Shown piece after piece: positions 1 through 64,000 of a stretch of DNA of 64,000 nucleotides. Position 1 is the first letter of the stretch. Each line of letters opens with the position of its first letter. The notes beneath the pieces were generated by a model. The model was not told where the DNA came from and did no database searches. It saw only the letters and a list, made by a program, of their open reading frames with translations. The stretch is from an uncultured Candidatus Saccharibacteria bacterium. GTDB taxonomy: Bacteria > Patescibacteriota > JABMPQ01 > JAQVVF01. Both the position numbers and the translations under genes were made by a program. The stretch is from contig CAZNOH010000002.1 of assembly GCA_964574655.1 (NCBI GenBank), forward strand, positions 29,620-93,619, given 5' to 3'.

Positions 1-571
1 TATCCTTCAAAACAATTGTTCTCAAGGCATAATTAAAAATCAAAGACAGAAAAATCGCTTCAGGCACAAATATTAACAAAGCTAGCATTAGTAATAATAC
101 AGCTCTGCCAAATAGTTGAAAATAAAAAAGTAAAAATACTGGAGTGCCAAGAATCATGAATGACAAAAATATAGTTAGTCCAAACAGTAACGATATTCCC
201 AAAATTCGCCAAAAATACTTTTTGCCAATCGCCAAACCATCCTTAACGCTTGTTTTCTCTCCTTTGTCTAACTTATCAGCACAACTAATTAAAGCGCTTT
301 GTGAAATTATGGATAATACCCATAATGCCAAGAAAATTAATAATAGGATTACCAGCATAATTATTATAAATGTTGTAGGGTTAAAACTGGTTAAGAAATT
401 TGCAACACTTGTATTGATTTGACTTGAGGTCGGCGGCTGTTCTAAATTAAAACTACCAAAATTCATTCCGCTTCCACCAGACATCAATGCAATAAACAAT
501 CCAAAAAACCACAGGAATTTATAATCCCAAGTTAGTTTAAAAGCACGTTTGACGATATTGATGTAGTCCAT
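1..571 (-). CDS. polytopic membrane protein, N-terminal part only (the gene runs off the window start)
   Basis: The reverse-strand ATG at 569-571 opens a hydrophobic, multi-TM-like reading frame that continues to position 1 and beyond. It is absent from the ORF track because no stop falls in the window. The 144..422 + ORF is its shadow. Confidence 0.4.
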   Translation of the reverse strand, partial: MDYINIVKRAFKLTWDYKFLWFFGLFIALMSGGSGMNFGSFNLEQPPTSSQINTSVANFLTSFNPTTFIIIMLVILLLIFLALWVLSIISQSALISCADKLDKGEKTSVKDGLAIGKKYFWRILGISLLFGLTIFLSFMILGTPVFLLFYFQLFGRAVLLLMLALLIFVPEAIFLSLIFNYALRTIVLKD

Positions 572-587
572 ATATTTGAAATTAAAA

Positions 588-1093
588 ATATTACGGATAT
601 TACGAGATATTACCGATATTACGTCTTTCTGCCGGCAGACAGGGATACTGTGACGTCATTTTTTAGGATAGCAGGAACTTATGTATTGATTTAAAATTTT
701 GTGAAGACTATTCAGCTTATAAATTAACACCTTAAATTCATCATTGGTTATTTTAGATCTATTCTTAAGCAAAAGCGTCCAATGCTTTGATTCTAATAAT
801 GATCCGCGAGAATTATAGTAAAATTTAATTCTATCTAGATAATGGAATCTACCATAACCTTCTGCAATGTTCGCACCAACTGAATCAACGGATCTTATGA
901 ATTGATCGCCTATTATCTTTTTATCTTGCCAAGCGAATCTATCGAAAATCTTCCAAGCATGATTGCTTAAATTGTACGCTAATTTATAAACAGCTAAATC
1001 TCCCAATTTAACATAATCTTTCATTGTCCCCCCAAAAGATTATTTAATATCTCAATATCAGTAATATCCGTAATATCTAATATCCGAATATCC
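588..1093. mobile_element. IVS-type cassette: inverted repeats of the ATATCCGTAATATC family flanking a four-helix-bundle gene
   Basis: The left arm at 588-626 (tattacggatattacgagatattaccgatattacg) is the reverse complement of the right arm at 1049-1093 (cagtaatatccgtaatatctaatatccgaatatcc). Confidence 0.5.
656..1024 (-). CDS. four-helix-bundle protein (TIGR02436; 23S rRNA intervening-sequence protein family)
   Basis: Carries the DSVGANIAEGYGR motif and the RGSLLE segment typical of this family, at about 120 aa. Confidence 0.75.
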   Translation of the reverse strand: MKDYVKLGDLAVYKLAYNLSNHAWKIFDRFAWQDKKIIGDQFIRSVDSVGANIAEGYGRFHYLDRIKFYYNSRGSLLESKHWTLLLKNRSKITNDEFKVLIYKLNSLHKILNQYISSCYPKK

Positions 1094-1098
1094 CGTGT

Positions 1099-2955
1099 TT
1101 ATTTTGTTTCAACTTCTAATTTCTCTGAGGTAATATTATTCTTGCCATTCATTAAAGTATTAAATTCTTCTTTTTCCATGACTTCATGATCAATTAAAGC
1201 ATTTGCGATTTCTTCTAGCTTTGCCTTATTTTTAACAATAGTCTCATTTGCAAGAATATATCCATTATCAACAAATCTTTTCACTTCTGCATCAATTTTT
1301 GCTGCTACAGCTTCAGAATAATCTCTTTGTTCTCCAATTTCTTTGCCTAAAAAAACTAATTCATCTTTCTGACCAAAAGTCATTGGGCCAAGATCAGACA
1401 TACCATAATCAGTCACCAATTTTCTGGCAACAGCAGTCACTTGTCTTAAATCAGAAGTCGCGCCAGTTGTTACGTCGCCAAAAATAATTTTTTCTGCGAC
1501 ATATCCGCCTAGCAATACCGCTATATCATCCAAGAATTCAGCTTTTGCATGAAAATGTTTTTCTTTTTCAGGAAGTTTAAGAGTATATCCAGCAGCTTGT
1601 CCTCTTGAAATTATAGAAATTTTTTGCACTGGATCAGCATTCGGCAACAAATCTGAAGTCAAAGCATGGCCTGCTTCATGATACGCTGCAATCTTTTTCT
1701 CTTCTGTAGATAGCATGAAACTTTTTCTTTCAGGTCCAAGCATAACTTTTTCTATTGCTTCAGTGCAGTTATCCATGCTAACAGTCTTCTTGTTTTTACG
1801 AGCTGCTGAAATTGCAGCCTCGTTCATTACATTTTTTAAATCAGCGCCAGAAAAGCCAGGAGTTCTTTGCGATAATACCTTAAGATCAACTTTCTTGTCC
1901 AATGGTTTGTTGTTTGCGTGAATTTTTAAGATTGCTTCTCTTGATTCCTTGTCTGGTAAATCCAAAATTACTCGTCTATCAAATCTGCCAGGGCGAAGCA
2001 GAGCTGGATCTAAAACATCAGGTCTATTAGTCGCTGCAATCACCACAATTCCAGAATTTGGAATAAATCCATCCATTTCAGATAAAATTTGATTCAAAGT
2101 TTGTTCTCTTTCATCATGAGATCCGCCTAATCCTGCGCCTCTGTGTCTGCCAACAGCATCAATTTCATCAATGAATATTAAGCATGGGGCAGTTTTCTTA
2201 GCTTTATCAAATAAATCTCTTACACGGGACGCGCCAACACCAACGAACATTTCCACAAATTCAGAACCAGAAATACTATAAAAAGGCACATTAGCTTCAT
2301 TTGAAACAGCTTTAGCTAATAAAGTCTTGCCTGTTCCTGGAGGGCCAATCAATAATACGCCTTTTGGAATTTCTGCACCAAGTTCTGAAAACTTTTTTGG
2401 ACTTTTCAAAAATTCTACAACTTCCCACAATTCTTCTTTTGCTTCTTTTGCGCCAGCAACATCTTTGAAAGCTATCTTCTTTATTCCTTTTTCTGGCTCA
2501 TATTTTTTTGCCCTTGATTCACCAAACATCATTGCTTTTGAGTTTGATTTTTGCAATCCTCTTGCCATGAACCAGATGAAAAAACCAACTAGCAAAAATG
2601 GAAGCAAGAAAGGCAAAATATTTGACAGCCAATACATTGTTCCAGACTGTTCTGAAACAATAATATTTACCTTAGCAAGTTTGTCAGGCTTGACTCCGTA
2701 ATTGTTTAAAGAATCAGTTAGAGACGCCTCTTCTTCTTTTTTTGCCTTTACTATTTTGTCATCAGCCTTTTTTATCTCTAATTCATTGCCATTGATTTTA
2801 ATTTCCTTGACTTGTTCGTTATTTATGTCAGATGTCAATTGCGTCAAAGAGATCTCATCAGTTTTTGTTAATGGTGTTTTATAAAAAGCAAAAATAGATG
2901 CGATTATAAAAAACACTAAAATCGCCAATAAAAAATTTTTGAGTATTTTTTTCAT
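1099..2955 (-). CDS. ftsH: ATP-dependent zinc metalloprotease FtsH
   Basis: N-terminal TM segment, Walker A GPPGTGKT, an AAA domain and the HEAGHA zinc motif; no SD. Confidence 0.95.
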
Positions 2956-2980
2956 AAATTAGTTAAAAGTTATAAAATAT

Positions 2981-3085
2981 AATACGAATACGAGTACGAA
3001 TAATGCGAATGATACGAATTGCAAATCGTCGTATTCGTAATTCGCAACATTCGCATTATTCGTATAGCCATTCGTATTATTATAT
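2981..3085. repeat. imperfect palindromic CGAAT/ATTCG-rich element, copy A
   Basis: aatgcgaatgatacgaattgcaaatcgtcgtattcgtaattcgcaacattcgcatt. Its reverse complement recurs at 58436-58518. Confidence 0.6.
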
Positions 3086-4048
3086 TTTTTCTAATAAACT
3101 AATTCTGTCATATTCTTTCCTAATTTGCAACCCCTTAATGTTCTTTAGAGAGCCAGTTTTTGCAGTTCTCAAAACTCTCAAAGCTTCTTCTAAATCTAAG
3201 AAACTGATATCCTTATATTTTGCTAATTTTAATCTCAAAATTGCTCTTTGCAATGACTTTTCTAAGGCTAAAAACTCATTCAATTTTAAAGAATTTTCAT
3301 CTAGACTTAGTTCGCTTAATTTAAGTTTAGCCATCTTCTCAATATAATCACAATCATCCTTTAATGTCTTTGCGCTTTGGCAAATTGTTGATCTAAAATT
3401 TTGATTATAACCTTCTTCTAAATAAGGCACTAATTCATGCCTAATTTTATTTCTCAAATATAATTTTTGTGAATTAGATGCATCAATTCTATGCTCTAAA
3501 TGATTTTCTTTCAAATAAAGCAAAATATTTCTTTTATAACAATCTAATAAAGGCCTAATAATATTATTTTGCTGATATTTAATTCCGCTCAAGCCCTTCA
3601 ATCCTGATCCTCTCAAGAAAAACATCAAAATAGTTTCCGCATCATCATCTCTATTATGCGCAACCGCAATTTTATTAGCCTTTTCTCTAGTCGAAATTTC
3701 ATTAAAATAATTATATCTAATTTCTCGGCATTTTGCTTCCAGTCCCTTATCATCAATCTTCAAATCTTTTACTTCTTTAACATAAATTGGCAAATTATAC
3801 TGCTCCGCAAGTTTACGAGCCAAAATCATATCCAAAAAAGAATCTTTTCCTCTTAAATTATAGTTTACATGCACCAAAATCAAATCAAAACCCAATTCTT
3901 GTTTTAAATTGGCCAAAATGTGAAGAAGGCAGACAGAATCTGGTCCAGCAGACAAGCCTAATACAATTCTGTCGGAAGAGTTGATTAGATTATTATCTTT
4001 AATTGTTTTCAAAACTTGTTCTTGCATAAGTAGCAAGTATTCTAGCAT
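3080..4048 (-). CDS. tilS: tRNA(Ile)-lysidine synthetase
   Basis: PP-loop SAGPDS motif near the N-terminus; about 320 aa. Confidence 0.85.
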   Translation of the reverse strand: MLEYLLLMQEQVLKTIKDNNLINSSDRIVLGLSAGPDSVCLLHILANLKQELGFDLILVHVNYNLRGKDSFLDMILARKLAEQYNLPIYVKEVKDLKIDDKGLEAKCREIRYNYFNEISTREKANKIAVAHNRDDDAETILMFFLRGSGLKGLSGIKYQQNNIIRPLLDCYKRNILLYLKENHLEHRIDASNSQKLYLRNKIRHELVPYLEEGYNQNFRSTICQSAKTLKDDCDYIEKMAKLKLSELSLDENSLKLNEFLALEKSLQRAILRLKLAKYKDISFLDLEEALRVLRTAKTGSLKNIKGLQIRKEYDRISLLEKI

Positions 4049-4082
4049 TAATCCAAAAATTTATCAAGGTTTTACGTTTCAG

Positions 4083-4170
4083 AGCGTTGGAGCTTCGGAC
4101 CGTCAGATCGTCAGAACGTCAGAACTTCCGACGCTCCGACGCTCTGACGCTCCGAAAATCCGACGCTCTA
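4083..4170. repeat. GC-rich tandem octamer array (CCGACGCT)n with a CAGAACGTCAGA leader
   Basis: ccgacgctccgacgctctgacgctccgaaaatccgacgct. The same family occurs at 25695-25788 and 25953-26045. Confidence 0.6.
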
Positions 4171-4253
4171 ATGCCTCCCAAACAAAAATCAGCGCTTCAC
4201 GCTGATCTTTTATAATATCTAATATCCGTAATATCGTAATTTCCAAATTTCCG

Positions 4254-5576
4254 TTATTCCTTTTTCTTTTCTTCAGACTTCTTTTTCTTCTTAGGCTTTT
4301 CTACTTTCTTTTCCTTCTTTTCTTTATCTTTTTTCTTATCTACAGATTTTTCTTCTTTTTTTCCTTTGTCCGCCGAAGCTTTAGCGGAGGTGGATTTTTT
4401 CTCTTCAGTCAACTCCTCGATCTCTTCTTCTTTCTTTTCAGAATCTAATTTTAAAGTTAATCCTAGTCTATGCTCTGCTGGCTCAATTGATAAGATTCTA
4501 AATTCTCTTTCTGATCCTATTACCAATTCTTTTTTAGCATCATCAATGCTGAACGGCAATTCAGAAACATGGACCAATCCATGAATATCTTTATCAAGTT
4601 GAATAAATATGCCGAATGGCTTTATTTCTTTTACAATTCCTTTTACAAGTTGGCCAACTTTATATCTCTTTACAGCTTCAATCCAAGGATCCCTTAATAA
4701 TTTTTTCATAGATAAAGTAATCTTTGAATCTTCAATGCCAATTATTTCTGCCTTTACTTTACCGCCGATTTTAACTAAGTTAGCTGGATCATCAACTCTT
4801 TGCCAAGACAATTCTGAAATATGGACCAAGCCTTCCAAGCCATCAAATTTTACAAAGATTCCAAAGTCAACTATTCCAGAAACTTCGCCTTCTACAACAT
4901 CACCGATTTTCACACTGCCGATTTTTTCTTTTTGTTTAGAAAAAGCAGCTTCCTTTTCTGAAATAATTAGTTTTTCATCTTTTGGATCAGCAGTCACAAT
5001 CTGAATTTTCATTTTTTTGCCAATGAAAGATTGCAGTTTTGACAATATCTTTTCTTGATCTCCGCCTTCAACTCTAGGATAATGCTCAGGTGTCAATTGT
5101 GAAACTGGCATAAAAGCAGGAATGCCAAATAAAGTGGTTAACAATCCGCCTTTATTTGCGCTCTGAATTTTAACAGTAATGATTTCTCTTTTGTCTCTTT
5201 TTTCATTCAATTCATCCCAAACTTCTTTCCTTGTTGCTTTTCTAAACGTTAGTTCTAAAATGTTTTCTTCATTTTCCATTTCCAAAATTGTGGCTTCAAC
5301 TTCATCGCCAACAGATAGCTCGCCATAAACATCCAAACTTTCCCAAAGCTCCTTACCACGAACTACGCCAATTCCATATTGACCCAAGTCAATATAAACA
5401 GCGTTCTTAGACATCTCAAGAACTTTGCCAATTAAAGTATCTCCAGGCTTTGGTACAACCTGAGCTTCTAATTGGTTCATGAAAGCTTCTTCTTCTTTCT
5501 TCTGTTCTAACTCTGTCTCTTTTACTTTTTCGCTGACAAGATTGTCTAGCGTCCTTAATTGTTTAGTGTTTTTCAT
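4254..5576 (-). CDS. rpsA: 30S ribosomal protein S1 with a lysine-rich C-terminal tail
   Basis: Multiple S1 domains (for example GKVLEMSKNAVYIDLG and GEVSGIVDFGIFVKF). The first 42 codons of the ORF as given in the track look non-native, so I prefer the start at MKNTKQ (ATG 5576-5574). Confidence 0.8.
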   Translation of the reverse strand: MKNTKQLRTLDNLVSEKVKETELEQKKEEEAFMNQLEAQVVPKPGDTLIGKVLEMSKNAVYIDLGQYGIGVVRGKELWESLDVYGELSVGDEVEATILEMENEENILELTFRKATRKEVWDELNEKRDKREIITVKIQSANKGGLLTTLFGIPAFMPVSQLTPEHYPRVEGGDQEKILSKLQSFIGKKMKIQIVTADPKDEKLIISEKEAAFSKQKEKIGSVKIGDVVEGEVSGIVDFGIFVKFDGLEGLVHISELSWQRVDDPANLVKIGGKVKAEIIGIEDSKITLSMKKLLRDPWIEAVKRYKVGQLVKGIVKEIKPFGIFIQLDKDIHGLVHVSELPFSIDDAKKELVIGSEREFRILSIEPAEHRLGLTLKLDSEKKEEEIEELTEEKKSTSAKASADKGKKEEKSVDKKKDKEKKEKKVEKPKKKKKSEEKKKE

Positions 5577-5733
5577 ATAGACCAGTATAAACAATAAATC
5601 TTTTTCTGGCAAGAGAATTGCCGCCAAATTGTTAAATTGATAAATTGTTAATCGACCGAACTTAAAAAAAATTAGCCATTTAGCAATTGAACAATTTAGC
5701 AATTAAGCAATAAAAAAACAGGTATAAAACCTG

Positions 5734-6009
5734 TTAAGTCAAAAGTGCGTTTACTTCTTGCTCGCTCATCCAACGATGCAAGGCAAACTTCCGCAAAAAC
5801 CTGTCGAAAATAGCAATGTCAGCTCTTGACAGTCTTTGCCAAAGAGAATCACTGTTTGCAACTTTGACAAGATCAGCGATTGTTCTGATTTGTCGTGTTT
5901 GCAATACGGAAACGGCATCTTCGGAAAGCCCAGAAATTGAAGCCTCTTTCAGAAGAGCTTCTTTTTTATTCGCTCGCAATTCATAACCGATCTGGTCATC
6001 GCTCCACAT
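5734..6009 (-). CDS. hypothetical protein (higher-GC islet with a strong SD)
   Basis: GAGGAGG lies upstream of the ATG, and the stop and start overlap the upstream gene by 14 nt. Confidence 0.45.
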   Translation of the reverse strand: MWSDDQIGYELRANKKEALLKEASISGLSEDAVSVLQTRQIRTIADLVKVANSDSLWQRLSRADIAIFDRFLRKFALHRWMSEQEVNALLT

Positions 6010-6322
6010 CAGTCTCCTCCTCTCTTGCTTCCTTTTCTCTTGCCAATATGGTCATTACTTGATCATATACATTCTTAGCAGCTCTCTGTACATGCGCTGG
6101 CTCAGCTCTCTCAGTAATTTGCTCTCGTGATTGAAAGAAAAAGACGCCATCTTTTACAAACAATCCAACATGAAATCTTCGAAATTTGATCACAAAACCA
6201 TTCTCAGCTAATTCCAAACTGTATTCTTCTTCGCCGATTCTTGAAAGAAATTCCAGAGTAAAAGTAGTTTCATTTGCCACGCAAGCGATAGCAATTGCCA
6301 ATGTTCGCGGTTTCAACTCCAT
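5996..6322 (-). CDS. hypothetical protein (higher-GC islet with a strong SD)
   Basis: AGGAGGAAGG precedes the ATG; it sits in an operon with 5734..6009. Confidence 0.45.
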   Translation of the reverse strand: MELKPRTLAIAIACVANETTFTLEFLSRIGEEEYSLELAENGFVIKFRRFHVGLFVKDGVFFFQSREQITERAEPAHVQRAAKNVYDQVMTILAREKEAREEETDVER

Positions 6323-6413
6323 TCCTTCCTCCTGCGTTTGAAGTAAGTATTATAAATATTAACACAAACAAAAATAATTGTCAAACATAACAAAAAAAGA
6401 CTAATAAATAGTC

Positions 6414-6704
6414 TTAAAGTTCAAATTCTCTCTGGCAAGTCAAGCACTCGAATTTTCGTAAAAAACCAGTTGTGGATCTTGAAACATCAAAATGACATTC
6501 CGGACAGCTTGTACCTTCAAAAAAAATTGGCCTTAGCTGTTCTCCGCATTCATGGCAATAATTGCAACCACTTTCTTGCAGACTGTTATGAAATCCTTCG
6601 CATCCTTGCAATGGAGTTAACCGCGCGTTGATGATTTCTCCGCACTCTGAACAATATTTTAAGCTACCTTGTTCATGCGGTAAACTGCAGGTTGTTGGCA
6701 TTGC
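6414..6704 (-). CDS. Cys-rich zinc-ribbon protein
   Basis: Four or more CxxC pairs (CSECGE, CNYCHECGE, CPECH, CLTCQ). The start is placed at MPTTC, which is preceded by AGGAGGAGG. Confidence 0.5.
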   Translation of the reverse strand, partial: AMPTTCSLPHEQGSLKYCSECGEIINARLTPLQGCEGFHNSLQESGCNYCHECGEQLRPIFFEGTSCPECHFDVSRSTTGFLRKFECLTCQREFEL

Positions 6705-6871
6705 CTCCTCCTTTTCATCCCAGGGTTCTTTTTTAAGTTTATCCAAGATACAAATAAAGTCAATAATAAGCAATCGTTTGCTCAACAAACACATATATTT
6801 AGCTAAATCTAGAGTTGCGAAAAATCAAAAACCATGCTAATATTAAATAGTAAAATAATAAAATCAAAATT

Positions 6872-7510
6872 ATGAATATCCAATGGTATGGACAATCTTG
6901 TTTTAAAATTGTCAGCAAAGATTTAACAATTTTTACCGATCCGTATGACAGAGAAACTGGCTTTAGACCTGCCAGAACGCACGCTGATATCGTTACTGTT
7001 AGCCACAACCATCATGACCATAATAATGTTGTTGAGCTAAAAGATAATCCTTTTGTAATTAATACTCCAGGAGAATACGAAATAAAATCAGTATTTGTCA
7101 AAGGAATTTCGTCATTTCATGATAAAAAAGATGGCGCTGAGCGTGGTGCCAATACAATCTTTACAATTACAGTTGAAGATATTAATATCTGCCATTTAGG
7201 CGATTTAGGTATGGAATTATCAGAAAAACAAATTGAAAGAATCGGTGAAGTTGATATATTAATGATTCCAGTTGGTGAAAAGTATACAATTTCAGTTGAT
7301 GAGGCCGTCAAAACTATCAATCAAATTGAGCCAAGAGTAATTATGCCGATGCATTATGCTTTGCCTGGTCAAAAGAGCGACCTTTCCAAAATTGACAATT
7401 TTCTAAAGGCAATGGGAGCAAAAAAAGAAACTATTGAAAAATATAGCATTAAAAAGAAAGATTTGGCTCATGATCAATCTGATGTTGTTGTTTTCAAAAA
7501 TTTAGGATAG
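6872..7510 (+). CDS. MBL-fold metallo-hydrolase (UPF0173/UlaG-like)
   Basis: HNHHDH metal motif and MBL-fold length; no SD. Confidence 0.8.
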   Translation: MNIQWYGQSCFKIVSKDLTIFTDPYDRETGFRPARTHADIVTVSHNHHDHNNVVELKDNPFVINTPGEYEIKSVFVKGISSFHDKKDGAERGANTIFTITVEDINICHLGDLGMELSEKQIERIGEVDILMIPVGEKYTISVDEAVKTINQIEPRVIMPMHYALPGQKSDLSKIDNFLKAMGAKKETIEKYSIKKKDLAHDQSDVVVFKNLG

Positions 7511-7557
7511 CGTTAACAGTCAGTAGCTGTTAATTAGCAATTGTTAATTTTTTAGCT

Positions 7558-8013
7558 ATGTTTGAAAATCGCTCTGAATCAGAAAGAAAAAAAATTTTCT
7601 GGCTTTTGGTTATTGGAATTACTCTTGTTGTCTTTATTGTTTGGATTATCCTTCTCGCCAAAGGTTTTATTCTCAACTCATCGAAAATAGCAGAAAAAAA
7701 AGATCGAAACATTAATCAACAAAATATTGGTTCAGTTACTGGCGATTTAAAAAGCGCGATTAACGAATTTAACAAGCTCGATGTAAAAGGAAAAATTTCT
7801 GACATCAAAAATGAATTCAGCAACCTAAAAAACAATCAAAATCAGAATCAGAATATTGATCAGTCTTTGAATATAAATGAAAGCGTGAATCAAAAACAAG
7901 TAAATGTGAATCAAGAACAAACAAACAAGCAAGAGCAAATAGAAGAACCGACAAATCAATCTATTATAGAAAATTTGAACAGCTTAATAATTCCTCGCCT
8001 GCCAGTAGAATAA
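7558..8013 (+). CDS. hypothetical membrane-anchored protein with a Q/N-rich tail
   Basis: One N-terminal TM segment followed by low-complexity NQNQN repeats. Confidence 0.45.
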   Translation: MFENRSESERKKIFWLLVIGITLVVFIVWIILLAKGFILNSSKIAEKKDRNINQQNIGSVTGDLKSAINEFNKLDVKGKISDIKNEFSNLKNNQNQNQNIDQSLNINESVNQKQVNVNQEQTNKQEQIEEPTNQSIIENLNSLIIPRLPVE

Positions 8014-8142
8014 AAATTCAGAATTTAGAATTTTGAATCAATTTTGAAATAAGAAATCAGAATTTGGAAATTAAGAAGAGTTTTAAAATTAAAAATTAAG
8101 TAATTTAAAATTGATTAAAAATTAAAAATTTAACCTACACAC

Positions 8143-10572
8143 ATGGAAATAGGTATAATTAGAGATCGCAAAATCATTGACGAAATGCAGGAATCATATC
8201 TTGACTATGCAATGTCAGTTATAGTCTCTCGTGCGCTTCCTGACGTTAGAGATGGAATGAAGCCAGTTCATCGCAGAATTTTATATGCAATGTGGGATAT
8301 CGGTCTTCGCGCCAATGCAAAATTTAGAAAATCAGCCACAGTAGTCGGTGAAGTTTTGGGTAAATACCATCCTCATGGCGATATTGCTGTCTATGACTCT
8401 TTAGTTCGCTTGGCTCAAGAATTTTCTATGCGTAATCCATTGGTCAATGGACAAGGAAACTTTGGTTCAGTAGATGGCGACTCAGCAGCTGCTATGAGGT
8501 ATACAGAGTGTAAATTATCTAGAATTGCTGAAGAAATGCTTTTTGATATTGAAAAAGAAACTGTCGATTTCATTGATAACTATGATGGTTCACATCAGGA
8601 GCCAACAGTTTTACCAGCAAAATTACCAAATACCTTGATTAACGGCACAATGGGTATTGCTGTTGGTATGGCTACAAATATCCCTCCTCACAATCTAATT
8701 GAAATTGTTAATGCCATCTCATTATTAATTGAAAAGCCCGAAGCTTCAGTTGAAGACTTGATGCAATTTGTTAAAGGTCCTGACTTTCCAACTGGCGGTA
8801 TGATTTTTAATAAACAGGAAATTCTGCAAGTTTATGCAACTGGTCGTGGTGGAATTACAATGAGAGGTGTTGCTGATATTGAAGAAGAAAAAAAGGGCAC
8901 TTTCAGAATTATAATTACAGAAATTCCATTCCAAGTAAACAAAGCTACATTGATCGAAAAAATAGCTGATCTAGTCAAGAATAAAAAGATAGACGGCATT
9001 AGAGATCTTCGCGATGAATCTGACAAGGACGGTATTCGCGTTGTTGTTGAATTAAAAAAAGAAGCATTTCCCAAAAAAGTTTTAAATAGATTATACAATC
9101 TGACACAGCTACAGGAAAAATTTCACGTAAATATGCTTGCTTTGGTTGATGGTATCAAGCCAATGGTTTTGAACTTAAAGATGATGTTGGAAAAATATGT
9201 AAAACACCGAGTTGTAATCGTAACTAGGCGCGCTCAATTTGATTTACGCAAGGCTAAAGAAAGAGCTCATATTTTAGAAGGCTTAAAAAAAGCTTTAGAC
9301 CATATTGATGAAATTATAAAAATAATTAGAAAATCAGAAAGCAAAGAAATTGCCCATTTGAATTTAGTCAAAAGATTCAAATTCAGCGATGCGCAGACTA
9401 CAGCAATCTTGGAAATGAGATTATCTCAATTAGCAGCATTGGAAAGACAAAAGATTGAGGATGAATTGAAAGAAAAAAGAAGAATTATTAAAGAATTAGA
9501 AACTTTGCTAGCAAGCAAAAAATTAATATTAGGCGTAGTCAAAACTGAAGTTATAGCTTTAAGAGACAAATTCGGAAATGAAAGGCAAACAAAGGTTTTT
9601 TCATCAGGCATTGAAGAATTCAAGCCAGAAGATCTAATTCCAAAAGAAGACATCGTTATCAGTCTTACACGTGGCGGTTATATCAAGAGTCTGCCAGAAG
9701 CAACCTATCATGCTCAAAAACGTGGCGGTAAAGGCGTTATCGGCATGGCTACCAAGGAAGAAGATGTTGTTGATCATTTTTTCATGGCTGATACCCATTC
9801 TGATATTCTTTTCTTCACAAATTCAGGCAAAGTATTTCAGCTAAAAGCTTATGAAATACCAAAAGCAACTCGTCAGGCTAAAGGACAATCAATTGTTAAT
9901 TTCTTACAGCTATCTTCCGAAGAAAAAGTAACAGCCTTGATTTCATTAGATAAGAGCGTTATTTCTAAATATTTAGTCATGGTGACAAAGCAAGGCGTGA
10001 TTAAAAAAGTCACTCTTGAAGAATTTGGTAATGTCAGAAGATCAGGTCTAATTGCAATTAAGATCAAACCAGGCGATGAATTAGAATGGGTCAAGCCAAC
10101 GTCAGGTGCAGATCAAATTGTTCTTATCACTAAAAATGGCCAATCAATCAGATTTAAAGAAAAAGATGTTCGCGCCATGGGTCGTACTGCTTCCGGAGTT
10201 CGCGGTATTAAATTAAAAGGCAGTGATATCATTGTTAGCATGCATACGATTTCAGAAAAAATTACCAAAGACCAAAAAATATTTGTTATTACAGAAAATG
10301 GCTATGGAAAAACTACAAAAATCAGCGCTTACAAAATTCAAGGTCGTGGCGGTTCTGGAGTTAAAACAGCTAAGATCACATCAAAAAATGGTCCAATAGT
10401 CGCCGCCGGGGCAATTGATAGCACTATTGAAGAGTTGATCATTATTTCTAAAAAAGGAACTGTTATCAGAATTTCTGCTGATGCTGTCCCAGAACATGGC
10501 CGTGCTACTCAAGGAGTTCGAGTCATGAGAATGGAAGCCGGAGACAAAGTTGCCAGCGTGGCGTATGTTTAG
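8143..10572 (+). CDS. gyrA: DNA gyrase subunit A
   Basis: [27 protein letters not shown] near the N-terminus, the AAMRYTE active-site region, and C-terminal beta-pinwheel repeats. Confidence 0.95.
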
Positions 10573-10602
10573 AGTTTAAAATGCGTAGGGGCGGACGCGT
10601 AG

Positions 10603-10633
10603 GGGTGGAGTTTATCTCCACCCTTTTGATTTC
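10603..10633 (+). terminator. intrinsic terminator after gyrA
   Basis: ggggtggag-tttat-ctccaccc followed by a T-run. Confidence 0.7.
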
Positions 10634-10657
10634 TCCGCAATTTTATTTTTCCCAAGA

Positions 10658-10685
10658 AAAAAACACCCAAGCTTGAGTGTTTTAG
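10658..10685 (-). terminator. intrinsic terminator for the 10696..11442 gene
   Basis: On the minus strand, aaacactcaagcttgggtgttttttt. Confidence 0.55.
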
Positions 10686-10695
10686 TAAAAAAGAA

Positions 10696-11442
10696 CTAGA
10701 TAATATACCACTTTCTCTTGCGCGTGATGACTGATGCTGGCACAAACACTGCCCAGTCAATTGCTCCGACCAAGTCAATCAAAACATATTTTTCTTTCTT
10801 TATCACAATGCAAGGATTATAATCAGAATATTTTGGTGTATGAGGAAGATTGCTTTGAAACCATGTCGCAAGTTTTGCGCGAATATCATCAGGCATTTTT
10901 TTCAGCCTGTAACGATTCAAACTACATTCCTTCTCGCTTTCCTCCGGATCATCAGAATATGCTAGCATCGGTAAATTAAAAGCATCTGCACCAAATCGCC
11001 AATGTCGAATCAGTGTGTCAGCCATGTCTTCAATACGATCTCCATCAATTTCTGTAGACAATTCAACGCTTTTCAACGCCAGCTCCCTGATTGTTCGCTT
11101 TTTGCAAGTTCCTCGCCAATCAACTCCAATTGAGTTAATATTTACAGCTTTTGTATCTGGCTTTTTATCAGCAGAAGTTAATGGCAGAATAAACGCATGC
11201 TCAATCTTGCCAACCATGTATTCTCCAGGAATCAACACATCGTATTTTTTTTTCCCGTCGTAAGAAATAAATGTGCATTCAATTTCGTCAAAAGCAACAA
11301 TTTTAGTCCAAAGAGGAGGCGCAATTCCAGTCATTTGTCCATTACTTACTTCTTGATGACCGCCATAAAGTCTATCAAGAAAACAAATCATCTCTTTTAT
11401 CTCTTCTGGGTCATGTGTGTACTGGCTTGGGCGTCTACGCAT
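10696..11442 (-). CDS. hypothetical protein (higher-GC islet with a strong SD)
   Basis: GAGGAGGAAG precedes the ATG. The GC content is visibly above that of neighbouring genes. Confidence 0.45.
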   Translation of the reverse strand: MRRRPSQYTHDPEEIKEMICFLDRLYGGHQEVSNGQMTGIAPPLWTKIVAFDEIECTFISYDGKKKYDVLIPGEYMVGKIEHAFILPLTSADKKPDTKAVNINSIGVDWRGTCKKRTIRELALKSVELSTEIDGDRIEDMADTLIRHWRFGADAFNLPMLAYSDDPEESEKECSLNRYRLKKMPDDIRAKLATWFQSNLPHTPKYSDYNPCIVIKKEKYVLIDLVGAIDWAVFVPASVITRKRKWYII

Positions 11443-11657
11443 TTCTTCCTCCTCTTGTCTTGGGTTTTAAGGTTCATTGATTTAGAACTCTTAATTATAT
11501 TAATAAATAAGATATTGTCAAGCACATTCCATAATATATTAATTATATTTAGGCTATAATAAAGCAAAATATATAATTTATAACATAATTGTCGGAATAA
11601 TTTGACACAAAAATAATAATAAATTATACTTAAATTGACATAATTAATCTAAATAAT

Positions 11658-12443
11658 ATGGAATCATCTATTTTACAAAAACTGCTTAATTTAGGCTTAC
11701 AGCCAAATGAAGCCAAAATCTATCTTGCTTTGCTTGAATTAGGAAAAGGCACAGTCACTCAAATCAGCTATAAAGCAGAATTAAATAGAACAACTGGTTA
11801 CGATGTTTTAGAACGCTTAGCAATAAATGGCCTAGTCAATCGCACAATTTCTGGCAAAGAAAAGAGAGAATACGCAGTTGAATCTCCATCGCATCTTCGT
11901 CAATATTTAGAAAACAAAAAACAGGCCTACGAACGCCGTTTAGCCGAGCTAAAATACGCTTTGCCTGATTTAGAATCTCTATATAAAACCGAAATAAAAC
12001 CAGTCATCAAATTTGCTGAAAGCAAAGAAGCAATGGAAAATCTTTATTATCATGTTTTAGATTCAAAAAGTGAAGTCTATTCAATCTTAAATTTACAGCA
12101 ATATGCCGAATTTTTTGATGAAATGGGCACTTATCAATCCAAGGAGCGCGACAAAAAAAAGATTAAAGAAAAAGTTTTAGCACTTGATAATAACACTGCC
12201 AGATGGTGGTATAATAAAACTTACAAGAATAAAAAAAATAAAAATTTTACCGAATATAAATGGTTAAAACCAAACAAAAAATCATCAACTGCCGGCGAAA
12301 TTAATATTTTTGATGATAAAGTGATTGGCGTTTTATTAAAACCAACCGAAAATATTGCTTTTGAAATTCAAAGTCAGACTTTTGCTGATTTTTTGAAAAT
12401 TATCTTTGAAATGGCCTGGAAACAAGGAAGTAAATCAAAATAA
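11658..12443 (+). CDS. TrmB-family transcriptional regulator
   Basis: N-terminal LGLQPNEAKIYLALLELGKGTVTQIS winged HTH typical of the TrmB family. Confidence 0.65.
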   Translation: MESSILQKLLNLGLQPNEAKIYLALLELGKGTVTQISYKAELNRTTGYDVLERLAINGLVNRTISGKEKREYAVESPSHLRQYLENKKQAYERRLAELKYALPDLESLYKTEIKPVIKFAESKEAMENLYYHVLDSKSEVYSILNLQQYAEFFDEMGTYQSKERDKKKIKEKVLALDNNTARWWYNKTYKNKKNKNFTEYKWLKPNKKSSTAGEINIFDDKVIGVLLKPTENIAFEIQSQTFADFLKIIFEMAWKQGSKSK

Positions 12444-12505
12444 TAAATAAGACAAAAAATCCAGCCTCATCGCCGGATTATTAAACAATTGAACAATCGA
12501 ACAAT

Positions 12506-12898
12506 TTAACTTTTTTTAGTTTTAATCTTCAAAGCTATTTCATCACTCACTTTCCAGTAATCCGCCAATCTTTTGTATAAATCATTCGCCATCTCTTCAG
12601 AATAAGTATGCACTGACAAATTCCTGTCCGCAGTCATTTTCAAACACACTTCAACATCTTCTTCAGATAAATTCAACAAATTTCTCAATTCGCGAAAACA
12701 AGCTTTTGGCGAAAAACAATCAATTCCTTCAATTTCTTTCAAATAAGTTTTAACAGTTTTCCACAGCAATTCATAGCTAAATTCATATCGTTGAATTGCC
12801 GCGTCTCTGATAACATCCGAAAATTCCATATCCAAAACCTCTTTCCACGCCTTATTTGCTTTTTCTAATTGTTCTAATTTTTCTTTTAAGTAAGCCAT
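12506..12898 (-). CDS. HEPN-domain protein of the HI0074 family (nucleotidyltransferase substrate-binding protein; toxin component)
   Basis: Length and helical profile match the HI0074 family. It overlaps its upstream partner by 13 nt. Confidence 0.7.
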   Translation of the reverse strand: MAYLKEKLEQLEKANKAWKEVLDMEFSDVIRDAAIQRYEFSYELLWKTVKTYLKEIEGIDCFSPKACFRELRNLLNLSEEDVEVCLKMTADRNLSVHTYSEEMANDLYKRLADYWKVSDEIALKIKTKKS

Positions 12899-13170
12899 AT
12901 AATTTTGCTATTTAAATTTTTATCTCTAAATTCTTTTTCTACTTTATTAAAATCAACAACATCGAATTTAAAAGGCAACAAAGATTCTTCTAATTCATCT
13001 TTTAAATTTCTTAATTTATCTTCATCAATCTTGCCATCAACAAATCCAAGATCAATGTCAGAAAATTTATTTTCAGTTACGCTTGAGCCAAAAACAAAAA
13101 ATCTTTCTTTATTTTTTGTATATTTATTAATAATTTCTTTAATTTTTTCTAAGTATTTTTTGTCTATCAT
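12886..13170 (-). CDS. minimal nucleotidyltransferase (MNT, HI0073-like; antitoxin component)
   Basis: FGSSVTENKFSDIDLGF matches the GS...DxD nucleotidyltransferase motif. Confidence 0.7.
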   Translation of the reverse strand: MIDKKYLEKIKEIINKYTKNKERFFVFGSSVTENKFSDIDLGFVDGKIDEDKLRNLKDELEESLLPFKFDVVDFNKVEKEFRDKNLNSKIIWLT

Positions 13171-13249
13171 AAAAATAGTATAACATTAAATTTTAGCAAA
13201 GTGAATTATCTACAAAAAATCCGGATAAATTCCGGTTTTTGTTTTAAAA

Positions 13250-13333
13250 TGCCCGGGGAGGGACTCGAACCCTCAAGACCTTGCGGTCACAGGATTTTAA
13301 GTCCTGCGTGTATACCATTCCACCACCTGGGCG
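13250..13333 (-). tRNA. tRNA-Leu(TAA)
   Basis: Anticodon arm CAGGA-CTTAAAA-TCCTG, a long variable arm, and T-arm GAGGGTTCGAGTCCCTC. The acceptor stem has one A-C mismatch. Confidence 0.75.
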
Positions 13334-13403
13334 CTTTCGAATTAAAAATTATAAATTCAAAATGAAAAACAATTATCAGCGTTTATCAATTTCAGAATCA
13401 GCG

Positions 13404-13874
13404 TTAGATCAGCGCTTGTCTGCTAATCTCATAAGCAACAATTCCGCCAGCCACGCTTACATTCAAAGATTCTTTCTTGCCCTTCATTGGAATCTCAATA
13501 AAATTATCACAATATTTCAAAATATCTTTTGATAATCCTTTCACTTCATTACCTAATACTAATGCAACTGGAAATTTAGGTTTATATTCAGAATAATTAA
13601 TGCTTTTTTTTGTTTGTTCAAGAGCAACTATATTATAACCACCATCTTTAAGTTTTTTCAATATCCGCCAAGTTGTAGTAACGCTCTCAAAAGCTACGAA
13701 TTTTTCAGCGCCTAATGCAACCTTAGCAATTCTTGAATGAGGAGGCGCAGGAGTTATCCCGCCTAAATAAATTTTATCAATCCCCGCTCCGTCGGCAGTT
13801 CTAAATATTGAGCCAACGTTGAATCTGCTTCGGACATTATCTAAGACTAAAACAAAATTTTCTATTTTGTCCAT
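13404..13874 (-). CDS. SpoU/TrmH-family RNA 2'-O-methyltransferase
   Basis: SPOUT motifs (GNEVKGLS, IPMKG, SLNVSVAGGI). Confidence 0.8.
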   Translation of the reverse strand: MDKIENFVLVLDNVRSRFNVGSIFRTADGAGIDKIYLGGITPAPPHSRIAKVALGAEKFVAFESVTTTWRILKKLKDGGYNIVALEQTKKSINYSEYKPKFPVALVLGNEVKGLSKDILKYCDNFIEIPMKGKKESLNVSVAGGIVAYEISRQALI

Positions 13875-14293
13875 TTTAAAATACCTCGCTTTATTAGATC
13901 TGGAAAGATCTTATTCTTTAATATTGGTGACAAATCATTCCACTCGCTATCTTGAGTAAACCAAATGATCTCTTTTATTTCGCTTGTCGGTCTAGCCTCG
14001 TGTTTAATATTTCCTTGATAAAGTTTAATTCTGACAAATTTATTTTCTTTTGGATCATCAGAAGATGCCTTGTCAATGTATGTTCCTACATATGAAGGAA
14101 CACCAATAATTTCGTTATCTGATCCTAGTTCTTCTTTGATCTCTCTCTTTAAACAAGTAATATCATCCTCGCCTGCTTCAATCTTACCGCCAGGCAATAT
14201 CAATTTTGACGTATAATCTTTTTTCCGACAAAGCAAAATCCTATCATTAAGCACAATCAACAAACCTATTTTGTCAAAATCGATATTTTGCAT
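13862..14293 (-). CDS. NUDIX hydrolase
   Basis: Nudix box GGKIEAGEDDITCLKREIKEELG. The start is placed at MQNIDF, since the longer ORF would run into tRNA-Cys. Confidence 0.75.
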   Translation of the reverse strand: MQNIDFDKIGLLIVLNDRILLCRKKDYTSKLILPGGKIEAGEDDITCLKREIKEELGSDNEIIGVPSYVGTYIDKASSDDPKENKFVRIKLYQGNIKHEARPTSEIKEIIWFTQDSEWNDLSPILKNKIFPDLIKRGILKWTK

Positions 14294-14332
14294 TTTTAAT
14301 TTTGAATTTTTAATTCGCAATGAGGCCTGGAC

Positions 14333-14403
14333 CGGATTTGAACCGATGTACGCAGTTTTGCAAACTGCTGCCTAGCCACTCGGCCACCAGGCCTTGAACA
14401 AAG
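14333..14403 (-). tRNA. tRNA-Cys(GCA)
   Basis: Anticodon loop TTGCAAA and discriminator U73. Confidence 0.8.
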
Positions 14404-14418
14404 TTAACTGGGCGGTAC

Positions 14419-14491
14419 TGGGCTCGAACCAATGACCTACTCGGTGTAAACGAGTTGCTCTACCAACTGAGCTAACCGCCCAAAACCATAT
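14419..14491 (-). tRNA. tRNA-Val(TAC)
   Basis: 5' end GGGCGGTTAGCTCAGTTGGTAGAGC and anticodon loop TTTACAC. Confidence 0.85.
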
Positions 14492-14500
14492 GCCGCGGGG

Positions 14501-14582
14501 GAGACTCGAACTCCCAAGCCTTACGGCACATGCACCTCAAGCATGCCTGTATGCCAATTCCAGCACCGCGGCAAGTTTAAGT
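14501..14582 (-). tRNA. tRNA-Leu(GAG)
   Basis: Long variable arm and anticodon loop TTGAGGT. Confidence 0.8.
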
Positions 14583-14616
14583 TGTAGTCAAGAAATTAAT
14601 TAGCATTGGAGCGGGA

Positions 14617-14690
14617 TACCAGAATCGAACTGGCACCTTAACCTTGGCAAGGTTACGTACTACCACTATACTAATCCCGCGAATAGCATC
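14617..14690 (-). tRNA. tRNA-Gly(GCC) with an encoded CCA
   Basis: Acceptor stem GCGGGAT/ATCCCGC, anticodon loop TTGCCAA, and a 3' TCCA encoded in the DNA. Confidence 0.8.
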
Positions 14691-14731
14691 AACTTTTAAC
14701 CTTATGAACTTTAAGAACTTTATAACTAATC

Positions 14732-15017
14732 TGCCGGAGGGCAGAATCGGACTGCCGACACAACGGTTTTCCGTTTGGACTATATCATATTCCTAAATAA
14801 TAGGAATTTGGGCGCTTCCCATGCATTAAAATGCATAGTACTCCTGAAAAGGATAGTCTCTACACCTGCCAAGCACACAAAATGTGTGCTTGGATTGGCT
14901 CGGGATTGTCAAATAAATTATCTGATGTTCCCCGAATTCACCCAATTTGCTTAATTCATTACTGAATTAAGGGCCGAAAACCTTCAGCCGTTTGCTCTAC
15001 CACTGAGCTACTCCGGC
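14732..15017 (-). tRNA. tRNA-Phe(GAA) interrupted by a group I intron (exons 15017-14985 and 14771-14732)
   Basis: The exons join to GCCGGAGTAGCTCAGTGGTAGAGCAAACGGCT|GAAAACCGTTGTGTCGGCAGTCCGATTCTGCCCTCCGGCA. The anticodon is GAA, and the intron lies between positions 33 and 34 after U33. Confidence 0.75.
14772..14984 (-). ncRNA. group I self-splicing intron in the tRNA-Phe anticodon loop
   Basis: On the RNA strand: a P-like element aaattgggtgaattcgggg, Q aatcccgagc (P4 pairing UCGGG/CCCGA), R gtgtagagacta and S atgatatagtcc (P7 pairing GACUA/UAGUC). A U sits at the 5' splice site and a terminal G (omega G) ends the intron. A GGCC internal guide sequence can pair with the exon end GGCU. Confidence 0.75.
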
Positions 15018-15048
15018 ACAATAACGTCAAAAACTGTTATATCAAAAA

Positions 15049-15618
15049 TTATTTCTTTTCTTCTTTTTTAGTATTGTCTTCTGGTTTTTTTGATTTATCT
15101 TCAACTTTTTGAATTTTTTCTTGTTCTGGTAAAATATTTGGGGCAGTTGTAATCCTTACATCTTTTTCAGTTGCTTCAGCTTTTTTCTTTGCTTCAGCTT
15201 CTTGCTTAATTCTAATCGCTTCCTTTTCTTTTACCTCATCAAAACCCATATTTTCTAAGTCTGAAGCACTTATCTCTTTTTCTTTTAATTTTGATTTCTT
15301 CTGTTCTAGGTTTCTTAAATAGTAAAGTTTTGCGCGTCTCACACTGCCTTTTTTCAAAACCTCAAGCTTAACAATGGTTGGCAAATGAAAAGGAAATATT
15401 TTTTCAACACCAACTCCGGAAGCAGTTTTTCTAACCGTAAATGAGCCATCAAGTCCACGACCACCATTCACTCTTAAAACAGTCCCTTGAAAAAACTGGA
15501 TTCTTTCCTTATCACCTTCCTTAATTTTTTGGTATACTTTTACAGTATCGCCAGGCTGAATGTCTGGCATTTCTCTTTTGATTTGATTCTTTTCAAACTT
15601 CTTTATTAATTCTTTCAT
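15049..15618 (-). CDS. rplS: 50S ribosomal protein L19 with a K/E-rich C-terminal extension
   Basis: VRRAKLYYLRNL core motif. Confidence 0.85.
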   Translation of the reverse strand: MKELIKKFEKNQIKREMPDIQPGDTVKVYQKIKEGDKERIQFFQGTVLRVNGGRGLDGSFTVRKTASGVGVEKIFPFHLPTIVKLEVLKKGSVRRAKLYYLRNLEQKKSKLKEKEISASDLENMGFDEVKEKEAIRIKQEAEAKKKAEATEKDVRITTAPNILPEQEKIQKVEDKSKKPEDNTKKEEKK

Positions 15619-15626
15619 AAATATAA

Positions 15627-16178
15627 TTAATTATCTATTTTCAATCCTCTTTTTTGCAAATTTTCTAAAACAAATTCAAGCGTTTCATTTGGATCTTTAT
15701 CGCTTGTTTCAACTATTAAATCATATATGGAAAAGTCTGATATGTCAATGCCATATGTTGATTTATATCGCTTTGCTTCACTTTTTTCCCGCATCTCAAC
15801 TTTTTTAGAAGTAATATCTAGCGTTTCATTTTCACGATGAGCAATTCTATCTAATCTAACATTAATTGGCGCAGTCACCCAAATTTTGAAAAAATCATTG
15901 CTTTGTTCGCGATGAGCAAACCAGCCTGATAATCTGCCTTCAATAATGCAATTATCATGAGAATCAGCAAAGCTCATCACTTGCCTATCCAAGCTCGTAT
16001 CAAAAGAATTATCGTTTTCTGTTAGCTTGCTAAATTCTTCCAGACTCAATCCTTTTTTCTTTGCCATCTCGCGATAAATTTTTCCAGCATAAATATAATC
16101 AAAACTCAAAGTCTTCTGCAAATTTTTGCACAGTGTTGTTGTGCCAGAGCCTGGTAATCCGCTAACAGTTATCTTCAT
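15627..16178 (-). CDS. cmk: archaeal-type cytidylate (CMP) kinase
   Basis: MKITVSGLPGSGTTT P-loop, with EEFSK, IEGRLSGW, IWVTAP and IYDLIVETS segments matching the archaeal CMP kinase family. Confidence 0.75.
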   Translation of the reverse strand: MKITVSGLPGSGTTTLCKNLQKTLSFDYIYAGKIYREMAKKKGLSLEEFSKLTENDNSFDTSLDRQVMSFADSHDNCIIEGRLSGWFAHREQSNDFFKIWVTAPINVRLDRIAHRENETLDITSKKVEMREKSEAKRYKSTYGIDISDFSIYDLIVETSDKDPNETLEFVLENLQKRGLKIDN

Positions 16179-16858
16179 TATAATTTACTTAAAAAATTGT
16201 TTAAATCTTCTGGTAATTCTATTTCAAAATTATTCTCAATTCCACTTGGCAATCTTAATTTAAGATAATGCGCATGTAAAAATTGTCTTTCTAATTCAGT
16301 ATCTTCCATTTTTCTAAATCTATATTCTTGATCGCCAACAATCGGATGTCCAATCTTTGTAAGATGCACTCTTATCTGATGTGTCCTGCCCGTTTCAATT
16401 TTTACATCTAGTAAAGAAAATTTTTCGCCATATTCTTTAATAACTTCGTAGCGTGTAACAGCTGGTTTGCTTATTTTTGAAAGCCTAGCTCTGACCTTGC
16501 CTTTCTTTTCTAGCGAATAAACAATAATTCCCTTCTTCTCTTTTAATATACCATAAACTAATGCAAAATATTTTTTTTCAATTTGTCTATTTTTAAAAAC
16601 ATCTATTAAATAATCATATGCTTTTTGATTTTTAGCGACAATTATTAATCCAGATGTATCTTTGTCTAATCTATGAACAATACCAGGTCGAGCTTCTTGA
16701 CCGACATTTTTAATCTCAGGATAATTTTCAACAACAAAATCAGATAATGTGTTATCTTTATATTTATTATCAGGATGAACAACAAGTCCAGCTGGTTTAT
16801 TTATAATCAGAACATCATCATCCTCAAAAACTATTGCTTCCTTAAGATTAAATTGCAT
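16178..16858 (-). CDS. RluA-family pseudouridine synthase
   Basis: HRLDKDTSGLIIVAKN catalytic motif. Confidence 0.8.
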   Translation of the reverse strand: MQFNLKEAIVFEDDDVLIINKPAGLVVHPDNKYKDNTLSDFVVENYPEIKNVGQEARPGIVHRLDKDTSGLIIVAKNQKAYDYLIDVFKNRQIEKKYFALVYGILKEKKGIIVYSLEKKGKVRARLSKISKPAVTRYEVIKEYGEKFSLLDVKIETGRTHQIRVHLTKIGHPIVGDQEYRFRKMEDTELERQFLHAHYLKLRLPSGIENNFEIELPEDLNNFLSKL

Positions 16859-16953
16859 AAAATTATTTAAGTCTAGTTTAACTTAATAAAATAATATTTT
16901 CAAAACTAAAAAACAGTTAAAAGAATGCTATAACTGTTCAAAGATAAACGATT

Positions 16954-17026
16954 TGGACCCGGCGGGACTCGAACCCGCGATCTCAGGCATGCCATGCTTG
17001 CGCTTTTCCTCTAAGCTACGGGCCCA
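16954..17026 (-). tRNA. tRNA-Ala(GGC)
   Basis: G3-U70 wobble pair in the acceptor stem and anticodon loop ATGGCAT; one A-C mismatch in the anticodon stem. Confidence 0.65.
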
Positions 17027-17697
17027 GTGTATTCAAATAACAATTTAGCGATAGTCTCTAACTCAAGCTGGATATCTGTGCCTCTACAAGTGACAACGCA
17101 GACACCTTTATAGTCTGGCTTCTTTGTTGTTCTGCCAATGGTTCTTGGATCCGGCTTAGTCTTGAAAAAATGATTCAAAGATATTCCGGTTATTTTAGCC
17201 CAATAGTTTTCTAAAGCCTTTATATCCTGGTCAGCTCTATATGAAACTCTACATCTTAAATCATTTAGGTTAATTTTCGGAAAACAATGCATTAATAAAA
17301 AGATAAAAAATCTTATCATTTTTGGATCAGAGTTGCCAAACATTATACCTCTGTGCGATTTCCATTTAGCACCTTCACAGATATATATAATAGAAAGTAT
17401 TATCCTTTGAGTATCAATATCTAATCTTTTTAATAAATATTGATTTCTAAACCTTAATAAGTCCAAAAAGGCACGATTTCTTTTCTGGGATGAAATCACA
17501 GATTTCTGCTGTGCGATATGTAATTTTGCTAAGTTCAGCTTTATAATCCTGTCCTTCTGTTTGCTAGTTAAAGTTATCTCTTTGCACCATCCAGATAGAG
17601 TACTTTTGGGTATTATTATGCCTAAAGTTTTTTCGATTTCCGTAAAAGTATAACCTTTTCTCCTCAAATTGATAGCTTTTTGTTTTATATTTATCAT
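17011..17697 (-). CDS. hypothetical protein with an N-terminal resolvase/transposase-like HTH
   Basis: KAINLRRKGYTFTEIEKTLGIIIPKSTLSGWCK. It lies between two tRNAs and overlaps the 5' end of tRNA-Ala by about 16 nt. Confidence 0.4.
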   Translation of the reverse strand: MINIKQKAINLRRKGYTFTEIEKTLGIIIPKSTLSGWCKEITLTSKQKDRIIKLNLAKLHIAQQKSVISSQKRNRAFLDLLRFRNQYLLKRLDIDTQRIILSIIYICEGAKWKSHRGIMFGNSDPKMIRFFIFLLMHCFPKINLNDLRCRVSYRADQDIKALENYWAKITGISLNHFFKTKPDPRTIGRTTKKPDYKGVCVVTCRGTDIQLELETIAKLLFEYTGPVA

Positions 17698-17766
17698 AAT
17701 GCTATCGTACCACAGACATTATCAATGTAAATAGAATTTTCACCTTTCACACTAAATTTACACGAA

Positions 17767-17838
17767 TGCCCTCACCAGGACTCGAACCTGGACTGCTAGT
17801 TCCGAAGACTAGCGTGATATCCGTTTCACTATGAGGGC
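17767..17838 (-). tRNA. tRNA-Arg(TCG)
   Basis: Anticodon arm CTAGT-CTTCGGA-ACTAG and acceptor stem GCCCTCA/TGAGGGC. Confidence 0.8.
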
Positions 17839-17901
17839 AATATTGCTTCAAGCACACTCTAATATAAAATCAAAGATAAATCAATCCATTATCACAAAAT
17901 T

Positions 17902-17929
17902 CTTGACAAATATTACAAATATGCTAATA
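17902..17929 (+). promoter_or_regulatory. sigma70-type promoter TTGACA-N16-TAATAT
   Basis: Consensus -35 and near-consensus -10, about 45 nt upstream of the SD-bearing ORF at 17974. Confidence 0.6.
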
Positions 17930-17973
17930 TGCTCATAGCCATTTAAAAACACAAGACAAGAGGAGGAGGGACT

Positions 17974-18276
17974 ATGACCGCAAATAAAACGCCGACAAAA
18001 TGGCAGTTTTTTAAGCACTGGCTTATTAATTATGCAGTGGGGATGGACATTTTTTTCATCATTATTTCTCTCCCGACAATTGTATTTATTTTGCTTCCGA
18101 CATTTGAAGCACAAGACGGATTCAAGGGGTTTACGCTCATTATCAAGATTCTAGCAAGCATGACCATCGCCTTCTTTTTCATTAACAGTTTACGCAATCT
18201 TTACGATTCCTGGAAATGGTATCTGTATGACATGAATCAAATTCAACCCAAAGAACCAAAGATATCAGCCCTTTAG
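17974..18276 (+). CDS. small two-TM membrane protein (higher-GC islet)
   Basis: Strong SD GAGGAGGAGGG, a hydrophobic core, and a terminator hairpin at 18296-18325. Confidence 0.5.
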   Translation: MTANKTPTKWQFFKHWLINYAVGMDIFFIIISLPTIVFILLPTFEAQDGFKGFTLIIKILASMTIAFFFINSLRNLYDSWKWYLYDMNQIQPKEPKISAL

Positions 18277-18593
18277 TGAATTATTTTGCCCTATTTCAAG
18301 CCTTTTTATGAGGCTTTTTTTAATGTTGAAAACAGCCAAATACTCAAAATCATAATGCCTTATCTAAGCCAAAAAGCATTGATATTTAGCAAATACTATT
18401 GACAAAATAATAAAGGTATGCTAAGATGACAAGCTATAGATTAAGCAATAAAAATAAAACCTTAGTACCTTCTAATTAGTTTTAGCCTCAAATTTGAGAG
18501 AAAGGCAGATCAGATATTAAATATTAGTTATACAGATCTTACGACTTTTTCTCAATTTTGAGGCAACGGCCAATCACGGCCTGGAGGCAGACA

Positions 18594-18653
18594 ATGCGTT
18601 ACGGAATCATCGGGATCCTGTTCGTTTGTGGCTCTTCCAGAATCAACAATTAA
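18594..18653 (+). CDS. candidate 19-aa hydrophobic peptide MRYGIIGILFVCGSSRINN
   Basis: GGAGG lies 6 nt upstream of the ATG, in a 600-bp non-coding region that has a second TTGACA-N17-TAAGAT promoter at 18399-18427 and a long stem at 18485-18563. Confidence 0.25.
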   Translation: MRYGIIGILFVCGSSRINN

Positions 18654-18908
18654 ATTGCTGATTGTGGAAGGAAATAAATAATCAACTTTAATGTTACAAG
18701 ATATTATTAAAGTAAAGATTCTAGATCTTTACTCAATGATCATGACTTCTCCATTCGGTTTATACCTAATAATGAAGAAGTAACAAAAATCTCCAAGCAG
18801 GGGATTTTTTGTTTGGAAAAAATCTGTTAAAATAAAACTAAGTTATAAAGTCCATAAAGTTATAAAGTTTTTAAAGTACTTTACAAACTTTATAACTTTA
18901 CAAACTTT

Positions 18909-19997
18909 ATGAACTACAAGAAGATAATTCCTATTAGCGTAATTATACTGGCGATAGCTTTGTCTTTTGTTTTTATTAAGTTCAAAGCAACAGCGCCTGA
19001 TCCATTAAAAAATTGGACTTTAAAACAAAAAGTTGGTCAATTATTAATGGTTAATTTTAATGGCACTGAACCTGATTACTATGTTAACAAGATGATTCTA
19101 GAAAGAAATGTCGGTGGCGTGATTTTAATGGGAGCAAATATTAAAGACAGCGAGCAAGTCAAAATTTTAACGAATGCCTTGCAATATAATACAACGCAAA
19201 ATGAAAAGCAAATCCCTTTATTTATTTCAGTTGACCAAGAAGGCGGGGAAGTCACAAGGCTAAAAGATGTAGAGAAAACAGCGCAGAAAGCTATTAAGAC
19301 TGAAGACCAAGCACAAAAAATTGCCAAGACTAGGGGAGAGCAACTATTAAATTTAGGGATAAATATTAATTTAGCGCCTGTTCTAGATTTTAGTGATGAC
19401 AAAAAATCATTTATTTATTCTCGGACTTTTGAAACTGATTTAGATAATACAACGAAATTAGGTATCTCAACTGCAAAAGGGTATAATCAAGCAAAAATTA
19501 TTTACGTGCCTAAGCACTTCCCCGGCCATTTTAATTCTGTAATTGATTCTCATCAAGAATTGCCAATGATTTTAGAATCAGAAAAAGAAATGCTTAAAAA
19601 TGTTGAGCCATTTGCAGAAGTAATCAAAGACCAAGATCCAAAGATAATAATGACATCTCATACACTTTATCCCGAGATAGATCCAAAATATCCAGCAACG
19701 TTATCAAAGAAAATATTAAATAATATATTAAGAAAAAAGCTGAAATTTAATGGATTGATTATGACTGATGATTTAAGTATGAAAGCATTAACAACAAAAT
19801 ATCCAATTGAAGAAACAGCAGTAAAAGCCTTACAGGCGGGAAATGATATTCTATTAATTATCAGCGAACCTGAAGAGCAAGTCAAAGTTTTTGATGCAAT
19901 TATAAAAGCAGTCGAAGAGAATAAAATATCAGAAAAAGAAATTGATCAAAAAGTGATTAAAATTCTAGAAACAAAGAATCAGATGTTAGATAAATAG
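18909..19997 (+). CDS. nagZ: beta-N-acetylhexosaminidase, GH3 family, membrane-anchored
   Basis: KVGQLLMVNFNG, DQEGG, KHFPGHF and MTDDLSMKA are GH3 N-terminal domain motifs; N-terminal TM segment. Confidence 0.8.
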   Translation: MNYKKIIPISVIILAIALSFVFIKFKATAPDPLKNWTLKQKVGQLLMVNFNGTEPDYYVNKMILERNVGGVILMGANIKDSEQVKILTNALQYNTTQNEKQIPLFISVDQEGGEVTRLKDVEKTAQKAIKTEDQAQKIAKTRGEQLLNLGININLAPVLDFSDDKKSFIYSRTFETDLDNTTKLGISTAKGYNQAKIIYVPKHFPGHFNSVIDSHQELPMILESEKEMLKNVEPFAEVIKDQDPKIIMTSHTLYPEIDPKYPATLSKKILNNILRKKLKFNGLIMTDDLSMKALTTKYPIEETAVKALQAGNDILLIISEPEEQVKVFDAIIKAVEENKISEKEIDQKVIKILETKNQMLDK

Positions 19998-20053
19998 ATT
20001 GGCCAAAAATAAATAAAATGCTATATTCAAGTTAGAAGATATTAAAAAATATT

Positions 20054-20224
20054 ATGAAAAACAAAAATCTTAAAACACAATTTGGAACAGATCAGCCGGT
20101 CACTCTAAAAAAGCCTGATTACAGTCAAAAAACATTAAAAAAGCTGCTTGATCTTATTGAAAAAAATCGAAAGATTGAAGAAGAATGGCAGGCTAAAAAT
20201 ATAAAACATGAATGTTCTGTATAG
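20054..20224 (+). CDS. small 56-aa ORF overlapping the next gene by 17 nt
   Basis: MKNKNLKTQFGTDQPVTLKKPDYSQ... It is below the cutoff of the ORF track, and its stop overlaps the ATG at 20208. Confidence 0.3.
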   Translation: MKNKNLKTQFGTDQPVTLKKPDYSQKTLKKLLDLIEKNRKIEEEWQAKNIKHECSV

Positions 20225-20816
20225 TGAAAATCTAATTTCGCATTTACGGAACGCAAATGTACTTTTGGATAATGATTTTCTAAGCTCTTTACATCAAGAC
20301 AAGGAATATTTTCGTGTCTTTTTTGATTTAGCTAAATCAAAAAATAGTCAGATTATAATAGACCCATTTACGAAATTAGAATTTCTTAGAGATTCGAAAA
20401 ATATCGAACAACGAAAAACAAAGAAAAGCTTTATTGAATTAGAAAATTTTTTCCTACCTGCAAACATTTATTATGATTTAGTTCGCAAGCAATTAGATAT
20501 TGCCTTATTTTTATCAGACAAATATAAAGGACAAGCTACTAGTCAAAACAAGAAAAATCAACAAAATACGCAATGTTCGCCTAGCACTGTTGATTTGTTG
20601 CTTGCAGCCAGATCGATGCTACAGAATTCAATGAATATTATTATAATAACAGGCAATAAAAAAGATTATCCTTCATTTCTCTTTGATCTTATAGGAACAA
20701 TAAACTATGAAGAAATAAGTGGGAGTATAAAAACATTTAGCTTAATCGAGTTTAAAGAAGAAAAATCAACTGAATACCTTAGAGAACTTCAAGAAAGATG
20801 GGACACAAAAGATTAA
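20208..20816 (+). CDS. hypothetical protein, possibly PIN-like
   Basis: Acidic residues at NVLLDNDFL, TVDLLLAA and IIITGNKKDY in a PIN-like arrangement. This is a weak call. Confidence 0.4.
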   Translation: MNVLYSENLISHLRNANVLLDNDFLSSLHQDKEYFRVFFDLAKSKNSQIIIDPFTKLEFLRDSKNIEQRKTKKSFIELENFFLPANIYYDLVRKQLDIALFLSDKYKGQATSQNKKNQQNTQCSPSTVDLLLAARSMLQNSMNIIIITGNKKDYPSFLFDLIGTINYEEISGSIKTFSLIEFKEEKSTEYLRELQERWDTKD

Positions 20817-20887
20817 ATCAAAAAAAACAGCGGAAAATTCTGCTGTTTTTTTGTTATTTATAATTTAGTTATTTTTATTATTGGCAA

Positions 20888-21835
20888 TCACATCCATCTC
20901 TTCAGCCACTCCAGCATCTTTTCCGGCTTTGTTTCAAAATAGCTGTAAGATTCAAAACGATGTTTTGTATCATAAATCCAAAAAAACTCTTTTGGGTTAT
21001 CTGGAGTGTCGCGATAAAAGCCTTCAATATCAGAAAGCTCTGTCCATGGATCATTTTTCGCCTGCACATACATTGTCGGCACTCTCAAATCCCTAACATA
21101 ATCTTTTGGCGACATCATTTCCATATGTTCGCCTCCTCGCATCACTACAAATTTCTTAATCATCGGCATAAATATTTTCTGGCCAATCGGCATTAAAACA
21201 ATTTTCATATATGTTCTAATAAATACTTCCATAGAAATCGGCTGTATTGCAAATAGGCATTTAACATTTTTAAAAGCATTAGGTACTTTGCTCATGGCAA
21301 TAATCGTTGAATTGGCGCCCATGCAAAAGCTGACAAATCCAACAGGCATATTCTTAAGATCATCTCTTTTCTGAATATAATTCATCGCGCCAACAACATC
21401 CTTGTATTCTTCCAAGCCGACTCCGGCAATTCCTTTGTTTGAACTAGCATCGCTTTCACCATGATTGCGGAAGTCAAACATCAATACAGAATAGCCTTGA
21501 TTATGCAGATGTTTGGCAGTATTTAGAAACTGAACTTCTTTATAATATAATTTAGTTAAATTTTTATAAGCAACAGTTGAGCCATACTTTGTTAATCCAC
21601 CAACATGAGTCATGATAATCAACTTATCTAAATTTCCCGGTATCAGCCAGCCACGAATTATCACGCCATCAGAAGCCTTGAATTCAATTTTTTCATAATT
21701 CATTCCATAATCTTTCGGATTTTTCGGCACAGGCTGGCGATTAAGATGAATCACAGTTCCAGCTAAAAAATAGGCCATGCCAAAATAAATCATGGCAATA
21801 GCTAAAATAATAATTACAAGATATATGAAAATCAT
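20888..21835 (-). CDS. alpha/beta-hydrolase fold protein, membrane-anchored
   Basis: N-terminal TM segment, a nucleophile elbow VSFCMGANS and HGESD segments. Confidence 0.65.
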   Translation of the reverse strand: MIFIYLVIIILAIAMIYFGMAYFLAGTVIHLNRQPVPKNPKDYGMNYEKIEFKASDGVIIRGWLIPGNLDKLIIMTHVGGLTKYGSTVAYKNLTKLYYKEVQFLNTAKHLHNQGYSVLMFDFRNHGESDASSNKGIAGVGLEEYKDVVGAMNYIQKRDDLKNMPVGFVSFCMGANSTIIAMSKVPNAFKNVKCLFAIQPISMEVFIRTYMKIVLMPIGQKIFMPMIKKFVVMRGGEHMEMMSPKDYVRDLRVPTMYVQAKNDPWTELSDIEGFYRDTPDNPKEFFWIYDTKHRFESYSYFETKPEKMLEWLKRWM

Positions 21836-21930
21836 AAAATCAACTTACTTCTATATTATAATACAACGTAATCAATTTAAAAACAAAAACAGCATTCAGT
21901 GCTGTTTTTTGATTTACTTATTTTTCTTAA

Positions 21931-22002
21931 GGTGGCTAAAGGGAATCGGACCCTTGTAGCTGCTGCCACAGAGCAGTGCTCTGCCATTGAGCTATAGCCA
22001 CC
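21931..22002 (-). tRNA. tRNA-His(GTG) with an encoded G-1
   Basis: Anticodon loop CTGTGGC and an extra 5' G pairing with C73. Confidence 0.8.
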
Positions 22003-22078
22003 ATTATGCCAATTAAAAATTCCAAATGAAAAATGAAAAATTACTTTTAACTTTAGACTTTTAACTTTTAACTTCGTC

Positions 22079-22150
22079 TGCCCTCGGCACGAATTGAACG
22101 CACATTCACCCCTTAGGACGGGGTTGTTCTATCCGTTGAACTACGAGGGC
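22079..22150 (-). tRNA. tRNA-Arg(CCT)
   Basis: Anticodon arm ACCCC-GTCCTAA-GGGGT, D-arm GTTC/GAAC, and acceptor stem GCCCTCG/CGAGGGC. Confidence 0.7.
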
Positions 22151-22247
22151 CCGAACGAAGTTTCTGTAATAGTCACGCCTAGTATTGATTATTGAACATC
22201 TGTATTCAAAGTTGATAACTTCAATTGCAGAAACTTCGTTCGGGCCG
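22147..22247. repeat. 100-bp hairpin (16-bp arms) abutting tRNA-Arg(CCT) at an islet boundary
   Basis: gggcccgaacgaagtttctg...cagaaacttcgttcgggcc. Confidence 0.6.
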
Positions 22248-22382
22248 AGGACCCTTATACGTCCAATTCACAAAACCTCCATAACATTTCTAATTATATA
22301 TGAAAAATATTGACAGGTCAATTACACTTTGCATTTCTATAAGCTGAAAAAATAAAAAAACCGTTAAAAAACGGTTAGATAA

Positions 22383-22670
22383 TCAACATAGTACAAAATT
22401 CGCATAAAAAGAACCAAAATCAGTATCAACAATTCCATTCTTGCCAAATACCATCTCAACGATCGTTTGAATTGCCTGATGAACTGTTCTGCCCGAGCTG
22501 TCCATGATCAACCAGTCATTCCATTCGTCAATTTTTGCACCATCCCTATCCAAAAGCGTTACACCCATCCGTGATCCGCCATCAGAAGCATTCCATGAAA
22601 TCCTGATTTTTCCGATGTTATTCTTCTTTGCCAGAAGACGATCATGAAGCGTTTGCTTGTTGTCAGACAT
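22383..22670 (-). CDS. hypothetical 95-aa protein (islet; SD AGGAGG)
   Basis: Start at MSDNKQ. The longer track ORF 22383..22859 overlaps the zinc-ribbon gene out of frame and is rejected. Confidence 0.45.
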   Translation of the reverse strand: MSDNKQTLHDRLLAKKNNIGKIRISWNASDGGSRMGVTLLDRDGAKIDEWNDWLIMDSSGRTVHQAIQTIVEMVFGKNGIVDTDFGSFYANFVLC

Positions 22671-22893
22671 TTCGAGCCTCCTGATGCGTGCAACTCGAAA
22701 AGCTTGTGCAACGAGTGCAAACAAGCACTCCCTCTCCGGCGATACTTTCACAATCTGGACAGCACGGCTTTTCGCAAACTGAGCAGACATCAAAACTCTT
22801 GTGGTCTTCAGGAGTAACAATATAATCCTTACCACAGCAAGGACAATGAAATGTGCCAACCTGACCAGGAAGAAGAATCTGTGTCGTCTGCAT
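22663..22893 (-). CDS. Cys-rich zinc-ribbon protein (76 aa)
   Basis: CPCCGK, CSVCEKPCCPDC and CTRC motifs; SD GAAGGAGA. Confidence 0.5.
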   Translation of the reverse strand: MQTTQILLPGQVGTFHCPCCGKDYIVTPEDHKSFDVCSVCEKPCCPDCESIAGEGVLVCTRCTSFSSCTHQEARNV

Positions 22894-23102
22894 TTTGTCT
22901 CCTTCTGCTCTTTAAAGAGCGACCCTGATCAAAAACTATCAAAGAAAACTGTATTTGTCAACGCTTTTCAATATTTCCATCCAAAGATGATAACTAGTAC
23001 ATTTTATTATTCTTCAAAAAAACTTGTAAGTAAATGCTTGCCAAAAATAAAAGGTTATGTTAGTCTAATACATTGCACCTTCACAACCAGAGAGGGAGAA
23101 AC

Positions 23103-23789
23103 ATGGCCAGACAACAAGTTTTGGTTGAGGAATTAGTAAGGCAAGAAGAAACACGATTCATTGATCAAATGGGAGATTTGGAAGCACAAAGATCAGCTGA
23201 AAGAAATGCCGTTGAAGAAATCGAAACAGGCATTCCAAGAATGCGTGAAACTGTTACTGACGCTTTTCCTAGTATTGAAGCGAATGAACTCAATCGGCTT
23301 TTGCAAGAAGCCCGAATGACTCTTCGTCGTAAAGCTGGACTTGAAGCGCCTGATCAAAATGAAGCTGAATCACTGGCTAGGGTTGTAGGCAATCGATTTG
23401 TGCATAAATACATGATGCTTTGGGCAATCTTGATTGTCTTGAGCTTCATCGTCAGTATGATTGGAATTAACTATTTGGTTGAAAATGATAAGTCAGTAGC
23501 AACGGAATCGCAGGTTCCTGTTTCAATCGAAGCTATCCACGTAACAGGTACAAATCAAGTGAACATCAATGTCTATTCCAGCACAGACGCAGATGAAGTG
23601 CTTCTTTATCGCAACACCAGCGTAGTTAAGAAATGGCAAAAGGGCGGAAATTTTTTTCCAGTTGTAGAGTATCATGATCGCGGTACTTACGTGTATTTTG
23701 CCGAAGCGTTTCGCGACGGAGTTAAGACCACCAGTCAACAGGTTCAGGTGGTCTTTGGTCAAAACAACAAGGAGGGACAGCAGAGATGA
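23103..23789 (+). CDS. hypothetical single-TM protein (islet)
   Basis: SD GAGGGAG precedes MARQQ; there is a central TM segment. Confidence 0.5.
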   Translation: MARQQVLVEELVRQEETRFIDQMGDLEAQRSAERNAVEEIETGIPRMRETVTDAFPSIEANELNRLLQEARMTLRRKAGLEAPDQNEAESLARVVGNRFVHKYMMLWAILIVLSFIVSMIGINYLVENDKSVATESQVPVSIEAIHVTGTNQVNINVYSSTDADEVLLYRNTSVVKKWQKGGNFFPVVEYHDRGTYVYFAEAFRDGVKTTSQQVQVVFGQNNKEGQQR

Positions 23790-24058
23790 CATTCTTGTGG
23801 GCATTGCTTGTAAGTGCAATCGGAGCAATTAGTTTCAATTTCGGAAAACGTGAAACAAGCTATTGGCTAGGTTATGGAATTAAATTTGCTTGCTATCTGG
23901 CACTCGTCTGGCTAATCCAATATCATGTTCTGACAACCTTCGATGCAATGCGAACAATAACCTGGATTCTTGTATTGATGGGCATTAGCAATGGACTGAT
24001 GTACTCTTTGAAGCAACAGAAGACGGTCCAGTTACTGGCGGAATCATCGGAGCACTAG
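23786..24058 (+). CDS. small membrane protein (islet)
   Basis: Three hydrophobic segments; its stop overlaps the next start. Confidence 0.45.
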   Translation: MTFLWALLVSAIGAISFNFGKRETSYWLGYGIKFACYLALVWLIQYHVLTTFDAMRTITWILVLMGISNGLMYSLKQQKTVQLLAESSEH

Positions 24059-24141
24059 TTTCCGTTGTTCTCCTACTTTGCTTTAGTATCAACAGCTGTG
24101 AGTGTGCTCGTGCTGAAGATCTCTACAAAACAGTTGCAACA

Positions 24142-25641
24142 ATGCAGGTAGATGCTACCAAGTTCAACCAGAATCCAGTTGACGAGAATCATATCAGAGT
24201 TGTGCCAAAAGAAACAGCCATGAGGGTTGCAAAACAAGAGATTTCTTCCAGCGGTCAGAACTACGGCGCATACTATGAATTCCAAAATCAGAGTATGACA
24301 ATCCAGAAGGTTAATGGACGGCTCTATTGGGTCGCTCCAATGGAATTCGCTGGATATTTCAAGTCAGTAAATGCAAAGTTTACGCCAGGATACATCATGA
24401 TTTCAGCTGAAGATGAAACGGAAAAGCCGAAGTTGGTAACAAAGAAAGCTGATGGATCATCGATCAAAATGATCTATCTGATGTCAGCATGGTTCGGTGA
24501 TGAACTTGATCGATTCCTGTATAACAAGCATCCAGATTGGTATCTCGACGACTTCTCCTTTGAAGTCGATGAGGAATTGAATCCATGGCAGGTTGCGACA
24601 GTCCTTGATCGTTTCGCTGGCTACAATTACTACACTGTAAAAGGCGTACTAGTTGTGAGTCCAGAAACTGGTGAAGAAAAATTCTACAAGGTTGAAGATA
24701 TTCCAAGCTGGGTTGATCGAGCCGTTCCGCAAAAATTGGCAATCAATTTTTTCAGATGGTGGGGCACTTACAAGTATGGTTGGATGAACAACGTGAATTC
24801 CAATCCAGATTTGAAGAAACCAACTGAAATTAGTGGCCAGTATGCAGTCGAAATGATTTGGGGATCTGATGATGAACCGTACTGGTTCACAGGATTCACT
24901 TCTATGAACGACAATGATCAAGCTCTTGTTGGCAAAGCTTTTATGGATACAAGGACAGGAAGGTTCTTCTACATTCCAGCAAGTGGAGCCACAGAGGAAA
25001 GAGTTGCAAGTGACATTCACGCAGTACTCGGCAAGCAAACAGTCGATCTGGCTGTAAGTGAACCGATTCCCTACAATATGTATGGACAACCTAACTGCTG
25101 GGTAGCGCAAGTCATTTCGATGCCAAGCGGTGAAGGCCAAGCACAACATAGTGGCGGAGCGCTTGTCAAAATCGCGATTGTCAATGGTGATACAACAGCA
25201 CCACCAGTCTTGGCTGAAAGCAAGCGAGAGGCACTAACACTCTTCAAGCAGTCTCTTGCTAGAAATGGAATCCAGACAACGGTCAGCGATACGAGCGCGC
25301 GGAAAGAACTGAGGGGAAGTATCCAGCGACTCAGCATCATCCCTCAGGAAAATTCAACAAGCATTCGATTCAGTCTCGAAGGCAGTTCTCTGGAGTTTGC
25401 CTGCGATTTGTTGAAATCTGATCAGAGCAAAACGTCACTGACGCTTGCTAAGCCAGGTGATGTTGTAAATATTATCTATTTCGAAACCAAGGAAAGACTC
25501 GTCACTGTCGATGACTTCTCAGTTGAAGGCCAAGTCCCAGTCACCTCTCCAAACCAGGAGAGAATGGACGAGACTGTTCGACAGCAACGTGAACTCGAAC
25601 AAGAGCAGGCTCCCCCAGTTCAACCAGTTCCCGCACAATAA
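24142..25641 (+). CDS. hypothetical 499-aa protein (islet)
   Basis: Long ORF with no recognisable motifs; GC about 44% against an AT-rich host. Confidence 0.55.
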   Translation: MQVDATKFNQNPVDENHIRVVPKETAMRVAKQEISSSGQNYGAYYEFQNQSMTIQKVNGRLYWVAPMEFAGYFKSVNAKFTPGYIMISAEDETEKPKLVTKKADGSSIKMIYLMSAWFGDELDRFLYNKHPDWYLDDFSFEVDEELNPWQVATVLDRFAGYNYYTVKGVLVVSPETGEEKFYKVEDIPSWVDRAVPQKLAINFFRWWGTYKYGWMNNVNSNPDLKKPTEISGQYAVEMIWGSDDEPYWFTGFTSMNDNDQALVGKAFMDTRTGRFFYIPASGATEERVASDIHAVLGKQTVDLAVSEPIPYNMYGQPNCWVAQVISMPSGEGQAQHSGGALVKIAIVNGDTTAPPVLAESKREALTLFKQSLARNGIQTTVSDTSARKELRGSIQRLSIIPQENSTSIRFSLEGSSLEFACDLLKSDQSKTSLTLAKPGDVVNIIYFETKERLVTVDDFSVEGQVPVTSPNQERMDETVRQQRELEQEQAPPVQPVPAQ

Positions 25642-25694
25642 TATAGTTATCCGTACCTTTTTTCAAACCACATTCGTGGTTTTTTTATTTATTG

Positions 25695-25788
25695 GAACTT
25701 CGGAGTTTCGGAACTTCAGATCGTCAGAACGTTCCGACGTTCCGACGTTCCGACGTTCCTAAGCTCCGACAGTCCGAAGCTCTGTTCC
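25695..25788. repeat. tandem octamer array (CCGACGTT)n of the GACGTTCC family
   Basis: cagaacgttccgacgttccgacgttccgacgttcc. Confidence 0.6.
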
Positions 25789-25952
25789 TAACCTGTGCAT
25801 AACTATGGTATAACTTGTGTTTTGGTGTTCGCTAGTTATTGGTATTCTTTTTAATAAATGCTATAATTATGTCGAAAGTGTCGGACACTTTAGACAGATG
25901 CTTGAATAAGGCAAAAAAGCGTGTTATAGCAAAAATGTTCCACGTGGAACAA

Positions 25953-26045
25953 TCGGAGCGTCGGAGAATCAGAACGTCAGATCGTCGGAGCGTAGGACGT
26001 TCCGACGTTCCGACGTTCTGAAGCTCCGAAGATCTGACGCTCCAA
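25953..26045. repeat. tandem octamer array of the GACGTTCC family, second copy in the same orientation
   Basis: tcagaacgtcagatcgtcggagcgtaggacgttccgacgttccgacgttctg. Confidence 0.6.
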
Positions 26046-26056
26046 ATTCAAAAATT

Positions 26057-26806
26057 ATGGAAATCAAGGAATCATTGCAACAATTTGGATTAAAGCTATC
26101 CGAGTCCAACCTGTACCTGGCTGGCTTAAAATTGGGACCTGTCACAGTTAATGCCTTGGCAAAAGAGGCGAATGTGAAACGCACTACTGCCTATGCCAGT
26201 CTTGAAAAACTCAAAAAAATAAAACTCGCAAAAGAATATAAAAAGGGGAGATCTACAATCTTTGAAATGTGTTCTCCAGAAAGTCTACGTGATACACTTA
26301 AAATTCAAAGAGAAAAACTTATCGAACAAGAAGTGCTTCTCACCGATCTAATACCAAATATCAACGACTTCCTCAAATCAGAAACAAAGGTTGAAAATAT
26401 TAAAAAGTATGATAAGATTGAAGAAATTAAACAGATTTTATTTGATTTATTCTTGTCTAAAGATAAATTGCTAATCATGGGCTCAGACAAGTATCTTACA
26501 GAATATTTAGACAAACTAAAATTTCTAGACAAATTCTTAAGCAAAAGAATAGAAAAGAACAACAATATCTATATAGTTACAGATGCAAAAGACATTATGA
26601 CAGGCAAGTATCCTGATAATCAATCATCTCCTCATTACAAGTTCACTCCTAATCAAATAGACTTTAAATCACTGATCTTAATCTCAGGCAATCGCTTCTT
26701 ACAGATTCATTTCAATGCAAAGGTTACCGGTTTATATATAGAAGACAAGCATTTCATTTCTGCAATGAGATATTTCTTCCAGTTCTTGTGGAATAGTCTT
26801 AAATAA
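26057..26806 (+). CDS. TrmB-like transcriptional regulator (paralog of 11658..12443)
   Basis: N-terminal HTH LSESNLYLAGLKLGPVTVNALAKEANVKRTTAY. It is flanked by the palindrome ATGTTCCACGTGGAACA at 25936-25951 and 26884-26901. Confidence 0.55.
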   Translation: MEIKESLQQFGLKLSESNLYLAGLKLGPVTVNALAKEANVKRTTAYASLEKLKKIKLAKEYKKGRSTIFEMCSPESLRDTLKIQREKLIEQEVLLTDLIPNINDFLKSETKVENIKKYDKIEEIKQILFDLFLSKDKLLIMGSDKYLTEYLDKLKFLDKFLSKRIEKNNNIYIVTDAKDIMTGKYPDNQSSPHYKFTPNQIDFKSLILISGNRFLQIHFNAKVTGLYIEDKHFISAMRYFFQFLWNSLK

Positions 26807-26814
26807 GCAAGCGC

Positions 26815-26862
26815 TGATTCGACGCTGATACTGACGCTGATTCGACGCTGATAATCGCTTAA
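26815..26862. repeat. tandem 11-mer repeat (TTCGACGCTGA)n
   Basis: gctgattcgacgctgatactgacgctgattcgacgctgataat. Confidence 0.5.
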
Positions 26863-26912
26863 ATTTAGTCTGGCAATATTAGAATGTTCCACGTGGAACA
26901 TTTCGAATCTTT

Positions 26913-26983
26913 CGGGGCATAGTATACCGGTAGTACGCGTCCTTCGGGAGGATGTAGACTGGGTTCGATTCCCAGTGCCCCGA
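26913..26983 (+). tRNA. tRNA-Pro(CGG), copy 1
   Basis: C1-G72 pair, anticodon loop TTCGGGA, T-arm CTGGGTTCGATTCCCAG. Confidence 0.75.
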
Positions 26984-26990
26984 TTCGAAT

Positions 26991-27068
26991 TATAAATAAC
27001 TAAATGAAAAATAACAAAATTGCCGTCGGGTCGATAATTTAGTTATTTTGTTATTTAGTTATTTATAA
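26991..27068. repeat. tRNA-associated hairpin element (arms ATAACTAAAT...AACAAAATT)
   Basis: aaataactaaatgaaaaataacaaaatt-gccgtcgggtcgat-aatttagttattttgttatttagttattt. A homolog occurs at 30409-30493. Confidence 0.6.
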
Positions 27069-27076
27069 TTCACAGT

Positions 27077-27147
27077 GGGCCTATGGTATAGTGGCAGCAC
27101 GTGGCATTCGCATTGCCAAGACGGCGGTCCGATTCCGCCTAAGTACA
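27077..27147 (+). tRNA. tRNA-Ala(CGC)-like, possibly degenerate
   Basis: Anticodon arm TGGCA-TTCGCAT-TGCCA, a G3-U70 pair, T-arm GGCGGTCCGATTCCGCC. The acceptor stem has two mismatches. Confidence 0.45.
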
Positions 27148-27245
27148 TATTAACAATCAACTCCTAACAAATAGCATTTAACAAATTAAAAAAAATAAAT
27201 TCTAAATCCTAAACTCTAAATAAACTCAAAAATAAAATTCAAAAT

Positions 27246-28616
27246 ATGCTAAAAAAAATCATCAAAAATTCGCCACTATACTTGTTTTACGCCTTTATTT
27301 TCACCATTCCATTTCAAAAACGCCACATCTTCAATTTAGCAACCGCAAAAATAAATGATGTCTTTGTTGAATGGCAAACAATATCATTGTATATTTCTGA
27401 CATTCTATTAATTTTGTGTTTAATATTTTGGTTAATTAATTTAGTATTTCTTAAAAAACAAGAAACACAGAAAATAGACAAGTTATATTATATACTGCCA
27501 ATTTTAATCTTCTTCTTTAGTTTAGTAAGCGTTTTGGTAAATTATAATGCTTATATAGATCATAATGTGGCAATATATAAAATAACTAAATTAGCAGAAT
27601 TAATTCTGCTTTTTATTTTTATCATCAAGAATATTAATACAAAGAAAGTAATCACTATTTCCCTATCTACGCTCATAGCATCTGGAGTAGTGTCATCAAT
27701 AATTGCTATTCTACAATACCTAAAACAGCAAACACTTGGCTTAACAATGCTTGGTGAGCCATTAGTATTGCCAATACTGCCAAATGTAGCCAAAATCGTC
27801 CTAGACAATGGCAATGTCATTATGCGGGCTTATGGCACTTTTCCACATCCAAACGTACTAGCAGGCTTCCTGCTAGCAAACTTAGTGTTTGCAACTGCTC
27901 TAATTATCTATATTGTAGCTAATTATGGCTTAAATAAGCCTAAATATAGACTATTGACAATTCTAGTTTCATTTGGTGTAATACTGCAGATCTTCGCCTT
28001 TGTCTTCACATTCTCAAGAACAGCTTGGATTGCCTTAGTCATTGCATTGATATTATTTTGCATTTTACTAAGAAGGCAAATTACAGAAGCCTTAAAAAAA
28101 ACTCACGAGAGCCGTTTTTATCACATAATTGCAATTGTATTATTAGCAATAATCTTCGTGATAATTTCACAATGGCCACAAATCACCTCTCGAGCCGTAA
28201 TAGCAGATCAAAATGGTGATAAGGCAGTATCAAATCGAGCCTTCTATAACCAGGTATCGCTTGAAATAATAAAAAAACACCCAATCTTTGGAATTGGATA
28301 TGGAAATTTTGCTAGTCAAATGCAAAAGTATACTAGTCAAAAAATTGAATGGTGGCAATATCAGCCAACTCACAATATTTACTTATTAATTTGGGCAGAA
28401 ACTGGAATCTTTACCTTGCTTTCATTTTTAGCTCTAATCATAGTTATTAGTTATCAGTTAACAGTTAACAAATCGTTATTCAATCTAGCTAGCTTTAGTA
28501 TTTTAGTTGCCTTTTTGTTTATTGCCTTATTCGATCATTACTTATTCACAATTCAGCAGGGACAACTTCTTTTTTGGCTAATATTGGGCTTCACTGCAAC
28601 AAAAATTGACAAATAA
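27246..28616 (+). CDS. O-antigen ligase/Wzy-like polytopic membrane protein
   Basis: About 12 predicted TM segments and a periplasmic loop with FTFSRTAWIALVIAL, typical of Wzy_C-type proteins. Confidence 0.5.
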   Translation: MLKKIIKNSPLYLFYAFIFTIPFQKRHIFNLATAKINDVFVEWQTISLYISDILLILCLIFWLINLVFLKKQETQKIDKLYYILPILIFFFSLVSVLVNYNAYIDHNVAIYKITKLAELILLFIFIIKNINTKKVITISLSTLIASGVVSSIIAILQYLKQQTLGLTMLGEPLVLPILPNVAKIVLDNGNVIMRAYGTFPHPNVLAGFLLANLVFATALIIYIVANYGLNKPKYRLLTILVSFGVILQIFAFVFTFSRTAWIALVIALILFCILLRRQITEALKKTHESRFYHIIAIVLLAIIFVIISQWPQITSRAVIADQNGDKAVSNRAFYNQVSLEIIKKHPIFGIGYGNFASQMQKYTSQKIEWWQYQPTHNIYLLIWAETGIFTLLSFLALIIVISYQLTVNKSLFNLASFSILVAFLFIALFDHYLFTIQQGQLLFWLILGFTATKIDK

Positions 28617-28686
28617 AAAACCGGAAATTATTTCCGGCTTGTCCGCCTAAGTCACTTTAAAGACGAAGGTGAATTTTTATTAGAAA

Positions 28687-28995
28687 TTATTTAATTATAT
28701 CTTTCAGCAAATTGTTCGCGAGATTGCCCAAGAAATTCGTACTTTGATCATAATAATACATTGCAATTGAAATCGCCAAAAGGGTAAAAGACAGAATAAT
28801 CAAATTCCTCAAGTCTTTATTTATGTAGTTTGTTTTTAATGCTAGTGCGCCTGACTCGTTATTTAATTTTTTGCCATCATTTACAATCGGCGAATACATT
28901 TCTTTTTCAGCTTCCTGATTTTTATACAAATTCTTAATGTAATCAAGGTTTTTTTGTCTTCTTTCTTCGCTATTTTTCTTATTTTTCTTTCCCAT
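28687..28995 (-). CDS. hypothetical protein with a C-terminal TM segment
   Basis: K/E-rich N-terminus and one TM segment. Confidence 0.4.
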   Translation of the reverse strand: MGKKNKKNSEERRQKNLDYIKNLYKNQEAEKEMYSPIVNDGKKLNNESGALALKTNYINKDLRNLIILSFTLLAISIAMYYYDQSTNFLGNLANNLLKDIIK

Positions 28996-29413
28996 AAAAT
29001 TTTAGTTAATATTATAAACCATACATTAATGCAAGTAGGCCTTAAATAAACTTCTAGCTTAAATAAAAAAAACTTCTTGTCCTCCGGAGTCCAGCAGGCC
29101 TGCCTGCCGTAGTCAAAGCGAAGGCAGGACAAAGGAGGATTAATTTATAATTAATAAATATCATATCAAAAAACTAAAGTCAATTTTCCTTGTCTGACGA
29201 AGCAAAAAAGTGCGAAGGCAGATAAAAAACAAAAACCCCAGCAATAAGCTAGGGCTTTTGTTTTAGAATAGAAAGAACAAATGTTTAATTCAATTTCTAA
29301 TTATAATAAAAAATAAATAATAGTCAAGATACTTATCAACAACAAAACAGTTTTACATTTTAAACTAGAATGTTATATTGAATTATCACTTAATAATAAT
29401 TAACAAAAAACAA

Positions 29414-29965
29414 ATGGAGAACAAAGCAAAGAAAGCAGCCATTATTTTATCTGCTTTAGCAATTGCACTAGTTATAACAGGTGCAGGATGCAAAAAAAGC
29501 TCAAGTACAACAACAGAAAAAAATTGGACATCAGCAACTGACAAGGGTTCAATTACTGACAAGGCTATTTCTGGAAAAATAAATGGCAAAGATGTTTCAA
29601 TCGCAAATGTTACTGTTAAAAAATGGGACAATGAATATGACTGGTCGTTCTCAAATCAAGCACCATCTGCTGCTTGCGGAGTAGTTACAGGAAACGATGC
29701 AGTAAACATTAGCATGAAAACTTTGCAAAAAGGCACATTTGAAAAGAAAGTAGACGAAGAATTGCCATTCAACGATTACAGCTCATATTATTATTACAGC
29801 CAAGAAAATGGCACACCAATGAGCATTAATACAAATTGGGATGCTAAGGTTGTTATCAAGAATATTGACGAAGCTAATAAGAAAGTAACAGGCTGGGCAA
29901 AAGTCAGCTACGATGATAATAAGACAAACATTTCTGGATCATTTACTGCTGACCTCTGCGAATAA
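29414..29965 (+). CDS. putative lipoprotein
   Basis: Signal peptide with lipobox ITGAGC; start placed at MENKAKK. Confidence 0.5.
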   Translation: MENKAKKAAIILSALAIALVITGAGCKKSSSTTTEKNWTSATDKGSITDKAISGKINGKDVSIANVTVKKWDNEYDWSFSNQAPSAACGVVTGNDAVNISMKTLQKGTFEKKVDEELPFNDYSSYYYYSQENGTPMSINTNWDAKVVIKNIDEANKKVTGWAKVSYDDNKTNISGSFTADLCE

Positions 29966-30335
29966 TAAAAATCGCGAATTTACACAAATTCAGCACAAAT
30001 TTCACAAATAAAAAATGACGTTTTAACACGTCATTTTTTTATGTTTGCTAGAATTGGCTAAGGTTGGAGTGAGATTTAATGAAAAATCTTTTTAAAGATC
30101 ATTCATATAAACCTTAGCCAGTTTTAGGAAACAGTTCAGTATGTATATCTTGTCAATAGTATTAACATAATATAGCAGTATTTTGCCTTGTTTAAGGCAA
30201 ACAACGTTTAGATAATTTTGTAATATTTAAAAATAGAATACTAATCAACAATATGCTTGATTTATTTATAAAATGTATTAGAATAAGGATAACAAGTAGC
30301 TTGGAGCAATAGATCGCAAGCTCGTATCAAATTTT

Positions 30336-30406
30336 CGGGGTGTAGTATACCGGTAGTACGCGTCCTTCGGGAGGATGTAGACTGGGTTCAATTCCCAGCA
30401 CCCCGA
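30336..30406 (+). tRNA. tRNA-Pro(CGG), copy 2
   Basis: Identical to copy 1 except for compensatory acceptor-stem changes (CA/TG to TG/CA) and a G-to-A change in the T-loop. Confidence 0.75.
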
Positions 30407-30408
30407 AA

Positions 30409-30493
30409 TTAATAACTAAATAACTAAATTCAAAATAACAAAATTATCGTTGATAAATTTAGTTATTTAGCATTTTGTTATTTAGTTATTTTT
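30409..30493. repeat. tRNA-associated hairpin element, second copy
   Basis: aataactaaataactaaattcaaaataacaaaatt-atcgttgat-aaatttagttatttagcattttgttatttagttattt. Confidence 0.6.
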
Positions 30494-30497
30494 AAAT

Positions 30498-30568
30498 GCG
30501 GGTATCGTATACCGGTATTACCTCAGCTTTCCAAGCTGATGAAAGGAGTTCAATTCTCCTTACCCGCT
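30498..30568 (+). tRNA. tRNA-Gly(TCC)
   Basis: Acceptor stem GCGGGTA/TACCCGC, anticodon arm TCAGC-TTTCCAA-GCTGA. Confidence 0.7.
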
Positions 30569-30735
30569 TGGTCAGTTTAAAATAGAATATTTTCAATTGA
30601 CCAAGCTCAAAAAACAGCACTAATAACGCTGTTTTTTTGATGCGCAAATTGTATAAAAAAATAAAAAAAAATATATTTCCACATAATAATTATTATGTTA
30701 TAATAATTCAAACAGTTTATGTTATCAAAAACAAA

Positions 30736-32469
30736 ATGAACCTAACAAGAGAACAACTTATTCAAATTCTAGTTGCAACAAAAATAATAGACGAAGCTAG
30801 ATTAGATGAGCTAATTAACCTCGCTAAAAAGGAAAATCAAAAAATAGAAAACGTGCTTGCTAGCGAAGGCATTATAGAAGAAAATGATTTATCGCAAAAA
30901 TATGCTGAAACTATTGGCGTTCCTTTTGTTGATCTAACAAAAGTTTCCATTAGAAAAGATCTATTGTTCCAAATTCCTGAAATAATCGCAAAAGCCAGCA
31001 ATGTTATTATCTTTGACGAAACAGATGAAGGAATAAAGATTGCCATGGTTGATCCAGAAGATCTGCAAACAATTGAATTCATTAAAAAGCAACTTCCTGG
31101 TAAAAGACTGCAAGTCCACCTTGCTACAAAGAAAGGAATGCTTTCCGTTTTAAAACAATACAAAAAAGGCTTACAGGCAGAATTTAATGAAATCATTGAT
31201 CAAAGTCTAGCAGCAACAAAAACCTCAGAAAAAGATTTGAAAAAAATGGCAGCTAATCTTCCAATAGTTAGAATCGTTGATACCTTGCTTGAACATGCTG
31301 TTTTGCAAAATGCTAGCGATGTGCATATTGAGCCTCTAGAAAAAAAAGCAATTGTTCGCTATAGAATTGATGGAATCCTACATGACGTTATTGTTCTGCC
31401 AAAAGAAATTATGCCTGGCATTGTTGCTAGAATAAAAATCATTACCGATTTGAAAATAGATGAACATAGATTGCCACAAGACGGACGTTTCAAAATAGAA
31501 AAAGAAGGTTACAAATTTTCTTTTCGTGTGTCCATACTGCCCATTTTTGATGGCGAAAAAATAGTCATGCGTTTATTATCAGAGACATCAGAAGTTCTGA
31601 CATTAGAACAGCTCGGCTTACAGCACGAAGCATTGGAAAAAGTAAAACTAAACATTCAGAAACCTTATGGCATGGTTCTGATCACTGGCCCAACAGGTTC
31701 AGGTAAAACAACAACACTCTATGCCATCATGGGAATTCTGAATACACCAGAAGTAAACATTTCCACAATTGAAGATCCGGTCGAATATAGAATGCCAAGA
31801 ATCAGCCAAAGCCAAGTAAAACCAAAGATTGGCTTCACTTTCAGCAACGGATTACGCGCACTTCTTCGTCAAGATCCGGACATTATCATGGTTGGTGAAA
31901 TTCGCGATAGCGAAACAGCAGGAATGGCGATTCATTCTGCTTTAACTGGCCATCTAGTATTATCAACACTTCATACAAATGATGCATCAAGCGCTCCTAC
32001 AAGACTTATTGATATGGGCGCAAAACCATTTTTAGTTACATCAACTTTAAATGTAGTTATCGCACAGCGCTTGGTTAGAAAAATTTGTACAAATTGCATG
32101 GAAAAATACAAGCTTGATAAGACAATGATTAATCTCTTAAAAAAGGAATTTGGCATTGAGCATCTTATGGAAGCACTAGTAAAAAGCAAGATTATGACAA
32201 ATCCAAAGCCAATTGAAGAAATTGAATTTTCCAGAGGCAAAGGTTGCGATCAATGTAATCAAGAGGGATCAAAAGGCAGAATTGGTATTTATGAAGTTTT
32301 TGAAACCTCGCCAAAAATTAATGAACTCGTGCTAGCCGACGCGCCAAGCGGAAAAATCAGCAAACAAGCTCAAGATGAAGGAATGCTGACAATGGCGCAA
32401 GATGGTTTTGTTAAAGCAGTTACTGGAATTACGACAATTGATGAAATTCTCAAGGTTACCAAAGATTAG
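30736..32469 (+). CDS. pilB: type IV pilus assembly ATPase PilB (GspE family)
   Basis: T2SSE_N-like N-terminal domain, Walker A GPTGSGKTT, a C-terminal tetracysteine CTNC...CDQC. Start placed at MNLTREQ. Confidence 0.9.
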   Translation: MNLTREQLIQILVATKIIDEARLDELINLAKKENQKIENVLASEGIIEENDLSQKYAETIGVPFVDLTKVSIRKDLLFQIPEIIAKASNVIIFDETDEGIKIAMVDPEDLQTIEFIKKQLPGKRLQVHLATKKGMLSVLKQYKKGLQAEFNEIIDQSLAATKTSEKDLKKMAANLPIVRIVDTLLEHAVLQNASDVHIEPLEKKAIVRYRIDGILHDVIVLPKEIMPGIVARIKIITDLKIDEHRLPQDGRFKIEKEGYKFSFRVSILPIFDGEKIVMRLLSETSEVLTLEQLGLQHEALEKVKLNIQKPYGMVLITGPTGSGKTTTLYAIMGILNTPEVNISTIEDPVEYRMPRISQSQVKPKIGFTFSNGLRALLRQDPDIIMVGEIRDSETAGMAIHSALTGHLVLSTLHTNDASSAPTRLIDMGAKPFLVTSTLNVVIAQRLVRKICTNCMEKYKLDKTMINLLKKEFGIEHLMEALVKSKIMTNPKPIEEIEFSRGKGCDQCNQEGSKGRIGIYEVFETSPKINELVLADAPSGKISKQAQDEGMLTMAQDGFVKAVTGITTIDEILKVTKD

Positions 32470-32550
32470 CGCGATGATAATTTAATATCCGAATATCTTA
32501 ATATCGGTAATATCTTTATTCATAAAGATATTCGGATATTAGGATATTAA
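32470..32550. repeat. orphan palindromic hairpin of the AATATCCG family between pilB and pilC
   Basis: aatatccgaatatcttaatatcggtaatatc...gatattcggatattaggatatt. Confidence 0.55.
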
Positions 32551-32564
32551 AATATTAAACTAGC

Positions 32565-33782
32565 ATGCCGAAATTTACTTATCTGGCTCGCGACAATCAA
32601 GGCAATATAAAAAGAGGCGAATTAACCGCGCCTAATGAAAAGTCATTAGCAAAGACATTGAGAAGCAAGGGCTTGCTTTTAACGCACGCTGAAAAAGAAG
32701 AAATCAAAAAGCATTTTTTCAGCAAAGACATGTCAGGCTTTCTAAGCAAAATAACTACAACTGACAAGATTCTTTTTACAAGAAACATGCAAGTAATGAT
32801 TAAAGCTGGTTTGCCAATTTCCAAATCACTAGAAATTCTTGTAAAACAAACCTCAAAAAAAAACTTCAAAAAAATAATTTCAGATATTTCTAGCAATGTT
32901 CAAAAAGGTAAAACATTAGCAGATAGTTTAGCAGTTTATCCAAAAATATTTCCACCCTTATTTGTTAACATGATCAAAGTCGGCGAAGTTGGTGGTGAAT
33001 TAGAAAAAGTCTTAGATCAGCTAGCTACTCAAATGAAAAAAGACAACGATCTTCTGTCTAACATCAAATCAGCAATGATTTATCCAGTCATTATTTTGCT
33101 TTTGATGATTGCAGTCGTGACAGTTATGATAATCTTTGTTTTACCTGAGTTGGCTAATGTTTTTAGAGATGTACAGGCTGATCTTCCTTTGCCTACTAGA
33201 ATACTCATCGGTTTTTCTGATTTTATTAGCAAATATGGAATTTACGTTGGAATCGCAATTATTGCTTTAGGCGTTCTGTTCTACATAATAATAAAAACTA
33301 AAGAAGGCCATAGAAGATTTCACAAAATACTGCTAGTCATCCCAGTTCTTGGCATTAACATTAAAAAAGTTAATCTAGCGCGTTTTGCAAGAACAACTAG
33401 CACTCTGCTTGTTAGTGGCGTTCCAATTGTTACAACATTAAATATTACCGGAGAGGTTTTAGGTAATTCAATATATCGTGAAGCAGTATATTCAGCAGGA
33501 GATGAAGTCAAAAAAGGTTTGCGCCTAGTTGAGGTACTAGAAAAAAACAAAAAATTATTTCCACCTCTTGTTACGCAAATGGTTGCGGTAGGAGAGGAAA
33601 CAGGCAGTTTAGATACTATTTTAAAGGATATTGCCGAATTTTATGAGGCAGATGTAACAAGAACAACTGAAAATTTGGCTTCAGTTATCGAGCCAATACT
33701 CATGATTACGCTAGGAATTGGTGTTGCTATTATGGCAATTGCCATTATTTCTCCAATATATTCGTTAATGGAAAAGATATAA
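32565..33782 (+). CDS. pilC: type IV pilus platform protein PilC (GspF family)
   Basis: Two GspF repeats and three TM segments, with a conserved MIKAGLPISKSLEIL segment. Confidence 0.85.
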   Translation: MPKFTYLARDNQGNIKRGELTAPNEKSLAKTLRSKGLLLTHAEKEEIKKHFFSKDMSGFLSKITTTDKILFTRNMQVMIKAGLPISKSLEILVKQTSKKNFKKIISDISSNVQKGKTLADSLAVYPKIFPPLFVNMIKVGEVGGELEKVLDQLATQMKKDNDLLSNIKSAMIYPVIILLLMIAVVTVMIIFVLPELANVFRDVQADLPLPTRILIGFSDFISKYGIYVGIAIIALGVLFYIIIKTKEGHRRFHKILLVIPVLGINIKKVNLARFARTTSTLLVSGVPIVTTLNITGEVLGNSIYREAVYSAGDEVKKGLRLVEVLEKNKKLFPPLVTQMVAVGEETGSLDTILKDIAEFYEADVTRTTENLASVIEPILMITLGIGVAIMAIAIISPIYSLMEKI

Positions 33783-33808
33783 TATTTAGTTTAAGATTAA
33801 ATATAAAA

Positions 33809-36154
33809 GTGCAAAAAAACAAAAAATTTGAAAAAGCCTTTACATTAGTAGAAACACTGATCGCCTTAGCCATACTAGCAATAGTGTCAGTAGGTATTTT
33901 TGGTATCTTCAAAGCTGTTAATAAGAGCGCTGGTATTTACGAAACTAGGACAGTTGCTACTGGTCTTGCAAATGCGCAAATGGAATTAATTAGAAATCTT
34001 CCTTATCTACAGGTTGGTACAACAGAGGGCTGGCCACAAGGCAACATTCCTTCAACTGCTGCTGCTAAAAACATTAACAATGTAAACTATATTGTTCATA
34101 CTGATATCCAATATGTTGACGACCCTTTTGATGAATTAGCACCTAATGATCCATATAATGCAGATTACAAAAAAGCTCGTGTTTGGGTAACATGGGATAA
34201 ATATCCTAGTGATCATCCAGTCGTTCTAGTCACAAATGTTGTTCCAAAAGGACAAGAATCTATAGAAAATGGTGGAACTCTGTCACTTCAAGTTTTTGAT
34301 AATGCAGTTGCCCCAGTATCACAAGTTTCAGTTCACATAGAAAATACTAATCTAATTCCAAATATTAATATCAACACACAAACAAATAATCAAGGCGAGC
34401 TAATTGTTCCAGCCTTGCCAATTGACACAGGCAACAACTACTATATAAGAGTAACAAAAACTGGTTACACTTCTGATTACACTGTTCCCATTACTCAACA
34501 AAATCCAAGTCCGACCTTGCCAAATCAGTCCATGCAACAAGGAACAATTACAGAAGTTAGCTTTACGATTGATCAAATCAGTCGTCTAACAATAAACGCT
34601 ACCGGCACAGAAGGTGGCGGCAGTTGGTGGGATGTTGGCTATCAATATCGCAAACAAGTAACCGTTCAAAATAACAATGTAAATATTTTGCCAGCTCATT
34701 CTTCAGTTGTCTTGAATCTTGACCATTATAGTCTAGTTCAAGCAGGTAAATCATTAAGCAATGGCAACGATATCAGAATTGTCTATTTTGATGGTTCAAG
34801 CTGGCATGATCTAGATAGAATAAATAGTACCTCCTGGAACCAAAATGGCACGCCAACAAAAATTTGGTTCGCGACACAGCAAGATATTGCTGGATCAGCA
34901 ACTTCAGATAGTTATTATTTATTTTACGACAATAGCGCTGCAATCAATCCAAGTACAAATCTTGCTTCTATATTTACTCCAGAAAGAGATAGTAATACAG
35001 CTGGACTATATTATTTTGAAAATTCAGAAGGAACAACAATAACTGATTCTTCTGGCAATAATAATGGCACTGTATCAAGCACAGCCTGGACAAGTGGCTT
35101 TAGCGGAAATTCATTGCTCTATAATTTGCCGACGTCATATTCAAAAGTTTCAGTTGCCGATGATTCTTCATTAGATATAGAAGGGCAGATAACATTGGAA
35201 GCATGGGTTAATCCAACCTCAATTGCTGGTAATCAATCCGTAATAGACCGTCTTAATAATTTTGCTTTATGGTTAGACAATGGCAAGCCTTCATTCGGTG
35301 TTTTTGACCAAGTTGCAGGCTTAAAAAGTATTCAAGCAATAGATACAATTCCTACTGATACTTGGACCTATATATCTGGCACTTATCTTCCAGGCAACAT
35401 GAAGGTTTTTATAAATGGTGAAGAAAAAAATTCAAAAAGCGAAACTGTAACTTATTTAACAGCAAATTCATCACCAATGTTTTTTGGCAATGGCGATAAT
35501 TTCGGCGAAAAATCATCTCAGTTTATCGGAAAAATTGATAGCGCCAAAATTTCCAATATAATCAGAGTCAATTTTCCATTTAGCAATATTCCAAATACTA
35601 ATTTATTGCTTGGCAATGAAGAAAGCGTTGTCACTGCTAATCCAGTTGCTGGTGTTAGCTTAAATATTGTTGGCGAAAGGCCACTTGGTCATGATGGAGA
35701 TGGAAATCCAATCATTAGAAACACATATCTAAATCAAGCAACAAATGCATCCGGCCAATTAATACTTTCAAATATTGAATGGGATAAATATACAATATCT
35801 TTAGCAGGTATAGGTTACGATCTAGCTGAGATCTCTCCTCCTAATCCAGTCAATGTTACACCTAATGAGAATCAAGTCGTAACCTTAGTTTTAGTTCCTC
35901 ATACTGATAACAGCTTAAGAGTTACAATTGTTGATAGCGCTAAAGAGCCAATCAACCAAGCCTTAGTTCATGTTACAGGCAACGGATTTGACCAAACAAA
36001 AACAACTGGCTCAGCAGGACAAGTATTCTTTAGCTCGTTATCTCAAGGTGCATATAATATAGAAGTCACAAAAACAGGATATGAAATATTAACTACTACT
36101 CAAGATGTTTCTGGCACAACAAGCCGTGAAATAATTTTAGCCCCACAACTTTAA
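33809..36154 (+). CDS. giant prepilin-like protein (781 aa) with CarbopepD-regulatory-like and LamG/ConA-like domains
   Basis: GTG start. Type IV pilin N-terminus KAFTLVETLIALAILAIV; a LamG-like block LEAWVNPTSIAG...KVFINGEEK; beta-sandwich repeats ending ...YNIEVTKTGYE. Confidence 0.7.
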   Translation: MQKNKKFEKAFTLVETLIALAILAIVSVGIFGIFKAVNKSAGIYETRTVATGLANAQMELIRNLPYLQVGTTEGWPQGNIPSTAAAKNINNVNYIVHTDIQYVDDPFDELAPNDPYNADYKKARVWVTWDKYPSDHPVVLVTNVVPKGQESIENGGTLSLQVFDNAVAPVSQVSVHIENTNLIPNININTQTNNQGELIVPALPIDTGNNYYIRVTKTGYTSDYTVPITQQNPSPTLPNQSMQQGTITEVSFTIDQISRLTINATGTEGGGSWWDVGYQYRKQVTVQNNNVNILPAHSSVVLNLDHYSLVQAGKSLSNGNDIRIVYFDGSSWHDLDRINSTSWNQNGTPTKIWFATQQDIAGSATSDSYYLFYDNSAAINPSTNLASIFTPERDSNTAGLYYFENSEGTTITDSSGNNNGTVSSTAWTSGFSGNSLLYNLPTSYSKVSVADDSSLDIEGQITLEAWVNPTSIAGNQSVIDRLNNFALWLDNGKPSFGVFDQVAGLKSIQAIDTIPTDTWTYISGTYLPGNMKVFINGEEKNSKSETVTYLTANSSPMFFGNGDNFGEKSSQFIGKIDSAKISNIIRVNFPFSNIPNTNLLLGNEESVVTANPVAGVSLNIVGERPLGHDGDGNPIIRNTYLNQATNASGQLILSNIEWDKYTISLAGIGYDLAEISPPNPVNVTPNENQVVTLVLVPHTDNSLRVTIVDSAKEPINQALVHVTGNGFDQTKTTGSAGQVFFSSLSQGAYNIEVTKTGYEILTTTQDVSGTTSREIILAPQL

Positions 36155-36159
36155 ACAAT

Positions 36160-36771
36160 ATGTTCAGAATATTTAAAAAAGAAAATGGTCTTACAGCTAT
36201 TGAACTAGTTATTACAATTGCAATTCTTGCGCTTGTTTCTGCAGCTCTCTATGGGTTTGTTACAATTTCCTTGAAAGCACAACAAAAAAGTTTTTCTGAA
36301 ATAAAAGCCGGAAATGAAGCCAGAAAGGCAATTCTCTCAATTGCCGATAATCTTCGTGATGCAATTCAGTCAGATTCAGGAAGCTACCCAATTCTAAGCG
36401 CAGGAAACCAAACAATTACATTTTTCACAAATATTGATCAAGACAGTGGAATTGAACGCGTTCGCTATTTTTTATCAGGAACAAATCTAAATATGGGAGT
36501 AATAGAACCTCAAGGAACACCAGTAACTTATCCAGCTGGCCAAGAACAAGTAAAGACAATTGCTCGCTATATGCAAAATGGAGCCAATCCAATCTTCTAC
36601 TATTATGATAAAAATTATACAGGCACAGAAGCAGCAATCAATCCAAGTAATGTCGGTGAAATCAGATTAATTAAAATAGTTGTTATCGTTGATGCAAATC
36701 CAAACAGCGATCCTCCTGCAACAACCATGGAAACAGAAGCACAATTACGTAATTTGAAAGACAATCTCTAA
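36160..36771 (+). CDS. prepilin-like (minor pilin/pseudopilin) protein
   Basis: N-terminal GLTAIELVITIAILALV class III signal. Confidence 0.65.
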   Translation: MFRIFKKENGLTAIELVITIAILALVSAALYGFVTISLKAQQKSFSEIKAGNEARKAILSIADNLRDAIQSDSGSYPILSAGNQTITFFTNIDQDSGIERVRYFLSGTNLNMGVIEPQGTPVTYPAGQEQVKTIARYMQNGANPIFYYYDKNYTGTEAAINPSNVGEIRLIKIVVIVDANPNSDPPATTMETEAQLRNLKDNL

Positions 36772-36943
36772 ACAAACTCTAAATTCTAAATACTAAACTC
36801 TTAATAAATCCAAAATCAAAATTATCAAAAAAATCTACATAAGCTTTTGGATATTTGAATTTTATCATTTGAATTTATTTAGGAGTTAAAAGCGACATTA
36901 GAAGCTTTTAACGAGTTTAGAATTTAGAATTTTTGAAAAAAAT

Positions 36944-38344
36944 ATGAATAATTCAACAAGATCTCAAAAGGGTGCAGCATTAATTGTAGTATTGGTTTTC
37001 ACAAGCATTTTTATGGTTGTGGCAATCGGTTTATTGCAATTAGTCGGTACCTTATACAAAACATCTGTAAAAAAACAAAGCTCTCTTCGCGCATTACAAA
37101 TTGCCGAAGCTGGAGTCAATTATTACAAATGGCGTCTTTCGCATTCTCCAAATGATTATTCAGGTTCAGGAGATTACAACTATACAGATCCTTATGGTGG
37201 AGTGATTGGCCGTTATAATTTACAGATTACTCCGCCAATAACTGGTTCAACAATTCTTACAATTACATCAACAGGTTATCTGAACGACGATCCAAATATC
37301 CACCGCACGATAGAAGTAAAATATGGAAAAAAATCTTTATCAGATTACACATTTTTTACTCATAGTAATGTTTGGTTTGGAGATGATGAAGAAGTAAAAG
37401 GCAAGATCCATTCAAATGGCGGAATCAGAATGGACGGCATTGGCGATTCAATAACAGAAAGTTCTCGAGAAAAATATATTTGCGGACCAGAGCATGGTTG
37501 CAATTATGTTGAACATGATGGAGTTTGGGGCACAGGAGAGATACAAGAGCTATGGCATTTCCCACCAGCCTATCAAGTTCCAACAATTGATTTTAATTCA
37601 CTTAGCGTTAATCTAGGCGGAGCTGGGGGATTAAAAGAAAAGGCGCAATCAGCAGACGGAGATTATATCGGCTATTCAGGCAGTTTTGGTTATCGCATCA
37701 AATTCAATGCCAATCCCGCAACTTATGATCTATATCGTGTTACAAGCACAAGGTCATCATATGGTTACGATCTTGCTGACGGCTGGAAATGGCGATACAT
37801 TGATATTCGCAACCAAACATATGTTGCTACATATCCAATTCCAGCAAATGGAATAATATTTGTTGAAGATCAAGTTTGGGTTGATGGAGATGTGCAAGGA
37901 CGAATTACGCTTGCTTCCGCAAATTTTTTGGCAACTGGCTCAGATCGTAGTATAATAATTAATGGAGATATCAATTATGTAGCAAAAGATGGTAATCATG
38001 TGCTAGGACTTATTGCTCAAAAAGATATTCTAGTCCCGCTTTATAGTCCAGAAAGGCTTGAAATCAATGCAGCGATGATCGCTCAAAAAGGACATGTTTT
38101 TTTGTATAACTACCAAGCCTCTCGTTATGGTGCAAGCTTAGTAGTAAAAGATTATATTGAAGTATATGGAAGTATCGGAACAAATAATATCTGGACCTGG
38201 TCATGGGTAAATTCACAAGGAACCGTAGTATCAGGCTATAAACAAACTGAAACCATCTTTGATAAGAATTTAACATACGCGCCTCCTCCAGATTTTCCAC
38301 ATAAAGAAGAATATGAACAAATCAGCTGGAAAGAAATACATTAG
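36944..38344 (+). CDS. prepilin-like protein (PilX-like, 466 aa)
   Basis: N-terminal GAALIVVLVFTSIFMVVAIGLL hydrophobic helix, then a large globular domain. Confidence 0.55.
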   Translation: MNNSTRSQKGAALIVVLVFTSIFMVVAIGLLQLVGTLYKTSVKKQSSLRALQIAEAGVNYYKWRLSHSPNDYSGSGDYNYTDPYGGVIGRYNLQITPPITGSTILTITSTGYLNDDPNIHRTIEVKYGKKSLSDYTFFTHSNVWFGDDEEVKGKIHSNGGIRMDGIGDSITESSREKYICGPEHGCNYVEHDGVWGTGEIQELWHFPPAYQVPTIDFNSLSVNLGGAGGLKEKAQSADGDYIGYSGSFGYRIKFNANPATYDLYRVTSTRSSYGYDLADGWKWRYIDIRNQTYVATYPIPANGIIFVEDQVWVDGDVQGRITLASANFLATGSDRSIIINGDINYVAKDGNHVLGLIAQKDILVPLYSPERLEINAAMIAQKGHVFLYNYQASRYGASLVVKDYIEVYGSIGTNNIWTWSWVNSQGTVVSGYKQTETIFDKNLTYAPPPDFPHKEEYEQISWKEIH

Positions 38345-38349
38345 TTAAT

Positions 38350-38488
38350 AATAGCTAATAATCAATAATCAATAATCAACGAATATCCAATATCCAATAA
38401 CTGAATAATCAATAAAGTGATCATCGTCGATTTGGTTATTAGAAGATTGGTTATTGATTATTCGTTGATTATTGGTTATTGATTATTC
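38350..38488. repeat. about 140-bp perfect-arm palindrome upstream of pilM
   Basis: aataatcaataatcaataatcaacgaatatcc...ggttattgattattcgttgattattggttattgattatt. Confidence 0.6.
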
Positions 38489-38496
38489 AAGAATTT

Positions 38497-39570
38497 ATGA
38501 GTAACTTTTTCACTCCTAAAAAACAAGCATTCGGTATAGAAATAAGCGATGCTTCAATAAAAGTTCTCCAACTGAAAAAAGGAGGCAAATTTTGTAAACT
38601 TCTAGGCTATAATATTTTAAAAATTCCTCAAGGATTAGTAGTCTCAGGTGAAATAAAAGACACGAATATACTTGCCACTCATATTCAAAGAGCTGTGCAA
38701 AATGCAAAGCCAAGAAGAATTTCAACCTCAAATGTGGTTTGCTCGCTTCCAGAAAACAAAACATTTGTCAGGATATTAGAAATTCCTCAGATGAGCAAAG
38801 AAGAGCTTAGCGAAGGAATTAAATGGCAAGCAGAGCAATATATACCATTGCCAATAGACACAGTTTATTTAGATTGGCAAATTATTGAAACAGTAGATAG
38901 CAAACAAAGAATTCTAGTTGCCGCTGCACCCAAAAAGCTTGTTGATGACTACATAAAAGCATTAAAAACAGCCAAGCTAAAGCCTTTAGTTTTGGATCTT
39001 GAAGAAGCTGCTGAAGCGCGTGCTTTGATTTCTGAAGATCAAAAAGAAGCAAGTCTGATAGTTGATATCGGCGCCACAAAAACAGTATTTATTGTTCATG
39101 ATCGAAAAATAGTTCCTTTTGCATCCAATACTCAAGAAGTTTGTGGAAATAAATTTACCGAAAATATTAGCAAAGCCTTAAAAATAAGAATTGAAGATGC
39201 AGAAGTTAAAAAAACAGCTTGTTGCAGTTCAGAGCTATCTTCCGAAGAAAAAGCATTGCTGCAATCAATTTATCCATTATTTGATTCTCTTGCTATTCAG
39301 ATAACCAAAATCATTAATTACTATCAAAATCATTTCAAATCTGCAAATCCTATCAGCAACATTATTTTGTGTGGTGGAGGCGCAGGGATATCTGGCATAG
39401 TTCCTCATTTAACATTAAAATTAAAAATGAAAATAGCTGTTGCTAATCCGCTTGCTAATTTATCAGTAAAAAAGAATTTACCAATAAATAAAAAAGACAT
39501 TTTAAGATTAACAACTGTTATTGGGCTTGGAATTAGAGGTTCAGAAATCATTGAATATAGTAAACTATAG
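38497..39570 (+). CDS. pilM: type IV pilus assembly protein PilM (actin-like ATPase fold)
   Basis: FGIEISDASIKVLQL N-terminus and a two-lobed actin-like length; start placed at MSNFF. Confidence 0.8.
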   Translation: MSNFFTPKKQAFGIEISDASIKVLQLKKGGKFCKLLGYNILKIPQGLVVSGEIKDTNILATHIQRAVQNAKPRRISTSNVVCSLPENKTFVRILEIPQMSKEELSEGIKWQAEQYIPLPIDTVYLDWQIIETVDSKQRILVAAAPKKLVDDYIKALKTAKLKPLVLDLEEAAEARALISEDQKEASLIVDIGATKTVFIVHDRKIVPFASNTQEVCGNKFTENISKALKIRIEDAEVKKTACCSSELSSEEKALLQSIYPLFDSLAIQITKIINYYQNHFKSANPISNIILCGGGAGISGIVPHLTLKLKMKIAVANPLANLSVKKNLPINKKDILRLTTVIGLGIRGSEIIEYSKL

Positions 39571-40103
39571 GATGATGCCAATCTACAAATCTTATGCCAA
39601 TTTACAAATTGCTAATATGTTAATGTCATGAATAATTTTACGAATTTGGTTTATCCAGAACTTTCGTATAAGATAACGGGTGTTTTATTTGATACTCATA
39701 ATAGTTTAGGAAGATTTTGTAACGAACAACAATATTCAGATTTTCTTGAGGACAATCTGAAGAAAATGAAAATAAAATATGAACGTGAAAAAATATTACC
39801 AAAATCTTTTGAAGAAGAACAAAAGGGACGAAACAGAATTGATTTTTTGATTGAAGACAAAATAATTTTAGAAATCAAAGCAAAAAGAATCGTTTTGAGA
39901 GAAGATTATTATCAAGTTAAAAGATATTTAATTGCCTTTAATAAAAAATTAGGCCTACTCGTAAATTTCAGAGACAAATATATTAGGCCAAAGCGTATTT
40001 TAAACTCCTCAGTAAAAGAGTATGAAAGTGTTAACAATCAGCAAATCGGCATAGCAAATTAGCAATTTGTAAATTGGCATAAAATTAGCGTATTGGCATC
40101 ATT
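39571..40103. mobile_element. cassette flanked by inverted repeats, carrying a GxxExxY gene and inserted between pilM and pilN
   Basis: The left arm at 39571-39619 (gatgatgccaatctacaaatcttatgccaatttacaaattgctaat) is the reverse complement of the right arm at 40050-40103 (attagcaatttgtaaattggcataaaattagcgtattggcatcatt). The left arm starts right after the pilM stop codon. Confidence 0.6.
39628..40062 (+). CDS. GxxExxY family protein (TIGR04256; IVS-associated)
   Basis: YPELSYKITGVLFDTHNSLG N-terminus and the downstream IDFLIEDKIILEIKA...LGLLVNF segment match the family pattern. Confidence 0.8.
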   Translation: MNNFTNLVYPELSYKITGVLFDTHNSLGRFCNEQQYSDFLEDNLKKMKIKYEREKILPKSFEEEQKGRNRIDFLIEDKIILEIKAKRIVLREDYYQVKRYLIAFNKKLGLLVNFRDKYIRPKRILNSSVKEYESVNNQQIGIAN

Positions 40104-40117
40104 AAATCCAAACGTCC

Positions 40118-40669
40118 ATGATCACAATCAATCTATTATCATCTGAAGAAAAAAAGGATATTTCCTACGAAAGAAGCAATATCTCTCTTGTCGGTTCTTT
40201 TGTCATACTTGGCTTTGTCCTTATAATGCTTACTTTTGTGCTTTACACAATCAGCGACGTTCAGAAAGGCACTTTAAATGCAGTAGCTTCTGAAACAAAA
40301 AACATTGAAAAATTTCTCAATCAAGAAGGGAATGCACAAATTGAATCAAAGATAAAACAAATCAACAATTACTTAAGCACAATCAAGGCAATAGAAGAAG
40401 ATAGAACTGATTTTGCTAAAACACTTACAGAAATTGCTAACCAAACTATCACAGGCATCAGAATTTTTGACATTAAGCTAAACAAGACTGACAAAAACTT
40501 TGAAATTTCAGGCAATGCAGTTGCAAGAGATAATTTAGTGCAATTCACTAGCAATCTAGGAAAGACAGGCTATTTTGAAAGCATTGAATCTCCTCCATCA
40601 AACTTAATAAGCCCAACAGATATTAGCTTTAAAGTAACCGGCAAATTAACAGATAAAGCGTTAAAATGA
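40118..40669 (+). CDS. pilN: type IV pilus protein PilN
   Basis: N-terminal ITINLL motif followed by one TM segment and a coiled-coil region. Confidence 0.75.
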   Translation: MITINLLSSEEKKDISYERSNISLVGSFVILGFVLIMLTFVLYTISDVQKGTLNAVASETKNIEKFLNQEGNAQIESKIKQINNYLSTIKAIEEDRTDFAKTLTEIANQTITGIRIFDIKLNKTDKNFEISGNAVARDNLVQFTSNLGKTGYFESIESPPSNLISPTDISFKVTGKLTDKALK

Positions 40670-41355
40670 AGACTCTAAACAAAAATCAGAAATCATGGCT
40701 AACAATAGGCATCAGTCTAGGCATTGTTTTGATTTACGCAGGATTAGTTATTTATCCTCAAACATCAAATATCCTTGAGCTCAACAGCAAAATCTATAAA
40801 GAAAAAATTAGACAAGCTGAGCTAAAAATCCAAGAAAATGATATAAAGCAGGCAAAGGACAGAGAGAGCGATGTAGATATCATCTTGGATCAGCTCTCAA
40901 TTCACTTAACAACAAAAGACGATATTCTGAATTTTATTATTGAGCTTGAAAACATCGCAAAACAAACAAACAATACTCAGGAAATAAATATAGTAGAGCA
41001 GACAAATGCGCCTCAAGTCCAAAAAACAGAAAATGAAGAAAAGCCAAGCAACACGAATACTGGCACTAATTCATCGGCCACTGTTGATCAGGAGCAAGCT
41101 AGCACAGCAAAAGATTTCATTGAGGTTGAAGTTAAGCTTCAAGGCTCTTTTGAAGATTTAATCGCTTACCTTAGCGAACTAAAAAAAGCCACCATTCTAA
41201 CCGATGAAACTTCTCTTGAAAGCCAGTTAGCTGAGCTAGCATCAACGCAAACAAACAAGCAGCTTGTCCAAAATGAAACAGCGCCTCAAACAAGCGACCT
41301 TTCATCAACGCTCAAACTTAGAGTTTATATAAAAGATCAAAATGTCACAAAATAG
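40666..41355 (+). CDS. pilO: PilO-like pilus assembly protein
   Basis: N-terminal TM segment then coiled coil; 4-nt overlap with pilN; placed in the pilMNO order. Confidence 0.6.
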   Translation: MKTLNKNQKSWLTIGISLGIVLIYAGLVIYPQTSNILELNSKIYKEKIRQAELKIQENDIKQAKDRESDVDIILDQLSIHLTTKDDILNFIIELENIAKQTNNTQEINIVEQTNAPQVQKTENEEKPSNTNTGTNSSATVDQEQASTAKDFIEVEVKLQGSFEDLIAYLSELKKATILTDETSLESQLAELASTQTNKQLVQNETAPQTSDLSSTLKLRVYIKDQNVTK

Positions 41356-41626
41356 CCCCAAAACAAGCCAAAAAGTAACGAATTACTTCCAGAAGAATAA
41401 CAACAAAGCAATTATTCTTGGTGTTTTTGTTGTCTCATTTTGCTTCGTTATATTTGGATCTTGGGTTTATCTGGTAACCTTTCTAATGCCTAAAGAGCCA
41501 GTCCAAAGCGAGATAATGCAAAAACGCCTTAAAATCGATAGCAAGAAATACGAAGGCATTATGCAAAGCCTTGCGAATGACCAAGAATCAAAAGCCCTCT
41601 CTCCAAGCACCAATCCTTTTAAATAA
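41342..41626 (+). CDS. small single-TM protein (PilP-position gene?)
   Basis: Overlaps pilO by 14 nt; one TM segment. Confidence 0.4.
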   Translation: MSQNSPKTSQKVTNYFQKNNNKAIILGVFVVSFCFVIFGSWVYLVTFLMPKEPVQSEIMQKRLKIDSKKYEGIMQSLANDQESKALSPSTNPFK

Positions 41627-41789
41627 GCATTATTGTCTTATACAGTATGAAAACAGGCACTTTTTGATTATGGCTATTTCAAGCCAAAATGACCTAAAAA
41701 TGATAATTGCTAGTGTATAATTATGACTATTTTAAAACGTTGTGCGTATTCTGCCTTATAAGAGCCAAAAGAAGAATTCAAAAAAAGGC

Positions 41790-41856
41790 TTGACATGGTT
41801 TTTGGGCAGTATACAATACAAGTACAGCCGAACGTATATGATACCTTCGGTTTTTT
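41790..41856 (+). promoter_or_regulatory. promoter TTGACA-N16-TACAAT followed about 10 nt later by an intrinsic terminator (leader or small RNA)
   Basis: ttgacatggtttttgggcagtatacaat...ccgaacgtatatgataccttcggtttttt. It lies about 300 nt upstream of the LysM-CHAP gene. Confidence 0.5.
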
Positions 41857-42152
41857 AATCCCTAAAATTAACTTATCTAATCTAGCCTTTTTTAAAGGCT
41901 AGATGAACCTAAATTGACTGGATAGCGAAAGACGATCTGTTTACACTTGAACTGGTTACCAATCAATTTGCAAGGAATACATATAAGCCTATTACTAGGA
42001 CAAGAAAAATCTTTGTTCATCTAATACCCAATATCAAAATTGGGCTGAGCAAGATTTATAACAAGTTTACAAAAACAAAAGAAAAAATCCAAAAACATTT
42101 AAAAATATTAGAACCTTTAAAAAATATTGCTAAAAAATATAGCAAATTCTAT

Positions 42153-43268
42153 TTGCACGCTGCTGTCATTATTATTGCTATTACTGTTGCAACATTCAAT
42201 GTATTAGCAAAAGAAGAAACAGTAACAGTCAAAGACAGTAGCATTTTAGCTAACTTAGTATTCCCAGAACAACAAAAATACGAAATTGTTAAGAATGCTA
42301 ACAAAAAGCCAGCTAAGACTAATTACTTATCTATTATATCAATCGCTTCTGCTTCACCTACTGGTGGTGCAATGAATACAAGCAAAAATGCTGTTGGTGC
42401 AACTTCAATTGCAACATTAGCTAAAGCTACAAAAAGCTTGCCTATGTTCAATAGCGATACATTAGTTAAAAATAGTTCAGTTAAAACTATCAAAACTAAG
42501 ACTGAAACAGAAAAAAGAAATGAACCTTTCAAGTATTTCGTAAAAGATGGTGATACAATTACTAACATCGCTTACAATTTCGCTGTTGATCCAGCTACTA
42601 TATTAGTAGAAAACGATTTATATGCTGATGACATCATCAAGCCTGGTATGGAATTAACTATCCTTCCAGTTCCTGGAACTTCTAAAAAAGTAGAAGCTGG
42701 CGATACTTTGGATCAAATTGCTGCTGACTCTGAAGCTGATCTTGAAAAAATTATAAAATTCAACAAATTAGCTAAAGCAGACAGTATCAAAGAAGGTCAA
42801 ATCTTAATTATTCCTGATGGAAAACGTTCTATTCAGGAAAGACCTATTCCAACTCCAGAAGAACAAGAAACATTAATTGCTACTTACAACGAAACAAACG
42901 ATACACAATACGAAACACCAAGCGTATATCAATCTCCAGTTGTTCATATTCAAGGTAGAGTTGCAAACAACTTTCCTTGGGGACAATGTACTTGGTATGT
43001 TGCTGAAAAACGCGGAGACGTTACATGGAATGGTAATGCCCGTGAATGGTTATGGAATGCCCAAGCTCAAGGTAGAGCAACAGGTAGAATTCCAGCCGTA
43101 GGCGCAATCATGGTTACAAACGAATCATGGTATGGCCACGTTACCTATGTAGAAGCTGTTAACGGTGACTCTGTCACTATCAGCGAAATGAACTTCGCAG
43201 GATTTGGTATTGAATCTACAAGAACAGTTTCAAATAGCAATGGTGTTATTCTAGGCTACATTTATTAA
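42153..43268 (+). CDS. LysM-LysM-CHAP peptidoglycan hydrolase
   Basis: Two LysM modules (DGDTITNIAYNF and AGDTLDQIAADS) and a C-terminal CHAP domain with Cys in GQCTWYVAEK and His in GHVTYVE. Confidence 0.8.
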   Translation: MHAAVIIIAITVATFNVLAKEETVTVKDSSILANLVFPEQQKYEIVKNANKKPAKTNYLSIISIASASPTGGAMNTSKNAVGATSIATLAKATKSLPMFNSDTLVKNSSVKTIKTKTETEKRNEPFKYFVKDGDTITNIAYNFAVDPATILVENDLYADDIIKPGMELTILPVPGTSKKVEAGDTLDQIAADSEADLEKIIKFNKLAKADSIKEGQILIIPDGKRSIQERPIPTPEEQETLIATYNETNDTQYETPSVYQSPVVHIQGRVANNFPWGQCTWYVAEKRGDVTWNGNAREWLWNAQAQGRATGRIPAVGAIMVTNESWYGHVTYVEAVNGDSVTISEMNFAGFGIESTRTVSNSNGVILGYIY

Positions 43269-43397
43269 AAAAGATATCCAGATAAAACCCCGGATTTTCC
43301 GGGGTTTTTGTTTTATTTAAAATGTGTTATATTATAATAAATTAAAGACGCGATTAATCGCGTCTTTACAAAAAATACTAAAAAATAAAATCAAAAC

Positions 43398-45167
43398 ATG
43401 TTCAAAAAAGCATCAATTATGGCAAGTGTTTTGTTATTAAGCTTTGTGCTAATAACAAATAATTCCTTAGCTGCTTTGAGTTGGGAAACTCAAGTAAGTG
43501 GAACAACGCATGAACTAAAAAGTATCTCAATTGCAACCAATAGCATCGGACTGGCTGGGGGATACAATTCATTAACTGGCGAAAGTGTATTAATAAGAAC
43601 AACAGATGCTGGTACTACATGGGAAAATGCTGGAACTACAATTTCATTTGGGGCAGGAATCTATGAAACAATGGACGTCAGTACCTATTTTAGTTCAAGC
43701 GAAAACAAAGTTTATGTAGCCGCAATATTTTCCCACAGCTCAGGAGGATATGGTCATGTTTTTAAAACAAATGACTTAGCTAATCTAAGTGGTGCATGGA
43801 CAAATACAAATATGGGGTTTGGAACTTACCAAACAAGCTCTGTCAAACAAATTGATCAAAATAATATCTATACCACTGGAAGCGATTCCGGATCTAGCGT
43901 TATAACAAAAAATGGGGCATTGCTTACAAATACTGATGCTTTGACCATCAAGCTAGTTGATATTGATTGTACTGACGAGAATCATTGCTGGGCAATTGGT
44001 TCAGGCGCTGTTGCTATTACTAGCAATGGCTCGACTTTCGATAGCGGGTATATCAGTGGTTTACCGATAGTTATTTCTGGTATTGATATGGTTAATAGCT
44101 CTCTTGGCTATATTGTCGGAAATAGCGGGACTATTTACAAGTGTTCAAGCAATAATTGTGCAAGCGAATCAGATTGGTCGCAAATGAGCAGTGGCTTGAC
44201 AGATAATCTACAAGGCATTAGTTGTATTAGCGCTGATACCTGCTGGACAGTCGGCAACTCTGGAGTTATCTATAAAACTACTAACGGTGGCACAAGTTGG
44301 TCATCCGAAACAAGCGGTACTATTTTAGCTCAATTAGATTCAACTGCACCAACAACAACAGCCTCACCAGCAGGAGGAGAATACGCTTCAGCTCAAACAG
44401 TTACTCTGACTGCAACAGATGAAGATTCAGGAGTTGACGCAACATATTATACAATCGATGGCTCAACACCAACCACTTCTTCAACAGTTTATTCATCACC
44501 AATCGCAATCTCAGCTACAACAACCCTCAAGTTTTTCTCAGTCGATAATGCTGGCAACAGCGAAAGTGTAAAAACAGAAAGCTATGTAATAAGCACAACG
44601 CCGACACCAACGCCATTCAACAAAAAAATCAATCTTGAAAACGCAGTTCTAGATACAACTTACCACAGCACAGAATCAAATACTGACCTTCTATTCTACA
44701 GGCTTCCAAAACAAGGAGTAATTACAGATCTTTATGTTAAGATCACTCGTAACAAAAAGAAATATAACTCAAATTTTAAGAAGAAATTGAGCTATCCAGG
44801 CTTTGTCACTCTCACATCAAATATTGGCAAAGTAGATAAAGACATTTACAGCAAAGTAAAAAAGCACATCAAATTCAAAGTTGCTATCCGTTATTCGCAG
44901 AACAAGATTAACAAGCTAAACCTAAAAGAAAAGAATCTAAGACTTTTCTACAAGAATCAAAATAATGTTTGGAAAGGACCATTCACTGTTTATCAGAACA
45001 AAGACAACAATGTCATCAAGTTCAAAATCAGAAACTATCTTCTCAAATCAAATACAACTAGCATGCTAGGAAACAGAACATTCTCTCCAGCATTCTACTT
45101 CCAAGACCTGACAAAGATTAAATTCATCGTTGCCGAAAAAAACGCCTTGATAGAACTCAATAACTAG
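43398..45167 (+). CDS. secreted BNR/sialidase-like repeat protein with a chitobiase/hexosaminidase-C-like Ig domain
   Basis: Signal peptide, repeated TTDAGTTW and TTNGGTSW motifs, and PAGGEY...TLTATDEDSGVDATYYTIDGSTPT. Confidence 0.7.
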   Translation: MFKKASIMASVLLLSFVLITNNSLAALSWETQVSGTTHELKSISIATNSIGLAGGYNSLTGESVLIRTTDAGTTWENAGTTISFGAGIYETMDVSTYFSSSENKVYVAAIFSHSSGGYGHVFKTNDLANLSGAWTNTNMGFGTYQTSSVKQIDQNNIYTTGSDSGSSVITKNGALLTNTDALTIKLVDIDCTDENHCWAIGSGAVAITSNGSTFDSGYISGLPIVISGIDMVNSSLGYIVGNSGTIYKCSSNNCASESDWSQMSSGLTDNLQGISCISADTCWTVGNSGVIYKTTNGGTSWSSETSGTILAQLDSTAPTTTASPAGGEYASAQTVTLTATDEDSGVDATYYTIDGSTPTTSSTVYSSPIAISATTTLKFFSVDNAGNSESVKTESYVISTTPTPTPFNKKINLENAVLDTTYHSTESNTDLLFYRLPKQGVITDLYVKITRNKKKYNSNFKKKLSYPGFVTLTSNIGKVDKDIYSKVKKHIKFKVAIRYSQNKINKLNLKEKNLRLFYKNQNNVWKGPFTVYQNKDNNVIKFKIRNYLLKSNTTSMLGNRTFSPAFYFQDLTKIKFIVAEKNALIELNN

Positions 45168-45493
45168 TAGCAGTATAAGCTATTCGCAATCTAAAGCCCC
45201 TGGAAGAGGGGCTTTTTTGTGTTCAAAATTAAGCCACAGACAGGGATATATGTCAAATAGGCACTTTTCTAGGCAATATAGCAAAAGGCGTGTTCTAGCT
45301 TCAAATATTGAGTTTTTAAGGTATTGGACAGGTGTTATTTTATAATAATCAATAATGTATGCCAGAATCCCTTGACTGACAAATATCAATGGCTAGAGTG
45401 TATTTATTGTTTTTTTTAATAGCTAAAATAACAATGCTTTGCTTCATTTAAGCCTAAGCATGTAATATTTAAGCCCTTTTTTCAGAAATAGCC

Positions 45494-45562
45494 TTGACAC
45501 TACTTGCTCAGATGTTAGTATGTAATGTTTTGAGGTAATCACGTATGGTACGTGATTTTTTG
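45494..45562 (+). promoter_or_regulatory. promoter TTGACA-N16-TAGTAT followed at once by an intrinsic terminator (second leader of the same type)
   Basis: ttgacactacttgctcagatgttagtat...atcacgtatggtacgtgattttttg. It lies about 125 nt upstream of the SLT gene. Confidence 0.5.
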
Positions 45563-45685
45563 TTCCAATAAAAACGTGCTTTGCGCTTAGAAATATTGGC
45601 TTATGAAAGCCATATTATTGAGCATAAAGCATACGAAATGCTGACTAAATAGCAATATTTGTTAGCATGAGTTGCTTTCAATTAA

Positions 45686-46327
45686 TTGAAGAAATATTTA
45701 ACTTTAGTCGCTGCTGTTGCCTTTTTGACAATGGCACTATTCCCAAATATATCTAATGCTAAAATTGACAATGATAAATTGTCAAAAGCTAATATGCTAG
45801 AGAATAGATTAAATAAAAAAATTGAATTTAATGCTGAATTAGGCATTAATAAAGAAAAAATTGAAAAGAATAAAGCTAAGAAATCAGCTAAATTAGCTGC
45901 TGCTAAAGAAAACGCTGAAAAAGTTCAGAAAGATCTTGAGCTAGCTAAGACTCCTGATACCACTGGCTTTGACAACATTTATAAAGCTGCTGGTGAAAAA
46001 TATGAAGTGCCATGGCAAATTTTGTCTGGTGTTCACTTGATAGAAACACGTAGATCTGGTGATACTTCTATTGCATCTTATGCTGGTGCGCAAGGACCAA
46101 TGCAGTTCATTCCATCAACTTGGGCTATGTATGGTGTTGATGGTGACGGTGATGGTAATGCTAATATTCATGATTCTGATGACGCCATTTATTCTGCTGC
46201 TAACTATTTGTCTGCCTCTGGTGCAAGCAATGGCGATATATATAACGCTTTATTTGCTTATAACCACGCTGACTGGTATGTAAACCAAGTTTTGGATAAT
46301 GCTAGAGCTGTTGGTTATAATGCCTAA
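45686..46327 (+). CDS. SLT-domain lytic transglycosylase (MltB-like), secreted
   Basis: Signal peptide and the GAQGPMQFIPSTW motif. Confidence 0.8.
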   Translation: MKKYLTLVAAVAFLTMALFPNISNAKIDNDKLSKANMLENRLNKKIEFNAELGINKEKIEKNKAKKSAKLAAAKENAEKVQKDLELAKTPDTTGFDNIYKAAGEKYEVPWQILSGVHLIETRRSGDTSIASYAGAQGPMQFIPSTWAMYGVDGDGDGNANIHDSDDAIYSAANYLSASGASNGDIYNALFAYNHADWYVNQVLDNARAVGYNA

Positions 46328-46469
46328 TCGTGCGAATATCGCGAATGGCTTTGCCAACAAAAAACACGAATAAATTGAAAAACACGCTTCTCATGAAGCG
46401 TGTTTTATTTTGTATAAGCATAAATTTAAACACAAAAAAACTCGTCTAGCGAGTTATGAAAATGAACTG

Positions 46470-46766
46470 TTATTTAGCCAATGGATTCACAATCTCCATT
46501 TCAACTCCATCATTGATAACAGCAGAAAGTACAATGTCACGAATTTGATGATGGACTCTGCCACTGTCTTGTAAAAGAGCAGCCATTTTCAAAACTGCCA
46601 CATGATTTGGGTGTAATACACGATTCTCATCGCGACAATGTCTGACAAATTCAATGAAGGCAATAGAATTCTGGTGAACCAATCTTCTCAATGAATTCAT
46701 GATTATTGGCAAAAAATTCTTGCCAACTGTTGCGCCATTTTTCAAAGTCACCATCTCAATGCTCAT
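46470..46766 (-). CDS. hypothetical 98-aa protein (islet; SD AAGGAGGG)
   Basis: Terminator on the minus strand at 46436-46458; divergent from 46895..47302. Confidence 0.5.
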   Translation of the reverse strand: MSIEMVTLKNGATVGKNFLPIIMNSLRRLVHQNSIAFIEFVRHCRDENRVLHPNHVAVLKMAALLQDSGRVHHQIRDIVLSAVINDGVEMEIVNPLAK

Positions 46767-46894
46767 CTTACCCTCCTTGTCTCTGTTGCATCATGACTGC
46801 TTATAAAATAGCACGATGACTAATTAAGTCAATATTATTGACACAAAGTCAATATAATAGTAATCTAACAAGCTCAAAGACAAGGGAGGAAAAG

Positions 46895-47302
46895 ATGGCG
46901 AGAAAACAGCAAGAATTGACTTTTAAGCAAATTAGAAAGGTACTGGAGGACCTGAGGGGCTTAACACCAGAAATCATTGATAGAATAATAATTTTTAGCC
47001 AAGATTATGTTTCGCTTAGAATGAGAAATGAACTTTTGAATTTACACATGGTCGCTCGATGTTTTCCTCAAAATACAGCAAAGGCTGTAAACATTATGTT
47101 GGATGCACTGGACATAGGAACAATCACAGAATTTACTGATGGATTTGTAGAAGCGCATCAGAAAGCATTTGCACTGCGAAAAAAGTCAAAAATTCCGCAT
47201 GATCCTTTATTGCTTTCAATCGAATTGCTAGAATACTGCTCTCCATTTATTCAAACTACTAGGAATAAGAATAAAAGAATGTTCACTTTAAAAGACCTAT
47301 AA
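46895..47302 (+). CDS. hypothetical protein (islet; SD AGGGAGG; start at MARKQQ)
   Basis: A palindromic operator-like site ATTATTGACacaaaGTCAATAtAAT lies in the divergent promoter region at 46825-46852. Confidence 0.5.
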   Translation: MARKQQELTFKQIRKVLEDLRGLTPEIIDRIIIFSQDYVSLRMRNELLNLHMVARCFPQNTAKAVNIMLDALDIGTITEFTDGFVEAHQKAFALRKKSKIPHDPLLLSIELLEYCSPFIQTTRNKNKRMFTLKDL

Positions 47303-47319
47303 GGCCTTTTTTTATTTGG

Positions 47320-48849
47320 TTAGCTATTTTCTTTTGGCCGATATTGCAACGCTTCGGCAATATGCTTTGATTCAATATTATCCAAACCTTCCAGATCAGC
47401 TATTGTTCTAGAAACCTTCAAAATTCGGTTGTAGGCACGAGCAGAAAGATGAAGGGTATTTACAGCATTACGCAAGAGCTCTTGCGACACAGAGTCAATT
47501 CTGCAAAAATTCCTCATCTCTGAATGGCCCATTTCTGAATTAGAGGTTATTTGCATATTTGTAAATCGTTTCCCCTGAATTTCGCGAGCTCTCTGAACAC
47601 GCCCCTGAACATTCGAGGATTTTTCAGCTAATGTTTCATCAACTAAATTTTCATATTTTACTTTAGGCACATCAATATGCAAATCAATTCTATCCATCAA
47701 TGGGCCAGAAATTCTTTTCTGATAACGTGAGACTTCAATCGGCGTGCAAGAACATTCTTTGTCATTGCACATATAATATCCGCAAGGACAAGGATTCATA
47801 GACGCAACTAAAGTGAATTTAGCTGGAAAAGATAATGTTTGCTGAGCACGAGATATCTGAATAATGTTATCTTCTAATGGCTGTCTAAGATTATCAAGTA
47901 TTTTACGATCAAATTCAGGCAATTCATCTAAAAATAAAACACCGCGATGCGCCAAGCTTATTTCACCTGGCCTAGGCCAAGCACCCCCGCCAACCAAGCT
48001 GACACCAGAAGCAGTATGATGCGGACTTCGAAATGGTCTAATCTTAACAAGAGAATCATTGTCGCTTAGCAAACCAGCAATAGAATAAATTTTAGTCACT
48101 TCAAGAGCTTCTGCAACTGTCATTTTCGGCAGAATAGTCGGCAAAGTCCTAGCCAATAATGTTTTTCCAGATCCAGGAGGACCAGACATCAGAATATTGT
48201 GTGAACCAGAAGCAGCAATCTCCAAAGCGCGTTTAGCATGTTCCTGACCTTTTATATATGCCAAATCAAATTTGGAAATTACGTTATTGTCTTCCAGGAT
48301 AACTAATCCTTGTGATTTAGTTGGAACAATAACATTCGTGCCTGTTAAATGCATTATTAGCTGAAATAGCGACTTTACCGGAAATATTTCAATGTCAGAA
48401 ATCAAACTTGCTTCAGCCAAATCGCACTCAGGCAAAAATAATTGTTTAAAGCCCTTTTCTTTTACCATTGATGCAACAGAAATTATGCCATTGATATGCC
48501 TGAGCTCGCCTTCTAAAGATAATTCGCCAATAAAAATTTTGTCTTTTTCATCAAAATCAAGATTGCCAGACGCTTTAAGTATTGTCAAAGCCATCGCTAA
48601 ATCAAAAGCCGGCCCCTCTTTTTTGAGATTAGCCGGCGCTAAATTAACAGTTACTCTCTTTGGTGGAAACGAAAATCCACTATTTTTTATAGCTGAACGC
48701 ACTCTTGCTCGTGATTCCTGAACTGTTTTATCAGGTAATCCGACAACATCAAAAACTGGCTGAATGCTATTTTGAAAAATATCAGCTTCGACTTGTATTG
48801 GATAACAATCCAAACCTATTACAGATGCGCTTATGACCCTCCCAGGCAT
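47320..48849 (-). CDS. comM: Mg-chelatase-like AAA+ protein YifB/ComM
   Basis: N-terminal Lon-like domain, Walker A SGPPGSGKT, C-terminal ChlI-like region. Confidence 0.85.
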   Translation of the reverse strand: MPGRVISASVIGLDCYPIQVEADIFQNSIQPVFDVVGLPDKTVQESRARVRSAIKNSGFSFPPKRVTVNLAPANLKKEGPAFDLAMALTILKASGNLDFDEKDKIFIGELSLEGELRHINGIISVASMVKEKGFKQLFLPECDLAEASLISDIEIFPVKSLFQLIMHLTGTNVIVPTKSQGLVILEDNNVISKFDLAYIKGQEHAKRALEIAASGSHNILMSGPPGSGKTLLARTLPTILPKMTVAEALEVTKIYSIAGLLSDNDSLVKIRPFRSPHHTASGVSLVGGGAWPRPGEISLAHRGVLFLDELPEFDRKILDNLRQPLEDNIIQISRAQQTLSFPAKFTLVASMNPCPCGYYMCNDKECSCTPIEVSRYQKRISGPLMDRIDLHIDVPKVKYENLVDETLAEKSSNVQGRVQRAREIQGKRFTNMQITSNSEMGHSEMRNFCRIDSVSQELLRNAVNTLHLSARAYNRILKVSRTIADLEGLDNIESKHIAEALQYRPKENS

Positions 48850-48980
48850 GTTTCAATATTAAAAATTAAAAAGTCAAAATGAAAAATAACGTAACGACGA
48901 CATTGACAGCCTGAAATTATTATGCTATATATATTATAATAATGTAAAGTCGAGGAAAAGACAAAGGGGAGAAGGAAAAG

Positions 48981-49400
48981 ATGGAACTAGAAGAAGGAGA
49001 AGAAATGGCAGAAAGCAGGATTGAAAAGCTTCTTGAAATTGCACTGGAAATCGTGGGCTGTTACATGTATATCCATAAAGTGGAAGAAATAGACATTGAT
49101 CAAGGCCCTGGATCTCGGATTGTAGAGCAGTGGGTACGCATGCACTTTTGCACAAAAAAAGATATGAGAGAACGCTTCGAAGACACACCAAACGCACAAA
49201 ACGCACAAAACACACCAAACGCACACACTTATTTTTTGAAGGTTGATTTTGCAGAAATTATATTTCAACAGGCAATTCTGAAGTTGCTCGAGCTCGGTAC
49301 TGGACAAAAATTTCAACAAATTTCGCACCATGATTGTCGGACCGTATACATCCGCCAAGATTTCTTGGATGAATACAATCAATTATCCAAAAAGCCATAA
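48981..49400 (+). CDS. hypothetical acidic protein (islet; SD GGGGAGAAGGA)
   Basis: Preferred over the overlapping minus-strand ORFs because of its SD and the terminator tcgcactcatgtgcga plus a T-run at 49418-49445. It contains a CAAACGCACA simple repeat. Confidence 0.5.
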   Translation: MELEEGEEMAESRIEKLLEIALEIVGCYMYIHKVEEIDIDQGPGSRIVEQWVRMHFCTKKDMRERFEDTPNAQNAQNTPNAHTYFLKVDFAEIIFQQAILKLLELGTGQKFQQISHHDCRTVYIRQDFLDEYNQLSKKP

Positions 49401-49538
49401 AAACAATAGATCTTTTTTCGCACTCATGTGCGATTTTTTTATAGCTTAAATCATTAAGTATAGACAAAAACAATTTATTATGTTATCTTAAAAAGTAATG
49501 TTCTTTCACAAGCGGTGAAAGCCGCAAGGAGGAGAGGA

Positions 49539-50075
49539 ATGAAGAAATTCATGATTTTGTTTGCACTTTTCTTCTGCGCATGTGCAACTTCGTCAACTCC
49601 ATCAGTGAAATATGTCACAGTCGAAGATGTTGCACCAGAATATACAGCCTTCAAGCGTGAAAAGCCGATCAATCCCGTCTCAATATGGCCAGATGCAAAT
49701 TTGCTCTCGAATGATCGCGAGCCACAAATTATCAAAGAATGGACGAGCAAAGCAAGCGAAAGTGAACAGCATGATGCAGAGTTCAAAGGGCCACTTTGGT
49801 TCAAGCAACTCAGTGAGCAAGCAAATGCATTGAAAGCAAATGCCGGCTCATGCTTGATGGTGTACTATATGGGAAAACTGCAATCAAAAGACAATAAAGG
49901 CGATTGGTGGAGAGATGCACTTATGATTCAAGGCGTTCCTTCATGGCTAGTCATTGTCGGCAGGCAACTATATACGCTGACAGATGAAAATCCCGAAATG
50001 ATCATGGTTCAGCTCGTAGGCAATTGTGTCCATCTGAAAACCGTAGCATTTCATCATGGCGGAGGATATCATTAA
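49539..50075 (+). CDS. putative lipoprotein (islet)
   Basis: SD AAGGAGGAGAGG; MKKFMILFALFFCAC signal peptide with a lipobox. Confidence 0.55.
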   Translation: MKKFMILFALFFCACATSSTPSVKYVTVEDVAPEYTAFKREKPINPVSIWPDANLLSNDREPQIIKEWTSKASESEQHDAEFKGPLWFKQLSEQANALKANAGSCLMVYYMGKLQSKDNKGDWWRDALMIQGVPSWLVIVGRQLYTLTDENPEMIMVQLVGNCVHLKTVAFHHGGGYH

Positions 50076-50094
50076 CGTTCTTTTTCTACACGCT

Positions 50095-50562
50095 CTAGCG
50101 TGTTTTTTTATTACTCGCCTTTCTAAATTCAAGCACAATCATTATAATTATGCCTATAATTATATAAAAATCAGCAAGATTTAGAACGCTTAAATTAAAT
50201 AAATGAATATAATCAACAACAAAGCCTCTATATATTCTATCAATTAAGTTAGAAAAAGCGCCAGCAATCACTAGCATTAAAGAAAAAAGAATCAAAAAAT
50301 TCATATTTTTCAACTCTTGTTGAAATTTTTGCAGTAAAAAGTATAATACTAAAAATATTACAAGATACATAATCACTTTTGGCATTGGAAAGCCAAAAGC
50401 AATGCCAGAATTCTGGAATTGAGCAATTCCAAAATTATTGTTTAATACAAAAAAACCATCTTGAGGAAGATAGTTTACAACAATAAATTTACAAAATTGA
50501 TCAAAAAAAACTAAAACCAAGCCAATTATAATCAAATATAAAACCTTAATTTTGTTTTTCAT
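50095..50562 (-). CDS. lspA: lipoprotein signal peptidase II
   Basis: NSGIAFG, NLIDR and FNLAD motifs; four TM segments. Confidence 0.85.
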   Translation of the reverse strand: MKNKIKVLYLIIIGLVLVFFDQFCKFIVVNYLPQDGFFVLNNNFGIAQFQNSGIAFGFPMPKVIMYLVIFLVLYFLLQKFQQELKNMNFLILFSLMLVIAGAFSNLIDRIYRGFVVDYIHLFNLSVLNLADFYIIIGIIIMIVLEFRKASNKKTR

Positions 50563-50573
50563 TTAACCAAATA

Positions 50574-50936
50574 CTATTTTTTTGTTTTTGCGCAATCTAT
50601 GCACAATTTTGCAGTTGGACTAGCTTCTAATCTTGCCTTGTCCATATCTTTGGCGCATTTTTCACATTTTCCGAATGAGCCTTCTTTTATTCTATCTAAA
50701 GCTTCATTAACATCTTTAAGTTTCAATTCTAAATTGCTCTCAACAGACAAATTGCTATCATAAAGTGATACTTCAGCTGCTTCAGCAGTGTTATCAAAGA
50801 TTGGATCGCCAAAATTACTAAATTTTGCATCAAAAGTTCCTTTTGTTTTAGGATCTTTTGTTGCAACATCGCCTAAACTCTTCACAAGCTGTTGTTTTTC
50901 TTTTTCTAATTTTTCTTTTATATTGTTGTCTTGCAT
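50574..50936 (-). CDS. DksA/TraR-family C4 zinc-finger protein
   Basis: C-terminal CEKCAKDM...CIDCAK. Confidence 0.75.
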   Translation of the reverse strand: MQDNNIKEKLEKEKQQLVKSLGDVATKDPKTKGTFDAKFSNFGDPIFDNTAEAAEVSLYDSNLSVESNLELKLKDVNEALDRIKEGSFGKCEKCAKDMDKARLEASPTAKLCIDCAKTKK

Positions 50937-52013
50937 TTGTATTATATTTAATATCTAATACATTAAGTTTACCACTAAATTAAATAAAAATCCAGTGAAA
51001 TAAAAAAAAACAGGCGCCAGAGGGCGCCCGTTAAAAATATTTAATGGCGCTCTGGCACCCGTTGGAGTCATATCTTACCGCCTTTCTCCTATTTGTGTTT
51101 AGCACATAGGATAAGAGCAGGATTTAGCGATATAACTCATACAAGGTGCACAAGAAGCCTGATAGTTCTTCAATGTGTCTTTTCTCTCACCGTCCTTCTG
51201 GCTTTTGATCTATTTTGGATCTTGGCCTTAATTTTTGTTTTTGATTTTTTGACCCCAATTGATTTGGAGTATAAAGTACAATACGGGTGTATCAGCACCC
51301 TTAACGGACAGAGAGAGCGTGCCTCACGCGAATACTCACTGATTTCACTAATTGCCACTAATGCGATTAGAATTAGTGTTAATTAGTGAAATTAGTGTAG
51401 ATTAATGTGAAGGACGCTCTTTCCGTACGGTCGCAGTAAAATAGATTTTAATTAAGATATCGTTAATCAGCATAAGTTGCCCAAAGCTGACCAAATGGCA
51501 GAGCCATTGAAGATTAGCGCGGGTAAAAGAAGAGGAAATATACAATAGTTCATCTTATAAACATATATTACCACTCAGGATAGCAAAAGAAATGTGTTCT
51601 TTTGGCTCGTCTATGAATCATTTTAGCTTTTTTCTATGTAAATCAAGATTCTCCACTCTGCAACACGTCAAAGAGCAAACTTTTCTTCAATTACAATATA
51701 AACTAGGCAGAAAGCCTAATCTGATTCTGACAAGCTCAAATTTTGAAAAAACGTTTTTTGTTTTTGTTTCTACATATATTATAGCATGAAATAACAATTT
51801 GTTCAAACCTTGTGATAAATAATAATTAGGGCTTTAATAAAGCCAATATGCGAGTTATCAACAGTGAACAATAAAGTTATACACAGGCATGTTAATAACT
51901 ATTAAGCAGTTTTGAACAACATAGTACCAGCTTATCCACAGTCTTTTGAACAATTTAATAACAAAAAAATCCAGATAACTGGATTAAAAAGATCTAATAT
52001 TGAATTTTTAAGA

Positions 52014-52253
52014 TCAATCTCCGCCAAAACGAGGCTCAGTGCCAAGCGGACAGATACCTCGCTCTTTTGCCATTTTCAAAAGTTCATAATCAGCAGGCGA
52101 GATCAGCACTACAACAGATTTGGTGTGTTCGTCATAAGACGTGATGACAACAGCACAACAACTTTTGTCTCGTATCGAGCCGATCTGTTCTAGAAGAAAG
52201 CTTGCTTGACGAAAGCTTGCTAGTTCATCAAGTCCAATTCTTTTTTCCTGCAT
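52014..52253 (-). CDS. Phd/YefM-like antitoxin-fold protein (islet)
   Basis: SCCAVVITSYDEHTKSVVVLISPADYELL matches the Phd/YefM beta-hairpin pattern; SD GAGGAGG; start placed at MQEKRIG. Confidence 0.5.
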   Translation of the reverse strand: MQEKRIGLDELASFRQASFLLEQIGSIRDKSCCAVVITSYDEHTKSVVVLISPADYELLKMAKERGICPLGTEPRFGGD

Positions 52254-52273
52254 TTCTCGTCCTCCTCTCGTGG

Positions 52274-52624
52274 CTAGCAAAGCAAAATATAATCCAAATC
52301 AGTAATCGGAGCAGCACACATTTCCTTCTCTCGCAATTCATCGCCAGTAACATAAACATAGCTGCCAGATTCCAACGTACTGACAATACGGGCTGGATTT
52401 TGAATAACATCAATAAAATCAATCTCAATTACATTGCAGACTCGTTTAGAATCTGCCCAAAAATGTTTCAAGCGATCCAAGGCAAATGCAGTAATAATCA
52501 CTCCGAGCTGTTTTTCTCCATCCACAAGAACAGCAACATAGCCACAATCAAGATAATAGTAGGCGCAGGTTGGATCAGCTAGAAAATCAGAATACAAAAG
52601 CTCTTTTGCAACAGCTGAAATCAT
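52274..52624 (-). CDS. hypothetical 116-aa protein between two Phd-like genes
   Basis: SD AGGAAGG. Confidence 0.45.
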   Translation of the reverse strand: MISAVAKELLYSDFLADPTCAYYYLDCGYVAVLVDGEKQLGVIITAFALDRLKHFWADSKRVCNVIEIDFIDVIQNPARIVSTLESGSYVYVTGDELREKEMCAAPITDLDYILLC

Positions 52625-52656
52625 TATTCGCCTTCCTTTTTGCCATCAGCACCTCG

Positions 52657-52860
52657 CTATAAGGCAGAAAGCGGAATTGTTATGGGAATGCCAGCTATGC
52701 CGAGATCTCTCAAAATATCTGGCGAAACTATTCCTGCTATAGCCTTGCTATGCTTTTTTATAACAATGCAGTCCGTTCGTTCTGCAGTACTGATTTCATC
52801 AAGTAGCGAATCAAGATCTCCTGGCAACGATTCAATATCATAAGAAACCTGTTCTAGCAT
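52657..52860 (-). CDS. second Phd/YefM-like small protein
   Basis: RTDCIVIKKHSKAIAGIVSPDILRDL; SD AGGAGG precedes MLEQV. Confidence 0.45.
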   Translation of the reverse strand: MLEQVSYDIESLPGDLDSLLDEISTAERTDCIVIKKHSKAIAGIVSPDILRDLGIAGIPITIPLSAL

Positions 52861-52877
52861 TGTCTTCCTCCTTTTTC

Positions 52878-53159
52878 CTAGAGTAGCATCTTTTCTGTCA
52901 GCCAATTTTCAAATCTTGAAAACAGAAAAGGAAATACAACAAAAAAAATAATTATTGACAGTAAAAAAGAATAAGGAATTTTTGCTACAATATCAAAGTC
53001 AAAGATTTCCCATAATAAAATAATAGTCACCGAAGATAAAGACAAAGAAGCAAAAAAACTTAAGAGATAGTTAACTGCTAGTATAGAAATATCAATTTTA
53101 CCGGATTCAGAATATAGCACAAAATCACGCCACCACTTTTTTTGCTTTTGCTCAGGCAT
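52878..53159 (-). CDS. small two-TM membrane protein (islet)
   Basis: SD GAGGAGG. Confidence 0.45.
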   Translation of the reverse strand: MPEQKQKKWWRDFVLYSESGKIDISILAVNYLLSFFASLSLSSVTIILLWEIFDFDIVAKIPYSFLLSIIIFFVVFPFLFSRFENWLTEKMLL

Positions 53160-53230
53160 TACGTCCTCCTCTTTTTTTTCCGTTTAGATTGTCAAAGAAC
53201 AAATAATAATATCCAAATTAAATAATAATG

Positions 53231-55933
53231 TCAATTCTTTAAAAACTTTTCAACCTCATTGCCGATTTCCTTGATTTCGTAATGTCCAACGCCAACTCTA
53301 GGCAAAGCTTGAAGAAATTTTGCGCCATAATCAGTATTTTCTAATCTTAAATCAAGCATCACAACAACGCCTTTGTCAGTCTTTGATCTAATCAATCTGC
53401 CAAATCCTTGTTTGAAAGTCAAAATTGCACGAGGAATAGAGTATTGCATGAACTTATTTTGATATTGTGAAGATCTTGCTTCAAAGATTGGCTCGCTTGG
53501 AACTTCAAAAGGAATTTTGACAATTACCAGACAAGACAAATTATCTCCAGGAATATCAACGCCTTCCCAGAAAGATGCCGTTCCAAGTAGTATTGTATTT
53601 TTATCTTTTTTAAAAGCATTTAGTAATTTCATTTTACCTCCAGTCACGCCTTGCGCTAAAACTTTCACACCTTCTTGTCGCAATTCATAAGCCAATTTTT
53701 TATAAACATGCCTGATTGCCGAGTAAGATGTAAAAAGAGCCATAGTTCTGCCCTTTAACCTTTTTCCAATATCAATTAATACATCGCAAGTCTTATTATT
53801 AAAATCATTATGATTTGGCAATGGAAAATCAGTTGGCAAAATTATTGTTGACTGCTTTTCGTATTCATAATGAGAGGGGATTTGAATTTTATCAAAAGTA
53901 TCATCTAATCCTAATTTTTTAGCAAAATAATCAAAGCCTTGATCAGTAGTTAACGTGGCTGAAGATAAAATAACAGTTTCTTTCTTAGTAAACAAGCTCT
54001 CTTTCAAATAGCCATCAATATTCAACGGCGCAAAAAACAAATTAATCTTTTCTTCTCTGAAAGTCAGCCAATAGATTCCATTTTCTGTTGGATTAATAAT
54101 GATTTCTTTTAGCAAATCTTTTGTCTCTCTATTTTCCATAATCAAGCCATCAAGATCATAGAAAATTTCTTGCCAAGCTATATCTGTTGATGCGTAATTA
54201 ATTTTCAAATGATCCAATAGCTCAACCAAGCCTTTTTCTACAATTTCAAACAACAAAACAAGATTATTAATTGAGCCAGTCACTTTCCACCATTCACCAT
54301 AATTTCTTACTCTGTCAGTCAATAATAATTTTAGCCGGCCATTATAAAAATCCTGAAAAGCATTATTCTTAATAAAAATATTCAAAATGCCAAAAAACAG
54401 ATCAGTTTGATTCGTCAGTTTTTCTAAATTATGCAAAATTTTATCTTTTAATTCAGAATTATCTTTCTTACTAATCTTATTTATAATTGCTTTAACATTT
54501 TTCAAAAATTCATCGATTTTTTCATTTGAAACAAATTTAGTTAGTTGAGAAGTCATACTATCTTCAAGATGATGAGCTTCATCAATGATCAAGTGCTTAT
54601 AATCCAAATAATTTTCATCATCAGAGTTCAAAGCCAGCAAAGCATGATTAATAATTACAATGTCTGCAGTTTTTGCTTCTTCTTTTGCTCTATAATAAAA
54701 ACATTTCTTTTGATTTGGACATTTTCTCTTCAAGCAAAAATTAGAATTGCAGACCAAGCTTCGTTTTATCCAATCCTCATGAAAATTTAAAGCTAATTCT
54801 CCTAAAATTCCTTCTTTAGTTTCTGGAAGCCATAATAAAATTTTAATCAAAACTGTTAATTCATCTTCATTTAAATCTTTTTTAGACCTAAAGTCTTCAA
54901 ATCTTCTCAAACAAAGATAATTTTCTCTGCCAACTAGCTTTTTTGCTTTGAAATTAAAATTTACTGCTTCAGATGCAACTGGAATATCTTTATAAAGCAA
55001 TTGATCCTGAAGATTCAAGGTATGTGTTGAAATAACAATTTTTTCATTATTTGCCTTGGCAAAATAGATAGCTGGCAATAAATAGGCTAGTGACTTGCCA
55101 ACGCCAGGTCCTGCCTCAACAACCAAATGTTTTTGACCTAAAAAAGTCTGGCTCACTTTTTTCATCATCTCAACTTGATTTGGCCGGAATTCAAAATTCT
55201 TGAAAACCTTGCTTAATTTTCCTTGATTCTCAAACATCTTTTCAATCTTATCTAATTCAAACTCAGGAATAACATCTTTTTTAGCTTGCAAAGTTTTTTT
55301 GGATAGTTCGTCAACGACTTTATGAACTTTAAGAACTTTATGAACTTTTAACTTGCTCGCAAACAGGTCTTTCAAGCTCCATTCATGTCTAGCTAGTATT
55401 TTTTCAATATCTTTAATTATCGTATTATCTAATCCATTAATTTTATCAAGCAAAAACAAAAATAGCTGATGAGTGGCTAAAACATCGCCCATTGCGCGAT
55501 GGCTTTGCAAATTTTTTATTTTCAAAAAAGAAACCAATGATTCAAGACTATGTGATCCAAGACTCGGCAGTAAAACAGTTGCTAATTTCCAGGTATCATA
55601 AGATTTATTTGTTAAATCTATTCCTTTGGCTTTCAAATAGCCCAAATCAAAAGAAATATTATGTCCAACAATAGGAAAATCGTTGACAAATTTAATTAAA
55701 TTATCTTGGACTTGATGCAAAAGAGGAGCATCTTTAACAATATCTTCTGTAATTCCAGTTATTGCCTTAATTATTTTTGGAATATCAGTTTTTGGATTAA
55801 CAAATGTCTGAAATTCATCAATTATTTTGTCATCCTGAAATTTAATTACCGCAATCTCAATAATTTCGCCAAGCGTGGGAGAAAGATCAGTTACTTCTAT
55901 ATCGAGGCAAACGTAAGTTTTTAGTTTAAGCAT
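53231..55933 (-). CDS. dinG: DinG-family ATP-dependent helicase fused to an N-terminal DnaQ-like 3'-5' exonuclease
   Basis: CLDIEVTDL exonuclease motif I, Walker A, the DEAHHLED box and C-terminal helicase motifs. Confidence 0.85.
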   Translation of the reverse strand: MLKLKTYVCLDIEVTDLSPTLGEIIEIAVIKFQDDKIIDEFQTFVNPKTDIPKIIKAITGITEDIVKDAPLLHQVQDNLIKFVNDFPIVGHNISFDLGYLKAKGIDLTNKSYDTWKLATVLLPSLGSHSLESLVSFLKIKNLQSHRAMGDVLATHQLFLFLLDKINGLDNTIIKDIEKILARHEWSLKDLFASKLKVHKVLKVHKVVDELSKKTLQAKKDVIPEFELDKIEKMFENQGKLSKVFKNFEFRPNQVEMMKKVSQTFLGQKHLVVEAGPGVGKSLAYLLPAIYFAKANNEKIVISTHTLNLQDQLLYKDIPVASEAVNFNFKAKKLVGRENYLCLRRFEDFRSKKDLNEDELTVLIKILLWLPETKEGILGELALNFHEDWIKRSLVCNSNFCLKRKCPNQKKCFYYRAKEEAKTADIVIINHALLALNSDDENYLDYKHLIIDEAHHLEDSMTSQLTKFVSNEKIDEFLKNVKAIINKISKKDNSELKDKILHNLEKLTNQTDLFFGILNIFIKNNAFQDFYNGRLKLLLTDRVRNYGEWWKVTGSINNLVLLFEIVEKGLVELLDHLKINYASTDIAWQEIFYDLDGLIMENRETKDLLKEIIINPTENGIYWLTFREEKINLFFAPLNIDGYLKESLFTKKETVILSSATLTTDQGFDYFAKKLGLDDTFDKIQIPSHYEYEKQSTIILPTDFPLPNHNDFNNKTCDVLIDIGKRLKGRTMALFTSYSAIRHVYKKLAYELRQEGVKVLAQGVTGGKMKLLNAFKKDKNTILLGTASFWEGVDIPGDNLSCLVIVKIPFEVPSEPIFEARSSQYQNKFMQYSIPRAILTFKQGFGRLIRSKTDKGVVVMLDLRLENTDYGAKFLQALPRVGVGHYEIKEIGNEVEKFLKN

Positions 55934-56088
55934 AAAAAATAGTGATTGAATATTGAAAATTGAATATTAAGATTAAAAAACGTTAAACTAATCTTAACAC
56001 ATAAATATTCAATATTTAATATTCAATATTTATCGTATAAAAAAAGCAGAAATAAATCTGCTAAAACAAAAAGGACAAAAACTATTAT

Positions 56089-56706
56089 TTATGGACGCGC
56101 GTAATCATCAAAGATCAGGCCTAGAAGAATAAAATCATTTTGCATAGACCCATATGATTCATCGATCAAATCAAAATTAGGGTTGTCAGAAAGAAGTTCG
56201 GTTCTGATTTTTTCCAAAAGAAGATAGACTCGTTGCATTCTATATAACTTGTCTTCATCATAAGAATCAACAAAATCATCAAGTCTTTCGAGTCTGTCAA
56301 TTAAGGCATTGTATTTATCTGCAAGAGAATGGAGTTTAAAGCAATTCTTGGATTTTTGATCGTCAGCTCTCTTTTTTGCCTTTTCATATTTTCTTTTCTC
56401 AGAATTATAGATCCAGCGAGTAGAAAGTCCGAGAATCAGTGCAAGTGCCCAAAAAACAATACTAAACTGTAACAGGTCAATTTCTTTTCTAAAAGGATGA
56501 AAAAATTCAAATGCCAGATATACGCCCATACAAAATGCAAAGAAAATCCAATAATTTCTTTTTGACTTTTTTGGGTTAAAGTATAAAGAGCGCAATTCAG
56601 AAACTGCAGAATTATATAGATTGGAAAGCTCGCGCACATAATTTGTAACGTCAAATTTTTTCACGCATAGCATACTTAATTTGCTTTCGTTGATTTCTGC
56701 GCTCAT
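56089..56706 (-). CDS. hypothetical two-TM protein (islet; SD AGGAGGGAG)
   Basis: Flanked by near-identical hairpins aaaaagcagaaaNaaatctgctaa at 56049-56075 and 56798-56822. Confidence 0.45.
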   Translation of the reverse strand: MSAEINESKLSMLCVKKFDVTNYVRELSNLYNSAVSELRSLYFNPKKSKRNYWIFFAFCMGVYLAFEFFHPFRKEIDLLQFSIVFWALALILGLSTRWIYNSEKRKYEKAKKRADDQKSKNCFKLHSLADKYNALIDRLERLDDFVDSYDEDKLYRMQRVYLLLEKIRTELLSDNPNFDLIDESYGSMQNDFILLGLIFDDYARP

Positions 56707-56855
56707 CTTCTCCCTCCTCTTGGTTGTGCAAGGAACAATATAATAGATTACACTTTGCGATAATTATTGTCAATATTAGCCTAATATTTCTAAAAAATAA
56801 AAAAGCAGAAAAATCTGCTAATATTTAATATTTAATTCTTAATTCTTAATAATAG

Positions 56856-58418
56856 CTAATATAGTCTTATCAATCCATTGATCGAATTTCCATCTTCAAA
56901 GCCAAGAGTCAGGTCGCCTTTCAATTCAATTCCAAAATTATTCAAAAAATCTAAAGAATTCAAGTACAGCAATCCATTGTTTGCTTTAATCTGTGCGCTA
57001 ATTACAGCATTTTCGTTTTTAAAAGATTTCAAAATTTCTTTCAGCGAATCATTTATACTGGCAAGTATTAATTTATTATCAAACAGGCAATAACTAAAAC
57101 TATCTAAATTTTTCTTTTCATCTTTCAAAACTAAAGTTCTGATTTTAAATTCCTCAAAATCAGCATTAACAAATTTAAATTTAGAAACATCTGGCAACAG
57201 TTCAATTCCTTCTGATCCATCAGCTAATTCAATCTTTTTCTCTCGAGGTTTTAATCTCGCAAAATATTTTATCAATCCATTTTCAATTTCCACCATTTTT
57301 GCTGACAATTTATTTTCATTGCCAACTTCAGAAATTATTGCCCAAGCTGTTTTGTCTTTTTTGCCAGGCAAAATAATGAATTCAAAATTATTATCAAATA
57401 AAGGCATCAAATCTTTTTCAAAGCTCAATCCATAATTATTATTAAGCTGATCCTCAAAGCCATTCAAAAATTGTAAAAAATTAATATTTGAATCAGCTTC
57501 TTTTTTTAAATCTTGATAAGTATTTTGTAAATTATTTCCTGAATAAGCCATAATCGTTTTATTTGGCAAGAATTTAAATGGCTCTTTCAAGGATAATTGC
57601 TTATTTAAATTCAAATCAGAATATATTTTTAATTCAATATTTGAATTATCTTCTTTTGCGGTTAAAAAGAAATAATTATTATCAAAAATAAATTTATCAA
57701 TACTATTTAAAGCATTGAAATTTGGAAGCAAAGCAAACAGATCATTATTCTTTCTAGAAAATGCATACAAAAAAGAATCAGTTAAAACTTTTTTGTTAAC
57801 CTGAGAAAAATATTTATCATATCTCAAACTTTTCGCTTGATCAAAATTTGCGTCAATTACTTTTCTCAAAGCATCATCATTGTCAGAAATGACTAAAACA
57901 TTATTAATTTCCAAATAGCTAAATGCATTTTGATTAGCTAATCTCACATTATTAATCTTAACATCTCGATAATCAAAAAAACTGAGCTTAGAATTATTAA
58001 TTACATTATTTTTGAATAATTCCAAATTAGCATCTTTAAAGATAAAAATATTTGATTTATCTAAACTAGCATAAGCGCTTTCCGTGCCTAAAACAGACTC
58101 CAAATTGTTTGGCAAAATATTTTTCGCTATTTTTGAAGCTAGAATCAAATCATTATATTTTAAATTTTCATTGCTGATTTTTGATTTATCAATATAAACA
58201 TAAAATTGAACGTTATTTGGAACTAGCTTAACTAATGAATCAGAATTTTTTGCTTTAAAATAATCAAAAATAAAAAAACCAGCCAACGTTAAAAGGCCAG
58301 CAATGATTAAAATAGTTGCCAAAACTAAAATTACTCTTGGCCAAATATGGCGTTTTCTACCTTTTATTTCTTGTACTGGTGAAATAAAGATCTGTTCTTT
58401 TTTCTTGATTATATCCAT
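56856..58418 (-). CDS. large N-terminally anchored protein of unknown function, paralog 1
   Basis: One N-terminal TM segment; the start at MDIIKKK is preferred because the longer ORF reads through repeat element B. Confidence 0.55.
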   Translation of the reverse strand: MDIIKKKEQIFISPVQEIKGRKRHIWPRVILVLATILIIAGLLTLAGFFIFDYFKAKNSDSLVKLVPNNVQFYVYIDKSKISNENLKYNDLILASKIAKNILPNNLESVLGTESAYASLDKSNIFIFKDANLELFKNNVINNSKLSFFDYRDVKINNVRLANQNAFSYLEINNVLVISDNDDALRKVIDANFDQAKSLRYDKYFSQVNKKVLTDSFLYAFSRKNNDLFALLPNFNALNSIDKFIFDNNYFFLTAKEDNSNIELKIYSDLNLNKQLSLKEPFKFLPNKTIMAYSGNNLQNTYQDLKKEADSNINFLQFLNGFEDQLNNNYGLSFEKDLMPLFDNNFEFIILPGKKDKTAWAIISEVGNENKLSAKMVEIENGLIKYFARLKPREKKIELADGSEGIELLPDVSKFKFVNADFEEFKIRTLVLKDEKKNLDSFSYCLFDNKLILASINDSLKEILKSFKNENAVISAQIKANNGLLYLNSLDFLNNFGIELKGDLTLGFEDGNSINGLIRLY

Positions 58419-58435
58419 TAGATTATGTGAAAATA

Positions 58436-58518
58436 TAATACGAATAAACGTACAAATAATGCGAATGTTGCGAATTACGAATACGACGATTTGCAATTCG
58501 TATCATTCGTATTATTAT
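58436..58518. repeat. CGAAT/ATTCG palindromic element, copy B (reverse complement of 2981-3085)
   Basis: aataatgcgaatgttgcgaattacgaatacgacgatttgcaattcgtatcattcg. Confidence 0.6.
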
Positions 58519-60134
58519 TTCACAATTATCTCAGCATCAATAAAATTACCAGACCACTTTCTATTCTTTGTTATCCTAATCGCGCTTAAAGATTTTGCCA
58601 GACTATCCACGCTCGCATTATCGTCGCCGCCAAAATTAGAAGATAATTTTAATATAGAATCAATTGAAATATAGATTAGCTGTTCAGATTTGTTTTTTTC
58701 AAATTCCTTAAAATCAGTAACGCTATTTAATTTATCACCAGATTGTAAATTTTCCAATATCTTTTCACTGCTGAATATTACCAATTTATCATCTTTCACA
58801 AAATATCCAAGATCAAATGTTTTTTTTGGCAAATTTATTACTTTATAAGTGGTATTCTTGTTTTTTCTAGCAACAAAACTGACTTCTTTATCATTATTCA
58901 AATATTTTCCAATTAATTTTGCAACAGATCCTTCAATGCTATTCATTTTTTCTTGCGCATTATTTTTATCTTTTAAATCAAGCATCAAAGCTAGTCTGAT
59001 TTTTTCATTTGTAAAATCAGGCGCTAAATAAAATCCATATTGGGAGCTAAACAAATCTAATATTTCATTCAAATCAATCCCATATTCTAATTTTGCGCCA
59101 CGAGAGATTAAAGCAAATTCTGCGCTTGGATCAGGTGAATTGCCAGCAACCAAGCTTGTGAGTATTGGCTTCAAGCTTGATCCTTCCATATAGAAAGCAG
59201 CATCTGAAGCAACAAAGTCAGCAAATTTTGGTTTTATCTTTTTATTATCGCTGATCTTGAAAAGTTCGGGCATGTAGATTTTTGCCAAAATCTTGTCATC
59301 AGTTGCTGAAAATCTTACTCCAGCATAATATTTTCCGCCAATTTCTTTTAATTTTCCTAGCACATCATCGTCTAATTTCAAATTAGACTTCATGAAGACC
59401 TTCAACAGCTCCAAAACATCGCCATAAACAAAGACAACGCCGTCTTGATGATTCAATTTATTTTTTGATTTTATATATTTTCTATCAAAAGCCAAAGCTT
59501 TATTGTTACCTAATTTTGTATCAATCATTTTCTTTAAACCATCAGGAAATTCTGAAATCAGTAAATAATTATCATAAATTGCATAAGAAAGGCTTTTTTT
59601 TCTCGTAATGTTTACTATTTGCTTGCCTCTAAAGTCTTCCTTATCAACAACATAGCCCTTTTTTTCTATGCTATCAGTAAAAACATTCAAAAAGTTGTTT
59701 AACAAGTCTTGATTCTTAATCTCAACTAGAAAAATCTTTGAAAAGCGGTCATTTGTCACCCTAATATTACCAATTGCAATTTTTTGTCCTAACCAGCTAT
59801 AAAAAGTATCTTCATCAATTTTTAAATCATCTGGAGTTATTCCAGCAAGCACCAAACTTCGCAAATAATCACTAAATGCTTTATCATTACCCATTCTTTT
59901 GGCGATTTCTGTTAATTTCATGTTTTGCTTTGAGTCTTTGTTGATATCAACGATTGCAAAAGAGATCAAATCATTCGGGACAAAAGATTCAATGCTTTTC
60001 TTGGCAATATTCAAAGAATACATTGAAAAAATAATTCCCAAGCCAAAAACAAGCACCAGAAATATTGCAATTGTGATGATTAGCTTTTTATTACGTTTTT
60101 GTTTTTTTAAATTCTCTTTTCGTTTTTGAGACAT
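58515..60134 (-). CDS. large N-terminally anchored protein of unknown function, paralog 2
   Basis: Same architecture as 56856..58418, in tandem on the same strand. Confidence 0.55.
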   Translation of the reverse strand: MSQKRKENLKKQKRNKKLIITIAIFLVLVFGLGIIFSMYSLNIAKKSIESFVPNDLISFAIVDINKDSKQNMKLTEIAKRMGNDKAFSDYLRSLVLAGITPDDLKIDEDTFYSWLGQKIAIGNIRVTNDRFSKIFLVEIKNQDLLNNFLNVFTDSIEKKGYVVDKEDFRGKQIVNITRKKSLSYAIYDNYLLISEFPDGLKKMIDTKLGNNKALAFDRKYIKSKNKLNHQDGVVFVYGDVLELLKVFMKSNLKLDDDVLGKLKEIGGKYYAGVRFSATDDKILAKIYMPELFKISDNKKIKPKFADFVASDAAFYMEGSSLKPILTSLVAGNSPDPSAEFALISRGAKLEYGIDLNEILDLFSSQYGFYLAPDFTNEKIRLALMLDLKDKNNAQEKMNSIEGSVAKLIGKYLNNDKEVSFVARKNKNTTYKVINLPKKTFDLGYFVKDDKLVIFSSEKILENLQSGDKLNSVTDFKEFEKNKSEQLIYISIDSILKLSSNFGGDDNASVDSLAKSLSAIRITKNRKWSGNFIDAEIIVK

Positions 60135-60139
60135 GGATA

Positions 60140-60275
60140 AAATATCTAATTTCTAATTCATAATTTCTATTGAATGTCTAATATCCCAATTTCTAATTCT
60201 AGCTATCGGCAAATAGCTTTAGAAATTAGTAATTCAATAGAAATTAGAAATTTAAAATTAGATATTCTAATTATA
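60140..60275. repeat. about 130-bp imperfect palindrome (AATTTCTAATT repeats) upstream of paralog 2
   Basis: ctaatttctaattcataatttctattgaat...attcaatagaaattagaaatttaaaattag. Confidence 0.5.
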
Positions 60276-60406
60276 GCCTACAAAAATAATCCTCGCAAAT
60301 GCCAGCGAAAAATTGACAAAAACTATATTATTGTATAAGATAATCAACTGTCAAATTTTTAGCCGCCAAAAAACAAACCAGGGCGGCTTAAATCGCGGAG
60401 GCGAAC

Positions 60407-61189
60407 ATGAATAGGCAGGAAATCGTCGATCTTTTGCAAACAAAAGAATGGTTCAGAAATACGTCGCCGGAAATTCAGAATTTGCTGCTAAATCTGCCAG
60501 GATCAGACATTGATAACGGAAAAAATGATTGCACTGGATTTCTTGTAGATCTCGCAAAGCGACCGGAATCAGGTGGTGGAATTCGATATTTGCAAATCGC
60601 CCAAGTCATGATTCCGGACGCCCGACCAATTTTCGGCATCATCGTCGTCTTCGAAGTCCAGAATTTGAAGAGCAATGCTATCTATCATTATCAATACTTT
60701 TCTTGGCGCCATGGCCCAGCTTCTGGAGTCAAAGGCTTGCTATTGATTGAAGATGAGAGAAGTGGAAGAATTACCCATCTCGTGGTCATGCGTGGCTACA
60801 AGAACGGACCTGCCTGCATTGAATTCGATTGCATCGGTGGTTTTGCTGAAGGCAAGGGTGTTTCTGACGACATTGCTCGAGAATTAAGAGAAGAGCTTGG
60901 GCTTCCTGAAATTCCGCCCATCAAGAGAAGAATTGAACTAGGACGTCTTGCAACAGATGCAGGAATGACCAACAATCGACCTTCACTCTATGCTACCATC
61001 ATCTCTTGTGATTCGGCTTCCGCGATTCATGAAGGAGAATCTGCCAATCCAGATCCTTGGGAGCCTCGCTCTGGTCCGATCATCGTGCCGGTTGAGCAAC
61101 TTTCTGAGCTCATCAGACATAATGATGATGCTTATTTTCACGCCTGCCTGTCTCGCTTGGCAGCCAATGGCATCAATTTGTTTGTGTAA
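60407..61189 (+). CDS. NUDIX-domain protein (islet; SD GGAGG)
   Basis: Nudix box GGFAEGKGVSDDIARELREELGL. Confidence 0.6.
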   Translation: MNRQEIVDLLQTKEWFRNTSPEIQNLLLNLPGSDIDNGKNDCTGFLVDLAKRPESGGGIRYLQIAQVMIPDARPIFGIIVVFEVQNLKSNAIYHYQYFSWRHGPASGVKGLLLIEDERSGRITHLVVMRGYKNGPACIEFDCIGGFAEGKGVSDDIARELREELGLPEIPPIKRRIELGRLATDAGMTNNRPSLYATIISCDSASAIHEGESANPDPWEPRSGPIIVPVEQLSELIRHNDDAYFHACLSRLAANGINLFV

Positions 61190-61396
61190 ATTTATTTTGA
61201 TCTTTAACTAAGCTTTACCCAAGGCTTTTTTTATTTCCTCTTGCAAAACAATAAAAATCCTGTTATTATAGTTTTACTATAAATTAATACGCTATTTAGG
61301 CCCTGAATTTATTGAAGGGCTTGAATAGACGTGAATTTCGTGTAATTTAATTATATTTTTAATAAATTTAATTAAAGATAACGAAAGAACAACATT

Positions 61397-61759
61397 ATGT
61401 TAAGCAAAAAGAAAAAGACTTCATTAATGAAGAAGTATGCAACTCACAAAGGTGACACTGGTTCACCAGAGGTTCAAATCGCTATTTTAAGCGCAGAAAT
61501 TGAAGAATTGGCAGAACATTTAAAGACTCACCGCAAAGACAATTCTTCAAGACGAGGTTTGCTTGGAAAAGTTCATCAAAGAAGAAAATTAATGACTTAT
61601 CTTTCCAAGGAAAATGAAGAAGCATACGCCAGCATAGTCAAAAAGCTAAAGCTTAAAAAAATAAAGAAAGAAACTGAAGTTGAAAAGAAAAGAGCAGAAG
61701 GAATCAGAAAAATTGGACAAGATCCAGAACAAGAAGAAACAGAAGAAGGCATGGAATAA
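61397..61759 (+). CDS. rpsO: 30S ribosomal protein S15 with a K/E-rich C-terminal extension
   Basis: GDTGSPEVQIAILSAEI...HRKDNSSRRGLLGKVHQRRKLMTYL. Confidence 0.85.
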   Translation: MLSKKKKTSLMKKYATHKGDTGSPEVQIAILSAEIEELAEHLKTHRKDNSSRRGLLGKVHQRRKLMTYLSKENEEAYASIVKKLKLKKIKKETEVEKKRAEGIRKIGQDPEQEETEEGME

Positions 61760-61957
61760 AGCAATAAAAGTTTCCGCGTCTTTTGCGTACGATTCTGCGT
61801 TATTCTGCGCAGAAACACGCTGAATTTAACGCAGAAGACGCAGAATTTATATAACAGAATTTATATTAATTAATTACGGAATTCTCTCTCAACTTGATCT
61901 CCAAATAATCAGACATACGTCTGCAATTTGTAGGTCAATAGAGAAGAATCAAAACAA

Positions 61958-64000
61958 ATGTTAAATTTGTTCAAGAAAAGCACTGGTCCAAAAGAATTCG
62001 AAATAGTTCTTGGGGACAGGAAGCTTATCATCAAGACTGGCGAATTAGCCCAGCAAGCAAATGGAGCAGTTATGTGCCAATATGGCGAAACTGTTGTTTT
62101 AGCAACTGCAGTAATCTCAAAATCTGTCAGGCCAGAGATCAATTATTTTCCGTTGATGGTTGATTTTGAAGAAAAATTATACGCAGGTGGAAAAATCAAG
62201 GGTTCTCGTTTTATCAAGCGTGAAGGCAAGCCATCTGATGAATCAATTGCCAAGGCTCGTTTGATTGACCGTTCAATCAGACCATTATTTCCTCAATACA
62301 TTGTTAATGATATTCAAGTTATCGTTGAAGTTTTAGCAGTTGATGGAGAAAATGATGCTGATATTGTTGGTTTAATCGGCGCATCAACGGCTCTAGCTAT
62401 TTCTGACATTCCATTCAACGTAACAATCGGCGCAGTTAGAATTGGCAGAGTAAATAATGAATTAGTTTTAAATCCAATATTTGCAGATCGTGAAAAATCA
62501 GATTTAGATTTAATTGTCTCTGCTTCAAAAGAAAAGACTTTGATGCTAGAAGCGCAAGGACATGAAGTAGAAGAAGAAGCCATGTTCAAGGCTGTAGAAT
62601 TTGGTAAAAAGCATATTTCAACTATTATTGATTTTATTTCTAAAATTCAAGCTGAAATTGGTAAGAAAAAATTAGAATTTAAAGAGCCAGAATTACCAGC
62701 AGGATTGAAAGAAGATGTTAAGAATTTGGCTCAAGAAAAATTAGACAAAATATTATTTGCTGGACCTTCTAGAATTAGAAAAGGCGAGGTTTATCAGCTT
62801 TGTGATGAAATTGCAGAAGAATTAGCTAAAAAATACGGTGAAGAAAAGAAAGGCCTTGTAAATTCAGAATGTCATAAATTCTCAGAAATTTTTGTTCGTG
62901 ATAATGTTTTGAATAACAACAAAAGAGTTGGCAATCGCAAGATGGATGAAATCAGAAAATTAGAAGCAAAAGTTGGAATGTTGCCACGTGTTCATGGCAC
63001 TGGCTATTTTAAAAGAGGCGGAACACAAGTTCTGACAATCACAACTCTAGGCTCACCTTCTGACAAGCAAATCATTGAAGATGCTGAAGAAGAATACAAA
63101 AAACGCTACATTCATCATTATAATTTCTTGCCATTTTCAGTTGGCGAGACATTTCCTTTACGTGGACCTTCAAGACGTGATATTGGTCATGGAATGTTGG
63201 CTGAAAAAGCAATTGAACCATTATTACCAAAAGAAGAAGATTTTCCATACACAATGAGATTAGTTTCCGAAGTTTATTCCTCAAATGGCTCTTCATCTAT
63301 GGCATCTGTTTGCGGATCTTCGTTGTCATTAATGGATTCTGGTGTTCCAATCAAAGAACAAGTTGCTGGTATTGCTATGGGTATGGCTTCAACTGATGAT
63401 AATAATTACAAAATTTTAACAGATTTACAGGATCTTGAAGATTCCGAAGGCGGAATGGATTTCAAGATTGCAGGCACAAAAAATGGCATCACCGCTATTC
63501 AATTAGATACTAAGACATTAGGTCTTACAGACAAAATGATTAGCGATACTTTAACACAAGCCAAAAAAGCCAGATTAGAAATTTTAGACGTTATGAATAA
63601 GGTAATCGCAGAGCCAAGAAAAGATTTATCTCAATATGCTCCAAGAATATATACAATTCACATCAATCCAGAAAAAATCAGAGATGTAATAGGACCAGGC
63701 GGTAAAATGATTAACAAGATTATTGAAGAAACAGAAGTTGATATTGATGTTGAAGATGATGGTACAATCTTTATTACTTCTAATAACAAAGAAAAAGCCC
63801 AAAAAGCTTTAGCATGGGTCAAAGATTTGACTCGTGAAGTCAAAGTTGGCGAAATCTTTGTTGGCAAAGTAGTCAGAATCATGAACTTCGGCGCTTTCGT
63901 TGAGCTATTTCCAGGCAATGACGGAATGGTCCATATTTCTAAATTAGCGCCTTATCGAGTGAATAAAGTAGAGGACATCGTCAAACTTGGTCAAACCGTT
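61958..64000 (+). CDS. pnp: polynucleotide phosphorylase (5' portion; continues past the window end)
   Basis: N-terminal GDRKLIIKTGELAQQANGAVMCQYGETVVLATAV, a KH domain near 63650, and the start of an S1 domain at the window end. Confidence 0.85.
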   Translation, partial: MLNLFKKSTGPKEFEIVLGDRKLIIKTGELAQQANGAVMCQYGETVVLATAVISKSVRPEINYFPLMVDFEEKLYAGGKIKGSRFIKREGKPSDESIAKARLIDRSIRPLFPQYIVNDIQVIVEVLAVDGENDADIVGLIGASTALAISDIPFNVTIGAVRIGRVNNELVLNPIFADREKSDLDLIVSASKEKTLMLEAQGHEVEEEAMFKAVEFGKKHISTIIDFISKIQAEIGKKKLEFKEPELPAGLKEDVKNLAQEKLDKILFAGPSRIRKGEVYQLCDEIAEELAKKYGEEKKGLVNSECHKFSEIFVRDNVLNNNKRVGNRKMDEIRKLEAKVGMLPRVHGTGYFKRGGTQVLTITTLGSPSDKQIIEDAEEEYKKRYIHHYNFLPFSVGETFPLRGPSRRDIGHGMLAEKAIEPLLPKEEDFPYTMRLVSEVYSSNGSSSMASVCGSSLSLMDSGVPIKEQVAGIAMGMASTDDNNYKILTDLQDLEDSEGGMDFKIAGTKNGITAIQLDTKTLGLTDKMISDTLTQAKKARLEILDVMNKVIAEPRKDLSQYAPRIYTIHINPEKIRDVIGPGGKMINKIIEETEVDIDVEDDGTIFITSNNKEKAQKALAWVKDLTREVKVGEIFVGKVVRIMNFGAFVELFPGNDGMVHISKLAPYRVNKVEDIVKLGQTV

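Follow-up and report, generated by a model that had tools for sequence, protein, structure and literature searches.

In the leader of the E. coli greA gene, two-thirds of the transcripts terminate as the GraL RNAs of 40–60 nt (PMC2836576). Leader RNAs are also described for genes of cell-wall hydrolases, namely the c-di-AMP (ydaO) riboswitch and the lysM-TM7, lysM-Actino, lysM-Prevotella and M23 motifs (PMC5737381). Peptidoglycan hydrolases are a danger to the cell itself, and for lytic transglycosylases an action on the host envelope has been proposed (PMC11665869). How Patescibacteria (CPR) regulate their genes is almost unexplored, and few regulators are present in their genomes.

In the DNA analyzed here (the window, 64,000 nucleotides from a contig of an ultrasmall Candidatus Saccharibacteria bacterium), two peptidoglycan hydrolase genes are preceded by leaders of the same architecture. 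As the preliminary description stated, both comprise TTGACA, a 16-nt spacer, a −10 element (TAnnnT), a hairpin within 10–20 nt and a T-run, here T6 (sites A and B). Its assignment of the genes also agrees with the Pfam domains: LysM and CHAP after A, SLT and SLT_2 after B. The first gene (42045–43268, + strand, start uncertain; LysM 1.1e-16, CHAP 1.2e-16) encodes a LysM-CHAP hydrolase. The second one (45686–46327, + strand; SLT_2 1.6e-15, SLT 1.8e-9, supported by homologues) encodes an SLT-domain lytic transglycosylase, whose TTG start leads into the signal peptide MKKYLTLVAAVAFLTMALFPNISNA.

Promoter A (41790–41817, + strand) is composed of TTGACA (41790–41795) and TACAAT (41812–41817) with the 16-nt spacer between them. 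It matches the consensus at 11 of 12 positions and lies downstream of the A-tract TTCAAAAAAAGGC. The terminator-like element that follows, HP1 with T6 (41826–41856, + strand), starts at a predicted transcript position of about +2 to +5. The core of HP1 (CCGAAC-GTAT-atg-ATAC-C-TTCGG, 41828–41850) can be extended to 41826–41852; its stem, G-C pairs included, is formed by CCGAA/TTCGG and the inner GTAT/ATAC. The hairpin folds at −9.7 kcal/mol (RNAfold), and T6 occupies 41851–41856. Promoter B (45494–45521, + strand; 10 of 12 consensus matches) consists of TTGACA (45494–45499), the 16-nt spacer and a TG-extended TAGTAT (45516–45521). Its terminator-like hairpin with T6 (45537–45561, + strand, about +8 to +40) is AATCACGTA-tgg-TACGTGATT at 45537–45557, with a 9-bp stem, a stability of −8.9 kcal/mol (RNAfold) and T6 at 45556–45561. 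A stable G-C-containing stem-loop with a U-run directly 3' of it, the form of an intrinsic terminator, is found in both leaders of the window.

The module is kept at both genes in about a dozen genomes of related Patescibacteria, whose SLT proteins are 44–86% identical. In close relatives (approximately 75–82% nucleotide identity) the −35, the −10, the hairpin and the T-run are conserved islands in both intergenic regions. In more distant relatives, TTGAC[AGT], a spacer of 16–17 nt, TAnnnT and then a hairpin are observed for both genes. For promoter A, the −35 is invariant in five close relatives, and the −10 is TACAAT or TAGTAT. The −35 of promoter B together with its flank TTTCAGAAATAGCCTTGACAC is invariant in relatives, and equivalent promoters are present in L023, L025, L027, L029, L031, L050, L051 and L052 (related sequences are given by L numbers). 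L009 is uninformative for leader B, the SLT gene being inverted there and cut at the contig end.

The sequence of the stem has been swapped repeatedly, with at least five SLT stems and at least six CHAP stems. The HP1 position is filled by different stems in L023, L027, L029, L030, L031 and L050; in L001 the inner pair of HP1 is preserved via a G-C to A-T change, and T6 is retained. The stem of leader B is preserved in close relatives with a variable loop (TGG, TGA or TGTTG), and in other relatives it is replaced by CAGGGC/GCCCTG, CAGGAC/GTCCTG, AAGAAGGC/GCCTTCTT or AAGGGG/CCCCTT, each with a T-run. Despite these replacements, a T/U-rich run at the promoter-proximal hairpin is kept in 10 of the 11 distinct SLT leaders. 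The SLT leader of L030 has its hairpin with T5 about 160 nt downstream of the sole clear promoter, and that of L052 has only a weak candidate hairpin about 50 nt downstream. The string cgtatRtgRtac, previously described as a loop common to both hairpins, comprises in fact the upper stem and the loop. It fits A literally and B (CGTATGGTAC) only with a gap, and it is not supported as a common recognition signal, since it is not conserved: L001 has CATAAATGATATC, and other SLT leaders have CAGGGC/GCCCTG or further stems.

Some stems contain G.U wobbles (ATCACG/CGTGGT in L023, TACGTGGT in L025). Because these pair on the + strand only, the stems appear to act as + strand RNA. A minus-strand function was rejected for the same reason and because that strand has no T-run after the hairpin. 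In L025 the T-run lies about 25 nt ahead of the SLT ATG, with no space for a second promoter, and the hairpin therefore belongs to the mRNA leader. Taken together, the sequence comparisons support the two elements as true counterparts that are under selection and specific for the genes of these two peptidoglycan hydrolases.

On balance, it is probable that these elements are leader intrinsic terminators (attenuators), which set the amount of autolysin mRNA via read-through. Promoter activity, start site, termination and read-through are predicted for both leaders from the DNA itself. Each hydrolase gene would be transcribed from a strong sigma-70-type promoter, and the terminator hairpin with its U-run would form within the first 35–42 nt of the transcript. 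Most RNA polymerases would then release a short hairpin RNA, predicted at about 33–42 nt (about 40 nt according to the preliminary description), LysM-CHAP or SLT mRNA would arise from read-through alone, and the level of both autolysins would be set by its frequency. Between the two outcomes proposed earlier, a short RNA and a terminated leader, the leader requiring read-through is the better reading, and a stand-alone small RNA is disfavored by the turnover of the hairpin sequences. The approximately 2–12 nt of RNA predicted ahead of the hairpin would be too short for an antiterminator fold or for a sensor. Read-through could thus be leakage at a fixed rate, like that of the E. coli greA leader, or could be modulated via the polymerase or termination kinetics: by a processive antiterminator, by Nus factors or by the level of NTP (especially UTP). 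The CHAP mRNA could be subject to additional controls downstream, exerted by a structured RNA motif of 66 nt, by a helix that covers the start region and by the use of a non-ATG start.

Classical attenuators (riboswitch, T-box, RAT/BglG, PyrR, TRAP or leader peptide) were considered and rejected, since only about 2–12 nt precede the hairpin and the leaders fold without alternative pairing. No ORF lies ahead of the hairpin in either leader. A 13-codon ORF at 45606 in leader B was rejected as a leader peptide; it is not conserved, its ATG being ATT in L017. A sigma-dependent pause was rejected as well: the −10-like TATGAT/TATGGT in the window loops is lost in relatives (GATAAG, CATAGG and others). 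A non-exhaustive search among the annotated neighbor genes gave no candidate antiterminator or regulator. Rfam 15 at the gathering threshold returned only tRNAs for the whole window; at E ≤ 10 nothing relevant, including c-di-AMP/ydaO and any lysM motifs contained in the database, was found in 41600–42200, 45170–45720 or positions 200–470 of the GC-rich homologue L029.

At 19 other promoter-like sites of the window, the initial transcribed regions have a mean folding energy of −4.2 kcal/mol, against −9.7 (A) and −8.9 (B); for 17 homologous leaders the mean is −11.2 kcal/mol. With −7 to −11 kcal/mol, the leader hairpins are weaker than most gene-end terminators of the window (−14 to −17 kcal/mol), so termination may be inefficient. 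Their energies and T-tails overlap those of the weaker among the genuine gene-end terminators, such as the ones at 49418 and 50088.

Hairpins of the 5'-terminal stabilizer type (ompA, aprE) are situated a few nucleotides (about 4–5 nt) from the mRNA 5' end and do not require a U-run. It is unlikely, though still credible, that the leader hairpins are mRNA 5'-end structures of this kind, providing protection against 5'-dependent RNases or folding/nucleation, and that the U-run belongs merely to an AU-rich leader with no attenuation involved. AU-rich leaders without a Shine-Dalgarno sequence are usual for the genes of this genome. In the CHAP leaders of 9 of 9 lineages, the hairpin begins 7–11 nt past the −10, at a predicted position of about +1 to +5. 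The T-run is missing in three of them (L027, L030 and L031) although the 5' hairpin is retained, so at least there the hairpin serves something other than termination. However, 4–8 T abut the stem directly in most SLT and most CHAP leaders, while the flanks are unalignable between clades. In the SLT leaders the hairpin begins 13–19 nt past the −10, and the predicted single-stranded 5' tail of 7–12 nt would defeat protection of the 5' end.

The elements could also be independent trans-acting small-RNA genes (about 35–40 nt), the hydrolase genes using their own promoters further downstream; this is improbable. A strong promoter followed by a terminator is the anatomy of a small-RNA gene, and by-product RNAs of leader terminators can function, as do StxS and GraL. 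Nevertheless, the hairpin and loop sequences differ among lineages, hence no conserved seed exists, and the alignments of both leaders show no conserved second promoter downstream, for which L025 has no space ahead of its SLT ATG. The downstream part of leader B (45573–45685, + strand) is conserved by alignment in the close clade. It is predicted to form a long hairpin (approximately 45577–45633) and two smaller ones, the last of which contains the TTG start; little covariation was detected (RNAalifold, 3 distinct sequences). The counterpart of this region is absent from L025, whose SLT leader is minimal.

It is highly improbable that the inverted repeats are DNA operators, where a repressor occupying +10 to +40 would act as a roadblock irrespective of RNA structure. 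Perfect palindromes such as that of leader B do look like sites of dimeric transcription factors, but the stems differ wholly in sequence between lineages, their pairing is kept by wobbles valid on the + strand only, and the T-run after them would be needless for an operator.

The window was also scanned for the whole module. Four loose matches were obtained, sites A and B being the only strong ones, so the search for more copies, suggested earlier, produced none in the window. Approximately 390 kb of related DNA (partly redundant) contained no further instance of comparable strength; the few other matches there are weak promoter-like sites with apparently ordinary gene-end terminators. The architecture, its conservation, its structural covariation and its restriction to these two genes are all directly observed. 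In 100 dinucleotide shuffles of the window the mean was 0.43 matches, and two or more appeared in 7 of the 100; promoter-like sites are slightly enriched (76 against 60.8 in shuffles). By itself this in-window statistic is weak and only suggestive, and the pattern is considered non-random because of its conservation in relatives. That promoter-like and terminator-like strings merely came together by chance in AT-rich intergenic DNA, as these counts would allow, is of negligible probability; it is effectively refuted by the architecture that the orthologues of both genes share across about a dozen sequence-diverged genomes.

Upstream of the promoters, a palindrome-like motif was detected by PWM and regex scans. 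One copy, GCCTTATAAGAGCC (41753–41766, + strand), lies some 25 nt ahead of the −35 of A, a second one, GGCTATTTCAAGCC, at 41672–41685 upstream of promoter A, and a third, GGCTTAAATGAAGC, in leader B (45441–45454, − strand). Relatives carry the same type of motif ahead of the −35 in their CHAP and SLT leaders, and it also occurs at other promoters of the window. The palindrome GGCTTAAATAAGCC was rejected as a hydrolase-specific operator, since two TrmB-family regulator genes, a GH3-gene region and other sites are likewise preceded by it. The earlier suggestion of shared control over the lytic enzymes thus retains the parallel architecture and the common upstream palindrome, found at other promoters too, and loses the idea of a motif specific for hydrolases.

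The CHAP leader contains further elements. A second hairpin, HP2 (TCTAGCC..GGCTAGA, 41881–41903, + strand), was recognized by comparison with relatives: in L001 its pairing survives C-G to T-A and A-T to G-T changes, and non-homologous hairpins occupy its position in L027, L030, L031 and L050. It is followed by a 66-nt structured RNA motif (41909–41974, + strand), identified by RNAalifold from covariation. Helix P1 of this motif (41911–41921 with 41959–41969) encloses a 37-nt internal region with the invariant bases GGAU..G..CUGU..CUUGA..GGU.ACC. Covariation is strong: it is seen in 9 of 11 pairs, with 90% of the alignment cells paired, and the observed score was reached by none of 500 shuffles. 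The covariance model R1 built for the motif gave one match per genome, each time upstream of the CHAP gene, and none in the SLT leader. No Rfam family matched at E ≤ 10, and a scan of IMG/VR returned only chance matches within phage coding sequence. Since HP1 is located upstream of the motif and not downstream, it is not the expression platform of the latter. The reading of 41913–42044 as ordinary coding sequence was rejected for the motif region, because two 1-nt indels occur in L016, the frame relative to the motif varies among genomes, and L016, L017, L025 and L031 have in-frame stops.

Another hairpin found by comparison with relatives, CCCAAT..ATTGGG (42027–42044, + strand), abuts the CTG at 42045–42047 and shows two compensatory pairs in L001 (CCCAGA..TCTGGG). 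This CTG is the probable, non-canonical start codon of the LysM-CHAP gene; the aligned codon is ATG in L029, L030 and L050 and TTG in L023 and L025. The TTG at 42153, near which the N-terminal TM helix of the protein begins, is TTA or CTA in relatives. The ATA at 42024 is an alternative start, also non-canonical. A Shine-Dalgarno-like core was found for just 14 of the 51 window ORFs, most genes here having AU-rich leaders without it, and its lack was therefore rejected as a peculiarity of the hydrolase genes.

A more far-reaching proposal is that the paired modules form a Patescibacteria-specific antitermination or kinetic switch (for example, one sensing the UTP pool), by which both autolysins would be turned on together once the epibiont is supplied with nucleotides or cell-wall precursors derived from its host, and that the 66-nt motif represents a new class of ligand- or protein-binding riboregulator. 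This combination is speculative and rather doubtful. The deeply conserved leader module on both conserved autolysin genes offers testable cis-elements for the restraint or timing of cell-wall cleavage, and the covarying RNA motif of the CHAP leader is a likewise concrete one. As strong promoter, tunable leader terminator and candidate riboregulator, they could together provide natural parts for the genetic tools that the field lacks.

Compared with the 5'-terminal stabilizers of ompA and aprE, the CHAP leaders are alike in the predicted position of the hairpin, whereas the SLT hairpins differ, with a predicted distance of 7–12 nt from the 5' end. The ydaO, lysM and M23 motifs share with the present leaders the control, here predicted, of LysM-type and other hydrolases by leader RNA, to which the covarying RNA of the CHAP leader corresponds. 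However, the latter matches no Rfam family, and the SLT leader has no such motif.

The PR'-tR' region of lambdoid phages, which is governed by Q and gives rise to the StxS RNA in Stx phages (PMC7547250), also combines a strong constitutive promoter with an immediate terminator. A cell-wall lytic enzyme is among the genes behind that terminator, and the short RNA is a by-product. In contrast to PR'-tR', no Q-like gene among the annotated neighbors, no Q-binding element and no conserved −10-like pause element was found for the hydrolase leaders, and their terminator is nearer to the start. The hydrolases are encoded on the chromosome, are of housekeeping type and have signal or TM sequences; their genes are not phage lysis genes.

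The greA/GraL leader resembles the hydrolase leaders in its strong promoter(s), in an intrinsic terminator situated tens of nucleotides from the start and in the lack of an antiterminator fold. There, a minority of the transcripts read through to give mRNA; in the hydrolase leaders, termination is predicted from the sequence alone. The differences concern the gene class and the phylum, as well as the presence of the hydrolase arrangement on two functionally related genes and its conservation across deep lineages.

In a Patescibacteria clade, both conserved autolysin genes carry a promoter-proximal, terminator-like element that is itself conserved and specific to them: leader A before the LysM-CHAP gene and leader B before the SLT (lytic transglycosylase) gene. 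The window (G+C 34%) belongs to a Patescibacteria (CPR) genome; its closest genome match is a 'Patescibacteria group bacterium' MAG with ~82% nucleotide identity. Both leaders lie on the forward strand. In leader A, a 16-nt spacer separates TTGACA (at 41790) from TACAAT, which ends at 41817; the hairpin CCGAAC-GTAT-atg-ATAC-C-TTCGG (41828–41850, −9.7 kcal/mol) begins nine nucleotides past the −10, and T6 (41851–41856) follows directly 3' of it. Leader B consists of TTGACA at 45494, a 16-nt spacer, a TG-extended TAGTAT ending at 45521, the hairpin AATCACGTA-tgg-TACGTGATT (45537–45557, −8.9 kcal/mol) fifteen nucleotides past the −10, and a T6 run (45556–45561). Both elements, with promoter, hairpin and T-run, are found where the preliminary description placed them, and Pfam assigns LysM and CHAP domains to the gene behind leader A and SLT/SLT_2 to that behind leader B.

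A scan of the window for the promoter-hairpin-T-run module returned four loose matches, two of them strong; dinucleotide-shuffled windows gave a mean of 0.43 matches, with at least two in 7 of 100 shuffles, and these in-window statistics are only suggestive. No other comparably strong module was detected in ~390 kb of partly redundant related sequence; the few further matches there join a weak promoter-like site to an apparently ordinary terminator at the end of a gene. For 19 other promoter-like sites of the window, the folding energy of the first 45 nt behind the site averages −4.2 kcal/mol, compared with −9.7 (A), −8.9 (B) and a mean of −11.2 kcal/mol across 17 homologous leaders. Most gene-end terminators of this genome are stronger (−14 to −17 kcal/mol); the leader hairpins resemble those at 49418 and 50088, and their T-tails are equal or better. 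Such strength fits leaky terminators.

Relatives were gathered via the LysM-CHAP protein and via the SLT protein, and in almost all of them the two genes are adjacent or nearly so. Within the close clade (L001, L016, L017/L021, L018–L022), no stretch of either intergenic region is better conserved than the −35, −10, hairpin and T-run (alignments A2 for leader A, A3 for leader B). One inner stem pair of leader A changes from G-C to A-T, and leader B keeps a constant stem with a variable loop (TGG, TGA, TGTTG). In the distant set (L023, L025, L027, L029, L030, L031, L050, L051, L052; SLT proteins 44–69% identical) the intergenic sequence is unalignable, and both genes still possess TTGAC[AGT], a 16–17-nt spacer and TAnnnT followed by a hairpin. 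SLT leaders display at least five distinct stems (CACGTA/TACGTG, CAGGGC/GCCCTG, CAGGAC/GTCCTG, AAGAAGGC/GCCTTCTT, AAGGGG/CCCCTT), abutted in most cases by a run of 4–8 T; this tail is broken up in L029 and L050, and L051 has a weaker one. The U.G wobbles in the SLT stems of L023 and L025 are valid in forward-strand RNA only. Partial exceptions are L030, with a hairpin and T5 ~160 nt downstream of the sole clear promoter, and L052, with only a weak hairpin candidate ~50 nt downstream. In L025 the T-run lies ~25 nt from the SLT ATG and a second promoter would not fit, therefore the hairpin is part of the mRNA leader. CHAP leaders comprise at least six distinct stems. Those of the window clade, L023, L029 and L050 have a T-run, and those of L027, L030 and L031 have none after the 5' hairpin. 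The matched leaders first described are confirmed, with partial support for how they were interpreted; the loop motif said to be shared (cgtatRtgRtac) is not upheld: the underlying −10-like TATGAT/TATGGT of the window loops is not kept in relatives.

Upstream of leader A lie pilM/N/O-like genes; a PD-(D/E)XK nuclease-family gene between pilM and pilN (39628–40062) was probably inserted recently, since it is missing from syntenic L001, L017 and L021. The CHAP and SLT genes flank a gene for a highly variable surface protein (43398–45167; BNR and CHB_HEX_C/Fn3_assoc): 589 aa long in the window, it reaches 1171 aa in L016 (13702–17217), where CHB_HEX_C units are repeated many times; in L009 the locus occupies about 1200–7100. 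L016 and L009 have the SLT gene in the opposite orientation to the CHAP gene. In L018 (107–2788; same MAG as L001), diversity-generating-retroelement genes (bAvd, reverse transcriptase), which the window lacks, immediately precede the SLT leader. Close-clade genomes show strong conservation of the SLT leader 3' of the terminator (45573–45685), with a predicted long hairpin and a small hairpin containing the TTG start; the counterpart of this part is entirely missing in L025 and replaced by unrelated sequence of similar length in other relatives.

A GGCTTAAATAAGCC-type palindrome is located 10–45 nt upstream of the −35 in both leaders and in those of relatives, distant ones included. Sites of the form GGCTTAAATAAGCC(A)AAA occur at the same distance of 10–45 nt upstream of TTGACA promoters at 11552, 18357, 25899, 27927, 30185–30198, 41672, 41753, 45441–45454 and 51830. 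The palindrome also precedes two TrmB-family regulator genes (11658–12443, 26057–26806) and is found at the GH3 (NagZ-like) gene region and other window sites, which rules out a hydrolase-specific element; its role may be that of an operator for a global or TrmB-type transcription factor. Positions 25930–26050, immediately 5' of the second TrmB-family gene, contrast sharply with the 34% G+C around them: they contain a long, imperfect, GC-rich inverted repeat (GGAGCGTCGGAG...CTCCGAAG..GACGCTCC) together with a GTTCCACGTGGAAC palindrome. Another promoter-terminator unit (18399–18812: consensus promoter TTGACA, 17 nt, TAAGAT, terminator ~400 nt later) would specify a GC-rich, structured-looking RNA without an Rfam match or long ORF; its only ORF has 19 codons (18594–18653, MRYGIIGILFVCGSSRINN) and a GGAGG Shine-Dalgarno.

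An additional result is a covarying RNA motif in the CHAP leader. Downstream of the T-run, and still ahead of the gene, come a second hairpin (41881–41903) and then a 66-nt structured motif (41909–41974), both on the forward strand. The 11-bp helix P1 of this motif has compensatory changes at 9 pairs, with 90% of cells paired; none of 500 shuffles reached this covariation, and slid controls were far lower. P1 encloses an invariant GGAU..G..CUGU..CUUGA..GGU.ACC. A covariance model places the motif ahead of the CHAP gene in every case, with exactly one copy in each genome (11 distinct relatives), and finds none in SLT leaders or in front of distant LysM-CHAP genes of Chloroflexota or Magasanikbacteria. 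No Rfam family matches it. Motifs in lysM-gene leaders are described in other phyla (lysM-TM7, lysM-Actino, lysM-Prevotella; PMC5737381); the motif here is a candidate undescribed cis-regulatory RNA. The terminator is not its expression platform, because it lies upstream of the motif.

Relatives have TTA or CTA in place of the annotated LysM-CHAP start, TTG at 42153, which is not conserved; the close clade offers no in-frame ATG, GTG or TTG ahead of the TM helix. By alignment, the start position is CTG (42045) in the window, directly 3' of a covarying hairpin, and ATG or TTG in other genomes; the gene apparently has no canonical start codon. ATA at 42024 (region 42024–42155) is an alternative start. 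A missing Shine-Dalgarno is not special to the hydrolase genes, as most window genes have none.

Judged from sequence, the leaders are most likely attenuators of an antiterminator-less kind. Read-through would be either a fixed leak or controlled through polymerase/termination kinetics, with Nus factors, a processive antiterminator or the UTP level as candidates. The chief reservation comes from the CHAP leaders of L027, L030 and L031, where the 5' hairpin stands without a T-run: they show that this hairpin also serves something other than termination, possibly protection of the 5' end or RNA folding. A sequence-specific hairpin-binding protein is less likely, because stem sequences turn over between lineages, and this turnover favours a fixed leak or kinetic control. 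The leaders do not qualify as members of any classical attenuator family: the hairpin starts ~2–12 nt past the predicted start site, which leaves no space for an antiterminator, aptamer or leader peptide.

These leaders are a good experimental target because they are deeply conserved, occur on two genes that are functionally linked and belong to a phylum about which little is understood. Their architecture is ordinary in principle. In lambdoid phages, the always active promoter PR' is terminated immediately downstream at tR' (PMC7547250); the leader anatomy matches this logic, and no Q-like features were found for the leaders. In the greA/GraL leader, two-thirds of transcripts stop as 40–60 nt RNAs and the remaining third continue past the terminator (PMC2836576); the anatomy of leaders A and B matches this type, with termination here predicted.
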